From contig NC_083409.1 in NCBI RefSeq assembly GCF_020745735.1, positions 17,442,341 to 17,506,340 of the forward strand: a stretch of 64,000 nucleotides of DNA, written 5' to 3'. Shown piece after piece: positions 1 through 64,000 of the stretch (the first letter of the stretch is position 1; the number at the start of each line of letters is the position of its first letter). The notes beneath the pieces are model-generated. The model saw only the letters and a list, made by a program, of their open reading frames with translations. It was not told the DNA's origin and searched no databases. The translations under genes were made by a program, and so were the position numbers. Origin of the DNA: Hemiscyllium ocellatum. Taxonomy: Eukaryota.

Positions 1-300
1 TCTTTGTATTCTCTGAGCAATCTCACTCTGTCCCTCTGTTGATCTCCCTCCTCCAGTGCAAAAATACAGTGTCTGAATTCTCTAATATCTCTGAATTTGT
101 TCACCTCGTAGGAGGAAAGTTCACTTTGGAAATTGTCCAATTGCCTTTGGATCTCATGCTTTTCTCATCCCCTCCTCCATTATACTCACTACTTGACACA
201 CCCTGTACACGACTGAATGGTTCCTCAAAAACTGGGAGAGGAATTAAGGATGCTGGTTCAATCACATGTTGAGGTTTACCTATAACTTGACAAGTGTTTT
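1..300 (-). mobile_element. Gypsy (Gmr1-like) LTR retrotransposon remnant, integrase Zn-finger/linker part, then internally deleted pol
   Basis: Minus strand reads TCQVIGKPQHVIEPASLIPLPVFEEPFSRV, the integrase CxxC plus linker. It continues the integrase interrupted at ~1656. Confidence 0.7.
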
Positions 301-1166
301 TTTAAAAAATTATTCATTTTGTGTAATGTGAGCATCACTGGTTGGCCAGGATTTGTTGCTTATCCCCAGTTTCCCAAGACCAGCATTTTGTTGCTCATCC
401 CTAATTTCAACTCTTTTGTCCATGTTTGAACCAATCTGTAATGAAGCCAGGAGCTGAGTGACCCTGGTGGAACCCAAAACTGGGCATCACTGAGCAGGTT
501 ATTGCTGAGCAGGTGCTGATTGATAGCACTGTTGATGACATTCCATCACTTTCCCGATTATCGAGAGGAGACTGGTGGGGCGGTAATTGGCTGGCTTGGA
601 TTTGACCTGCTTTTTATGTACAGGACATAGTTGGGTAATTTTCCACATTGTTGGGCAGATGCTAGTGTTATAGCTTTCCTGGAACAGCTTGGCTAGGGAT
701 GTGACAAGTTCTGGAGCACAAGTCTTCAGTATTATTACCAGAATGTTGTTAGGGTCCAAAGCCTTTGCAGTACCCAGTGCCTCCACCCATTTCTTGATAA
801 CACGTGGAGTGAATCAAATTGACTGAAGATGGTTATCTTAATGCTGAGGACCACTGGCGGAGGCCAAGATGGATCATCCACTCAGAACTTCTGGCTGAGG
901 ATTTCTGCAAAAGCTTCAGCCTTATCTTTTGCCCTGATGTGTTGGACTCTTCCATCATTGAGGGTGGGGATATTTGTGGAGCCCGCTCATCCAGTGAGAT
1001 GTTTAATCGTCTACCAGCACTCATGACTGGATGTGACAGGGCTGCAGAGCTTAGACCTGATCCATTGGTTGTGTGTTGTCTAATACTGTCTGTCAATTGC
1101 TGCTTGTGCTGCTTGCCATGCAAGTAGTCCTGTTTGGTGGTTTCACCTGGTAAATACCTCATCTTG

Positions 1167-1302
1167 GTAAAAACAATGACTGCAGATGCTGGAAACCAGA
1201 GTCTAGATTAGAGTGGTGCTGGAAAAGCACAGCAGTTCAGGCAGCATTCGAGGAGCAGTAAAATCGACCTTTCGGGCAAAAACCCTTCATCAGGAATGCA
1301 GG
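1167..1302 (-). mobile_element. 136-bp Penelope-like terminal-repeat mini-element with hammerhead motif
   Basis: Flanked by a 14-bp TSD AATACCTCATCTTG (1153-1166, 1303-1316). Same family as 8467-8604 and 34825-35029. Confidence 0.75.
1263..1297 (-). ncRNA. Minimal type I hammerhead ribozyme motif (helix III variant G at 15.2)
   Basis: Minus strand AUUC-CUGAUGA-A-GGGU(UUUU)GCCC-GAAA-G-GUC-GAU. Confidence 0.55.
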
Positions 1303-1655
1303 AATACCTCATCTTGATGAATGACTGGTGCTGCTCCTGGTACGCCCTCCTGAATTCTCCATTGAACCAGTGTTGATTCCCTGGTTTGATGATAATGGTC
1401 GTGTCGGGGCTGGAGCACAATTCTGCTGCTGTTGATGGCCCACAGTACTTCATGGATGCCCAGTCATGAGTTGTGAGGTTGGTTGTAAGTCTGTCCCAGT
1501 TAGTCTCGTGAAAGTGCCACACAACACGATGGAGGCTATTCTCAATGAAGGCGGGTGTTGGTCTTCACAAGGACTGTGCGGTGGTCACCCTTACTGGTAC
1601 TTTCGTGGACAGAAGCATCTGCAGCTGGCAGATTGGTAAAAATGAGTTCAAGTAT

Positions 1656-3462
1656 GTTACATTTATAAAACTGTGCCACATCTTTATATAATTTTGGCTC
1701 AATAAAACACCTGATTCTGGATGCCTGTGGACAATTGGACAATTTCCAAATCCCCACGGTCCTGTCATGGAAATCTGATGTGCTCCTCACAATATCTCCC
1801 TGTGATAGCTGGATGGTACCACGAGCCAATATCTAACCAACCATTCTTCATCTGGGGGTCCATGGAGGGACGGTGGGGGGGGGGCGGTCTCCACTTCCTC
1901 ATCAGTACTCCATTCTGAAGATAATAGCATTCTGAAACCTCTCCAGCCTCGACCTCAGTATAAACTGACAGTGCTCATTTATTTCATTCGAGATCTGCTT
2001 TTTGGATCTGCTGTAATTAGGGACATCATACCAACCACTCCACCTGGATTATCTTCACCCTTTGGAAAGTTTCAGCGATCCTTTCACTTGCTGTGATGTC
2101 ACATCAACCCTTATTGATGGATTTTGTTTAACCATTGCTCTGGTTACCTCACACGAAGGAGAGAGACCAGGAACCTGTTCCTGTCATTGTTCTGTTTCTT
2201 GGCCCTCCTTTGGACATTCTGCAATCATTGGGGAAGATACTGCCTTTAATCCTGACAAAATATTCCCCAGAAGAAAATCAACTCCCTCAACAGGGAATAT
2301 TTTCCCCACTCCGACAATTACTTCTCCTGATAACAAATCACATTCCAGTTGTACATTTTGATGAACACCTTAGAATCCATTGAGCTCTCTGGAGGGAAAA
2401 TCGATTCTTTCTCCAGTAAAAGTGATTGTATTGCCCCTGTATCTCTCAGTTTGATTCTGGGTTTAGCTGAAGAAAAAGGAGTCACCATTCCTTTTGATAA
2501 AAATCCTGTCCACCTCTCATCTATTTTACAACTTCCTTTACTGATGACAGAATTCACCTCCAGCCTTTTTGTTATAGTTACAGCTACAACCTGCTCCGTG
2601 GGATTATCTGTTTGCATTCCCTCCTCTGACTCATTTTTACTAACTCCCATAAATCTCCTGGGTCTTACCTCACAGCTTCCAACATTCCATACACACATGG
2701 CCCACCTTATTCCAAGAGAATCGTTTCAACTTCTGATCATCGCTTCCAGCCTCAGCAATTTCTTTCTTAATCTGAAGAGTAGTTCTCGGGCAGGTCCCTC
2801 CTGTCCATTCTCTCCCCTGTCTACCTGCCTTCCACACACACTCCCAATTTTTATTTTTCTCCCATTTCTGGGCCTGATGGGAATAAGGTTTCTGGATCGG
2901 TCTCCCATCAGGTGACTTCTCCACCTCCTGATGCTGCTTGGCTTGTTGTGCTCTTCCAGCCTCCTGTTTGTCGACTTTGGATTCCAGCATCTGCAAGGTT
3001 TTGGCTTTAATGAAGACTATAATCATTAGCCATTCTAGCTGCTTGTCATGCTGTTCTTCCCCTTCAGGCTTTTACATGAATTCTGATTCTAGAAGGGAAG
3101 AAAGTTTTAAATCCTTCTCAGAGAATAATTTCTCCGACAGCATTGTAAGTATTCTCAGCTGTTAATGCTCTATCCACCTGTCAACATTATTTTGCTGAAT
3201 TCTCTCAAACTCAGTAGAAGTTTGTGGAGGCTGTTTCTGTAAGTTCTGAAACATCTGTCTGTATGTTTCTGGGATCAATGCATATGTGCTTTTCACCTTT
3301 TCACTTCCTTGTGATCCTGAGAATGTTCCTCTGGCAGGGGTATAGAAACTTCTTGTGCTTCCCAAGTTCATTTTGCATGGGCAAACTCCATAGTTTTTCC
3401 TCGCCTCACTTGTTTAAATATCTTCTCAAAAGGCATGAAAAATGTCTCCACCTCCTTCTCTT
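1656..3462 (-). mobile_element. Gypsy (Gmr1-like) internal remnant: gag, degenerate zinc knuckle, aspartic protease, integrase N-terminus
   Basis: EKVKSTYALIPETYRQMFQNL (gag), NKVGHVCMECWKL (decayed CCHC), KLRDTGAIQSLLL (protease DTG), PKLYKDVAQFYKC (integrase Zn finger) directly after protease. Confidence 0.8.
2870..3010 (+). mobile_element. Penelope-like terminal-repeat fragment inserted in the Gypsy gag
   Basis: GACTTCTCCACCTCCTGATGCTGC...GGATTCCAGCATCTGCA tail. The hammerhead region is rearranged into an inverted repeat CCTGATGGGA (2873-2882)/TCCCATCAGG (2903-2912). Confidence 0.55.
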
Positions 3463-5055
3463 CATAGTCATAGAGTCATAAAGCAAACAAACAGGCCTTT
3501 CTGCCCACCATGTTAGTGCTGATCAGTAAACACCAAACTGCACTAATCCCATTTACCTGCACTTGGTCCATAGCATTCCATGCCCTGGCATTTTATGTGC
3601 TCATCTGGATGTGTCTTAAATGTTGTGCGAGGAGCTGCCTCCATCACTTTCTCAAGCAGCACATTCCATATTTCTACAACCCTCTCGGGTAAAAAAAATC
3701 CTCAATTCCCTCTCAACCACCTTTTCATCACATTAAGCTTATTTCCTCCGGTCATAGACATGTCTGCCATGGGGAAAAGATGATCACAATTGACTTTGTT
3801 TATGTCTCTCAGAATCAGATTCACCAACCCCTTCCACCACGCCCCCACCCCCACCCCCCCCCCCATGCTTCCTCTGCTCCACAGGAAACAAACTCAGTTG
3901 ATCAAGTCTCTCTCCTCATAACTAACACTTTCCATCCCAAGCAACATCCTGGTGAATCTACTCTCCACCCTCTCCAGTCCAATCATGTTTGTCCAACAGT
4001 GATATGTACACAGTGTTCCAGATATGGCCTAACCAATGCTCTGTAAATTAACAATGAGACTTCCTTACTCCGATATTCTGCACACCGGCTAATGATGGCA
4101 AGCATCCCATATGCCTTCTTCACCACCCTGTCTAGCTGTGCTGATACCTTCTGGAATCGCTGAACTTGTACACCAAGGTCCCTTTGTTCCTCACTACTCC
4201 CAAGGAACATGAGTACATAAGAGCTAGGAGCAGGAGTTGGCCGTCTGGCTCTTCGAGCCTGCTCCACTATGCAATAAGATCATGGCTGATCTTTTCCTGG
4301 ACTCAACTCCACATACCTGCACTCTCATCTTATCTCTTAATTCCTTTATTTTTCAAAAAAAAATCTGAGCTCTAAAAATATTTACTAAAGAAACATCAAC
4401 TACTTCATAGGACAAGAAATTTCATAGATTTTGACCCTCAGGGTGAAGAAGTTCCTTCTCAATTCAATCCTAAATCTGCTCCCCTTAATTTTGAGGCGAT
4501 GCCCTCTTGTCCAAGTTTCACCTGCTAGTGGAAATATTCTCTCTACTTCAGTCTTATCTATTCTCTTCATAATGTTATATGTTCCTATAAGATCCCCCCT
4601 CATTCTTCTAAGTTCCAATGAATATATGCCAGTCTACTCAGTCTCTCCTCATAAGCCAACACCCTCAACTCTGGAATTAACCTTCTCTGCACCCCTTCTA
4701 GTGCCAGTACATCCTTTCTCAAGTAAGGAGACCAAAACTGCACAAAGTACTCCAGGTGTGGCCTCACCAGCACCTGTACAGCTGCAACATAACCTCTCTG
4801 CTTTTTAAACTCAATCCCTTTAGCAATGAAGGACAAAATTCCATTTGCCTTCCTAATTGCTTGTTGTACCTGTAGACCAACCCTCTGTGATTCATGCATA
4901 AGGACACTCAAGGCACATGCCTTTCATTGTGTATATCCTTCCCTTATTAGACCTCCCAAACTGGATCACCTTACACTTGTCAGGATTAAATTCTATCTGC
5001 CATTGTTCTGCTCAATTACCAGCTGATCAATATCAGACTGTAGCCTGAGACCCAG
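3463..5055 (-). mobile_element. Two adjacent CR1 3'-end fragments
   Basis: ORF2 C-terminal motifs (RPYLEHCV, RMRGDLIGTYNIMK, LRRNFFTLRV) and two different CR1 tails at ~3463 and ~4205. Confidence 0.8.
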
Positions 5056-5820
5056 TAATCCAGATGGCAGCAGAGTAGGACTCTTCAGACCAAGTTCATC
5101 TGCTCCGTCTGTTTCCTTTTCTGCTTTTTCTTCCACTGGTTTTTATTTTCTTTTGTGTTTTTCTTTTGTCGTTCTCCCTTCTTTTCTCTCCCAGCCACGG
5201 ACTTCCAGCCTCACTCGCCAGGCCTCTGACCAGTGCAGCCCCAGTGTTGCGGCCTCTTGACTTGGTGTGGCAGAGTCCTAACCTGGCAGAGAGACCTCCC
5301 AGCTCGGTGAGGCAGACTCTCGGTCTGACGTGTTGGGCTCTCAGTTTAATGTGGAGGCCTCTCGGCTCAGAATGCTCGACTGTCACTCCAGCGTGACGAA
5401 CTCTCGGCCTAGCATGGCGATCTCTCAATGGACCAACGTGGTTGTCTCTCGGCCCACAGTGTGGTCTTTTGCTGTATATAGTGGTCTTTCAGCCCAGCAC
5501 AGCCTCAGCTTGCCTTCCGGTCTCGAAGTGAATGATTCAAAGTATGATCCCACGGTAGCTAAGCACTTAAGAAAGACTGTAATGATTGAACTTCCAGATT
5601 TATTTCTTTATTTTCTTCTTAAAACTAAAAAGGTCAAAAAGTCTGTAACGTGTAACTTTTAAATTTATTCTTTCTTTATACCTTGTTCTTAAGATTCTGT
5701 ATCTCGGTCCTTGTACCTAAGATGGCTCCTTCCAAGGTGACATCACATACTTTTCACTGTACTCCAATACTTTTGTACTTGAGTCCATGTAACAATAAAA
5801 TAAAATAAAATCAATATCAA
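5056..5820 (+). mobile_element. Unclassified ~760-bp non-coding retroposon with (AATAA)n-like tail, inserted in a CR1
   Basis: GC-rich body without coding signature. Ends CACTGTAC...GTAACAATAAAATAAAATAAAATC. CR1 RT sequence resumes on both sides. Confidence 0.45.
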
Positions 5821-6245
5821 TAACACCACCAATTTATGTGGCATCTGAAAACTTTCTAATTATACAATCACAGTCAATTCATTAAGGTACATTACAAACA
5901 GAAAGGGTCGCAGCCCCAATTCCTGTCATACACCACTGGTCACAGGCTTCCAATTACTAAGACAACCCTTCACCAACTTGTCAACTTGCCTTGGATCCCA
6001 TGGGCTCTGACCATCTGGACCAGCCTTCCATGTGGGGCCTTTGTCAAACAAATCAATACTGGCATCCCTACCTCTCCAAGTATTGCTTAATCCTGTACTT
6101 CAGGATTTTTTCTAATAATTTCCCTCACACTGACATCAGACTAACTGGTCTGGAATTGCCTGGCCTATCCCTGCTGCCCTTCTTGAACAAAGGAACCACA
6201 TTGACAATCCTCCAGTCTGGCACTTCACCTGTGGCCAGCGAAGTA
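5821..6245 (-). mobile_element. CR1 RT fragment
   Basis: Reverse complement encodes KFSDATxxGG (FADDT-like) and upstream RT sequence. Confidence 0.65.
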
Positions 6246-7244
6246 TTCATCAAGGAAAAGGCAATTAAACTTTCAAGACAATGAAATGAAAACTACAGTT
6301 AAGTTAAACCTAAAGACACGTTAGAGAAATGAACGCCTTCTCACTGTTATTTCAATACAATAAAGCTATAATGTTTGAATAGAAAGGATTTTATTTTGCC
6401 TTGTTTTGAAATCTTTTGCAATTGTGTTTTCTGTCAGTATGTTTTATTTTATCATCATTTCTTTTGTACACTGAGGTCTTATTATTCAATCTAAATCATC
6501 AGCATTGCGTACTTATGCTCTACAGATGCTGCAGACCAACTGCATTTCTTCAGCAGTTTGTTTGTGTTTCAGTCTGAGATCTGTGTTGTCCAATAATACC
6601 AGCAGTTGGGATGGGAATAGTTGGCTAGCATCATGATTGTCACTCTAATTAGAAATTGACACTTCGTATTTGATGAATCCAACAAACCCTTACACTGTTT
6701 TCACATCTGTCAGTCACCACATCACTGCCACCGCTCTTACCTTTCCAGAATCCAGGCAAATCCTTTTGCTCTCAGTATGTGACTGATGTACTTAATTTGG
6801 GCATCTTTAATTGCAAACTTTCTTGTTCAGCCTAATGACTCTTTCTTTCTTGTTCAGCTCCTGACAAGCTACACCCAGCAGGCCACTAGATGATGATTGT
6901 GGTCAGCAATGCTTTGTATCTAGAATAGCCCACTTTCTCCCCATATCCTTCTCACTCACACTCTCAACTGATTACCCAGGCATCGCGGCAGGTCACTGTG
7001 TTTGAGGAGAAATTGACTCGAAATTGAATCAACTGTTGGTATTTCATGTGGCCATTCAATTGGAAAACAAGTATATTTACACTGAAGTTAATAAATTATA
7101 AATGTATAATAATTGGACAGAATGATATATTAAACTTTGCAGCATTTGAGGGATATAACTTTTGCCGGTTTGTCAAGAATGCCGGTTCATAAGGTACAGG
7201 TTACAACAACATTTGCTGCGTATCTTTTATAATGGACTCCCGTA

Positions 7245-8345
7245 TTTCTCCCACTCCTGATGCCAAGCTAACTGGTCGACAAAAAACACTGTGTTCTATC
7301 TGTCTTCCTTCTTAAAATAGTGGGGTTATGTTAGCCACTTTCCAATCCATAGGAACTGCTCCTGAGTCTAGATTTCTGAAAGATGACGACGAGTGCATCT
7401 ATTCTTTCTAATACCACTTTCCTAAGTATTCTGGGGCGAGGGGATCAGGCTGCCAAAGATATTTTATGGCCCCTCTTTGTCCTCCTATTTTTTAAGTACC
7501 TCCCCACACTTTCGCTTCTCTTGAAGGGCCTCCCCTCTTTTTGATGCTCTGTACTTGGTATGTGCTTATTCCTTTTTCTTTCACAAACTATCCATGTCCT
7601 TTGACATCCAGGATCCCAGGAGCTGCTGTCCTTGCCTTTCTTTCTGAGCTGGCGCTGAACTACATTAAAAAGATCCCCATTTTCCAAATGTAGACTGACC
7701 TCCAAGTAACTGATCCCAGTCTATATTTGCCAGATCCTGTCTAATGAAATTGAAATTGGCCTTGCCTCACTTTAGACATTTAACTTCTGCACTACCCTTA
7801 TTCCTTTCCATAATAGTTAGGAAACGTACGGAGTTATGTTCCCTATCTCCAAAATGCTCACCCATTGACTCTTCAACAATTTGACATTACTCGGATTGAG
7901 CTCAGCACTGCCCATGTCTAGTGGGACTATCTACGTACTGGCACCAAAAGCTCTCCTGGATGGACTTTAAAAATTCCATTCACATGAAGTCAAACATAAA
8001 GTTTATGTTAGAGAAGTTGAAATTCCTTGCTAATATAGCCCTATTCCTCTCAAGCCTCTCATTGCTTTGCCGACATATCTGCTCCTCTCTCTCCATCTGA
8101 CTATTGGGGAGGCTGTAGTATAATCCCAGCAAAGTGATTGTCCTTTTGTCTAGCTCTACCCAGACGGCGTCATTTGAAGACCCTTCCAAGAAATGCTCCT
8201 TCAGTAGCAATACTGCAGTCATGGTTTCTTTTATCAATAATGCAACACACCCACCTCTCTTGCGCCCTGTCTATCCCACCTCAGACTTGTCTACCCTGGA
8301 ATGTTGAGTGGCCAGTCCTATCTTTGTTCAATCATGTCTCAGCAA
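7245..8345 (-). mobile_element. CR1 ORF2 endonuclease-region fragment
   Basis: AVWVEL...LLGLYYSLPNS...ILARNFNFSNI (APE motifs YRPP/GDFN, decayed). Confidence 0.75.
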
Positions 8346-8466
8346 TTGCAACAATATGATATTCCAAAAAGACAATGCAACAGCATATGAAATAGCATAA
8401 GAGGTATGGTTAGTAAGTTTGCAGATGACACCAAAATTGGAGGTGGAGTGGACAGCAAAGAAGGTT

Positions 8467-8604
8467 CGGAGAAAGTGAGGACTGAAGTTGCTGGAGATCA
8501 GAGCTAAAAATGTGTTGCTGGAAAAGCGCAGCAGGTCAGGCAGCATCAAAGGAGCAGGAGAATCGACGTTTCGGGCATAAGCCCTTCTTCAGGGATTTCT
8601 TTTA
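8467..8604 (-). mobile_element. 138-bp Penelope-like mini-element with hammerhead motif
   Basis: 13-bp TSD AGCAAAGAAGGTT (8454-8466, 8605-8617) interrupting the CR1 RT. Confidence 0.8.
8561..8597 (-). ncRNA. Minimal type I hammerhead ribozyme motif, intact catalytic core
   Basis: Minus strand AAUCC-CUGAAGA-A-GGGC(UUAU)GCCC-GAAAC-GUC-GAUU. Helix III is reduced to the palindrome ACGU. Confidence 0.65.
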
Positions 8605-9659
8605 AGCAAAGAAGGTTACCTCAGATTACAACGGGATCTTGATCAGATGGGCCAATGGGCTGAGAAGTGGCAGATGGAGTTTAATTCAGATAAATGCGAG
8701 GTGATACATTTTGGGAAAGCAAACCTTAGCAGGACTTATACACTTAATGATAAGGTCCTAGAGAGTGTTGCTGAACAAAGAGACCTTAGAGTGCAGGTTC
8801 ATAGCTCCTTGAAAGTGGAGTCACAGGTAGATAGGATAGTGAAGAAAGTGTTTGCTATGCTTTCCTTTATTGGTCAGAGTATCGAATAGAGGAGTTAGGA
8901 GGTCATGTTGTGGCTGTATACGACATTGGTGAGGCCACTGTTGAAATATTCTGGTCTCCTTCCTATCGAAAAGATGTTGTGAAACTTGAAAGTGTTCAAA
9001 AAAGATTTATTAGGATGTTGCCAGGGTTGGAGGATTTGAGCTAAAGTGAGAGGCTGAACAGGCTGGGGCTGTTTTCCCTGGAGCGGCAGAGGCTGAGGGT
9101 GACCTTATAGAGGTTTACAAAATTATGAGGAGCATGGATAGGATAAATAGTCAAAGTCTTTTCCCTGGGGTTGGGCAGTCCAGAACTAGAGGGCATAGGT
9201 TTAGGGTGAGAGGGGAATGATATAAAAGAGACGCAAGGGGCAACTTTTTCACGCAGAGGGTGGTACGTGTATGGAATGAGCTGCCAGAGGAAGTGGTGGA
9301 GGCTGGTACAATTGCAACATTTAAAAGGCATTTGGATGCACACATGAATAAAAATGGTTTGGGGGGATGTGGGCCGGGTGCTGGCAGGTGGGACTAGATT
9401 GGGTTGGGACATCTGGTTGGCATGGACAGGTTGGACCAAAGGGTTTGTTTCCACGTTGTACATCTCTATGTCTCGCTGACTCTGTATTCCCAAGTGCCGT
9501 TCAATGCTCTCAGTTCAACCGCATTACTGGTCAAGCTCCTTACATTGAAATATTTACAATTCAGCTTTCTGATCCTCCTGTATCCTGGATCGTGTCCTAG
9601 TGGTCACTCAGTGGTTTTCTGCGTTGCCCTTACTTTCCCATGAAGGGAAACATTGAGCA

Positions 9660-9893
9660 TTAACTTTAGGGAATGTTAGACCAATTAGTCAGACATCAGC
9701 AGTGGAGAAAAAGCTCGAATTCATTATAAAATATTTTATAGCTTCGCACTGAGAAAACAGTGACAGAATTGGGCAGAGTCAGCATGGATTGTCAAAAGAA
9801 AAATCATGCTTAACAAATCGACTGGACTTGTTTGAGGATGTAGTGAATGGATTTGACAAGGGGGAGCCAGCGGATGTGGTTTATTTGGACTTT
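9660..9893 (+). mobile_element. Older CR1 RT fragment
   Basis: KSCLTNRLDLFEDV...DVVYLDF, abruptly joined to ORF1 of the next element. Confidence 0.7.
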
Positions 9894-12800
9894 GTAAGGG
9901 GAATAGATAGGTGGTTCTGTGGTCAAAAACGAGACTTCCGAATAGCTCTGAAGGGGGAGGGTGAACAGATAGCTGTGATGGTGCATGTAGGCCGCAATGA
10001 TATACATAATAAACGGGATGAGGTCCAACATGCAGAATTTAGGGAGTTAGGAACCACATTAAAAATAAGGACCTCAGAGGTAGTAATCTCAGGATTGCAA
10101 CCAGTGCCGCGTATTAGTCAGAATAGACATGGAAGAATAGGCAGGATGAATGAGTGGCTTGAGATATGGCGCAGTGAGGGGGGGCGGCGGGAGGGGTTCA
10201 GATTTTTGCGACATTGGGATTGGTTCTGGGGGAGGTGGGACTATTACAAATCAAGAATGCCTGTACCTGGGCAGGACTGGAACCAATGTCCTCCAGGCTA
10301 CTTTTGCTCACGTTCTTGGGGACGGTTCAAAATAATGTAGCTGAGTGATGGGAACCAAATGAGGAGGTTAGTGGACAGTAAGGAGGTAGTAACTAAAACC
10401 TGTAAGGAACTAAGTAATGAAATGGGCGTGACTAAGGGTAAGAATAGGTAGATGATGAACACAAAGGGACAGGTGGTCTGAGATGCATTTGTTTTAATGC
10501 AAAAAGTGTAGTAGGTAAGGCAGAGGAATTTAGGGCTTGGATTTGTACCTGGTAGTATGATGTTATTGCTATTATTGAGACTTGGTTGAGGGAAAGGCAA
10601 GATTGGCAAATAAATATCCCAGGATACAGATGTATCTGATGGGTTCAAGACGGAGGTAAAAGGGGTAGAAGAGTAGCATTACTGGTCAGAGAGGACATCA
10701 CAGCTGTGCTGAAGGAAGGCACGATGGAGGACTTGAGCAGAGGGGCAATTTGGGCAGACCTCAGAAACAGGAAGGGTACAGTAACAATGCTGGGGCTGTA
10801 CTATAGTCCTCCCAACAGCCAGCACGAGATAGCGGTCAAATATGTAAACAGATTACAGAAGATGTAGGAGCAACAGGGTGGTGGCGATGGGAGATTTTAA
10901 TTTTCTCAACATTGACAGGGATTCATTTAAAGTTATAGGTTTAGACAGAGCAGAATTTGTAAGGAGCACCCAGGAGGATTTTACATAGTATGTAAATAGT
11001 TCAACTCAGGAAGGGGCCATACTGGACCTGGTGTTGGGGAATGAGCCCAGCCAGGTGGTTGAAATCTCAGTCGGGGATTACTTTGGGAACAGTGATCACA
11101 ATTCCATAAGTTTTTAGAATGCTAATGGACAAAGACAAGAGTGGTCCGAAAGGAAGACGGCTAAACTGGGGGAAGGCCAACTATAGCAAAATTCGGCAGA
11201 AGCTGGGTAATGTGGATTGGGAGCAGCTGTTTGAGGGCAAATCCACATTTGATATGTGGGAGGCTTTGTAAGAGAGGTTGATTAGAATGCAGGACAGACA
11301 TGACCCTGTGACAATGAGGGATTGAAATGACAAGATTAGGGAACCCTGGATGACAGGTGAAATTGTGAGACTAGCTAAGAGGAAAAAGGATGCATCCATA
11401 AAGTCTAGGTGGCTGACAACAGGCAAAGCTTTGGAAGAATATTGGGAAACTAGGACCGATCTGAAATTAGGAATTAAAAGGGCTAAAAGGGGTCACAAAA
11501 TATCATTATCAAAATGGGTTAAGGAAATCCCAAAGCCTTTTATTCATATATAAGGAGCAAGAGGGTGACTAGAGAAAGGGTTGGCACACTCAAGGACAGA
11601 GGAAATTTAAGCATGGAGTCAGGGAAAATGGGAGAGATTCTAAATGAGTGGTTTGTTTTGGTACTCACCAAGGAGAGGGAAAAGCTGGACATTGAAGTTG
11701 GGGATAGATGTTTGATTACTCTTGGTCAAGTTGGTTTAAGGCGGGAGAAAGTGTTAAGTATTCTAAAAGGCATTAAGGTGGACAGGTCCCCAGGTCAGGA
11801 TGGAATCTATCCCCGGGTACTGTGGGAAGCAAGAGAGGAGATAGCTGGGGCCTTAAGAGATATCTATGTAGCAATCTTGAACATGTGTGAGGTCCCAGAG
11901 GACTGGAGAATAGCTAATGTTGCCCCCTTGTATAAAAAGAGTAGCAAAGATAATCCAGGTAATTATCAAGCGGTGAGCCTGACGTCAGTGGAAGGGAAGC
12001 TGCTGAAGCAGATACTGATTTGGAAGAAAATGGATGTATCAGTGATAGGCAACATGATTTTGTGCAGGGAATTTCATGTCTTACCTACTTCATAGAATTT
12101 TTTGAAGAAGTGACAAAGTTGATAGATTAGGGAAGAGCTGTAGATGTCATACACATGGACTTCAGTAAGGTGTTTGATAACATTCCCCATGTAGCCTGAT
12201 AGAGAAATTAAAGTTGCATGGGGTCCAGTATGTACTAGCTAGATGGATATAGAACAGGCTGGGCAACAGGAGACAGAGAGTAGTAGTGGAAGGGAATTTC
12301 TCAAAATGGAGAACAGGAATACATGCTGAGAACACTCTTGTTTATATGATATATATAAATGATCTGGAAGAAGGTATAGGTGGTCTGATTAACAAGTTTG
12401 CAGATGACACTAAGATTGGTGGAGTAGCAGATAGTGAAGGGGACTGTCAGAGAATGCAGCAGAATATAGATAGATTGGAGAGTTGGGCAGAGAAACAGAC
12501 AGATGGAGTTCAATCCGGGCAAATGTGATCTGATGAATTTTGGAAGATCCAATTCTGGAGTAAACTAGATGCTGAATGGAAAGCCCTGGGGAAAATTGAT
12601 GCACAGAGAGATCTGGATGTTCGGGTCCATTGTACCCTGAAGGTGGTAATGCAGATTGATAGAGTGGTCCAGAGGGCAGATGGCATGCTTTCCTTCATCG
12701 GTTGGGGTACAAGAGTAGGCAGGTCATGTTAGAATTGTATCAGAATTTGGCTTGGCCACATTTGGAATACTGCATACAGTTCTGATCGCCACATTACCAA

Positions 12801-13310
12801 AAGGATGAGGATGCTTTGGAGACGGTGCAGAGGAGCTTAACCAGGATTGTCTCATATGGAGGGCATGAGCTATGAAGAGAGGTTGAGTAGATTAGCATCA
12901 TTTTCAATAGAAAGTTGAAGATTGAGGGAGGACCTGCTAGAGGTCTACAAAATCATGAGAGCTATAAACATGATGGATAGCAAGAAGATTTTTCCCAGAG
13001 TGAGGGGTTCAATTGCTAGGGACCATGGGTTCAAGGTGAGAGGAGAAAGGTTTAAGGGAGATATGCGTGGAACGTTCTTTACGCAGAGAGTGGTTGGTAC
13101 CTGGAACACGTTGGCAGCGGAAGTGGTAGAGGCGGGCATGATAGCATCATTAAAGATGTATCGAGATAGATGCATGAATGGGCAGGGAGCAGAGGGATAC
13201 AGATCCTTGGAAAATTGATGATAGGTCGAGATTGAAGCTATGGATCAGTGCAGGCTTGGAGGGCCGAAGGGCCTGTTCCTGTTTTGTAATTTTCTTTGTC
13301 CCTTGTTCTT
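9894..13310 (+). mobile_element. CR1 LINE, 5'-truncated in ORF1 (esterase), with full but disrupted ORF2
   Basis: ORF1 VMVHVGRNDI...VVISGLQPVPR. ORF2 APE and RT fragments (KVDRSPGQDGIYPRVLWEAREEI; NKFADDTKIGG). Tail at ~13300. Confidence 0.9.
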
Positions 13311-14565
13311 GGACCTGAGAAAGCTCAAAGGAACAGAGTGATCTTGGGGTACTTGTCCACTGATCCCCGAATGTGGCAAGACAGGTTAACAGAGGACACT
13401 TGCCTTGGTCATGTCAGGTATTGGTTATAAAAGCAGGAGGAGATGCTGCAGTTAAGTAGAACATTGGTGAGGCCACAGCTGGAGTACTGTGTGCAGTTCA
13501 GGTCACCACACTGTAGGAAGGATGTGATTGCACTGGATGGGGTGCAGAGGGGAATCACCAGGATGTTGTGTGGGATGGAACCTCTTAGTGATGAAGAGAA
13601 ATTGGATCAGCTCGGTTGTTTTCTTCAGAGCAGAGAAGGTGGAGGGGGACCTGATCGAGGTGTATAAGGTTATGAGAGGAATGGACAGGGAGGAGAGAAA
13701 GCAGCTGTTCTTCTTCATGGGAGGGTCAATAAAAAGTTGGTTTACATTCATTGTGAAAGATAGGAAGTTTCAAGATGTTTTGAGGAAAATTTTTTTTATC
13801 CAGAGGGTGGTGGGGGTCTGGAACACACAGCCTGGGAGAGCAGTTGACGTGGGAAACCTCACAAACTTTAAAAAGTACTTGGGTGAGCAGTTGAAATGTC
13901 ATAACATTCTAGCTATGGGCTCATATTGGAAAGTGGGATTGGTGCAGGTTTAGTGTAGTTTGGCTGGTACACAGTTAATGGGCTGAAGGACCTGTTCTGT
14001 ACTGTGTGATTTTATGATTGTATTGTGTACAGTTTTGGTCTCCTTATCTGAGAAAGGATGTTCTGGTTGTGGAGGGAGGACAGCGAAAGTTTACCAGACT
14101 GATTCCTGGGATGACAGCACTTAGATCTGTTGAGAAACTGGATCAGTTAGGATTATATTCACTGGAGGAAAGAAGATTGAGAGGAATCACGTTGGAACCT
14201 TTAAAATCCTAACAGGACAAGACCGGAAAAACACAGGAAGTATGTTCCTGATCATTGGAGAATCCAGAACCAGGAATTACAGTTTAAAGAAAAGGGAAAG
14301 GTTATTTCAGATTGAGCTGAGGAGACATTTCTTTAGCCAGAGAGTGGGAAGCTCATGGAATATTCTATCACAGAAAGCAGTTGAGACCAAAACATTAAAA
14401 GTTTTCAAGAAGGAGATAGGTCTAAAGGGACTTAGGACGAAAGGGATTAAGGTTATGGGAAAAAAGTGGGAACGGGACTAAGTTGAATGATCAGCCATGG
14501 TCATATTTAATGGCAGACCCCACTCGAAGGGCTGAATGGCCTAGTCCTGCTGTTCGTTACTTTGT
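13311..14565 (+). mobile_element. Two further CR1 3'-end fragments
   Basis: LVRPQLEYCVQFRSPH and YCVQFWSPYLRKDV motifs, each followed by a tail. Confidence 0.8.
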
Positions 14566-14589
14566 TCTGCGTTTGAGAGACTGTCCGTA

Positions 14590-15680
14590 AACATAGAAAC
14601 CTATGGAATTATAGAGTCAAAGAGTCATCGAGTCCTACAGCACAGAGACAGGCTTTTTGGTCCACACTGGTCCATGCTGACCAAAATGTCCATCCATGCT
14701 AACCCCATTTCCCTGCACTTGGCCCATATCCTTCGGAGCCTTTCCTATCCATGCATTTGTCCAAATGCCTTTTTAAAGTTGTTAATATACCCGCCTCAAT
14801 CACTTCCACTGGCAGATCATTCCATATGCGTGCCACCCTCTGTGTAAACAAGTTGTCCCTCAGGTTCCCTTTTATTCTTTCTCCTCTAACCTAAAACCCC
14901 TCTCATCCTCAATTCCCCAACCCTGGGAAAAAGACTGAGTGCATTCACCCTATCCATGTCTCTCAAGGTCTTATACACTTCTAAAAAAAAAACCCTCAGT
15001 CTCCTACACTCTCTGAAAAAAGTCCTAGCTTGTCCAACCTCTCACAAAAACTCAGATTGTTGAGTCCTAGCAACATGCTTGTACATTTCCTCTGAACTTG
15101 TTCCAGTTTAATAATGTCCTTCCTATAACAAGGTGACCAAATACTCCAAGTGCGACCTCACCAACGTTCTGTACAATGGTAACATAACTTCTCAACTTCT
15201 ATACTCAATGCCCTGACTGATGAAGGCCAGTGTGTCAAAAGCCTTCCTCACTGCCCTGTCGAACTGTGACTCAACTTCCAGAGAACCGTGTACCTGAACT
15301 CCAAGATCTCTCTGTTTCACTACAGTCCTTAAGGCCTTACCATTCACCATGGTACTCCCACCTCGATTAAACTTCCGAAAGTGCAACTATCACAATTATC
15401 TCTCTGAACTCATTTTGTCATTTCTCTGCTCATTTCTACAGCTGATCAAGGTCCTGCTGCAATTTCTGATAACCTCCCTCAATGTCTACTGTAATGTCAT
15501 CTGCAAACTTCCCAATCATGCCTTGCAGATTCTCATCCAAGTTATTGATGTGGATAGCAATGAGTAATGGGCCCAGGACTGAGCCCTGAGGCACTCCACT
15601 AGACACAGGCCTCTAGTCTGACAAGCATCCTTCCACTGTTACCCACTGCTTCCTACCATCAAGCCAATCAGAGAAAAGTA
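14590..15680 (-). mobile_element. CR1 3' portion
   Basis: QRDLGVQVHGSLEVESQ...AFISQGIEYRS; (CATAGAGT)-type tail at the left end. Confidence 0.8.
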
Positions 15681-16332
15681 TTTGTCTTTGGTCAGGAATT
15701 AGTTTGGAGGTAGGAGGCAGAGAGGAAGAATAGTGAGTGCATCCTCCAGTGAGGAAGATGTGAATAGTGGTATCCCCAGGGATCTGTGCTGGGAGCTCAG
15801 CTTTTTATGATATTTCTGAATGACTTGGATGAAGAAACAGAGAGCTGTACATCCAAGATTGCTGGTCACACTGACTGAGGCAGAGATAGGGAGGGTGGAG
15901 GGCAGAGAGGGTTTTGCGAACAAGGATGAGAACTCGACAATCAAGGAGTTGCTGGAGAGGAGCCAATGTAGATACAGGGTGCAGGGGGTTGGGGGAACAG
16001 GACTTGATGCAAGTTTGAATACAGGCATCAGAATTTGGGATGAACTGAAGGTTATGGAGGGCGATTGCTGTGATGTGTGCTAGCACAACATTGGAATGGT
16101 CATGTTTGGAGTCCCACAGACATGATTGAGATTTTCAGTGGCTGGTCTGTATAATATGGAGGATATAGGGGTCAGATCATTCTCAGAGATGTGGCCACGT
16201 TTGTAAAGGGTCTGGTTGTGCAGCAGACCCCCAGGGAGAGGGATGGAGTTTGGAGCAGGAGATGAAGAGGATGGCTTTGATCTTCCCAATATGTTACACA
16301 GTGAGTCCGGGCTTTTCAGTCCTGACTGCTCT

Positions 16333-16486
16333 CAGCTGCTGTGATTGTCACTGATTAGACACTTATTATTAGAGATTCTGACCACAGCAGAAAGCCCCAG
16401 TGTAAAAAATAGTTGCAAAGACTGTCAGAGCACAAGGTTGAAAATTCACCAAAAGAGGAAGTGAAAGAAGGAGCTCGGAGCAGCTG
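16333..16486. promoter_or_regulatory. Candidate lymphoid enhancer: E-box, RUNX, PU.1-IRF composite element (EICE), E-box
   Basis: CAGCTG 16333-16338, GACCACA 16380-16386, AAAGAGGAAGTGAAA 16452-16466, CAGCTG 16481-16486, all in a non-repetitive island. Motif evidence only. Confidence 0.4.
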
Positions 16487-16759
16487 GGTGTTTGTTACTG
16501 AGATGGGAGAAAACTGTGAACTGTCTGCTCTCCCTGGAACCTGACAGCACAGGAGGCTGGTTCTGGGATTTTTCTTTTCAGAAACAGCACAGTGATGGAA
16601 AAAGTGTCAGTCACTCTCTCACAAACACACACGCCTGCACTTCGAGATTAGAAACAGAATCCAGCAGCAGCTCTGTCTCCAAGCTGTGAAACCTGCACAG
16701 AATTTTTCCCTCATTCAGTTTTTAACTGGCAGGATAGACCAAGCAGGGGAAGCAACACA

Positions 16760-17250
16760 GTGGTGTGTACAGTCAGAAGGGAGTTGCCCTGGGAGTCCTC
16801 ACCATTAACTATGGAACCCATGAAGCCTCATGACAGCAGGTCAAACATGGGGAAGGAAACCTCCTGCTGATTACCACATAGCACCGCCCTCCCCTCCAAC
16901 CTCAACTGAGCAGTCAGTCCTCCTCCATGTTTGACAACACTTGGAGGAAGCACTGAGGATGGGAATGATGCAGGATATACCGTGAGTAAGGGACTTCAAA
17001 GTCCACCATCAAAAGCTGCTCAGAAGCATCACTACTGAGCAAGCTGGTCAGGTTCCACCTGATTCAGCTGCTAGACTGGACCTGGGGCAGGTGGTGAGGG
17101 AACCAACAAGAGGGAAAAACATACTCACTATCACCCTCACCAACCTGCCTGCTGCTGGTGTATCTGTCCATGACAGTATCAGTAAGAGTGACCACCGCAC
17201 AGTCCGTGTGGAGACAAAATCCCATCTTCACATTTAAGTTACCTTACATT
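16760..17250 (+). mobile_element. LINE endonuclease fragment, same family as 301-1655
   Basis: GDFKVHH-like and ...TNLPAAGVSVHDSISKSDHRTVRVETK; matches 1560-1655 on the opposite strand. Confidence 0.7.
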
Positions 17251-18519
17251 TTGTTGGGCAAGAGATTCGGGATGTCAGGAAGAACTTTGTTTTGAACAGC
17301 AATTGGTAATAAATTGGAAATTAGTGCCATTCAGGTGAGGCAGGTGAAGACACTCAGTGATTGCAATGGCAGATTGGATGGGCTCTTGATGGAAATAAAC
17401 CTGCAAGGCTCTGGGGGTCGAGTAGGGGAGGGGGTGGGACTGACTGGATTGCTCCATGAAATGACAGCATTTACCTGACAGGCTGAATGTTCCCCCCTGT
17501 GCTGGAAATAGGTCTCACTCAATGAGGGGTTCACATTGGATGCAGTAAATACAGGACAAATTGTTTCTCCAGGCAGGAGGGTCAGTAACCAGAGGGCACA
17601 CATTTCAGAAAGGGTCTGAAGAACAAGAGAGAAGATAGGAACATTTTTTATCCAGCGAGTTCATGATGTCTGTCTGCAAGGTGAGTGGGAGTGGATTCAA
17701 CAGCAACTTTCAAAAGGGCCTTTGGAGAAATAGCTGTAAAGGAAACAATTGCAGGGTTATAAAGGAAGGGCTGGGTAAATGGGACTCATTGGACTAATTT
17801 GTCTAACTGTCACAATAGGCCCAATGACCTCTGTCTGTGCTGTATAAGAACTTACACACACTTAGTCTCACCTTTACACAAAGACTGGGAGAAACAGACA
17901 ATCCAGTTTACAGAAGAATGCTTTCTCAAACACTCTTGACAACTCAGGAAACAGGCCCAGACTAGATTCACTAGAGTAAGTCAGCAAATCAATGACAAGG
18001 GAACAGTAAACCAAAAGCAATGGGACTGAACAATATATTCAGTAACACAACAATTGAGAGGAGGAGGAGGGATGAAGGGCAGGAGGTCAGAGAGCATGCT
18101 GTAGGGGCCTGAAGGCTCTGCTGTCAATGGTGGGATGGAGGAAGCAGCAATGGACAGGAGACCAGAGACAGAAGATGGAAGGGGGAGGGAGGGAATGTGA
18201 GTCTGCAGCAGGACACAGATTGAGGGAGGAGGGAGGCCATGGAGGCAATTGGTTGGCAGTGAGCTCATTCTTGAACGACTTCAGATGTCAGACAAGGAAG
18301 GGACCACTCCATATCAGACAAGTTGGGGTTTATGGAATGTGACTTCAGGAAGCCGGGAGAGGACATTGGAATCAATAGTTAGGACAAGCAGGAATTAGTG
18401 TTTCTGTGGTCAGGGGACTGAAGTCGTGCAGAGACAGACAGTGTTGTTGAGACTGAAATAAGGGACCTTCATGATGGAGTGGATTTGGGGTTTGCAGCTC
18501 AAGTACTGGACAGTCCAGT

Positions 18520-18660
18520 GAGAAGGAGGCCCATGTTTACTGGTCTCTCCTGAAGCATCCAGTGAGAAGGAGGTCTATGTTTATTGGTGTCTGTTGGAGG
18601 TTCCAGTGGGACGGAGGTCCATGTTTACTGGTTCTATGGGAAGGTGGCTCATGTATACAT
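18520..18660. repeat. 44-bp minisatellite, left block
   Basis: GGAGGCCCATGTTTACTGGTCTCT unit starts at 18525, 18569, 18613. Confidence 0.7.
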
Positions 18661-19905
18661 CATCATAGAGTCATAGAGGTTTACAGCATGGCATCAGGCC
18701 CTTCAGCCCAACTCATCCATGCTTACCAAGTTTCCAAAACTGAACAAATCCCATTTGCCTGTGTTTGGCCCAAATCTCTCTGAATCCTTCCTATCCATGT
18801 TGCTGTAAAAATCTCCTTGAAATGTAGTAACTGTACTCCCCTCTACCACTTCCTCTGGCAGCTCATTACACATACACACCAACCTCTGTGTGAAAAGGTT
18901 GTCTCTCAGTTTCCTTTTAATCCTTTCCCCCCTCAACTTAAACCTATTCCTTTTAGTACTGGATTCTCCTACCCTGGGGAAAAGACTTTGGCTATTTACC
19001 TTATCTATGACCCTCATGATTCTATAAACCTATATAAGGTCACCCCTCAATCTCCTGCATTCCCTGGAAAAAACATCTTGGCATATCCATCCTCGCCTTA
19101 TAATTCAAACCCTCCAAACTTGGTAACATCCCTGTTAATCTTTCTTTTATTCAAACCAGCGTAATGACTTCCTTCCTATAGCAGGGTGAGCAGAAATGTA
19201 CACAGTGACCAAATGTGGCCTTACCGATGCCTTGTACAGCTGTAACATGATGTCCCAGCTCCTGTACTCTCTGCTTTGACCAGTGAAGGTGCACGTGCCA
19301 AATACCTTCTGCACCACCCTGTCTACCTGTGACACCATTTTCCAGGAACTATGTACCTGTACCCCTCGGTCTCTCTGTTCAACAACACTCCCCATGGCTC
19401 TACCATTAATTGTGTAATTCCTGCCCTGGTTTGCCTTACCAAAATGTAACTCCTTCCATTCATCAGAATTTCCATCTGGATTTGTTGACCCACTGGCCCA
19501 GTTGATGAAGATGACATTGCACTCTTCGATAACCTTCTTCCCTGTCCACGATGCCAACAATTTTAATGTCAGCCACAAACTTCCTGACCATTCCTGCTAT
19601 TTTCTCTCCAAATTGTTCACATAAATGACGAACAACAGTGGATCCAGGATCGATTCTTGTGGCAGACGGCTGGTCACTGGCCTCCAGTCTGAAGAACAAC
19701 CCTCTCTCACCAGCCTCTGCCTCCTATCATCAGGCCAATTTTATATCTAATTGGCTCATTCTCCTTGGATCCTATGTGATATAATCTTACTGAGCAATCT
19801 ACCATGAGGAACCTTGCCTAAGGCCTTGCTAAAGTCCAAGTAGACAGAGTGTACTGCTCTACCTTTATCAAGGTTTGTGATTACTTCTTCAAAAACTCAG
19901 TCATC
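18661..19905 (-). mobile_element. CR1 3' portion inserted into the minisatellite
   Basis: WKELHFGKANQGRNYTINGR..., RGERIKRKLRDNLFTQR; CATAGAGTCATAGAG tail at the left end. Confidence 0.85.
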
Positions 19906-19929
19906 TACTTGTCTGAATCGGAAAGTCCA

Positions 19930-20155
19930 ATGAATAGGAGGCCCATGTTGACTGATCTCTCTTGGAGGATCAAATCAGAAGTAGGCCAATGTTTACTGGT
20001 CTCTGTTGGAGATTCCAGCAGGAAGGAGCTCATGTTTACTGGTCTCTTCTGGGAACTTCAGTGGGAAGGAGGCCCATGTCTCTCTATCGAGCAGCCTTGT
20101 GAACTAAATTCCATGTTTAGTGGACTCTGTTGGAGAGTCCAGTACGTCATGTACA
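19930..20155. repeat. 44-bp minisatellite, right block
   Basis: Unit starts at 19937, 19981, 20025, 20068, then degenerate. Confidence 0.7.
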
Positions 20156-20619
20156 CATGGTGGGTATGTGGTCAGTTCCTTTCTGTTGGAACTGTGTGAT
20201 GCTCCAGCCCTCATCCCAGTCAAACAGCCTGATTCAGAGACTGATCATGGCAGGGGAAGGAAAGGGAAAAGGATTGGAACATGTTGTGGATGGACAGGCT
20301 GGGTCACTGAGTCAGAAATTGTCCTGTCCCTCCAGCTCACACTGATGGCCTGAGGATCTCCTCTCTCTGCTGGGCCTTCATGGAATGAGGTTTGTGTCCA
20401 AACCAGTCCCCAGTGAGAATAGGGCAACAGAACAGAACTGCCCTTCATTTGACAAGAATCTGTCCATCGTCCTGAATGAGGTCAATCCCTGTGAGAAATG
20501 GGGAGTTACTCCAGGGAAAGACATGCTTTTGGGTCAAGGGTTAACATCCATTAGTGGGGCAGAGCAGAGGGAGATTTATCCTGAATTAAACTTTCACCAG
20601 CTGGGACATTGTGAGAAAG

Positions 20620-21170
20620 ACAGAGAAGCAAGACAAAGAGAGAGGTAGGTGCAAATTGTGTGTGTGATCGAGCGATAGAGGGAGGGGCATCTGAGACAGT
20701 GTGTGATATGTGAAGGGGCCAAGAGAGAGGTAGAGGGAGGTAGACGTGGTGTGATTGAGGGATAGAGAGAGAGAGAAACAAGATGTGACTGATCGGGATG
20801 GGTAGAGAAAAAGAGATAGGATGGGTGTGATAACAAGAGTGAAGGGAATCAAGAGAGAGTGGGTAGGGTTGAGTGTGAGAGAGAGAGAGACATGAGTATG
20901 GTCAGAGACAGAATGACAGAGATGGAGGGAGAGAGACTGTAGATTGGGTGCAGAGAGGGAGGGAGAGACAGAGAGAGGAATAGAGAGGGGCAATTAGCAT
21001 TTGGAGGTTTTCAATTGAAGTGAGCAATGGAGCGAGTGATGGTGAGAGAGAAAGATGCAGAAATAGAGATTATGGGACGGAGTGAGGAAGTGTAAGTTGG
21101 AGAGAGTGGCTTTGAGACAGAGTGAGAGAGGAAGAGAGAGAGAGAGTCAGAGACAGAGAGAGACAGAGGG
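20620..21170. repeat. Degenerate (GA)n purine-rich tract
   Basis: Strong GA bias, ending in near-pure GAGA at 21121-21170. Confidence 0.75.
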
Positions 21171-21174
21171 ACAA

Positions 21175-22100
21175 GTCCTGGTCACCACATTCTTGGAAGG
21201 ATGTGATTGTACTTGAGAGGGTGCAGAGATTTACCAGGATGCTGCCTGGGATGGAGGGTCAGCTGTGGAGAAAGATTGGAAAGGTTGGGGTTGTTTTCCA
21301 TGCAGCAGTGAAGGCTGAGAGGGGACCTGATAGAGGGGGATAAGATTATTCAGGGCAGTGATAGGGGGAGTAGGAAGGCACTTTTTACAAGAGTCAAGGA
21401 CTCAATAACCAGGGACAGAGATTGAAGGAAAAATAGACACGGACACAAAGAAAGTGCTGCAGGAGTAGGCCATTCGGCCCTTTGAGACTGTTCTGTCATT
21501 CAGTATGATCATGGCTGATCCTCTCTCTTGAAGTCACCTTCCTACTTTCTCCCCATTCCCTTCATGCTGTTAAAATGCAAAACAAATATCTCTCTCTTTC
21601 TCTTGAATATATTCAGTTCCTTGTCCTCCACAGCCTTCAGTGGAAGATAATTCCACAGATCGACCATCCTCTGAATGAAGAAATGTTTCCTCATCTCAGT
21701 CTGAAATAGTCTACCCCATATCCCCCTGAGACTATCTCCCGGTTCCAGACTCCCCGACCAGGGGAAACCTCCTCCCTGCCCAGCCCTGTTAGAATATTAT
21801 ACATTTCAATCAGATCCCCTCTTATCCTTCTGAGTCCAGGCCCAATCGAGTTGGAGATTGAGAGAAGAGTTAGGGAGAAATGTTTTCACCCAGAGGGTGG
21901 TGGGAGTCTGGAACTCACTGCCTGAAAGGCTGGTTGAGTCACAAACTCTCATGACATTGGAGCAGTGTTTAGATATTCCTTTGTGTTGCTGTAGGCTCCA
22001 GGGTAATGGGCCAAGAGCTGGAGGATCATCAGATCTTTGTTTAATAGCACAGACACAATGGGCCAAATGGCCTCATTCAGTGCTGTCCACATCAATGATT
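21175..22100. mobile_element. Three short CR1 fragments (+, -, +) immediately upstream of the Ig promoter
   Basis: WSPHSWKDVIVLERVQ (+), minus-strand tail 21440-21830, ELGRNVFTQRVVGVWNSLP plus tail (+). Confidence 0.7.
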
Positions 22101-22147
22101 CTCTGAGACAGAGAGAGAGAGGGGGGGAGAGAGAGAGAGAGAGAGAA

Positions 22148-22244
22148 GAGGAAGTGTGAGGGGCTGACGTGGCTCTCTCTGCCTGATGCCATTTACATAC
22201 TGAGGAACACCCAGTCAGACTCTCACAGGCTGCAGCTTTATAAA
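22148..22244 (+). promoter_or_regulatory. Ig kappa V promoter: ETS/PU.1 site, CRE-like TGACGT, octamer-like ATTTACAT, TATA box
   Basis: GAGGAAGT 22148-22155, TGACGT 22165-22170, ATTTACAT 22191-22198 (one mismatch to ATTTGCAT), TATAAA 22239-22244, 61 nt upstream of the leader ATG. Confidence 0.75.
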
Positions 22245-22304
22245 GCAGAGCCCAGTGAAGGGAGAGTTTATCAGGAACCAGGCACAGGGACAGGAGCACA
22301 CACC

Positions 22305-22353
22305 ATGATTTCACACATCCAGCTGATCTGGCCCCTGGCATTCTGTGTCGCAG
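22305..22353 (+). pseudogene. IGKV: Ig kappa leader exon (MISHIQLIWPLAFCVA-G)
   Basis: CACCATG Kozak, hydrophobic signal peptide, phase-1 donor G|GTAC. Acceptor CTCAG at 22535-22539 restores the frame into V. Confidence 0.85.
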
Positions 22354-22539
22354 GTACAAATCTCTCTCCTTCCACCTTGAATCTTTAGCTGCTCTCCATT
22401 TCACTCCAATTCCACTGACTTGTGATTGAAGGGAAAATGCTGAAACCAGAGGAATGCTCAGTGTCTCCAACAATCTCTCATTTGACAGGCTCTTTGTGTG
22501 AAAGTTCTGACTTCACTGTGTTTCTCTCTGATCCCTCAG

Positions 22540-22827
22540 GTATCAGTGAGGACATCATCATGACCCAGTCTCCCCCACTGCTGTCAGTGGGACTGGGCCA
22601 GACCGCAACCATCACCTGTAGGGCCATTAGCAGCTACCTTGCTTGGTACCAGTAGCGAGAAGGTCAGAAACCCTCTCTCCTGATCTATGCTGCAGCAACT
22701 CAACTCACAGGAATCTCCGAGTGATTCACCGGCAGTGGATCAGGGACCAGTTTCACCCTGACAATCAGCAACGTTCAGAATGAGGATGTCGCTGACTATG
22801 ACTGTCAGCAGCATTACAGCTGGCCTT
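22540..22827 (+). pseudogene. IGKV: Ig kappa-type V exon, pseudogene
   Basis: [93 protein letters not shown] 22653-22655, TGA 22722-22724, short CDR1, YYC changed to YDC. Confidence 0.95.
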
Positions 22828-22855
22828 CACGGTGATACAGAGCCATCCAAAAATC
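22828..22855 (+). other. 12-bp-spacer recombination signal sequence of V
   Basis: Heptamer CACGGTG, spacer ATACAGAGCCAT, nonamer CCAAAAATC. Confidence 0.85.
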
Positions 22856-23251
22856 TCAATAAGCACAGCACCCCCACCTGTACTAACACATTCCACATTT
22901 TTGTGACATATACACAGTTCCACCTCCTGCACTGATACATCCACAGTTATATGTAAATGAAATTGAACAAATTACCCCATACCGGGATTGTCACTGTACA
23001 TGACACACTCCAGTCCCTGTGGTGTCCACCGCTCACTGAAGGCCTCAAGTTTCCCTCTTGCATTCCATGGCCACACGTGAAGAGCAGCTGCAAGATTTAA
23101 CATCGAAAAATAAAGTTCACAAACTGCACAAGCCCAGCTGAACACTACCGAGAGAGACAGAGGGAGGGCAGGGAGAGGGTGAGACTAAGTAAGAGACACA
23201 GAGAGAGAGACAGGGAGCGGTTGAGAGTGATGGAGGGAAGCAGAGAGTAGA

Positions 23252-23264
23252 GATTTTTGTACAG
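23252..23264 (-). other. Remnant of the J 23-RSS: nonamer plus 4 spacer bases; heptamer and rest of spacer missing
   Basis: GATTTTTGT-ACAG abuts the J coding sequence directly; no CACTGTG precedes J. Confidence 0.7.
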
Positions 23265-23295
23265 ACGTTCGGTGAAGGAACCAAGCTCAGGCTGA
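23265..23295 (+). pseudogene. IGKJ: Ig kappa J segment (TFGEGTKLRL-S)
   Basis: FGxGT motif; phase-1 donor A|GTAAGT at 23296; ~440 bp from V as in shark cluster genes. Confidence 0.9.
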
Positions 23296-23654
23296 GTAAG
23301 TAAACCTCAATCCTCCATTATTGAACCTGTCAATACTGAAACACAATTTATAAAACACAAATACTGAATTGTTGAAGTGTTGCAGTGAAGGAAATGTTTG
23401 ATTGAGGAACACCGCGTCCCATACGGTGTACACCTGTATTTCTTTAGTCCTATAACCCCATTAAAAAGCAAGATATAAGTCAGTAAGTTTTACTCATCGT
23501 GTGGAGGAGCTCTGTCCATTTGCAGCCTGTGGTCCCATTCCTGCAGCATGGAGTGAAATCAGTGAGTAGCCTCCTGCCAGTCTCAGTGTGACGGACACGG
23601 GCAGAGTTTGATGTGAGCTCTGGCTCCCTGTCCCAGTCTCTGATCTCACTGACC

Positions 23655-23708
<54 letters not shown>
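23655..23708. repeat. (GCA)18 trinucleotide microsatellite in the J-C intron
   Basis: Perfect repeat read directly. Confidence 0.95.
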
Positions 23709-23754
23709 CAGTGAGACACCGAGCTCCCACCTCCCCCAGCTTTAACTCTGCTCA

Positions 23755-26700
23755 ATCACATAATCACAGAATTGTCACATTGCACAAGGAGGCCATTCTG
23801 CCCATCCTGTCTGGACTGGCTCTCCGAATGAGCAATTCACTGAGTGTCATTCTCCTGCCTTCTCCCTGTCACCCTGCACATTGTTGCTTTTCAAATATCA
23901 GTCTCATTCCCTTCGGAATGTTTTAATTGAAGCTGCCTCCACCACACTCTCAGGCAGTGCACTCCACACCTTAACCACTCACTGGCCAAAATGTTGTTCC
24001 CCATCTCACTTTTGTGACTTTTCCCAATTGCCTTCAATCTGTGGTCTCTCAGTCTCAATCCTTTCTCTTGGGAACATTTTCTCCCTATTTACTGTATCCA
24101 GGCCCCTCCTGATTTTAATTCCTCCAACAAATCTCCTCTCAGCCTTCTCCAAAGAAGTCAGTCCCAAATTCTCCAAACTATCTTAATAACTGATGTTCCT
24201 CATCCCTGGAATGATCTTTGGGAATATTTTTTGCCATTTCTACAAAATTTCACCTGCTTCCTGAATGATTTACATTATCTATGTCCCTCATGATTTTATA
24301 AACCTCTGTAAGGTCACTCCTCAGACTCTTACACTTGAGGGAAAAAAGTCTCAGCTTTTCCAGCTGCTCATAGTCATGGAGTCATACAGCGTGGAAACAG
24401 ACATTTCAGTCCAACTTGCCTGAGTTAACCAGATCTCCTAAATGACCTCATCCCATTTGCCAGCATTTGGCTTACATCCCTCTAAACCCTTCCTATCCAT
24501 GTTCCCATCCCAATGTGTTTTAAATGTTGTAATTTTATCCGCCTCCAACGCTTTCTCTAGCAGCTCGATCCAGACACACACCACCCTCTGTGTGACAAGT
24601 TACCGCTCGGGTCCCTTTTGAATCTTTTGCCTCTCACCTTAAACCTATGCCCTCTTGTTTTGGACTCCCGTTCCCAAGGAAAAGACCTTGGATATACACC
24701 CTGTCCATGCCCTTCATGATTTTCTGCACATCCATAAGGTCACCCGAGGCCTTAGATGCTGCAGGGAAAATAGGCCCATTTCTTCAGCCTCTCCCGACAG
24801 CTGAAACCCTCCAATTCCTGGCCACATCCTTGTAAATCTTTTCCGCTGCCTTTTAAGTTTAACAACATCCTTCCTATCTCAGGATGATCAGAATTGTTCA
24901 CATTATTCCCAAAGTGGCCTCACCAACTGCTGTACAGCTGCAACATCATGTCCCAACTCCTATACTCAATGCAGTGACCAATAAAAGTAAGCATACCCAA
25001 CACCTTCTTCATCTCCCTGTCTACCTGTGACTCCACTGTCAAGGAATAATGCACCTGCACCTGCACCTTCACCCCTCGGTCTCTTTAGATTAGATTACTT
25101 ACAGTGTGGAAACAGGCCCTTCTGCCAACAAGTCCACACCGACCCGCCGAAACACAACCCACCCATACCCTACATTTGCCCCTTATCTAACACTACGGGC
25201 AATTTAGCATGGCCAATTCACCTGACCCACACATCTTTGGACTGTGGGAGGAAACCAGCACCCGGAGGAAACCCACGCAGACACAGAACGTGCAAACTCC
25301 ACACAGTCAGTCGCCTGAGTTGGAATTGAACCCGGGTCTCAGGCGCTGTGAGACAGCAGTGCTAACCACTGTGCCACCGTGCCCCCCATGTTGCTTTGTT
25401 GAGCAACACTCCACGGGTCCCTACCATTAACCGTAAAAGTCCTGCCCTGGTTTGGCTTTGAAAATGTATCTGAACATACTCTCACAATTCTCTCCCCTCC
25501 TGCCTGTTACACTGCTACTACCCCAGTCTATATTCAAAAATTAAAGAGCCATTTATAATGACTCTATCACGTTTGCAAGTATCTGCAAATTCCTTGCATT
25601 TGTATTCCTCTGCATCCTTCCCATTGGGTGGTGACTTATTGACTGCGGTGAGGATTCTGTGGTCCTTGGTGTTCCTCTCTGTTATTCCCTCCTGGCTCCC
25701 ACAGCCCTGCCAAGTTAGTTTAAACCCTCGCCAACTGCACTAGTAAATCACCCCAAAGGAACTCAGTCCCAGCTCGGTTCAGGAACAACACTGTCTGGTC
25801 TGTCCAGGTCCCATCTCCCCCAGACCCAGTCTCAATGTCCCAAGAATCTAAAGTCCTCCAACCTGGATCCTCTTTCCAGCTTCACATTCACCTGTGTTAT
25901 CCTCCTGTTCCTATTCTCACTTGGGTGGGGCACTGGGAGCAATCCGGAGATTCCAACTTTTGAGCTCCCAGTGCTCATTCCCTCCAGAGCCCCCTAAATT
26001 CTGACTGCAGGACCACATCCCTTTCCTCCCTCTGTCACTGGCACTGATGTGGACCATGACTGCTGACTGTTCTCCCTCTCCCCTCAGGGTGCTCTGCAGC
26101 CGCTCAGAGACATCCTTGACCCTGGCACCAGAGAGACAACACACCATCCTGGATTCCCATCTGCAACTGCAGAAACACCTATCGATTGCCCTCACTCTCG
26201 AATCTCCTCTCGCTATCCTTTTTCCTTGTGCCCCCCGTACAGCGGAACCCTCCACCTTGGTGCCAGGGACTTGGCTCTGGCTGCACATCAGAGATGAATC
26301 ATCATTCTCATCAGGATTCTGAACTGAATCCCAGTTGGAGAGTGTGATGCACTCAGGGGATTCCTCTACTACCTGCCTGGTCCTTTTGGACTGTCTACTG
26401 CTCCCCCATTCCCTCTCTCCCTGCATACGCTGAAACTGCAGAGTGACCACGTCTAGAAATATGTTCTCCATAGAGCTCTCAGCCTCACGGACGGTCTGCA
26501 CTGACACCAGCTACTGGTCACTGACCACACTTCCTGCACTCATGGTATTCCAGGAGCTAGGAAGCATTCTGAAGTTCCCACCTAAATGCACACTCTCTTC
26601 ACCCTTTGATCATCTCTTGGCAAAGTTCTGATGACAAACAGCTCCAGCAGGGCTCACAGTCCAGTGGGTTCAGTGTTCCAGGGTTTTGGGGAAACTGTCC

Positions 26701-29700
26701 AGAAGACTTTAAGAAATAGGAGCAGAAATCAGCCATTAAGCCCATTGAATCTGCTCTGCCATTTGATCTTGGCAGATATGCTTCTCAACCCCATTCTCCT
26801 GCCTACTCCACAGGAACGTTCGATCCCCTTAACTCTCACGAACCTATCTATCTCTGTCTTAAATACACTCAGTGGCTTGGCTTCCACTGCCCTCTGTATC
26901 AATGAGTTTCACAGATTCGCCACCCTCTGGCTGAAGAAATTCCTCCTCATCTCAGCTCGAAAGGGTCGGCCCTTCATTCTGAGGCTGTGCCTTCGTTACC
27001 GAGTCTCTCCTGTTTTTGGCAACATCTTCTCTGCATCCACTCTATCCAGGTCTATCAGTATTCTGCAAATTTCAATAAGATCCCTCCTCATCTTTCTAAA
27101 CTCCAGCGAGTACAGACCCAGAGTCCCCGAGCACGCCTGATATGATAAGTCCTTCATCGCCTGGATCATTCTTGTAAACCCCTCCAATGCCAGCCCATGG
27201 TTTCTTAGAATATGGGTCTGAAATCTGTCCACAATATTCCAAATGCAGTCTGACCAGACCCTTACACAGCCTCAGCAGTACATCTCTGCTCTTGTATTCT
27301 GACCCTACTGAAATGAATGCTATCATTTCATTTGCCTTCCCAAGCACAAACTGGACCTGCCTGTTAACCTGAAGGGAAACCTGAATGAGGTTCGTGCTTT
27401 AGATTTCCAAAGGCTTTCCTTATTTAGAAAATAGTCTTTGCATCTCTTCTTCCTCCCAAAGTGCACACCCTCACACTGTCACACATTGTATCCTATCTGC
27501 CACTTCTTTGCCCCTCTCCGAGTCTATCCAGGACCTCTTACAGCCTTCTCACTTCCTCAACACTATCTGTCCCTCCACCTATCTCATGTCATCTGCAAAC
27601 TTAGCAACAATGTCTTCACTTCCTTCATCCAGATTGTTAATGTATAATGTGAATAGTTAAGGTCCCAACATTGACCCCTACATGACTCTACCAGTCACCA
27701 GCTGCCATTTTTCCTCACTCTCTGCTTTATGCCAACCTGCCAGTCCTCAGTCCATGCCAGTACCTCGGCCCTCACACTTTATGCTCTTATTTAATGTCAA
27801 AGGCCTTCTAGAAATCCAAATACATTACTTCCTTTGACTCTCCTTTGTGTGACTGGCTCATTGCCTCCTCAAAGAATTCTAACAGATTTGCCAGGCATGA
27901 CCTCCCCTTGACTCAGCCCTAGTTTACAATTGCACCTCCAAGTCCTCTGCAATTTCATCCTTAAATTGAAGTCTAAACCCTTACCAACAACTGAGTCCAG
28001 GCTAACTGGCCTATAATTTCCCATATTCTCCCTCCCTCCCTTCCTTCTTAAACAGGGCTGTTATGTGAGCCACTTTCCAGTCCCTTGCCCCCATCAGATC
28101 CCTGTCCACCACACTGTCATACCCTGACTCCATTGATTCCTGAAAGATCATCTCCAATACCTCCATAATTTACTCAGTGATCTCCTTCAGAACACACTCA
28201 TGTAGTTCATCTAGTCTGGGTGATTTATCCACATTCAACCTTTCAGCTTTGATTCAATTCCTCTGCTATTTCTTCACTTCCTATAATACTTTCTTCAGCC
28301 TCATTTTCTGGCGATCCGATGTCTATTTTTGTCTTCCTCTTCCTTTTTATACATCTGATAAAACTCGTGCAATCTTCTTTTGTATTACTGGCTAACTTAC
28401 CCCCACATTTCCCCCTCTCCACCTTTAATGCTTTTTTATTTATCCTCTCCAGGTTTTTAAAGACTTTTAACCCTCTGGCTTCCCACTTTTCTCTTTCACA
28501 TTGTGTGTTTTTTTCTTTTGCTTTTATGCTGTCCGTGACTTCCCTCACCAGCCATGGTTGCCTTGTCCTCCCCGAGTATGTTTCTTCTTTTTTGGGATGA
28601 ATTCCTACTCTGCTTCCTGAATTACCCCCAGAAACTCTGCTGTTTGCTGCCCCACCATTTTACCTGCTCGGCTCCCCTTCCAATCAACTCTGGCCAGCTC
28701 CTTCCTCATGTCTTTGTTACCTTTACTCAACTGAAATACTGATCCATCTGATTGCAGCTTCTCCCTCTCAAACTACAGCCGGATTTCTATCATATTATGG
28801 TCACTTATCCAGAGGGATACTTTAACCTTCAGCTCATTAATCAAGTTTGCCTCATTCCACATAACTGAATCCAGAACTGCCTGTTCCATAATGGCTCAAC
28901 CACAAGCTGCTCCAAAAACCATCTTGTAGACATCCATGAAATCCTTTTCTTGAGACGCGCTACCCAGTCCACCTATCTATTGAAGTCTGCCCTGACATTT
29001 TGTATACGGCTTTTCTGTCTCCTGATTGATTTCCTTCCCCACACCCTGATTACTGCTTGGAGACCTGGACATAACTTGCATCAGATTCTTTATTTCTTGT
29101 GGTTCCTCAACTCTACCCACCCAGATTCTACACCTTCTGACTCTATATCACTTCTTGCTTTGATTTAATTTAATTTCGTACTAACAAGGCAACTCTTCCC
29201 CCTCTGTCCATCTACCTCTCCTTTTCATAGGACATGTATTCTTGGATATTTAGTTCCCAGCCCGGATCCCCTTACAGCCATGTCTCTGTGATACCCACGA
29301 CATCGTACCTGCCAGTTTCAATCTGCACTACCAGCTCATTGCGTATACTGTGTGTTTTTATGTACAACACATTCAGCCCTGCATTGACTGCCTTCTTTCT
29401 CATCATTATCCTCTTATCTGCTGTGCTTGATGCTCGACTCTTGTTCCTTTCTGTACTCTCTGTTGGAGTATGTCTTATAGAAACTTGAATAACCTCTCTT
29501 GAGCCCTCCTCCACTTTAACTAGTTTAAATTCCTTGGAAACTCAATTTACCTCGATTTATGGCATCACTTTGTCTACCTTACTTGGAATGCTTTGTGCAT
29601 TTAGATACAAACCCTTTAAGTTTGTTCTATCATTGATTTTCCCTGCACTTTTATGGTTCCTTTAATATTCAAAAATTCTATCCCTTCCTTTTATTTTCTG

Positions 29701-30680
29701 GTAACAATCAATCCCATCACTAACCAGCAATCCTACCTCCTCCTTTACCTTCCATTTTCTCATTTTCCATCCAACTGAACCAAATTCCTTTCTCTTTGGG
29801 TTGAGTTCAGGGCAATATTTATCTTGGACCAACATCATGAAGAATGCTCTTTGACCTCATTGCTTCTAGTGGGATCTTGCTGTGTAGAAATTGGCTGTCC
29901 CTTTCCTGACATTGCAACAGTGACTTGTTTTAAAACAAAATGTAAATGTCTTTGGGAGAGCCTGAGGTGTTAGGGGCTCGATTGAAATACAATTACATTT
30001 ATGGAGATGTACAGCATGGAAACTGACCCTTCAGTCCAAGTCATCCATCCTGACCAGATACCCTAAATTAATCTAGTCCCATTTGCCAGCATGAGGCCCA
30101 TGTCGCTCTCAACCCTTCCTATACATATACCCATCCAGATGGCTTTTTAAATATTGTAATCATACCAGCCTCCACCACTCCCTCTGGCAGCTCATTCCAA
30201 AAATGCACCACCCTCTACATGAAAACACTACACCTTAAGGTCCCTTTTAAATCTTTCTTCTGTCACGTTCAACCTATGCCCTCTAGTTCTGGACTCCCCA
30301 ACTCTGAAGAAAAGATCTACTCGATTCACCATATCTATTCCCCTCAAGATTTTATAAACCACTGTGTGGTCACCCCTCAGCCTCCAACAATCCAGGGAAA
30401 ATAGTCTCAGTCTATTCATCTTCCTCCGATAGCTCAAACTCTCCAACTTTGGCAACACCCTTATAAAACTTTTCTGAAGCATTTTACGGTTCACAATATT
30501 TTTCCTACAGCAGGGAGACCAGAATTACACACCGTATTCCAAAAGTGACCTAACCAATGTCTGACACAACCACAACAACTCCCAACTCCAATACTCAATG
30601 CACTGCCCAATAAAGGAAACCATCCCAAGTTACTTTGTCACTCCCCTACCTACCTGCAACTCCACTTTCAAGGAACATTT
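23755..30680 (-). mobile_element. Stack of CR1 fragments (3' ends, ORF1 esterase 25480-26620, RT/APE 27400-29530), antisense to the Ig gene
   Basis: Minus-strand ORFs such as RGDSRVRAIDRCFCSCRWESRMVCCLSGARVKDV, LNVLYIKTHSIRN...VGITETW, LRGDHTVVYKILRG. Confidence 0.85.
25086..25386 (-). mobile_element. HE1-type tRNA-derived V-SINE nested in a CR1
   Basis: tRNA-like head (GGCACAGTGGTTAGCAC...GGGTTCAATTC), V-domain GGGTTTCCTCCGGGTGC, (AATCT)n tail. Confidence 0.85.
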
Positions 30681-31769
30681 TTTTTGGTTGAACTGGGTGT
30701 CTTTCAGTTGTGAAAGGTGCCATTCCATGGCACTGTTGGATGAAGAGCAGGCAGATCCCCCTGGTGTACCTGGTCAATATTTATCCCCCAATAAAAATCA
30801 CTAAAAATCTATTTCTCTGCTAATTATCATACTGTGTTTGGGATCTCACTGTGCAAAGTCTGCTGGAAAGAGCCATTGGGACATCCTGAGCTGGGGACAG
30901 GTGCTACACAAATGCAGGTCTTTCTTTAAGGTTAGAGTCTCCTGATCCTGAACCTCTCCCATTGTCTGCGCACTCTCACCTTCCAGGAGGCATGGGGTCA
31001 TTAGGAGCAGTGACCCTGCCTGACCCCGGGACACTGAGACTCTTTGCAGCCTCACCCTTGATCTCAGCCCAGTGGTGTGCAGCAAGGTTTGAAATGTATT
31101 CTGGAACATTCTACACAGACACCCCAATGTGACTCCTTCCTGAAATGTTTGGATCCAAGTCTGCTCCAATGTTCTCGGATAAAGTTCTCCTCATCTGTGG
31201 GTAATCTGAGGTTTGTTAAAGAGGGATCGAGCTCCATCCCACTTTTTAGCTCTTGCTCCATAGCTCTGGAGGTTTTGATGTTCTAAGTGAATATCGAAGT
31301 GTTTTTTTCAATGTGATGAGGGTTTCTGCCTCTCCCACCCTTTCAGACAGTGAGTCCCAGATCCCATCAGCCTCTGGGTGAAAACAATTACTCCTCAATT
31401 CCCCCCGAACCCTGTCCCCAATTCATTTCAATCTCTCCCCATGGTTATTGCCCTCTCTGCTGATGGAAATCAGTCCTTCCTACCAATTCTATCTCGGCCC
31501 TCATCATTTTACATGCCTTGATCAAATCTCCCCTCAGCCTTCTCTGTTCCAAAGAAAACAGTCCCAGCCAAACCAATCATTCCTCAAAACTAAAACTCCC
31601 CATTCCTGACAAAATCCTCCACTGTCCCCATCACTAGGGGGATCATATCCTTCCTGTAATGTGGTGACCAGAACAGTACACTGTTCTCTCACTGCGCCCT
31701 AACTGGGGTTTTATACAGTTCCAGAATAGACAAATTTCTTGCTTTCGCTCTCAACCAAAAAGGAGACAA

Positions 31770-32110
31770 GGGAGGTGATCGTCTAATAGTATTATTGCTG
31801 AACTGTTAATCCAGAGATCCAGATAATATTCTGGGGACCCGGGTTAGAATCCTGCCACAGCAGATGGTGGAATTTGAATTCAATAAAAAAATCTGGAATT
31901 AAGAATCTAATGATGACCATGAAACCATCGTTGATTGTCAGGAAAAAGCCATCTGATTTCCTAATGCCCTTTAGGGAAGGAAACTGTCATCTTTACCATG
32001 TGACCCCAGACCCTCAGCAATGTAGTTGACTCTAAAATGCCTTCTGGAGATTAGGGATGGGCAATAAATGCTGCCGATCCAGCAATGCCCTCATTCTGTC
32101 AATGGAAAAA
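31770..32110 (+). mobile_element. Second tRNA-derived SINE family with GGCAATAAATGCTG-type LINE tail
   Basis: A/B-box-like head (GGTGATCGTCTAATAG...GGGTTAGAATCC). Related copy at 44428-44670. Tail shared with the LINE at 301-1655. Confidence 0.6.
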
Positions 32111-33420
32111 GAAAAACTGTTTCTCCCATGTGTCTTCTGAACCACCTCACTGACCTGCATTCATTAGTCACCATGGCCACATCTTCCACCTCCACACACA
32201 TCTGACTTCCAGCCTCAAGCTGACGAGAGACATTCCTTCATTATCTGAGAAATGGACAGAAATATTAAACACAGGAGCAGCAGTAGGCCATTCGGCCCCT
32301 CAAGCCTGCTCCACCATTCAATATGATCATGGCCAATCAGGCAACACTGTCCCCTGTTCCTGCTTGCTCCCCACATTCTTTGAACTCATTAATCTTAAGA
32401 ACTGTATCTAATTCCTTCTTGAACACATACCGCATCTAATTCCCTCATGCTGGTAAATTGATGAGAAGTATTGAGTTGTTTTTTGACACAATGATCCGTT
32501 GGGCCTTTTGGGTCGCTCTGACTCTGACTCTATTATTATATGTTATGAATAACTGGGTACCAAGGACTGATCCCTGTGGTACCCCAACTGGGAAATATCT
32601 GCCATTCAGAAAAAGACTCATTCTTCCTGTCCTGTCTGCCAACCAGTTCTCAATCCGTGTCAGTACCTGACCCCCAATCCTCTTGTTTGTTGGGATTTCT
32701 TTGATTCAGTTGGACACAGTTAATCCTGTCTTTGCCTTCCTCAGGTCCTGTTCAATGTCACCCCTGCATTTTCGATCCTCCTCTGGGCTTTCTGCAGATA
32801 ACTCCAGAGAACCAACATCACCTTCCCTGTTTGGTCTTCCCTACTCTGGCTGCCTTTTGACATCCCAGGCTGAGAGTCTAGATTTGGGAGTCCCACCCTT
32901 ACTCATTGTGGGAAAAGATTCTGAACAATCTCTGTCTATTCTTTTGAGGGATCCCACTGCCCTGACACTGATTTCACATGATGGCGTTGGTTCTAGTCCA
33001 CTTTTACTAAATTATTGCAAAGTTTAGTAAAATAATTCATTCCCAAGTGAAAACGTTTACACTTGCTGCATGGTTCTCCATTTCCATCTCTACTCTCAAT
33101 CTCACTGAATTCTGATCACTGTCACTAAACTGCTCCCCCATTGATAGCACTTCCAGCTGCCCACATTCATTCCCTAAACAAGAGTCCAAACCTGTTCCTT
33201 GTCTTTCCCCATCACCTTCTCGGGGCAACTCGGGATGAGAAATAAATGCTGGCCCTGCTCGTGACACTCACTCCCAAGAAACAATTTAAACAACACCTGT
33301 TTTTTTTGTCGGGTTTGGTAGGTATTGGATACAAATGTTCAAACATTTTACCAGTGAATGTTCTGAGAGTTGAAGTTTCTTCAAATGGCAGGGATTAAAA
33401 TTGTTTCTTTTGTCTTTCAG

Positions 33421-33749
33421 GCCGTGAGAACTCTCAGCCCAAGCTGACCCTGCTGCCCCCCTCCCCGGAGCAGGTCAATGCCAAGGGCACTGCCACCCTG
33501 GGGTGCCTTGCCAATCACTTCAATCCCGATGAGCTGGAGGTTCAGTGGAAGAAGGACGGTGCAGTCATTACGGACGGGGATCAGACCAGCAACTACCTGC
33601 GAGCTTCGGACAGCACTGACAGTGTCAGCAGCCTGCTGACCCTCTCTGGGTCTGACTGGGAGTCCAACGCTCGCTTCTCCTGTGCCCTCACCCACGTGAC
33701 CCTCCCCTCTCCCCTCAGCAAGAGCATCAGGAGATCAGAATGTGTGTAG
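33421..33749 (+). CDS. IGKC: Ig kappa-type C exon (C1-set), open frame but probably part of a pseudo-cluster
   Basis: Acceptor TTTGTCTTTCAG, phase 1. (S)RENSQPKLTLLPPSPEQVNAKGTATLGCLANHFNPDELEVQWKKDG...STDSVSSLLTLSGSDWESNARFSCALTHVTLPSPLSKSIRRSECV*. Both domain Cys, the Trp and the interchain Cys are present. Confidence 0.92.
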
Positions 33750-34071
33750 AGTGTTCAAGACAGTCCACAGAGGAGACACAACTTTAAACAGAACAGGGCT
33801 GAGCTGGCAGGACAAAGGTCATTGTCTGCACTGAATGTCAACGCTCCTCCTTCTCAGGACTGGTCTAGGGGACACTTCTGAGGTTCAGGAGTTCAGGCAG
33901 TTCATTGGGACAGCGTAGAGAGAGTTTTATCCTATGTAAAACCTCATGCTGTCCTTGTCCTGGGAGTGTTTGACGGGTCAGGGTTGACTTGTGATGCTAA
34001 GTAAAATCTCTTGAAGATGTTGAAAAGCGCCAGCTGTACAAAACAATGTGAACCTCTGAAGTCTCTGCTTC

Positions 34072-34278
34072 AGTAAAACAGATCCCCTTCCTGCTCAGCC
34101 GCCAGTTCCAATTTAAGGTTTTGTCACTGTTTAAAGCGACAGGGTTCTCATGTTACTGAGTAAACCTCCACAAGTGTTTTCCTCAAGCACCATTGTGGCT
34201 GTGAATTTGAGCAGCTTCCTCTGTCTGGGCTGTTAATTTTAGTGTTTATTCTCCCAAAGCCAATCAAATCAGATTAAA
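34072..34278 (+). terminator. Candidate polyadenylation signals of the kappa transcript
   Basis: No AATAAA seen after the C stop; AGTAAA at 34072-34077 and ATTAAA at 34273-34278. Confidence 0.25.
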
Positions 34279-34639
34279 GTTGAAGAAGATTCAGTCTCTG
34301 TTTCTGTGTGCTTTGGAAATGGACCACTCCCTTCAGCTGTTTGGATGCATTTCAGCACAGCATTGTCACAATTGGCTGTTTGGTCTGTCAATCAGTAAGA
34401 CTTTCGTTGTAGTATGGACTGACAGCTAATCATCAATCATTTTCATATGATCCCTTTGATCTGGAAACTGTGGAGGTTACAAGTTTCCAAACAAAACAGA
34501 AACTGAAAGCTGTTGGGACTCTGTAATTACAATCTGAGGCATTCCCTCTTCACTCTTTTGATCCAGGTAGAGTTGCTGGGATAGTACTGTGCACTCTCTC
34601 CTGCATGCTGGATAGTACCTGTAATGTTTTAAGGCCAGT

Positions 34640-35230
34640 CACTGAGAATGGAGGCTGTGTGTCTCTCTGAGTTGAGTGTGCGTGTTTTGCATAATGTTGC
34701 CTGAGGTGTCACTGTGAGTGTGGGTGTGTTATTCAGAGACATCGACATGCAGCACTGAGTAACATGTTCACACTCAGAGAGACACCTCCAGGCAGCATGG
34801 ACTGTGAGCATGTTACTCAGTGCTCAGAGAGTGTGGTGGTGGAAAAGCATAGCAGGTCAGGCAACATCCGAGGAGCAGGAGAATCAATGCCTTCATCAGG
34901 AAAATTCCTTCATCAGGATGTCCAAAACGTTGATTTTGCTGCTGCTCAGATGCTGCCTGACCTGCTGTGCTTTTCCAGTACCACACTCTTGACTCTAAGC
35001 TCCAGCATCTGCAGTCCTCACTTTTGCCTTGTTACTCAGTGCTGCCTGGCACTCTGAGTGTGTGTGTTACTCAGTGCTGCCTGGCACTCTGAGTGTGTGC
35101 GTTACTCAGTGTTGCCTGTAGATATCTCTCTGAGCGTGTGTGTTATTCTGTACTGCCTGTCAGTATCTCATTCAGTGTGAATGTGTTACTCTGTGCTGCC
35201 TGTAAGTGTCTCTGAGGTATTTGTCTCTGA
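34640..35230. repeat. ~35-43-bp minisatellite (GTTACTCAGTGCTGCCTGG...CTGAGTGTGT) with one inverted unit
   Basis: Unit starts at 35031, 35066, 35101, 35142, 35185; reverse-oriented unit at ~34749-34796. Confidence 0.7.
34825..35029. mobile_element. Penelope-like mini-element with inverted terminal-repeat arms, hammerhead cores degenerate
   Basis: Arms 34826-34888 and 34929-34990 are reverse complements. Flanked by TGTTACTCAGTGCT (34811-34824, 35030-35043), which is also part of the host minisatellite unit. Confidence 0.7.
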
Positions 35231-35340
35231 GTGATGAATAGAGAATGGGCATTGTGATGGGAATTGAAGACTTGGCTTTAATCGTCTCAAATCATGAATG
35301 AAAAACAGTTCAGTCTGAAATGGTGCCTCAGTGAGATGGC

Positions 35341-35467
35341 CAAAGTTAAAAATCACACAACACCAGGTTATAGTCCAACAGGTTTCTTTGGAAGTACATG
35401 CTTTCAGAGCTCCTTCATCAGGCAGCTAGTGGGGCAGGATCATAGTTGATAGAATTTACAGTGAAAT
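35341..35467 (-). mobile_element. Penelope-like mini-element, second family (AGCU-type hammerhead, degenerate)
   Basis: Minus strand CUGAUGA-A-GGAGCUCU-GAAAG...CCTGTTGGACTATAACCTGGTGTTGTGTG. Possible 9-bp TSD TGAGATGGC (35332-35340, 35468-35476). Confidence 0.6.
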
Positions 35468-35888
35468 TGAGATGGCAACTGAGAAAGGTGAATACTGAAA
35501 GTGTGTTCTCAGTAAGGGAGGGATTTCAGAGGCAGTGGGCACTGTGCTCCCTAATGTGTTGCCTGATTACAAGGGGATTTTCTGGATCCAGGGTCATTGC
35601 AGTTGTGGCTGCCTGCCCAGCCAGTGCTGACTACCCATAGTCATATTTCAATGGTCAATTAGCTCAAAACTACGTGCAGTAATATTACCTTACAGAGAGG
35701 GGAGCTGACTGAACGAGGGTGGTTGTATTCTTGCAGCCCCAAGGGGGGTTGCAGTGGATTAATGAAGGGTACGACTAACATGAAGGTGCCACCTTCTCTC
35801 CCCCTGCCTCAGCTGTGGTGACCCTTGGATTAAACTCACCACCATTTGGCTCTGTCTGTAATGAGTGAGTGGGACTATGCTCCTCTGG

Positions 35889-36187
35889 GATTAGATTAGA
35901 TTAGATTACCTACAGTGTGGAAACAGGCCTTTCGGCCCAACCAATCCACACCGACCGTCCAAACAGAAACCCACCCGACTCATTTCCCTCTGACTAATGC
36001 ACCTAAAACTATGGGCAATTTAACATGGCCAATTCACCTGATTTGCACATCTTTGGACTGTGGGAGGAAACCAGGGCAACCGGAGGAAACCCAGGCAGAC
36101 ACAGGGAGAATGTGCAAACTCCACACAGACATTCACCCGAGGCTGGAATCGAACCTGGGACCCTGGTGCTGTGAGGCAGCAGTGCTA
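35889..36187 (-). mobile_element. HE1-type SINE
   Basis: (AATCT)n tail and V-domain as in 25086-25386. Confidence 0.8.
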
Positions 36188-36606
36188 GCAGGGATGATAA
36201 CCACGTTCCTGGGTGATGGAGGGAAGGTCAACCTCTCCCAAAGGAAGCTCAAGCTGGATTGAAGGGGTATCAAGAATAAGCATGAGGAGATTGAGGGTAA
36301 CAGAAGGAGGGGGATGGTTGGCAGGTTGTTATTCAGAGTCAGGTAACAGAGTATCAGTCCTTCTGACACTCCCATTTTTATCTGTCAGCCAAGGCTCCCT
36401 GATTGGACAAGGTTAAACCCATCAGGGAACTCATATTTTATCAGGAAAAAAAACACTTATCGAACAAGGAGCGCAAGATCTAAAGGACACTGAACAATAT
36501 GAATGGTTTGAAAGATTCCTTTACGAACATCGCAAATGAGATTTGGGAAAGAACCTCTTTCACTCAGAGGGTGGTGGGAATCTGGAATGGACTGTCATAG
36601 AATTCC

Positions 36607-36932
36607 TACAGTGTGGAAACAGGCCATTTGGTGCAACACGTCCCGACCAATCCTCCGAAGAGAAATTCACCCGAGATCCACTCCCCTTGGCTATTTCCCC
36701 TGACTAACACACCTAAGTAACACATCCCTGAACACTATGGACAATTTTAGCATGGCCAATTCACCTAAGCTGCACATCTTTGGGTTGTGGGAGGAAACTG
36801 GAGCATACAGAGGAAAAACACACAGACACGGGGAGACTGTGCAAACTCCACACAGATACCCGGGGCTGGAATCGACCCGGGTCCCTAGTGCTGTGAGGCA
36901 GCAGTACTAACCACTGAGCCACCATGCCACCC
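36607..36932 (-). mobile_element. HE1-type SINE
   Basis: tRNA-like head GGCATGGTGGCTCAGTGGTTAG on minus; conserved core. Confidence 0.8.
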
Positions 36933-37874
36933 ATAAAAAAGCCCAAAGAGTTGAGATTTCATTCAGCTTCATGAGTCTGATGTGACACAAACTATAAACT
37001 CGCAACCCTCTGTCAGGGAAGGTAGTGGAGGGTAGATACCTTACAACCCCTGAATATCATAACATTCATGGATTTGGGACAACGGCAGGAAATTGGGATA
37101 AAAGTGCCTTCAGTTGTAATTATGTTCGTGCAGACTCAATGGGCCGAAATGCCTTTTCTATGTTGTATCTATGCTGAGAGGGCTCTGCAGGTTAATGGTG
37201 ACTAGTATAGGCTGTCGAGGGTGGAACATACATGATCAAGGTTCAGAGGAAATGGTTTAAGCTTCAGTGAAGGCCCAAGTAGGAGCTTGGAAGGAGGGTC
37301 AAGACTAATGGAAGCAAGGCCAATGGAGACTGAGAAAAAGCACAGAGCGCTGGCTGACATCTCCAGGGGTTGTCGTGAGGAATATGGGGACAAGAGGGGA
37401 GTGTGTAGGGAGTGAGTACAGTTTCAAATGAAATGCGACCTTTGCCAGCAGCAGCATGACCTTCAGCACCAGGGGGTGTCCCTGACTGTGTCAGGCTCAC
37501 TGACTGCTCTCTGTGTGATTCCACACAGCCACTCGTCTGGTCAACACGCAAAGTCTGGCACATGTTTATACTACTTGCTACAGCACAGTCTGCACCCAGC
37601 ATCTGCACCTTTTGTCGATGCCACTGTCCATACACACTGTCTGCACCCTCCGTTTACACCCCGTGTCCAAACCCACTGTCTACACCGCTGTCTGCACCCT
37701 CCATCCACACCTCCCATCTTTCTGCTGTTGTCAGATTGTATACAATGATTCCATTGAGCTTACTGCAACAGAAGCCTGAATTTTAGAACTGGCAATGATT
37801 GTCCTCTCACCCTGACCTTCAAAGTCTGTCTGCCATAATGAGGTGATTAATATTAATTACTGAATGCCATTTGA

Positions 37875-38385
37875 TTTCTGTGAAGGCAGGACTGATGTAT
37901 AAAGAGAGGTTGAGTTGGTGAGGATTGTGTTCATTGGAGTTTAGAAGAATGAAGGAAGGGAATCTTGTACAAAGGTATAAAATTGGAACAGGATGAGACA
38001 TGTTAGATGGAGGAAGGATGTTCCAAATGGTGGGGAAGTCCAGAACCAGGGCTCATAGTTTAAGGTTAAGGGGTAAACTCTATAGGATAGAGATGAGGAA
38101 AAATGTTTTCACCCAGAGAGTGGTGAGCCTGTGGAATTCTCTGTCACAGAAAGTTGTTGAGGCCAAAACATTATGTTTTCAAGAAGGGGGTAGAGATAGC
38201 TCTTGTGGCTAAAGATTCAAGGGATATGGGGTAGGGAGGGATTACAGTGTAGTGCTCGATGATCAGCCATGACCATAGATAGATTCTTGGTGACTGAAGG
38301 GATGAAACATTATCAGAGAATGTAGAGTTGAGGTTAAAATCAGATCAGCCATAAGGGCCGAGTGGCCTACTTTTGTTCCTTGCCC
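37875..38385 (+). mobile_element. CR1 3'-end fragments
   Basis: EMRKNVFTQRVVSLWNSL motif and tail. Confidence 0.7.
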
Positions 38386-38630
38386 ATATGTTGCCTCATA
38401 CACTTTCACACAATCAAAGACTGTCATTTGCATATTCTACATGCAGATGAAGCTGCTTGTGCAATAGGCCTCATCTGTACAGTGTTTTGTCCAGCCTTTC
38501 ACCATCATATGTTTAGGATAATGGTCCCATAATCAATCCATTAACTTTGTAAGTTAGTTTAGTTAAAGCAATAACACACATTACAAGTCGTGAAGCAGAC
38601 ATTACAGCAAGCAAGAATGGACTGCACTGA

Positions 38631-38939
38631 GGCTCAGTGGTCAGCACTGCTGTCCCACAGCACCAGGGACCCAGGTTCGATTCCAGCCTCGGGCAACTGT
38701 CTGTTTGGAGTTTGCACATTCTCCCCGTGTCTCTGTGGGTTTCCTCTGGATGCTCCGGTTTCTTCCCACAGTCAAAGGATATGCAGGTTCGGTGAATTGG
38801 CCAAACTAAATTGTCCATCGTGTTCAGGGATATGTGGGTTAGGTGCAGAAGTCAGAGAATATGTAGAGTAATGGGGTGGGGGAGTGGGATGCTCTTTGGA
38901 GGGTCAGTGTGGAGGCCTATTTCCACACTGTAGGGATTC
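38631..38939 (+). mobile_element. HE1-type SINE
   Basis: GGCTCAGTGGTCAGCAC...GGTTCGATTCC head; GGGTTTCCTCTGGATGCTCCGGTTTC core. Confidence 0.8.
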
Positions 38940-39226
38940 AGCGAATTGATCTTGGTCTGTGCAGCTTGCAGGCTCACAGATGACTAACTGGTGGGTAGAG
39001 TTCAACACTGTACATACACAGGGATGGATTTTCTTAAAGGTAATGTGTTCATACAGCACACAGCTACTGAACATCAAGGCAAGACAGTTACATTCTCTCT
39101 TGTTGGAGACAGTCATTGCCTGGCAGCTGTGTGGCCCAAATGTAACCTTATTCATGTTCCAAACCCACATCTCTATCAATAAAATGCTTTGGAACATCCT
39201 CAGGTAACAAAAAGTGCTATACATTT

Positions 39227-39551
39227 GGGGTGGCACGATGGCTCAGTGGTTGGCACTGCTGCCTCACAGCATCAGGGACCCGCCTCAGACAGGTCTGTGT
39301 GGAGTTTTCACGTTCTCCCTGTATCTGCGTGAGCTTCCGCCAGGTACTCTGGCTTCCTCCCACTGTCCTAAAGATCTGCAGGCTGGTAAATTGGCCATGC
39401 TAAATTGCCTACAGTGTCCAGGGATGAGCAGGCTAGGTGGATTAGCCATTGGAAAATACAGGGATAGCATCGGGGTCTGGATGGAATGCTCTTCAGAGGG
39501 GTGGTGTGTACTCGATAGGCTGAATGGCCTACTTCCATACTATAGGGATTT
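39227..39551 (+). mobile_element. HE1-type SINE
   Basis: GGCACGATGGCTCAGTGGTTGGCAC head and conserved core. Confidence 0.75.
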
Positions 39552-39660
39552 TGTGATACAAATGAAAGTTCCTTCTTTCCATTCTAGCCCTGGAGCATAC
39601 ATGTGGTTCTGTCTCATATCCACTCAAGAGATGGCAATTCTTTGAAGACAGGAGCAGCCT

Positions 39661-39781
39661 CTATTCTTTTGGAAAGTACTTCTTCCACTCTGTGTCCTTC
39701 ACAGCCTTGTAGACAGCAACAATGAGGTCGGGAAATAACCTAAAGCTATAATCTTCTGGACTCTTCATTAAACTGTGGAAC
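39661..39781 (-). pseudogene. RNASEL: RNase L (KEN domain) terminal coding exon
   Basis: Acceptor ATTGTACTTTTCAG, 1 nt plus [39 protein letters not shown]. Matches the recalled mammalian RNase L end ([22 protein letters not shown]). Phase fits the exon at 45324-45448. Confidence 0.8.
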
Positions 39782-40099
39782 CTGAAAAGTACAATTAATG
39801 TCCAAGTCAATGAAGATATTTCTCAGCAATCCCTAAATGCTGAGGTTTAGTACTCAGCAGGCCCCAGGAGTCAAAATAACCGAGTTGATCATTGCTCTGA
39901 ATTGCTCATAAATGTCACCTTCACATTTCTGGAGGCTTTGATCAAAAAGGTTGCTTACTCCTCTCCAAAATACAGCTTAAAATCAGCTCCAACTCCCAAC
40001 CGTCCAGCTGAGAGCGGAGCCCTGTACAAACTGGAACCTGGTCAGTGGGAGCACTGTCACCTCTGTCTCAGAAGCTTTGTCTATTTAAACCAGTGTCTT

Positions 40100-40900
40100 A
40101 GTCAGAGAGTCATTCAGCACGGAAACAGACCCTTCGGTTCAACTCATCCATGCCAACCAGACATCCTCATCTAGTTCCATTTGCCATGATTTAGCCCTTA
40201 TCCCTCTAAACCCTTCCTGTTCATGGACCCATATAAATGATGTAATTGTACCAGCTTCCACCACTTCCACTGGCAGCTCATTCCGTGCATGCACCATCCT
40301 CTGCATGAAAAGTTGCCCCTTAGTTCCTTTACAAATTCTTCCTCTATCACCTTAAACCTATGCCGTCTAGTTTTGGACTGACATACCCTGGGAAAAAGAC
40401 CTTGGATATTCACCTTATCGATGCGCTTCATGATTTTATAAACCTCCATAAGTTCACCCCTCAACCTCCAATGCTCCAGGGAAAGTAGCCCCAATCTATT
40501 CAGCCTCTCCTTGTAGCTCAAACCAGCAACATCCTTGCAAATCTTTATTTGCCCCCTTTCAACTTGAACAACATTATTCCTAGAGCAGGAAGACCAGAAC
40601 TGAGCCCTGTATTCTCAAGGTGTCCTCACCAATGGCCACTTTGGTGGACAGCCAGAACATGACATCCCAACTCCTATACTCAATGCATGGACCAATAAAG
40701 GCAAGTGTACCAATCACCTTCGTCACTACCCTGTTTATCCATGGCTTCACTTTGAAGGAACTGTGAGCCTGCACTCCAAGGTCTCTTTGCTCAGTAACAA
40801 TCTCCAGGAACCTGCCCTGATTTGCCTTCCCAAAAAGCAATGCCTTACACTTATCTAAATTAAACTCCATCTCCCACTCCTTGCCCATTGGCCCATCTGC
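40100..40900 (-). mobile_element. CR1 3' portion
   Basis: WEMEFNLDKCKALLFGK..., SYKERLNRLGLLSLEHWRLRGELMEVYK. Confidence 0.85.
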
Positions 40901-41099
40901 AGACGCATTGATCATACATTACAAACCAGAACATATGGAAGACATTGGTGAGACACAACTGCAGTATTGTGTCCAATTGTGGTCTGCTTATGAAATTAGA
41001 TTACTTACGTATGGAAACAGGCCCCTCGACCCAACAAGTCCATACTGACCCTCCGAAGAGCATCCCACCCAAACCCATTCCCTTACACCTTACACCATT

Positions 41100-43130
41100 T
41101 GAGGAAGGATGTGGTGGCACTGGAGGCTGTTCAGAGGATGTTCCCCAGACTGATCCCAGGGATGAAAGGGCTGTCCTATGAGGAGCAGTTAAATAGATTG
41201 GGCTTGTACTCACTGGAGTTCAAAAGAATGAGGAGGGATCTGACTGAGGGATAGAAAATGTGAAAGGGATTGATAAGGAGGACGTTGAATAGATGCTCCC
41301 CCTTGTGGGACAGTCTGGAACAAGAGGTCATCGATATCGAGTGAGAGGAGGTTGGTTCAAAACTGAGATGAGGAGAAACTACTTCTCCCAGAGGGTTGTG
41401 AATCTGTGAAACTCAATGCCCCAGAGTGCAGTGGAGGCAGAATCAATCAATAGGCTCAAGAACGATGTGTTTCTGATTAAACATGAGATAAAGAACAAGG
41501 GGGAGCAGGCAGGAGAGTGGAATTGAGACAGGATAAGATCAGCCACGGCCATGTTAAATGGCGGAGCGGGGTCAAAGGGCTGAATTGCCTCCTCCCGCTC
41601 CTAATTCCGATGTTGAGCACACAGTCAAGGCTGACACTGCAAAACTGAGGGAGCTGTTGTCTTTCAGGTGAGATACAAAACAGAGATCCTGCCACAGTAC
41701 ATCGAACTGTACTATCTCCCCAGTGACAAGTGCTGGAATTTGAATTCAAATCACAAAGCAAGCCTCATTAATGGTGACCACAATAATGATCCCTGAATGC
41801 TGTCCAGCCTCAGCCTTACCCAGTCTGGACTTCATGTGACTCCAACCCCACAGCAATCTGGTTAACTCTTAGATGCCTTCTGAGAGGCCACAGCAAGGCC
41901 AGCAGTTCAAGGATAATTAGTCTTGGGCAACAAATGGTGATCTATGCCATTGACACCCACCTCCCAGAAACCAGAAGGCAAAGGAGATTGGTGTCAGCCA
42001 AAATTGTCAGATTAGACTCCCAATGAGATGGGGAGATGCTTCAAATGAATTCAGCTCAGTATGGAACAGGTCCCCACTTGTTAACCCATCATCACTGACA
42101 AAATAAGGGGAGAACACAGAAAACTAAAGGTGAGAACACTCAAATGTGGGAATATCAGTGAGAATTCAGGCAACTAAAGGAAGATATGAAGAACTGCAAA
42201 GGAAGACAAAAAGGAAGCAAGAGTTACAAAAAAGTGATTGAGAGAGAGACCTGCAAGGGGTCACAAGAATAACACAAATGCTTTACACGAAAATTAGAAA
42301 ATCAAGGAGGCTCCAGTGCAATGTGAGCCCTTTAAAAACAAACTGGGAATTCCATGAATGAGACTAAGGGAATGGCCGATGTGAACAATAATTAGTTGTG
42401 TCGGTCTTCACAGTCAAAACACGGGATAATGCAGCTTCCACTCCAGGGAGGTTAATAATGAATGGAAGATTTGAATTCACAATAGTTGATACTTGCCAGA
42501 AAACAGCATTGTAAAGCGAGTAGCTCTAAAGGCTGAAAGATCTCCAGGACCTTAGGAGTTTAAAGGAAGGGGGGGAAGAAGTTTAAGAGGCTTTTCCCAT
42601 CAGATTCCAAAGCAGTAACGATTCCTTTAGTTTGGAAAATGTCTTGCTGTAACTCCACGGGTTGAAGAAAGATGAGCGAGGGAACCGAGGAAATTATATC
42701 CTGGTCAATCTAACATCTCTTTTAGGGGTTTCATTGGAATCTATAATTAACAGCCGAGAGAATGAACATGTACAGAATTGGAAATAGCCCACATAGATTT
42801 GTGATGGGTAAGTTCTAACTAACAAACCGAATGCATTAAATAAAATAGTTGATAGGATGTATAGGCTTATCAGCTTTCAGAAGTACTCGATCATTTTCCA
42901 CGAAACAGTCTGCTGACCAATATTAAAACCCATGGGATTGAAGATGAATGTTTGACTTGGTTCAGAGGCTGGTTCAGTGACAGACAACAGAGAAAGAAAG
43001 TGACGAGTGGTGTTCCACAAGGATTCTGTGGTGAGGCCTTAACTACTTACTGTATGTATTAATGAGAATCATAGTTCCACATTGACACAAAGACTGATGG
43101 AATAGTAAGCGGTGAAGATGGTGTTTTTGT
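41100..43130 (+). mobile_element. Old CR1 fragments (3' end 41100-41620; RT 42150-43130) and a SINE/LINE tail
   Basis: Degenerate CR1 3' and RT nucleotide motifs. Confidence 0.6.
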
Positions 43131-43194
43131 TTAAAACTCACTTGGAGGACATGGGTGTTGCTGTCTGGGCAAAATTCCTAGTTGCCCTCGAGAA

Positions 43195-43527
43195 TCATAG
43201 AATCATTATATGGTGTGGAAGCAGGCCATTCAGCCCATCAAGTTCACACCAACCCACCAAACAGCATCCCATCTAGATCAGCCCCATCCTTGTAATGCTG
43301 CATTTCCCATGGCTAATCCACCCTGCCTGCACATCCCTGGACACGACGTGCAATTTAGCATGGCTAATCCACCAAACCTGCACATCTATGGATTGTGTGG
43401 AGGAAACTCACTCAGACATGGGGAAAATGTGCAAACTCCAGACAGACAGTCATCCCAGGATGGATTTGAACCCAGGTCCCTGGCGCTGTAAGGGAGCAGC
43501 ACTAACCACTGACCCACAATGCTGCCC
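43195..43527 (-). mobile_element. HE1-type SINE
   Basis: Conserved core GTGCAAACTCCA...; tRNA-like head at the right end. Confidence 0.75.
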
Positions 43528-44057
43528 TTTGCAAGGTGGTCGTGAGCTGTCTTCTTGAACCGCTGCAGTCCATGTGCTGTAGATAAACCCACAATGCCCT
43601 AAGGGAGGGAAGTCCAAGATTTTGACCCAGCGACCCTGAAGGAACAGTAGTATATTTTCAAATCAGGATGCTATGTAGATTAGAGTGGAACTTGAAGGTG
43701 GTGGTGTTCTGTGTATCTGCTGCCCTTGTCCTTCAAATGGAAATGGCCTTGGGTTTGGACTGTGCTGTCTCAGGAGACTTGGTGGATTTCTGCAGAGCAT
43801 CTTGTTGATGGTGCACACGGCTGCTACTGAGTATCAGTGGTGGAGGGAGTGAATGTTTGTGGATGTGGTGCCAATCAGGCAGGTTGCTTTGTACTGGATG
43901 ATATCAAGCTTCTTGACTGTTTTTGGAGCTGTGCCCATCCAGGCATGTGGGGAGTAATCCATCACACTCCAATCCAAAGCTTGACTGATCTTTTCTTAAT
44001 TTATTTACGGGATTGGGCATCACATGGTATGCCAGCATTTTTTGCCCAGAATCAAGT

Positions 44058-44902
44058 GGGGTGGCACAGAGACTAGCACTGTTGCCTCACAGCTTAGGGA
44101 CCTGAGTTCGATTCCTCGGGCAGCTGATTTTGTGGCGTTTACACATTCTCCCTGTGTCGGCCTGGGTTCCCTCCAGGTGATCTGGTTTCCTTCCACAGTC
44201 CAAAAATGCGTGGGATCGTTGGAATAGCCATGGGAAATGCAAGGTTATAGGGGAGTGGGTCTGGGTGAGATGCTCTTTGGAGAGGCAGTATGGGCTGAAT
44301 GGCCTGTTTCCATTGTAGGGATTCTATTGATTTCTTCACTCAGAGGAATCTTTGGAATACTCATCTCCAGATACTTAGTCAGTACTTAGTAATTTGAATA
44401 AATTCAAGATAGAGCTCACCTGCATGTGGGGCGGCAATGGCCTAGTGGTATCATTACAAGATTGTTAATCCAGCGAGCCAAGTCATGTCTGGGGGACCTG
44501 GGTTCAAATCCTGGCAAAGGCACGGAGTGGAATTTAAATTTTAAAAATCTCAAATTAAGAGTCTAATGATGACAATTGGTTGGGGAGAGTCCCATTGAGC
44601 CCACTAAAGTCCTTTAGACTGCTGCCCTGGTGTCATACTAACTGACATATCACTGCAGACCCACATCAATGATGAATCATCAAATCCCTAGTGTGTGGAA
44701 GAAGGACATTCAGCCCACAGCCACCTCCCTCTCCTATCCCTGGAGCATTACACGTCCCATGGCTGATCCACCTATCCTGCACATCTTTGGATTGAGAGAG
44801 GAACCCCCCACAGACATAGGGAGAACATGCAAACTCCACACAGACAGTTGCCTGAGGGTGGAGTCGAACCCAGGTCCCTGGTGTTGTCAGGCAGTGGTGA
44901 TA
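44058..44902. mobile_element. SINE cluster: HE1 (+, 44058-44326), second-family SINE (+, 44428-44670), HE1 (-, 44690-44902)
   Basis: tRNA-like heads and family-specific cores. Confidence 0.7.
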
Positions 44903-45323
44903 GCTGCTGTGACCCCCATTCCACATCGGAGATCGAAACGTCTAACCCCTTATTCCCAGACTGGGTCTCAGCTTTAGAATTCCCAAATAGCGGCAGATCC
45001 TCCCAAAATCTACCCTGTCAGGTCCCTGGAGAATTTGAAATGTTTCATTGAAATCTCCTCCCAACCTTCTAAATTCCAGGGATGAGATCTGCAATTTCCT
45101 CCTGGCTTCCCAGAGAATCTGAGGATAAATCCCGTTCCTCACCCAGTCCCCTCTCTCGATCATGAGACAATCCTCTCAACCCTTCACATGAACTGTTGTT
45201 GGGTTTGATCATCTCAGTAAGAGTTTCAAGGAGGGAAGGAGAAAGAAAGACTCTTTCTGCTTTGAATCAATGCTAAAAGTTGACAAAGCAGGAAAATATT
45301 GCCACCAACTATTGTTAACATAC

Positions 45324-45448
45324 TCTTTCTATTCATCAAAGTGTTGGATGAGGTTTCTTATGAATTTCAGGAGGTCACTGGTGGTGTCCTTGTATTCTTT
45401 ATTCTTGCCTTGTCTCTTGTTCATGTCATTCAGGAGAACGGAGTCATC
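45324..45448 (-). pseudogene. RNASEL: RNase L penultimate exon (catalytic KEN segment) with in-frame stop
   Basis: Acceptor [55 protein letters not shown] plus GA|GTATGT. Recalled human [22 protein letters not shown]. TAG at 45331-45329. Confidence 0.82.
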
Positions 45449-45514
45449 CTCGAAGGAAATGAACAACAGAGTTTGTTTTCTCTGTTGATTGAATTCACCT
45501 TGCTTGCTCCTCTG

Positions 45515-45596
45515 ATCACCTGAAGAAGGGGCAAGGCTTGTGTCCTATAATAAACCTGTTGGACTATAACCTGGTTTCGTTTGATTTTTGACCTTG
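45515..45596 (+). mobile_element. Penelope-like fragment, second family, hammerhead partly deleted
   Basis: CACCTGAAGAAGGGGC...AATAAACCTGTTGGACTATAACCTGG. Confidence 0.6.
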
Positions 45597-46405
45597 GGGA
45601 TTTCTGGATACAAGGTGTTCAGTAAAGATAGGAAAGAGAGAAAATTGCGAGAAGTGGTGGGACTGTTCTGAAGCCAGACAGTGCTGACCAACGTTAGGCC
45701 CTGAGATATGATGGAGATGAAGGGTGAACTGTGCCAGGCTTTAACTCACTGTTACCAGAGTAAAACAGGGATTACCCAGTTCACAAGAGAGTAAATGGAA
45801 CTAACAAACCAGGTACGTGAGAAACACCCACCCTGTCCCTGAGAGAGGGGGACAAGAACAGGGACATTCTCAGACAGAAAGGATGCTAAAAATGGGATCA
45901 CCCCGAGAGTGAAGGGTGGGGTGGAGACAGTGACAGCGACACTCCCCCAGAGAGTGGGGAAAGTAACACTGACACATTTAAAACTATATTATCACAAGTG
46001 AAAATTCAAACAGCCACCCACTCCATCATATGGTGTTGAAGATGCACTATCCTCATCAAAACATGTTTGCAAACCTCTTCACAACACGTAAGGGGAGAGA
46101 AACATTGAAAACTGTATTATCACGAGTGAGGGTCCATTTAAAACTTGGACCATGATGTTAAATGTTCCCAGCCGTAAACAACACTGGTGTATTGATGTCA
46201 TTATCTTATTGAACAATATTAAAACCTCGGTCAAACATTTTCCTGCAGACAGTGTATTTAAAATATCAAGAGGGTTTCCGCATTGTTGGTTTGATCAGTG
46301 ACGTAGCAAGGAAGCAGCAGCTGCCCCATGAACTCCAACAAAAGAATGAGCACAGCCTCTTCATATGGAGCTGGCTCCCGAGAATCCAATTCAACAGCAG
46401 GGACC

Positions 46406-47500
46406 AAAGAACAAGGAACAATACAGCACAGGAACAGGCCCTTTGGCCCTAAAAGCCGGTGCTGACACATTTTGCCCTTTCTCACTGAAAATGTCTTAAC
46501 CTACAGGATTCGTATCCCTCTATTCCCTTCCTATTCATGCATTAGTGCAGGCATTTTTTGAATACTTCTATTGTGTCTGCTTCCACCCGCTCCTCTGGCA
46601 GTGTGTTCCAGGTACTCAACTCCCTTTGTGTAAAATACTAGCCTCGCACATCTCTTTTAAATTCCCCTCTCCCCCGCACCTTGAACCTCTGTCCCCGAGT
46701 AAGTGATCCCTCTATCCTGGGAAAAAGCCTCATATTTTCCATTATACCTATGCCATTCAAAACTTTATAAACTTCTATCAGGTCACACCTCATTTTCTCT
46801 CATTCTGGTGAAAACAAACCCAGTCTATTCAACCTTTCTTCAGAATTAAAATCCCCCATACCAGACAATATCTATGTAAACATTTTCTGCACCATCTTCA
46901 AAACATCCACCTCCTTCTGATGGTGTGGTGACCAGAACTGTATGCAATATTCCAAGTGTGGCCTAACTAATGTTCGATAAGCTGCAGCATGACTTGTCTA
47001 TCCGTGTACTCAATGCCCCTTCCAATGAAGGCAAGCAGGCCATAAGCCTTTTTCACAACCTTACCTCCCTGTGCTGCCACCTTCATTGATCTGTGAACAT
47101 ACACACCCAGATCCCTCTGCATATCAATACCCCAAAGGATTCTGCCATTCACTGTATAATTCCCACCTGTACATCACCTTTCAAAATGCATCACCTTACA
47201 TTTGTCTGGATTAAACTACATCTGCCATTTTTCTGTCCATGCATCCAATTGATCTATATCCTGCTGTATCCTCTGACAATCCTTCTCATTACCTGTAATT
47301 CTACCAATCTTTGTATCAATGGTAAACATTTAAGTAGATCAGCTACACTTTCCTCTAAGTCATTTATGTAGACCACATACAGCAGAGTTCCCACCACTGA
47401 TCCCTGTGGGACACTAGGAATCACAGCCCTCCATTCCAAAAACCATCCCCCCATCACTGCCCTCTGTCTCCTCTGACTCAGCCAGTTCTGTATCCAATGC
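46406..47500 (-). mobile_element. CR1 3' portion
   Basis: QRDLGVYVHRSMKVAAQ..., VPQGSVVGTLLYVVYINDL; (GTTCTT)n tail at the left end. Confidence 0.85.
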
Positions 47501-47857
47501 TGGGAACATTTTAGACAAGACACCTTGTTGCCAGATCCTTACTGCAACTTGATCCAGTTCATTCAGAAAGAGGAAAAGGACAATATGCAGATTGTTGAAC
47601 AGGCCCCTACACCTGGGCCTGAGGCAGGGGCCCAAGCTCCAACACACTGGCCTCACTTCACACCAACCTTCACACAGAGTAAGGTCATGAACTCCGGCCA
47701 TCAATTCCTCTGGGACCGGGACGGAGTGAGGGAACAGGGACAATGTTGAAACATCAATAAGGAGTCAAGCAAGTTGGAGAGAGTGTGCTGTAAAGTGTTT
47801 GATGGAGGAACCATTCTTTGTGATAACCAATACTGGCATAGTCCATATGTCCTGCAT

Positions 47858-48034
47858 ATGGAATGCCCTGCCAGTAACAGTGGTGGACTCTCCCTCTTTA
47901 TGGGCATTTAAACGGGCATTGGATAGGCATATGGAGGATAGTGGGCTAGTGTAGGTTAGGTGGGCTTGGATCGGTGCAACATCGAGGGCTGAAGGGCCTG
48001 TACTGCGCTATATTTTTCTATGTTCTATGTTCTA
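47858..48034 (+). mobile_element. 177-bp CR1 3' tail, near-identical to 52495-52671
   Basis: About 7 differences by manual comparison; (TTCTATG)n tail. Confidence 0.85.
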
Positions 48035-48240
48035 TATCACAGAATGAACAAAACAGCACACTGTGAAGACAATCAAAAGTCTTATCAAAGCACTTCTTTT
48101 TTTGAAAATGCATAGCATGCAGAACTTTTTTATTGTGGTGTGATCAATATCATGGTCCAAAGATCCTCACAGAGCCCCAGTTTATTTGTACTGTTCAGTA
48201 ATGTGGGGATACCGATGGGGGTGGGGGGAGGGCTGAGGTT

Positions 48241-48329
48241 ATCCTGATGAAGGAGCAGCGCTTCAAAAACTTGTGATTTCAAATGAACCTGTTGGGCTAG
48301 AACCTGGTGTTGTGTGACTTCTGACTTTT
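48241..48329 (+). mobile_element. Penelope-like fragment, second family, hammerhead with GAAA mutated to AAAA
   Basis: CUGAUGA (48244-48250)-A-GGAGC(AGC)GCUUC-AAAAA-CUUGUG. Confidence 0.65.
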
Positions 48330-48788
48330 TATTGTTCGGGCAGAGTGAAACAGCTGCCTTCCAATAACTATAGAGTACTTGCAATGCAACTGAGGATTAT
48401 GGGTAATTACTCCATCCATTGGCCATGAACAAATCCACAGTCACCCCATTGGATTTCAGTGGGAATGACCTGTCAGTTGCTTCCTAGATATAATTTGATT
48501 CACCACCACTCTCTCCAGGGCAATTAGGGAAAGGCCGACACATCAACGCGCCCCCCCTCACCCCACCCCCATCCCAGGAGAAGTCAAAATAAATGGCGTA
48601 TAATTCAAATGACCAAACTGGAGTCTCGGCCAGAAACAGAGCCATGACATGGGTGAACCTGGTTTGTCAGACTGAAAGGGGGAGTATCCTTCAGATTGAC
48701 ACTGGGATCAGCAAAAAATGAATTACTCTCAAAGATCTAACAAATGGCTATCAAAGTGTGCCCCCAAACTGCAGAGAACAGCACTTTA

Positions 48789-51700
48789 CATGTTTGAGGT
48801 GAGGGATGCCATGGTCGTCCCTGCTGATTACACTTGCAGGAAGTGCACCCATCTCCAGCTCCTCCAAGACCATGTTAGGGAACTGGAGCTGGAGTTGGAT
48901 GAACTTAGGATCATTCGGGAGGCAGAGGCGGTCATAGATCGGAGCTTTAGGGAAGTAGTAACTCCAAAGATTGCAGACAGGTGGGTGACCAGAGGGGGAC
49001 TGGGAGGAAGCAGCCAGTGCTGAGACCCCCTGCGGCCATTCCCCTCAAGAACAAGTAGACCGTTTTGGATACTTGTGGGGGGGAATGACTTACCAGGGGT
49101 AAGCAATGGGGTTCAGGCCCCTGGCACGGAGTCTGTCCCAGTTGCTCAGAAGGGAAGTGTGGAGAAAAGCAGAGCAATAGTTGTTGGAGACTCGATAGTT
49201 CGGGGGGGGCACAGATAGGCGGTTTTGTGGGGGCGAGAGAGACTCACATTTGGTATGTTGTGTCCCAGGTGCAAAGGTACGTGATGTCTCTGATCATGTT
49301 TTCCGGGTCCTTAAGAGGGCGGGGGAGCAGCCCGATGTCGTGGTCCACATTGGCACAAACAACATAGGTAGGAAGAGGGATGAGGATGTTAGGCAGGTTT
49401 TCAGGGAGCTAGGTTGGAAGCTCAGAGTTAGAACAAACAAAGTTGTTGTCTCTGGTTTGTTACCCGTGCCACGTGATAGAGAGTCGAGGAATAGGGAGAG
49501 AGAGCAGTTAAATGCGTGGCTACTGGGATGGTGCAGGAGGGAGGGATTCCAGTTTCTGGATAACTGGGGTTCTTTCTGGGGAAGGTGGGACCTCTATAAA
49601 CAGGATGGTCTATACCTGAACCTGAGGGGCACCAGTATCCTTGAGGGGAGGTTTGCTAGTGCTCTTTCAGGGGGTTTAAACTAACTTTGCAGGGGCATGG
49701 GAACCTAGACTGTAGATTTAGGGTGCAGGACCTGGAGTGTAGGGAGGTTAGGAACATGGCATCAATCTCGAAGGAGGGTGCCTGTAATCAGGAAGGTGGC
49801 TTGAAGTGTGTATACTTCAATGTGAGAAGTATACGAAATGAGGTAGGTGAACTTGCAGCGTGGGTTGGTACCTGGGAGTTCAATGTTGTGGCTATTTCGG
49901 AGACATGGGTAGAACAGGGGCAGGATTGGTTGCTGCAGGTTCCAGGGTTTAAATGTTTTAGTAGGGTCAGAGGTGGGAGTAAAAGAGGGGGAGATGTGGC
50001 ATTGCTTGTCAAAGATAGTATTACAGCAGTGGAAAGGACGATGGATAAAGACTCGCCATCTGAGGTAGTTTGGGATGAGCTCAGAAATAAGAAAGGTGAG
50101 GTCACCCTGTTAGGAGTTTTCTACAGGCCTCCTAATAGTCCTAGAGATGTAGAAGAAAGGATTGCGAGGATGATTCAGGAGAAGAGTGAAAGTAATAGGG
50201 TGGTTGTTATGGGGGACTTTAACTTTCCAGATATTGACTGGGAAAGCTATAGCTCGAGTACGTTAGATGGGTTGGTGTTTGTCCAATGTGTGCAGGAGGG
50301 TTTCCTGACACAATATGTAGACAGGCCAACAAGAGGTGAGGCCATACTGGATTTGGTTCTGGCTAATGAACCAGGCCAGGTGTTAGAATTGGAGGTAGGT
50401 GAGCACTTTGGGGACAGTGACTACAATTCGGTGACTTTTACTCTAGTGATGGAGAGGGATAAGTGTGCACTACAGGGCAAGAGTTATAGCTGGGGGCAGG
50501 GAAATTATGATGCGGTGAGGCATGACTTAGGATGCGTGACTTGGAAAAGTAGGCTTCAAGGGAAGGGTGCAATCGATATGTGGAGCTTGTTCAAGGAGCA
50601 ACTATTGAGTGTCTTTGATAAGTATGTACCTGTCCGGCAGGGAGGAAAGGGTCATGTGAGGGAGCCGTGGTTTAATAAGGAATTGGAATCCATTGTTAAA
50701 GGGAAGAGGGCGGCCTATGTAAAGATGATGCGTGAAGGTTGATTTGGGGTGATTGAGAGTTATAAGGTAGCCAGGAAGGATCTAAAGAGAGAGCTAAGAG
50801 CAGCAAGGAGGGGATATGAAAAGTCCTTGGTTGGTAGGATTAGGGAAAACCCAAAGGCTTTCTAAAGGTATGTCAGGAATAAAAGAATGACTAAGGTAGG
50901 AATAGTAGTGGGAAGTTGCGTGAGGAGTAGTCCAGTCAAGGATAGAAGTGGGAAGTTGCGTATGGAGGCTGAAGAAATTGGGGAGACACTGAATGAATAC
51001 TTTTCGTCAGTATTCACTCAGGAACAGGACATTGTTGCCGATGTGAATTTTGAGTCACAATTAATTAGAATGGATGGCTTTGAGATATGTAGGGAAGAGG
51101 TGTTGGAAATTCTGGAAAGGGTGAATATAGATAAGTCCCCTGGGCCTGATGGCATTTATCCTTGGATTCTCTGGGAAGCCAGGGAGGAGATTGCAGAGCC
51201 ATTGGCCTTGATTTTTATGTCCTTGTTGAATACAGGAATAGTGCCAGAAGACTGGAGGATAGCAAATGTGGTTCCCTTGTTCAAGAAGGGGAGTAGGGAT
51301 AACCCTAGTAACTATAGGCCAGTGAGTCTTACCTCTGTTGTGGGCAAAGTCTTAGTGAGAATTGTAAGGGATAGGATTTATGAACATCTGGATAGGAATA
51401 ATGTGATCAAGGATAGTCAGCATGGTTTTGTGAAGGGCAGGTCGTGCCTCACAAACCTTATTGAATTCTTTGAGAAGGTGACTAAGGAGGTGGACGAGGG
51501 TAAAGCGGTAGATGTGGTGTGTATGGATTTTAGTAAGGCATTTGATAAGGTTCCCCATGGTAGGCTACTGCAAAAAATACGGAGGTATGGCATTGAGGGG
51601 AGTTGGAGGTTTGGATTAGGAATTGGCTGGCTGGAAGAAGACAGAGGGTAGTAGTTGATGGTAAAGGTTCATCTTGGAGTGCAGTTACCAGCGGTGTTCC

Positions 51701-52671
51701 ACAAGGATGTGTTTTGGGACCATTGCTGTTTGTCATTTTTATAAATGACCTGGAGGAGGGGCTAGAAGGTTGGGTGAGCAAGTTTGCGGATGATACGAAA
51801 GTCGGTGGAGTTGTTGACAGTGAGGAAGGATGTGGCAGGTTACAGCGGAATATAGATAAGCTGCAGAGCTGGGCAAAAAGGTGGCAAATGGAGTTCAATA
51901 TAGGTAAGTGTGAGGTGACTCACTTTGGTAAGAGTAACAAGAAGATGGAGTACTGGGCTAATAGTCAGATACTTGGTCGTGTGGATGAGCAGAGGGTTCT
52001 TGGTGTCCACGTACATAGATCTCTGAAAGTTGCCACCAGGTAAATAGTGCTGTGAAGAAGGCATATGGCGTACTGGCTTTTATTGGGAGAGGAATTGAGT
52101 TCCGGAGTCCTGAGGTCATGTTGCAGTTGTATAAGACTCTAGTGCAGCCGCATCTGGAGTATTGTGTGCAGTTTTGGTCGCCATACTATGGGAAGGATGT
52201 GGAGGCACTGGAACGGGTGCAAAGGAGGTTTACCAGGATGTTGCCAGGTATGGTAGGAAGATGATATGAGGAAAGGCTGAGGCACTTGGGGCTGTTTTCA
52301 TTGGAGAAAAGAAGGTTTAGGGGTGACTTGATAGAGGTGTACAAGATGATTAGGGGTTTAGATAGGGTTGACCATGAGAACCTTTTTCCACGTATGGAGT
52401 CAGCTATTATGAGGGGTCATAGCTTTAAATTAAGGGGTGGTAGGTATAGGACTGATGTTAGGGGTAGATTCTTTACTCAGCGAGTCATGAGTTCATGGAA
52501 TGCCCTGCCAGTAACAGTGGTGGACTCTCCCTCTTTATGGGCATTTAAACGGGCATTGGATAGGCATATGGAGGAAAGTGGGCTCGTGTACTTTAGGTGG
52601 GCTTGGATCGGTGCAACATCGAGGGCTGAAGGGCCTGTACTGCGTTGTATTTTTCTATGCTCTATGTTCTA
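48789..52671 (+). mobile_element. Near-full-length young CR1 (HER1-like) LINE
   Basis: ORF1 Zn-finger/coiled-coil (YTCRKC...LELELDELRII) and esterase (VVVHIGTNNIG). ORF2 APE (ISETW, GDFNFPDIDW, SDY) and RT (QHGFVKGRSCLTNL, VPQGCVLGP, FADDT), broken by only a few stops/frameshifts. Intact tail. Confidence 0.97.
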
Positions 52672-53284
52672 TTTACGCTTCGCGCCCCCATTTCCATCCT
52701 TGCTTGTTGCCCTTCCCTAACTGTCCTGGAGAGGGCGGTGGTGAGCCATGAGTGTCTCGAAGAGGATCTGACAGAGGGACAAGGTCATGTCTTCGGCCTG
52801 AGCACAACTGCCTGACCTGCTGTGCTTTTTCAGCGCCACATTTTTTGACTCTGAGCACAACGATCCCTCAGCAGAATGAACTGTGACACAAGAGGAAACT
52901 TGGGAGTGTTGGAAAGGCACCGGCAGCCTGGTCAGCCTGCAGAGGGGCAGAAACAGATTTGATGAATGAGCTGGTATCCTCCCGAGCTGAGATGCAGACT
53001 CAGGCCTTCAGAGCCACACAGTTTACATTGTTACTGACCGTGGCTCCATGGGCAATGTTCCTGCCTCATCATCAAAATGGTCATCGGATTGAAAGCCACC
53101 TCAGAAATGAGAGCACAGAATCCAGGCTGAGACTGTGGTGCACTGCTGAAAGTTGCACAGTCTCTGGCACCATCATTTGAGGCTCCACCACCACCACACC
53201 CCGACCATCCCCACCCCCACCACAGGAGGCTTGACAAGATCCCATTCTGAAGAGATTCTCTCGGGTATCCTGCTCAAAGGTGTT

Positions 53285-53910
53285 TGGTATGCTTTCTTTC
53301 ATTGGTCAGAGTATTGAGTACAGGAGTTGGGAGGTCACGTAGCAGTTATACAGGTCATTGGTTAGGTCACTGTTGGAATATTGTGTGTAATTCTCGTCTC
53401 TTCCTATCAGAAAGATGTTGTGAAACTTGATAGGGTTCAGGAAAGATTTACAAGAATGTTGCCAAGGTTGGAGGATTTGAGCTACAGGAAGAGGCTGGGC
53501 AGGCTGGGTCTGTTTTCCCTGGAGCGTTGGAGGCTGAGGGGTGACCTTATAGAGGTTTACAAAATTATGAGGGGTATGGATAGGATAAATAGGCAAAGTC
53601 TTTTCCCTGGCGTCGTGGAATCCAGAACGAGTGGGCATACGTTTAGGGTGAGAGGGGAAAGATATAAAAGAGACCTAAGGGGCAAATCTTTCACACAGTG
53701 GGTGGTATGTGTATGGAATGAGCTGCCAGAGGAAGTAATGGAGGCTGGTAAAATTGCAACATTTAAGAGGCATTTGGATTGGTATATGAATAGGAAGGGT
53801 TTGGAGGGATATGGGCCGGGTGCTGGCAGGTGGGATTGATTGGGTTTTGGGATATCTGGTTGGACTGAACGGTCTGTTTCCATGCTGTACATCTCTATGA
53901 CTCTATGAAT
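53285..53910 (+). mobile_element. CR1 3' portion
   Basis: LFSLERWRLRGDLIEVYKIMRG; (CTCTATGA)n tail. Confidence 0.9.
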
Positions 53911-56900
53911 AGATTGGTCTCGTAATTTGTTTCCTGTCTGGGGGACTCACCATCTTGTCTGTGAAAGTGACTGCACTGTGCTCACAGCTTTCAATATCCT
54001 GAGATGATTAAAAAAAACTGCACCAGCAAGAGTTCTCTCTCCATGATCATGTAAAAGGGGAGCAATGAGCAAGTGATAATACACACTGAGCGCAAACACT
54101 GAAGCTTCAGCTGAAAGGCTTTTTGCACCATGTTAATCTGCTCCCTGGGCATTTCCTTCCAATGTCCGAGATGGTTATCAGGCTGGGATGGAGGCTGACA
54201 GATCACATGGAATCCTTCAGACAAGGTACACAAGGGCACAGTCCAGGTTTGCTGCAAACATTTGTCTTCCTTCCATTGAAGGGCAATGAGTTTGTCAATA
54301 GCGGTTTCCAGAGCACATCCTCCCTGGAAATATCACAGACTTTACTGAAATGGGATGAACTGAAAGAAGAGAAGGAAATGGGAAGAATTAACCAAACAAG
54401 GGTGAGCATCAAGGGAGGTGGGAGCGTGTGGGAGATTCAATGCCATTAAAGAAATCCCAACTGGGTTTCACAAGAAAAGCTCAAATCGTTACGAGGAGAA
54501 AACAAGGAGAATGCTCACTGACATAAACAGGCTGAGAGTCAGAGACCCTGAGCCTCCGATGCCTGACTCTCTCTGAGGCATTACAGTCAAGGACTGTTCA
54601 TGTGTCAATGAAGGGAGACTTGGTGACATGGGGTTATATTATAATCAATGATCAGAGGGGTACAGATTAAAGATAAATGGCCAAAGGTTAAGAGGGAAGA
54701 TAAGGAAGCACATTTTTACCCAGGGGGTGGTGACAGTCTGGGGCTCACTCCCTGTAAGGGTGGTTGAGGCAGAAACTCTCCCATAACATTGACGTATTTT
54801 GATGTGCAGCTGTAATGCCAAGATATACAGGGATACAGGCCAAGTGCTGGAACATGGAATTAGAATAGTGGGTGGTTGTTTTGACTGGCTTTGGCTCATT
54901 GGGCCAAAGAGCCTTGTTCTTGTAGACCTGATGTAGATGCCTGACTCTGCCAGGACTCCAGCAATGTGGCTGACCCGTACCTGCCATTTGAAAGACCGAG
55001 CAAGCCACTCAGTTTCAGGGCAGTTAGGGATGGAGAACAAATGCTGGTCTTGTCAGTGACACCCACATCACAGGAAAGAATAGACGGCCTCAGTGGTAAC
55101 ACCGTCACCTGAACCTGCAGGTTTCAAACCCCACTCCAGACACTGGAGCACTATCCTGAGGCTGGCAAAGGCAAAGACGCCATCTGCTGGATGATCGGTT
55201 AAACCACTGTCCTCTCAGGTCAATGTGAATATAAGGGCTTTGTGACCATCTCAGAGAAACTCTCCCCAGTGTGCTGGCCAATGCTTCTCTTATAACCAAT
55301 GGCATTAAAACAGATACATAAACAAAATACTGCAAATCTCAAATAGAAGCTCGATGCTGGAGAAAGGGAACAGGTGCAGCCTCTGTGGGGAGAGGAGGAG
55401 TTAATTTTTTGTTTTATCAAAAAGGCAGCACATTTTTATTTTATTTTATTTTATGTTGTCTTACATTATTTTATTTAAATCTCGTTGAAAAAAAATTAGC
55501 CCGCTTGATTGGCACCACATCCACACACATCCATCCCCTCCACACCGACGCTCAGTAACGGCTCTGTGTATTATTTACAAAATGCACTGCAGAGATTCAC
55601 CAAAAATCCTGAGACAACATCTTCCAAAGTCATGATTACTTAAATCAAGGACAAAGGCAGCAGATACAATGGGAACATCACCCCAGCAAGTTCCTCTCCA
55701 AGCCATTCACTAGATTGACTTGGAATTATAACACTGTTCCTACATTGTCACTGGGTCAGAATCCTGGAATTCCCTTCCTAAATGCATTGTGTATCTACCG
55801 ACAGCACACAGACTGCAGGGGGTCAAGAAGGCAGCTAATCACCGCCTTGTCCAGGGCAATTAGACATGGACAGTAAAAAGGCTGGGAAAAGTAAGAGTAG
55901 GCGTGCTTAAGGACCAGAAAGTGAGACTGTGATGTTTTAGTTTTTCCTGAACATTGGTGTGACCACATCTCAAATACTGAGGGTAGTTTGGTCTCCTTAT
56001 TGAAGGAAGAATATAAATGCATTGGGGGTGTTTCAGAGGAGTTTTACTCGATTGATCCCTGGAATGAGTGGGCTGTGTGATGAGGAAAGGTTGGAAAGAC
56101 TGGTCTTGTTCTCAGTGGAGTTTAGAAGAGTGAAGGTTTTTCCTGTCCCATAGTATTCTCCAACTCCCTATCTGCCTCCCTCATGGGTCATACCTTATTG
56201 AACTGTGCTGTCCTGAGGCCTATAACTTCCTTCTGGAACAAAGTCTCCAGGTATCTCCGCCCCTCCCGGATGTATCATTTTTTTCAACTCAGCCTCCAAG
56301 TGGGAGTTCTGGTCGTTTTATACATTCACTACACATGTATTTACGCTGAAACATTTCAATTAAATAAATATATTGAGCTCACTTACAAATGAAAAATATC
56401 CATTCCTTCATTGGACCAGTAATTGCCTTCAATCTCTGTTTTGAAGTTTCAGTACTTTCAATTTATAAACCTTCCCTAATGGACATGTCCTGAAGCAATC
56501 TATTTAGACAGTCCCTCATACTTAACAATTCCCAGCTGATCTGCTTACCAGACTCCTATTCTCTTGTTTATCATTTTGTTTCATTCAAACCAAGTGCATG
56601 TGCAGGCTCCCAGCAGCTGAAGTGACAGTTCCAAATCCGTTTGGAAAAGCAAAGGTAGGCTCTGTCCCCGAATTCTCCGAACTTCCACACTGACCAAACT
56701 TCCCAGCATTCCCCTCTGTGTTGGCTGCACTCAGTGCTAGCTGCAGTATTAAGGCTGCCCTGTATTTATACTGTTTCTGACTTATATCACTCCATTCTGT
56801 TGTGCTGTTGTTCAGGGTCTGGGTTAAGCTCACTAATTTCTCAGTGGAGAGCTTCCTTTCTTCAGCCTGAGAGAGACTTTACATGTGCAACCAGCAAATG

Positions 56901-57022
56901 GGACTACAATGTTGGAATCTGTTTTCAGGATTGATGGGCTCGATGGTTTGATTCAATGAGATGAGATATGAAGTACCTGTGACTCTTGTTGCAATCCAAC
57001 CTTCTCTGTCTAACCTCTTCAG

Positions 57023-57059
57023 GAGTCGACATTTCAGGTGTAACCCTTCTTCAGGACTC
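57023..57059 (-). ncRNA. Minimal type I hammerhead ribozyme with perfect 5-bp stem I
   Basis: Minus strand GAGUC-CUGAAGA-A-GGGU(UAC)ACCU-GAAA-U-GUC-GACUC. Confidence 0.65.
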
Positions 57060-57170
57060 AGGGTGGGTGTTGGGGGAGCTGTGTGGTGAGGTGGGGATAG
57101 GTTGAGAAAGGGAGAGAGTATGACCTGATTGGTTGATGGGAGACATGAATCTGGATGGCATTATCGCGAA
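57023..57170 (-). mobile_element. Penelope-like terminal-repeat fragment containing a hammerhead
   Basis: Hammerhead at 57023-57059 preceded on minus by a pyrimidine-rich PLE-type segment. Abuts the 5' end of the L1-like element. Confidence 0.55.
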
Positions 57171-59367
57171 TAATATGAAATTGAGTAATTTTGGTGTGGG
57201 GAGGGGCAGCTGACAGGGATGTTCCCTGTTGCCCCTACTGTTTACCTTGGTACTTGAACCACTGGCAGGGACTGTCTGAAAAGACCCTGAAATAACGGCA
57301 CCGAAGGTGGGAGTTGGGGAAACAAAAATCACTCTCTACACGGACAATGTCCTCTTGTTTTTAGCTAACTCTGAAAAGTCCATACCCTGGCTAATAAAAA
57401 AAATTAAATTATTCGTCAACCTTTCAGGATACAGAATAAATTTTCCAAAATCGGAAGTCCTGCCTGTGGGGGGATTGGTGCAGGTACTGAAACTGGAGGA
57501 CGGAATGGAGTTTCCTTTTAGATGGTCACAGAAAGGTTTTCCCTATCTGGGAATTTTTATTACCCCTCACTTCCCGCAACTGTATGGAGCTAACCTTGTG
57601 TCGCTGTTTGAGAGGGTAAAGCAGGACTTGCAGTGATGGGAGGGAATACCCAGATCATGGCTCGGCTGTATAGCCTTGATTAAAGTGAATGTTGTTCCTT
57701 GGTGGTTCCATCCTGTGAGGATGCTCCCTTTGTTATTACCCAACCAGGTGCTGCGGAGGTTTGTGGGATGGCTTGGATCATTTATTTTGCGCTGTCGGTG
57801 CAATTTAATTAAATTTACCAAATTGCAACTTCCGCAGGATATGGAGGGTGGGCGGTGGACCTCCCAGATCTGAAGAGTATCAAAGCAGCACCCTGTTGCG
57901 AGATGTCGGTGAATGGGTGCGTAATGACTCAAAGTCGATGTGGCTTGATGCAGAGGCCTCGCAGGTGAGATGTCCCTTTAGAAACTTACTGTTCATGGAT
58001 AAGATGAGATCGGTATGTGCGCATTGTGAAAGTCTGATTATCATAAATACAGTAAAGCATGGAGGATAATGCGGCAGGGTGGAGGCTATTTGTAGTTCAC
58101 CCCGTTAGTGGGAGCCCCAGGATTTAGACTGGGATCAAAGGACTCCAGCTTCAGAGCATGGGAGCGTAATCGAATCCCCTGTCTGGGAGATTTATTTGAG
58201 GGAGGGGTCTTGATGTTTTTTCGCCAATTAGGTCAGAAATATGGAATCCCTAATTGGGATCTTTTCCGATATTTCCAGGTTAGGGATTACATACAGAAGA
58301 AGACTACGTTCTTGACCCAGCCCAACAAGTCGGATATAGAATGAAGAGTGCTCCGATGAGGGGGCACTCTTTCAGTTAGTACCTCATATCATCTGCAGAG
58401 AGGGAATGCCTTGGGGGAATTGGAGAGAGTCAGGGAGATTTGGAATCAGGAGTTAAAGGAAGAAATCTCATCGGAAATGTAGGAGGATTAATGAGGGAAT
58501 GTAAAGAAAATTTCAACCTGCAATAAGGCACAAGCAATGCAATTGAAGATCCTCCCCAGGACCCAAATGGAGCCAGAGAGGTCAGCAAAGTTTAAGAAAG
58601 GGTCTTCCCCGAAATGTCCCGAATGTAAAAACAGTATTGACATCCTTACACATTGCTTTTGGTCCTGTTACAAGATCCTTGAATCCTGGGGGGGACAAAG
58701 TGAATGAGCTGGAGACAATCCTGGGAACGGAAGTTTGGGAGGATCTGGTGTCCCTCCTTTTGGGAACGACCGAAACTTTCCTCTTTGGGTGAGCACGGGA
58801 AGAGGTTATTCAACATTCTTACACATTGTGTGAGGAAGGACATCCTAATGAATTGAATATCAGCAAAGCCTCCAGGCCTTGCAGGGTGGCACAGACTTGT
58901 GATGGAGCACGTCCCTCAAGATTACCTGACAGTATGGGGCACCACGGAATGGAGCAATTTTATAAGACATGGCGGCCCTTTCTAATTTACATCAACATGG
59001 ATCTGTCAGCAGTACTGATTAGGACCTTTATAGAGGCACGAGGGCTGTATGTGGTGGTCCGGGGATCACGGGGATTTGGTGGGTGGTCTCATAAATACGA
59101 GTATAATCACTGTTGTTCCTGTGGACAGGAGCTTTGATGGAGAGTGCGGCGAGTGGAGTCGTGTAATATAGTACAATGTCGTGCAATTTAATTTTAATGG
59201 ATTGTACTTAAATTTAGTGTTATTTTATTTAATTTGAGTTTGTGCTGATTTGTTTTAAGTTAAGCAAAATATGAGACAACTGTATCTTGAACAGTAGCCG
59301 GCGGTTTATTCACATTACTGTATTATAATATAATATTTTTTCAATAACTATTTACTAAAAAAAGAGG
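57171..59367 (+). mobile_element. 5'-truncated L1/Tx1-clade LINE (RT core to C-terminal Cys-rich motif, 3' UTR, short poly-A)
   Basis: QGCSLLPLLFTLVLEPL, KITLYTDNVLLFL (YADD-like), LSGYRINFPKSE, CPECK...LTHCFWSC; A-run at ~59357. Confidence 0.85.
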
Positions 59368-59461
59368 AACATTCGAGAAAATTAACAGACAGAAGCACCA
59401 TGCAATAGAAATGATCAAGAGTGGTGAGAAAGGAGGGAGAAAAAGAGATTTCTGTAGTATG

Positions 59462-59545
59462 GAGAGAGAGAGAGAGAGAGAGCAAAAGAGAATGAGTTCT
59501 GAAGGGGAGAGAGAGAGTTCTGAATGAGAGAGAGAGAGAGAGAGT
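59462..59545. repeat. Compound (GA)n microsatellite, probably in the CEP350 3' UTR
   Basis: GA runs interspersed with GAGTTCTGAA units. Confidence 0.85.
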
Positions 59546-60214
59546 TCAGAAGAAGTTCTGAATTAGTGCAAGTGATCTCAAGAGCTGCTCAAAGTTTTCA
59601 ACGTTTTCCTGAAAATCACAAATACAGTCCACTTACATGAATAAAAATCAATTGTCCTTTCTGAAATAATTTAAAACCAAAAAATAAAATCAAGACTTAT
59701 AATGAAGTAAGTGCAAGTATTTAAAATCCTCAATACTTCTGCCTTCCACTTCAGTCATGCAGATATAGTCCTCCTCACTCAGAGGGAGTATTCAGTGTCT
59801 GGTATCAGCCATTGTTCAGAGTCTCAGAGCTAACAGACACCAAACACATATCATCGCACCACTAGATATACTTTTTAAAAAGGTAAACGCAGGTGTAAAT
59901 ACAAAACAAAATTAAATGTGCAATCTTCTTTGAATTCAAGTCTATGCTACAGTTTGGATAAATAAATGGGATCGGGTTGTATATAAATAGGTCAGGAGAA
60001 AGGTTGGCACTTTTGGTATCCACATCCTGCCAGTCGTCTGACTCCAGTAAGGATCGATATCCCAAACCACCTACTTATTGAGGAAATTCTATGCCAGATG
60101 TCAAAACTCAATCAGAGAGAGGAGTTTAGAGTCCGAGGTGGATTCTCTTCCGCTCGGGGCATGAGGTTTGGTTTTCTTCTGGAGTCCACAAGTTGGCCGA
60201 TGGCATGGCCCATG

Positions 60215-60379
60215 TTAGGATAACATGAGTTTTAACTGTTGCCCCTGAATCTGATTCAGTACATTTATTGTGTCTTTTATCAGAGCTTCAAAAATATAAT
60301 CTGCCAACTGCATCTTCACACAAAGCTCATCCTCATCATAATTCACCCATTGGGCTTCCTCCTCATAAAGCTCTTGAAC
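60215..60379 (-). CDS. CEP350: CEP350 (centrosome-associated protein 350) terminal coding exon, 54 aa
   Basis: Acceptor CTGTTTTTTCTGGCAG, phase 0. VQELYEEEAQWVNYDEDELCVKMQLADYIFEALIKDTINVLNQIQGQQLKLMLS*; recalled human end VQELHEEEAQWVNYDEDELCVKMQLADGIFETLIKDTIDVLNQI. Upstream exons not seen in the window. Confidence 0.9.
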   Translation of the reverse strand, partial: VQELYEEEAQWVNYDEDELCVKMQLADYIFEALIKDTINVLNQIQGQQLKLMLS

Positions 60380-61608
60380 CTGCCAGAAAAAACAGAGGGG
60401 GTGTTATTGTTTTTATATCAAGATTTATTTGTTACAGCTCTTTCCTCTCGTACTGAGCAGTGTTTGCCCTGAAATCACTCAGACTTCAGGCCTCCCACTT
60501 TCCTTGTGTCCAGTATCACACAAGTGGCCATTCCCACACAGCAAGTGGAGCTTGGACAGGAGTTCTGGAGGGCTCGCTGCGAGATCAATGGAGAGTCACT
60601 AGTTATTCTTGTACAAAACAATACCAAGTCTGAGAAGGTTAAGGACTGGCTACATAAATTAGGTCTGACCTGAATATTTCCAGCATTTTTTACTTTTATT
60701 TGATAAACGAGGCCTGCATTCTCTTGAGTAAAGATGATTAGGGGATGGATCTATAGAAGTGACTGAGATGATTAAACGATTTGACAGCGAAGGAAGTGAG
60801 AAACTAGTTCCTTTAGCGAGGCATGCCAGAAATAGGGCATGCAGGAAAATAAGACTTAGGTTGATTAGGGGGATGATGTGAAGAAGCCTTTTGTCACACA
60901 AACAATACTAAAATAATCTGGTTCCTTCCAGCCTTAAAAAACTATTGTGACTGTTACAACATTTCAATACGAGTGTTGACAGATATTTGTAAGGTCAAAT
61001 AACAGTTCAGAAAAATTAGGAGATCAATATACAAAGGTAGATACAAATCAGCTATGATTAGGAGTACGGGGACAGACTGAAGGGTGCTGCTGGCTTAATC
61101 CTGTTCCTACCTGGTTTTGAATTTGATTCCAATGCCACAACTCCTCAAACCAGGGAGATCAATCACCAATATTGCCAGTAACATAATAAACGAGTGGAGA
61201 TGTTTTACTCAGTATGCACAACCAGAAAGGAATACCCACCACAAGGAAAGAGCTGGTGAGTGTAACTGGATTACACGTTTTAACTTTAGGCTGGCCCTCT
61301 GCCCTGGTGTAGCTGTGGCCTGACGGTATCACTACTTGAGCTGGTGCAGAGCAGAGACTTCCAACCCTTGCCTAATGGACGCACGCTATCAGCTGGAAAT
61401 GTTTGATCCAAAGAGGGAAAAAAAGCAATGATTTGAAATTTTTGGCATACCAAGCACCCAATTTTTTAAAACTTCAGTGTTGGGATGCATGTTGCCCCCC
61501 CCCCACCCCATTTCTCTTTGGAATGATATTTATCCTGAAGTGCTGCAGCCTGCGTGTTGAAGGTACTCCCACAGCACTGCAAGCTCAGGGATTCCAGGAG
61601 ATTAACCG

Positions 61609-62420
61609 TGTAAATATAAAAGGAAAGGTGATATCTGACCAAGTCAAGGTGGTGGTGTGGCCTGAAGATAACGGTGTTCTTACAGACCTGTTAAACTCAT
61701 CAATCTGCTGACACATGTGCTGTGACACACCAACACATGGGGAGGACTGGAAAGGTCTGCAAAAACTGTCTTCTAATTTTTCTATACTTTTCATTTTGGA
61801 CTCAAATGGGGATAAAGCGATTTTAAACCCCAAGGATTGTTCAGGGATTGCTGGAACTTCTCATTAGCAAGTTCCCTGACACACACTAAGTGCTGCTCAC
61901 ACAGTTCAAGCAATATTAGATGGCTTTCAGACAAGCTGCAGCCAAGGGCTGTGTTCAACAGGATCTTCAGTCAACAGTAAGTAGGTAACTAGTCACTAGG
62001 CTATAGACAAATATCCTTCGGACAAAAACGGAGATTGGCTCCCAGGTAACTGATCAGCTGGGGCTGTATACAAGTGAATTGAGAAATCACCAGATCTCCA
62101 CAAGTTAAGGATCTGTCTCTGCAGTAAAAAGCCTGAAGAAAACCAGCTTCTTTTCCCTTCAGCACTTGCTATAAGCTGTGGCTATTAATTGATAAGTTAC
62201 AGACTTGTACACGTGTGAACTAGTCACTCTGTGCCTCCTGAAAACCAATGGAAGCATCTGGAGAAGGAAGATCAAGGAACAGCATTCTGATCAGCACAAG
62301 GATTATCTCAGAAAAAGCCATCAATAGGTCCATGGAAGTACGTTCCCAGTCTTTCTCTTTATGCAAAACACACAGTGCACTTTGTCCAGTCTTTCTGTCT
62401 GTGTATGTGTAATGAGGAAT
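61609..62420. mobile_element. Possible solo-LTR-like sequence
   Basis: Starts TGT, non-coding, LTR-like composition; right end cut by a CR1. No paired LTR seen. Confidence 0.25.
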
Positions 62421-62431
62421 GCATGTGGAAG

Positions 62432-64000
62432 GGCTTGTTAGTTTGAGGAGGGTCTGCCTACTGAGTCAGTATGGGTGGAAATTAGGAACAGCAAGGGAGC
62501 AGTCACCTCATTAAGGGTTTACTACAGGCCCTACAATAGCAGCAGGGAGATTGAAGAAAACATAGGTCAGCAGATTTTGGAAAAGTGTGAATGTAGTCGG
62601 GTTGTTGTAATGGGTGACTTTAACTTTCCCAATATTGATTGGAACCTCCTTTGAGCAGATGGTTTGGAAGGAGCTGTTTTTGTAAGATGTGTTCAGGAGG
62701 GTTTCCTAACTCAGTACATTGACAGGCTGACGAGGGGAGAGGCTATTTTGTATTTGGTGCTCGGCAATGAGCCGGGGCAGGTGTCAGATCTTGTGGTGGG
62801 AGAGCATTTTGGTGATAGTGACCACAACCGCCTCACATTCTACATAGCTATGGAGAAGGAGAGAAGCAGGCACAATGTGAGGATATTTAATTGAGGAAAA
62901 GGAAACTATGATGCTATCAGACTTGAGTTGGGAAGCATGGACTGGGAGCGATTGTTCCATGGAAAGGGCACTATAGACATGTGGAGACTGTTTAAGGAAC
63001 AGTTGTTGCGAGTGATGCATAAATGTGTTCCTCTGAGACAGGCAAGAAGGGCTAAGATAAAGAAACCTTGGATGACGAGAGCGGGGGAGGTTTTCGTCAA
63101 AAGAAAGAAGGCAGCTTACGGAAAGTGGACGAAGCTAGGGTCTCGCTCAGCTCTAGACGATTACAGGCAGGCGAGGAAGGAGCTCTAAAATGGTCTGAGG
63201 AGAGCCAGGAGGGGGCACGAAAAAGGCTTGGCAGGAAATATTAGGGAGAATCCAACGGCATTTTACACATATGTGAGGAATAAGAGAATGATCAAAGAAA
63301 GAGTAGGGCCGATCAGGGATAGCATAGGGAACTTGTGTATTGATTCCGAGGAGGTAGGGAAAGACCTAACTGGGTTTTTTGCTTCTGTTTTTACTGAAGA
63401 AAAGATTCTTGTAGTGAATGAAACCATTGAGGAGCAGGTAAGCATGCTGGAACGGATAGAGATTGAGGAAGCTGATGTGCTGAAAATTTTGACAAACATT
63501 AAAATTGACAAGTCACCAGGGCCAGACCAGGTTTATCCTCGGCTGCTTTGGAAGCGAGAAATGTGATTGCTTCACCGATTGCGAAGATCTTTGCATCCTC
63601 GCTCTCCACCGGAATCATACCTGGAACTGGAGGGAGGCAAACGTAATTTCTCTCTTCAAGAAAGGAAATAGGGAAATCCCCAGCAATTATAGACTAGTCA
63701 GTCTCACGTCTGTCGTCTTCAAGGTGTTAGAAAGGATTCTGAGGGATAGGATTTATGATCATCTGGAAGAGCATGGCTTGAATAAATGCAGTCAGCTCGG
63801 CTTTGTGAGCTGCAGGTCATACCTCACGAATCTTATTGAGTTCTTTAAGGATGTTACTAGACAAGTTGATGAGGGTCAAGTGGTGGATGTGATGTATATG
63901 GACTTCAGCAAGACATTTGATAAGATTCCCCATGGTAGGCTAGTTCAGAAGGTCATACAGGGAAGTTTAACTGTCTGGATACAGAATTGGCTGGTCGATA
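62432..64000 (+). mobile_element. CR1 ORF2 (APE to RT), disrupted, runs off the window
   Basis: GDFNFPNIDW, VGEHFGDSDHN, IDKSPGPDQVYPRLLW, QLGFVSCRSYLTNLIEF. Confidence 0.92.

What the first reader, a model, noticed from the sequence alone, without database searches (positions are those of the whole stretch)
39661..45448. Hidden RNase L (2-5A-dependent ribonuclease) KEN-domain exons in a shark
Seen: two short minus-strand exons absent from the ORF track. They splice in frame (phase 2 donor GA|GT, 1-nt start at the next acceptor) to give ...[62 protein letters not shown]. Established: human RNase L has Y655, R667, N668 and H672 in [18 protein letters not shown]; the spacing here is identical, and IRE1 (DLLRAMRNKKHH) fits worse. 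The OAS/RNase L pathway is characterised mainly in tetrapods. Inference: evidence for an RNase L lineage in cartilaginous fish with a mammal-like 3' exon structure.
Basis: partly seen in the sequence, partly recalled or inferred. Interest (0 to 1): 0.75.

Follow-up and report, generated by a model that had tools for sequence, protein, structure and literature searches.

The report
Dead RNase L gene tail copy
The two exons are real remains of the shark antiviral RNase L gene, but only the gene's last two exons were copied here beside an antibody light-chain gene and the copy carries a stop codon, so this is an ordinary dead gene fragment.

Summary
Two minus-strand exons (45324-45448 and 39661-39781) join in frame, hit the Pfam KEN/Ribonuc_2-5A model collinearly, and match RNase L, not IRE1, among solved structures. 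The Y/R/N/H nuclease motif is present.

They are not a gene. A full-length shark RNase L used as query finds only its last ~80 residues in the 64-kb window. There are no ankyrin, kinase or N-terminal KEN exons. DNA homology to the real Chiloscyllium punctatum RNase L locus starts about 240 bp upstream of the penultimate exon. It runs through the retained intron and at least 4 kb of 3' flank at 87.6% non-coding identity. An AAG (Lys) codon has become TAG.

An intact immunoglobulin light-chain constant exon lies tail-to-tail 5.9 kb downstream. This is a truncated segmental-duplicate pseudogene, probably carried along with an Ig light-chain cluster. A third copy sits on another C. punctatum contig. 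This scan has already reported the same cassette several times elsewhere in this genome.

RNase L in cartilaginous fish is already published (PNAS 2023, tested for Callorhinchus) and annotated by NCBI in many sharks and rays.

One point is unexplained. The exons and their intron flanks are 2-3 times less diverged than the surrounding DNA, in every copy compared.

Interest is low.

The parts
45324..45448 (-). Copy of the penultimate RNase L coding exon (KEN domain, with the Y..[9 protein letters not shown]..H nuclease motif). Both splice sites are intact.
   Evidence: It is 96.9% identical in DNA to exon L001:37398-37526 of the real C. punctatum gene.
45329..45331 (-). In-frame TAG. The real gene has AAG (Lys) here.
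   Evidence: Side-by-side exon sequences. All 15 RNase L proteins compared, 13 elasmobranch and 2 tetrapod, have K at this position.
39661..39781 (-). Copy of the last RNase L coding exon (C-terminal KEN helices), including the native stop TAG at 39661-39663.
   Evidence: It is 95.8% identical in DNA to L001:42897-43016.
39782..45323 (-). Retained intron between the two exons (5.5 kb, full of SINE and LINE fragments). Its presence shows a DNA-level duplication, not retroposition.
   Evidence: Collinear blastn blocks window 43921-45596 / L001 37241-38967 and window 39068-40395 / L001 42275-43603. The middle of the intron faces an N run in L001 and was not compared.
45449..45687 (-). Remnant of the upstream intron. 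Homology to the real gene ends at 45687. Window 45688-46400 matches neither L001 nor anything else in the window.
35533..39660 (-). 3' flank co-duplicated with the exons. It is collinear with the 3' flank of the real gene as far as that contig reaches.
   Evidence: Blocks at 84-89% identity.
33417..33746 (+). Intact immunoglobulin light-chain constant exon (C1-set, ends ...RRSECV*), tail-to-tail with the RNase L remnant.
   Evidence: translation; PF07654 C1-set, E 3.9e-18; antibody light and heavy chains in PDB, best E 9.5e-44.
23265..23295 (+). J-like segment (T FGEGTKLRL, followed by GTAAGT) about 10 kb upstream of the C exon. No recognisable heptamer precedes it.

Best explanation
This is a non-functional, truncated segmental-duplicate copy of the 3' end of the shark RNase L gene. 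A stretch of genomic DNA was duplicated at the DNA level. It ran from the intron before the penultimate coding exon, through the last two exons and their intron, into the 3' flank, and probably on to the neighbouring Ig light-chain cluster. The copy lacks the 2-5A-sensing ankyrin repeats, the pseudokinase domain and the first third of the KEN domain. It has since gained a nonsense codon and two further amino-acid replacements. It cannot make an RNase L.

Shown: the identity of the exons, the truncation, the stop codon, the non-coding collinearity with the real gene, the adjacent Ig C exon, and at least one further copy in C. punctatum.

Inferred: that the Ig cluster and the RNase L tail moved together as one unit, and that the copy is not expressed.
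For: - KEN identity.
- Closest relatives are annotated shark RNase L proteins with ANK-Pkinase-Ribonuc_2-5A architecture. The fragment differs from Chiloscyllium plagiosum RNase L at 3 of 81 codons, counting the stop, and from C. punctatum at 4 (my count on the alignment after removing one extra codon in my splice join; 95% by tblastn).
- tblastn with Mustelus (P0002) and C. punctatum (P0016) full-length proteins, and blastn with all six coding exons seen in the real gene, find only the last two exons in the 64-kb window. In the real gene the preceding exon lies only 1.7 kb upstream.
- Window 35533-45687 is collinear with the real locus L001 36692-50766. Non-coding substitution identity is 87.6% over 6,105 aligned sites. 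The blocks contain SINE-like repeats.
- Homology ends inside the upstream intron.
- AAG became TAG, and V->D and G->R occur in the copy only.
- An intact Ig C1-set light-chain exon lies 5.9 kb beyond the RNase L stop on the other strand.
- A third, separately diverged copy of the last exon sits on C. punctatum contig BEZZ01055574.1. It is about 87% identical to both the window and the real gene.
Against: - All four splice signals are still intact.
- The exons and their near flanks are less diverged (4.1% and 6.4%) than the rest of the duplicated DNA (13.0%). This could hint at constraint or gene conversion.
- The real gene's contig ends before the position where an Ig C exon would lie. That the founding arrangement was RNase L tail-to-tail with an Ig cluster therefore rests on this window and on earlier unchecked scan notes.
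Confidence: 0.9

Rival explanations
1. This is the 3' end of a working RNase L paralogue. Its upstream exons lie more than 18.5 kb away, outside the window, and the TAG is an assembly error or a rare allele.
For: Splice sites are intact, the catalytic motif is intact, and only three codon changes separate the fragment from Chiloscyllium plagiosum RNase L.
Against: In the real gene the previous exon is 1.7 kb upstream. Here, similarity to the real gene's intron stops 240 bp upstream of the exon and is followed by unrelated DNA and LINE fragments. No other RNase L exon is in the window. All three replacements on this lineage are non-synonymous and one is a stop.
Confidence: 0.03
2. The fragment is dead as a coding sequence, but the exon-proximal blocks are kept similar for another reason. 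Either recurrent gene conversion with the working gene or among copies does it, or the blocks serve a non-coding role for the adjoining Ig light-chain cluster, such as a 3' regulatory element or terminal exons of a non-coding transcript.
For: The exons plus 100-320 bp of flank are 2-3 times less diverged than the rest (Fisher p about 5e-6 for exons and 2e-6 for near flanks, each against the rest). The three least-diverged 250-bp non-coding windows out of 45 all flank the exons. In the three-way comparison the working gene is no more conserved than the two dead copies: 9 lineage-specific changes against 8 and 10.
Against: The contrast is moderate (6-7% against a median of 11.6%, with other windows at 8.4-8.8%). 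The fast-evolving comparison DNA is rich in SINEs. Only three sequences were compared, and there is no expression or chromatin evidence.
Confidence: 0.06
3. The exons derive from IRE1/ERN or another KEN-domain family rather than RNase L.
For: IRE1 shares the DLL..RN...H motif (established knowledge).
Against: No IRE1 chain was matched even at E<=10, while RNase L chains were. The exons are 95% identical to annotated Chiloscyllium RNase L with ANK-kinase-KEN architecture.
Confidence: 0.005

Closest known systems
Chiloscyllium punctatum / C. plagiosum '2-5A-dependent ribonuclease-like' (XP_072429488-94, GCC19658.1, XP_043555869-72); real locus BEZZ01001581.1
   Same: The last two coding exons are 96-97% identical in DNA and 77-78 of 81 codons match. 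The intron position and phase are the same, and the intron and 3' flank are collinear.
   Different: The window copy lacks the four upstream coding exons seen in the real gene (ankyrin repeats, pseudokinase, N-terminal KEN). It carries a TAG in place of Lys plus V->D and G->R, and its non-coding DNA is about 12% diverged.
Mammalian RNase L (human 4OAU/4OAV, pig 4O1O)
   Same: The KEN nuclease motif Y..[10 protein letters not shown]..H and the C-terminal FPDL...Y......E..K.FP helix align without gaps.
   Different: Only the last ~80 residues are present, and they are about 50% identical. There is no sensor or dimerisation domain, so 2-5A-dependent activation is impossible for this fragment.
Other 'dead RNase L tail + Ig light-chain C' cassettes reported by this scan in the same genome (s1-228436, s1-228427, s1-213621, s1-219755, s1-237809)
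   Same: The content (last two KEN exons only) and the tail-to-tail partner (an Ig light-chain C exon) are the same as those notes describe. My own tests on this window agree.
   Different: Here the Ig C exon is intact, and the RNase L exons keep their splice sites and carry a single stop.
IRE1/ERN1 KEN domain
   Same: It has the same Pfam family (PF06479) and the same catalytic chemistry.
   Different: It is not the source of these exons.

Membership tests
RNase L (2-5A-dependent ribonuclease), functional gene | KEN / Ribonuc_2-5A domain | tested here: inconclusive
   Only profile positions 45-78 and 95-125 of 127 are encoded. The first third of the domain is absent from the window.
RNase L (2-5A-dependent ribonuclease), functional gene | Nuclease residues (Tyr, Arg, Asn and His of the Y..[9 protein letters not shown]..H motif) | tested here: met
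   Aligned without gaps to pig and human RNase L. The human residue numbering is from memory.
RNase L (2-5A-dependent ribonuclease), functional gene | N-terminal ankyrin repeats that bind 2-5A | tested here: not met
   tblastn with P0002 and P0016, and blastn with the large exon of the real gene, find nothing in the window.
RNase L (2-5A-dependent ribonuclease), functional gene | Pseudokinase domain | tested here: not met
   Same searches, no hit.
RNase L (2-5A-dependent ribonuclease), functional gene | Uninterrupted reading frame | tested here: not met
   TAG at 45331-45329 where the real gene has AAG.
RNase L (2-5A-dependent ribonuclease), functional gene | Closer to RNase L than to IRE1 | tested here: met
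   PDB hits are RNase L only. The exons are 95% identical to annotated Chiloscyllium RNase L.
RNase L (2-5A-dependent ribonuclease), functional gene | Transcribed, and cleaves RNA when given 2-5A | not testable with these tools
The cleavage assay is a bench test.
Non-processed (segmental-duplication) pseudogene fragment | Intron and flanking non-coding DNA are homologous to the parent gene | tested here: met
   10 kb is collinear with L001, with 87.6% non-coding identity.
Non-processed (segmental-duplication) pseudogene fragment | Truncated relative to the parent, with a defined breakpoint | tested here: met
   Homology ends at window 45687 / L001 36692, inside the intron.
Non-processed (segmental-duplication) pseudogene fragment | Disabling mutation | tested here: met
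   Lys became a stop.
Non-processed (segmental-duplication) pseudogene fragment | Neutral evolution of the copy | tested here: inconclusive
   There are 3 copy-specific replacements against about 5 synonymous differences in 81 codons, too few to test. The exon-proximal DNA is less diverged than the rest in all lineages.

The most novel reading that the evidence does not exclude
The RNase L tail fragments that travel with shark Ig light-chain clusters may not be inert debris. Their exon-proximal blocks stay 2-3 times more similar than the surrounding DNA in every copy compared. One possible reason is gene conversion with the working antiviral gene, which would make the copies a reservoir of KEN-domain variants. 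Another is that the blocks have been taken over as a cis-regulatory element 3' of the light-chain constant exon.
Probability: 0.06. Interest if true: 0.55.

Novelty: new member of a known kind. Interest (0 to 1): 0.15.

Why it matters
It matters little for RNase L biology. The gene family, its presence in cartilaginous fish and its function there are already published and annotated.

The fragment has some value as a marker. A truncated RNase L tail attached to an Ig light-chain cluster records that the clusters multiplied by segmental duplication of a block that once lay next to RNASEL. A catalogue of such tails, with shared breakpoints and shared lesions, could give a family tree and rough dating for shark light-chain cluster expansion.

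It is also a warning for annotation. KEN-domain hits in this genome are mostly dead tails, not extra RNase L genes.

Tried and rejected
- IRE1 origin: rejected.
- Hidden intact gene: rejected, because no upstream exon is in the window (motif regexes, tblastn and blastn).
- The search of protein representatives with the 39-residue piece gave only two significant hits. One was useful: Mustelus RNase L.
- The look-up of encoding contigs returned no DNA for the chromosome-level assemblies of Mustelus and C. punctatum and no record for isoform P0007. Only the older C. punctatum contigs could be read. These have N runs that I left alone.
- The light-chain isotype could not be named. The C-exon search returned only fragments, two of them labelled as bacterial proteins and probably contamination.
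- Regex searches found no V segment and no convincing RSS next to the J-like segment.
- 'Constraint on the parent gene only' was rejected as the explanation for the low exon divergence. In the three-way comparison the parent is no more conserved than the copies.
- Literature searches linking RNASEL or CEP350 with shark light-chain loci found nothing relevant.
Full report
**What is there.** On the minus strand, exon A runs 45448..45324. It has a polypyrimidine tract and AG at 45450-45449, and a donor GT at 45323-45322. Exon B runs 39781..39661. It has the acceptor TTTTCAG| and a stop TAG at 39663-39661. Exon A ends in phase 2 (GA|) and exon B supplies one base. The window holds no N.

**Family.** The two pieces were searched apart.
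- Both hit Pfam PF06479 (Ribonuc_2-5A/KEN) collinearly, at profile positions 45-78 (E 6.5e-5, 23.5 bits against a cut-off of 23.3) and 95-125 (E 0.01).
- Against all PDB sequences, each piece matches only pig RNase L (4o1o) and human RNase L (4oau), at E 0.001-0.03. No IRE1 chain appears even at E<=10.
- The alignment to pig RNase L ([18 protein letters not shown]) shows the Tyr, Arg-Asn and His of the nuclease motif in place. The human residue numbers Y655, R667, N668 and H672 are from memory. They fit the 4oau chain, which reads N at the His position.

**Closest relatives.** An exhaustive search with exon A found an 811-residue Mustelus asterias protein that NCBI names '2-5A-dependent ribonuclease-like'. 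It has ankyrin, Pkinase and Ribonuc_2-5A domains. Searching with its KEN region found the same annotated gene in Scyliorhinus (two species), Heterodontus, Carcharodon, Chiloscyllium, Narcine, Hemitrygon and Mobula. The Chiloscyllium cluster also holds C. plagiosum and Hemiscyllium ocellatum. The window peptide is nearly identical to the hemiscylliid proteins. By my count on the alignment, after removing one extra codon in my splice join, 78 of 81 codons match C. plagiosum and 77 match C. punctatum and Hemiscyllium, against about 55 for Mustelus. The window therefore comes from a bamboo-shark-like genome, or the copy arose in that lineage.

**Not a gene.**
- tblastn with the Mustelus and C. punctatum full-length proteins finds only residues about 736-811 (766-845 in the C. 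punctatum protein) in the whole window.
- blastn with each coding exon seen in the real C. punctatum gene finds only the last two.
- The real locus could be read from an older assembly (L001 = BEZZ01001581.1). It has one large exon (residues 26-589) and five small ones. The exon before the penultimate one lies only 1.7 kb upstream.
- Window 35533-45687 (minus) is collinear with L001 36692-50766. This covers the last ~700 bp of the upstream intron (less a 460-bp segment present only in L001), both exons, the intron between them (its middle faces an N run in L001, which I left alone) and the 3' flank to the end of that contig.
- Beyond window 45687 there is no similarity to the real gene. About 700 bp of unique DNA follow, then LINE fragments.
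- Retained intron and flanks show a DNA-level segmental duplication, not a retrocopy.
- Non-coding substitution identity is 87.6% over 6,105 aligned sites, so the copy is old.

**Lesions.** Against the real gene the exons differ at 10 of 246 bases. The proteins of the other sharks were used to decide which lineage changed. The copy's own changes are GTT->GAT (V->D), AAG->TAG (K->stop) and GGT->AGG (G->R). The N/S difference is a C. punctatum change in the working gene. About five differences are synonymous. All four splice signals survive.

**Surroundings.** On the plus strand at 33417-33746 there is an intact Ig constant exon...PKLTLLPPSPEQVNAKGTATLGCLANHFNPDELEVQWKKDG...RFSCALTHV...RRSECV*. 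It hits the C1-set model at E 3.9e-18 and antibody chains in PDB at E down to 9.5e-44. It lies tail-to-tail with the RNase L remnant, 5.9 kb from its stop. A J-like segment (T-FGEGTKLRL, then GTAAGT) lies at 23265-23295, but no canonical heptamer precedes it and no V was found. I could not name the light-chain isotype.

Earlier notes of this scan report the same arrangement at several other places on the same sequence, and a probable working RNase L gene 6.9 Mb away. Those notes call the partner kappa and mention CEP350 fragments. They are unchecked AI notes. They led me to look for the C exon. What I tested here on this window agrees with them: truncation to two exons, the stop codon and the tail-to-tail C exon.

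Independently, a third copy of the last exon exists on C. punctatum contig BEZZ01055574.1 (P0023/L002). It is about 87% identical to both the window and the real gene and has its own replacements.

**How it works.** It does not work as RNase L. RNase L needs the ankyrin repeats to bind 2-5A and the pseudokinase to dimerise before the KEN domains cut RNA (established from the solved structures 4OAU, 4OAV and 4O1O). None of these is encoded here, and the remaining KEN part is interrupted. The most likely history is as follows. An Ig light-chain cluster lay just downstream of RNASEL. A duplication unit with one end in the RNASEL intron was copied, perhaps many times. The RNase L tail decayed while the Ig part could stay in use. 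The co-transport step is inferred.

**Unexplained.** Between the copy and the real gene, the exons differ at 4.1% of sites and their non-coding flanks of 100-320 bp at 6.4%. The rest of the aligned non-coding DNA differs at 13.0%, or 11.7% without CpG sites. In the three-way comparison over the last exon, lineage-specific changes in exon plus near flanks (345 sites) are 8 (window), 9 (working gene) and 10 (L002). In the next 348 bp they are 25, 24 and 32. The working gene is thus no more conserved than the dead copies, and intron is as conserved as exon, so coding constraint is not the cause. Remaining options are a local mutation-rate difference (the fast part is SINE-rich), gene conversion among copies, or a non-coding role. 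I favour the first two. The data cannot decide.

**Novelty.** PMC10400998 (PNAS 2023) reports RNase L in all major jawed-vertebrate lineages except ray-finned fishes. It showed in yeast that Callorhinchus milii OASa and RNase L work together, and it ran selection analyses on Chondrichthyes. NCBI annotates the gene in many elasmobranchs. I found no paper that links RNASEL or CEP350 with shark light-chain clusters in the held library, which is not proof that none exists.

**Limits.** The chromosome-level assemblies could not be read. The other copies in this genome were not available to me.

Noticed in passing
window 33417-33746 (+): An intact Ig light-chain constant (C1-set) exon, ending ...RRSECV*, with a good acceptor. 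The J-like segment is 10 kb upstream and lacks a canonical RSS heptamer. No V segment was found in the window. This may be an orphan or decaying cluster with a preserved C exon.
   Followed up: partly
window 39580-40100 and 45126-45500: The blocks around the two RNase L exons, intron included, are 2-3 times less diverged from the real gene than the rest of the duplicated DNA. The same holds for a third copy (L002). The cause is not resolved: mutation-rate difference, gene conversion or a non-coding function.
   Followed up: partly
protein P0001 (Larimichthys crocea TMS01848.1, 449 aa): A ray-finned-fish protein with three tandem partial KEN (PF06479) domains and no ankyrin or kinase part, although ray-finned fishes are reported to have lost RNase L (PMC10400998). 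It may be a mis-prediction or a KEN-only family.
   Followed up: no
window 49250-52720 (+): A long LINE element with endonuclease and reverse-transcriptase reading frames in several large pieces (144, 351, 254, 146 and 144 aa ORFs). It looks young. A 143-bp stretch of it (52495-52637) matches 47858-48000 at 97%.
   Followed up: no
window 23480-23755 (-): An ORF with a run of 18 alanines, which is a GCN trinucleotide repeat. It lies next to purine-rich low-complexity DNA just upstream of the J-like segment.
   Followed up: no
L001 36781-37240: The real C. punctatum RNase L intron holds a 460-bp segment absent from the window copy. It is an insertion in the gene or a deletion in the copy, and was not characterised.
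   Followed up: no
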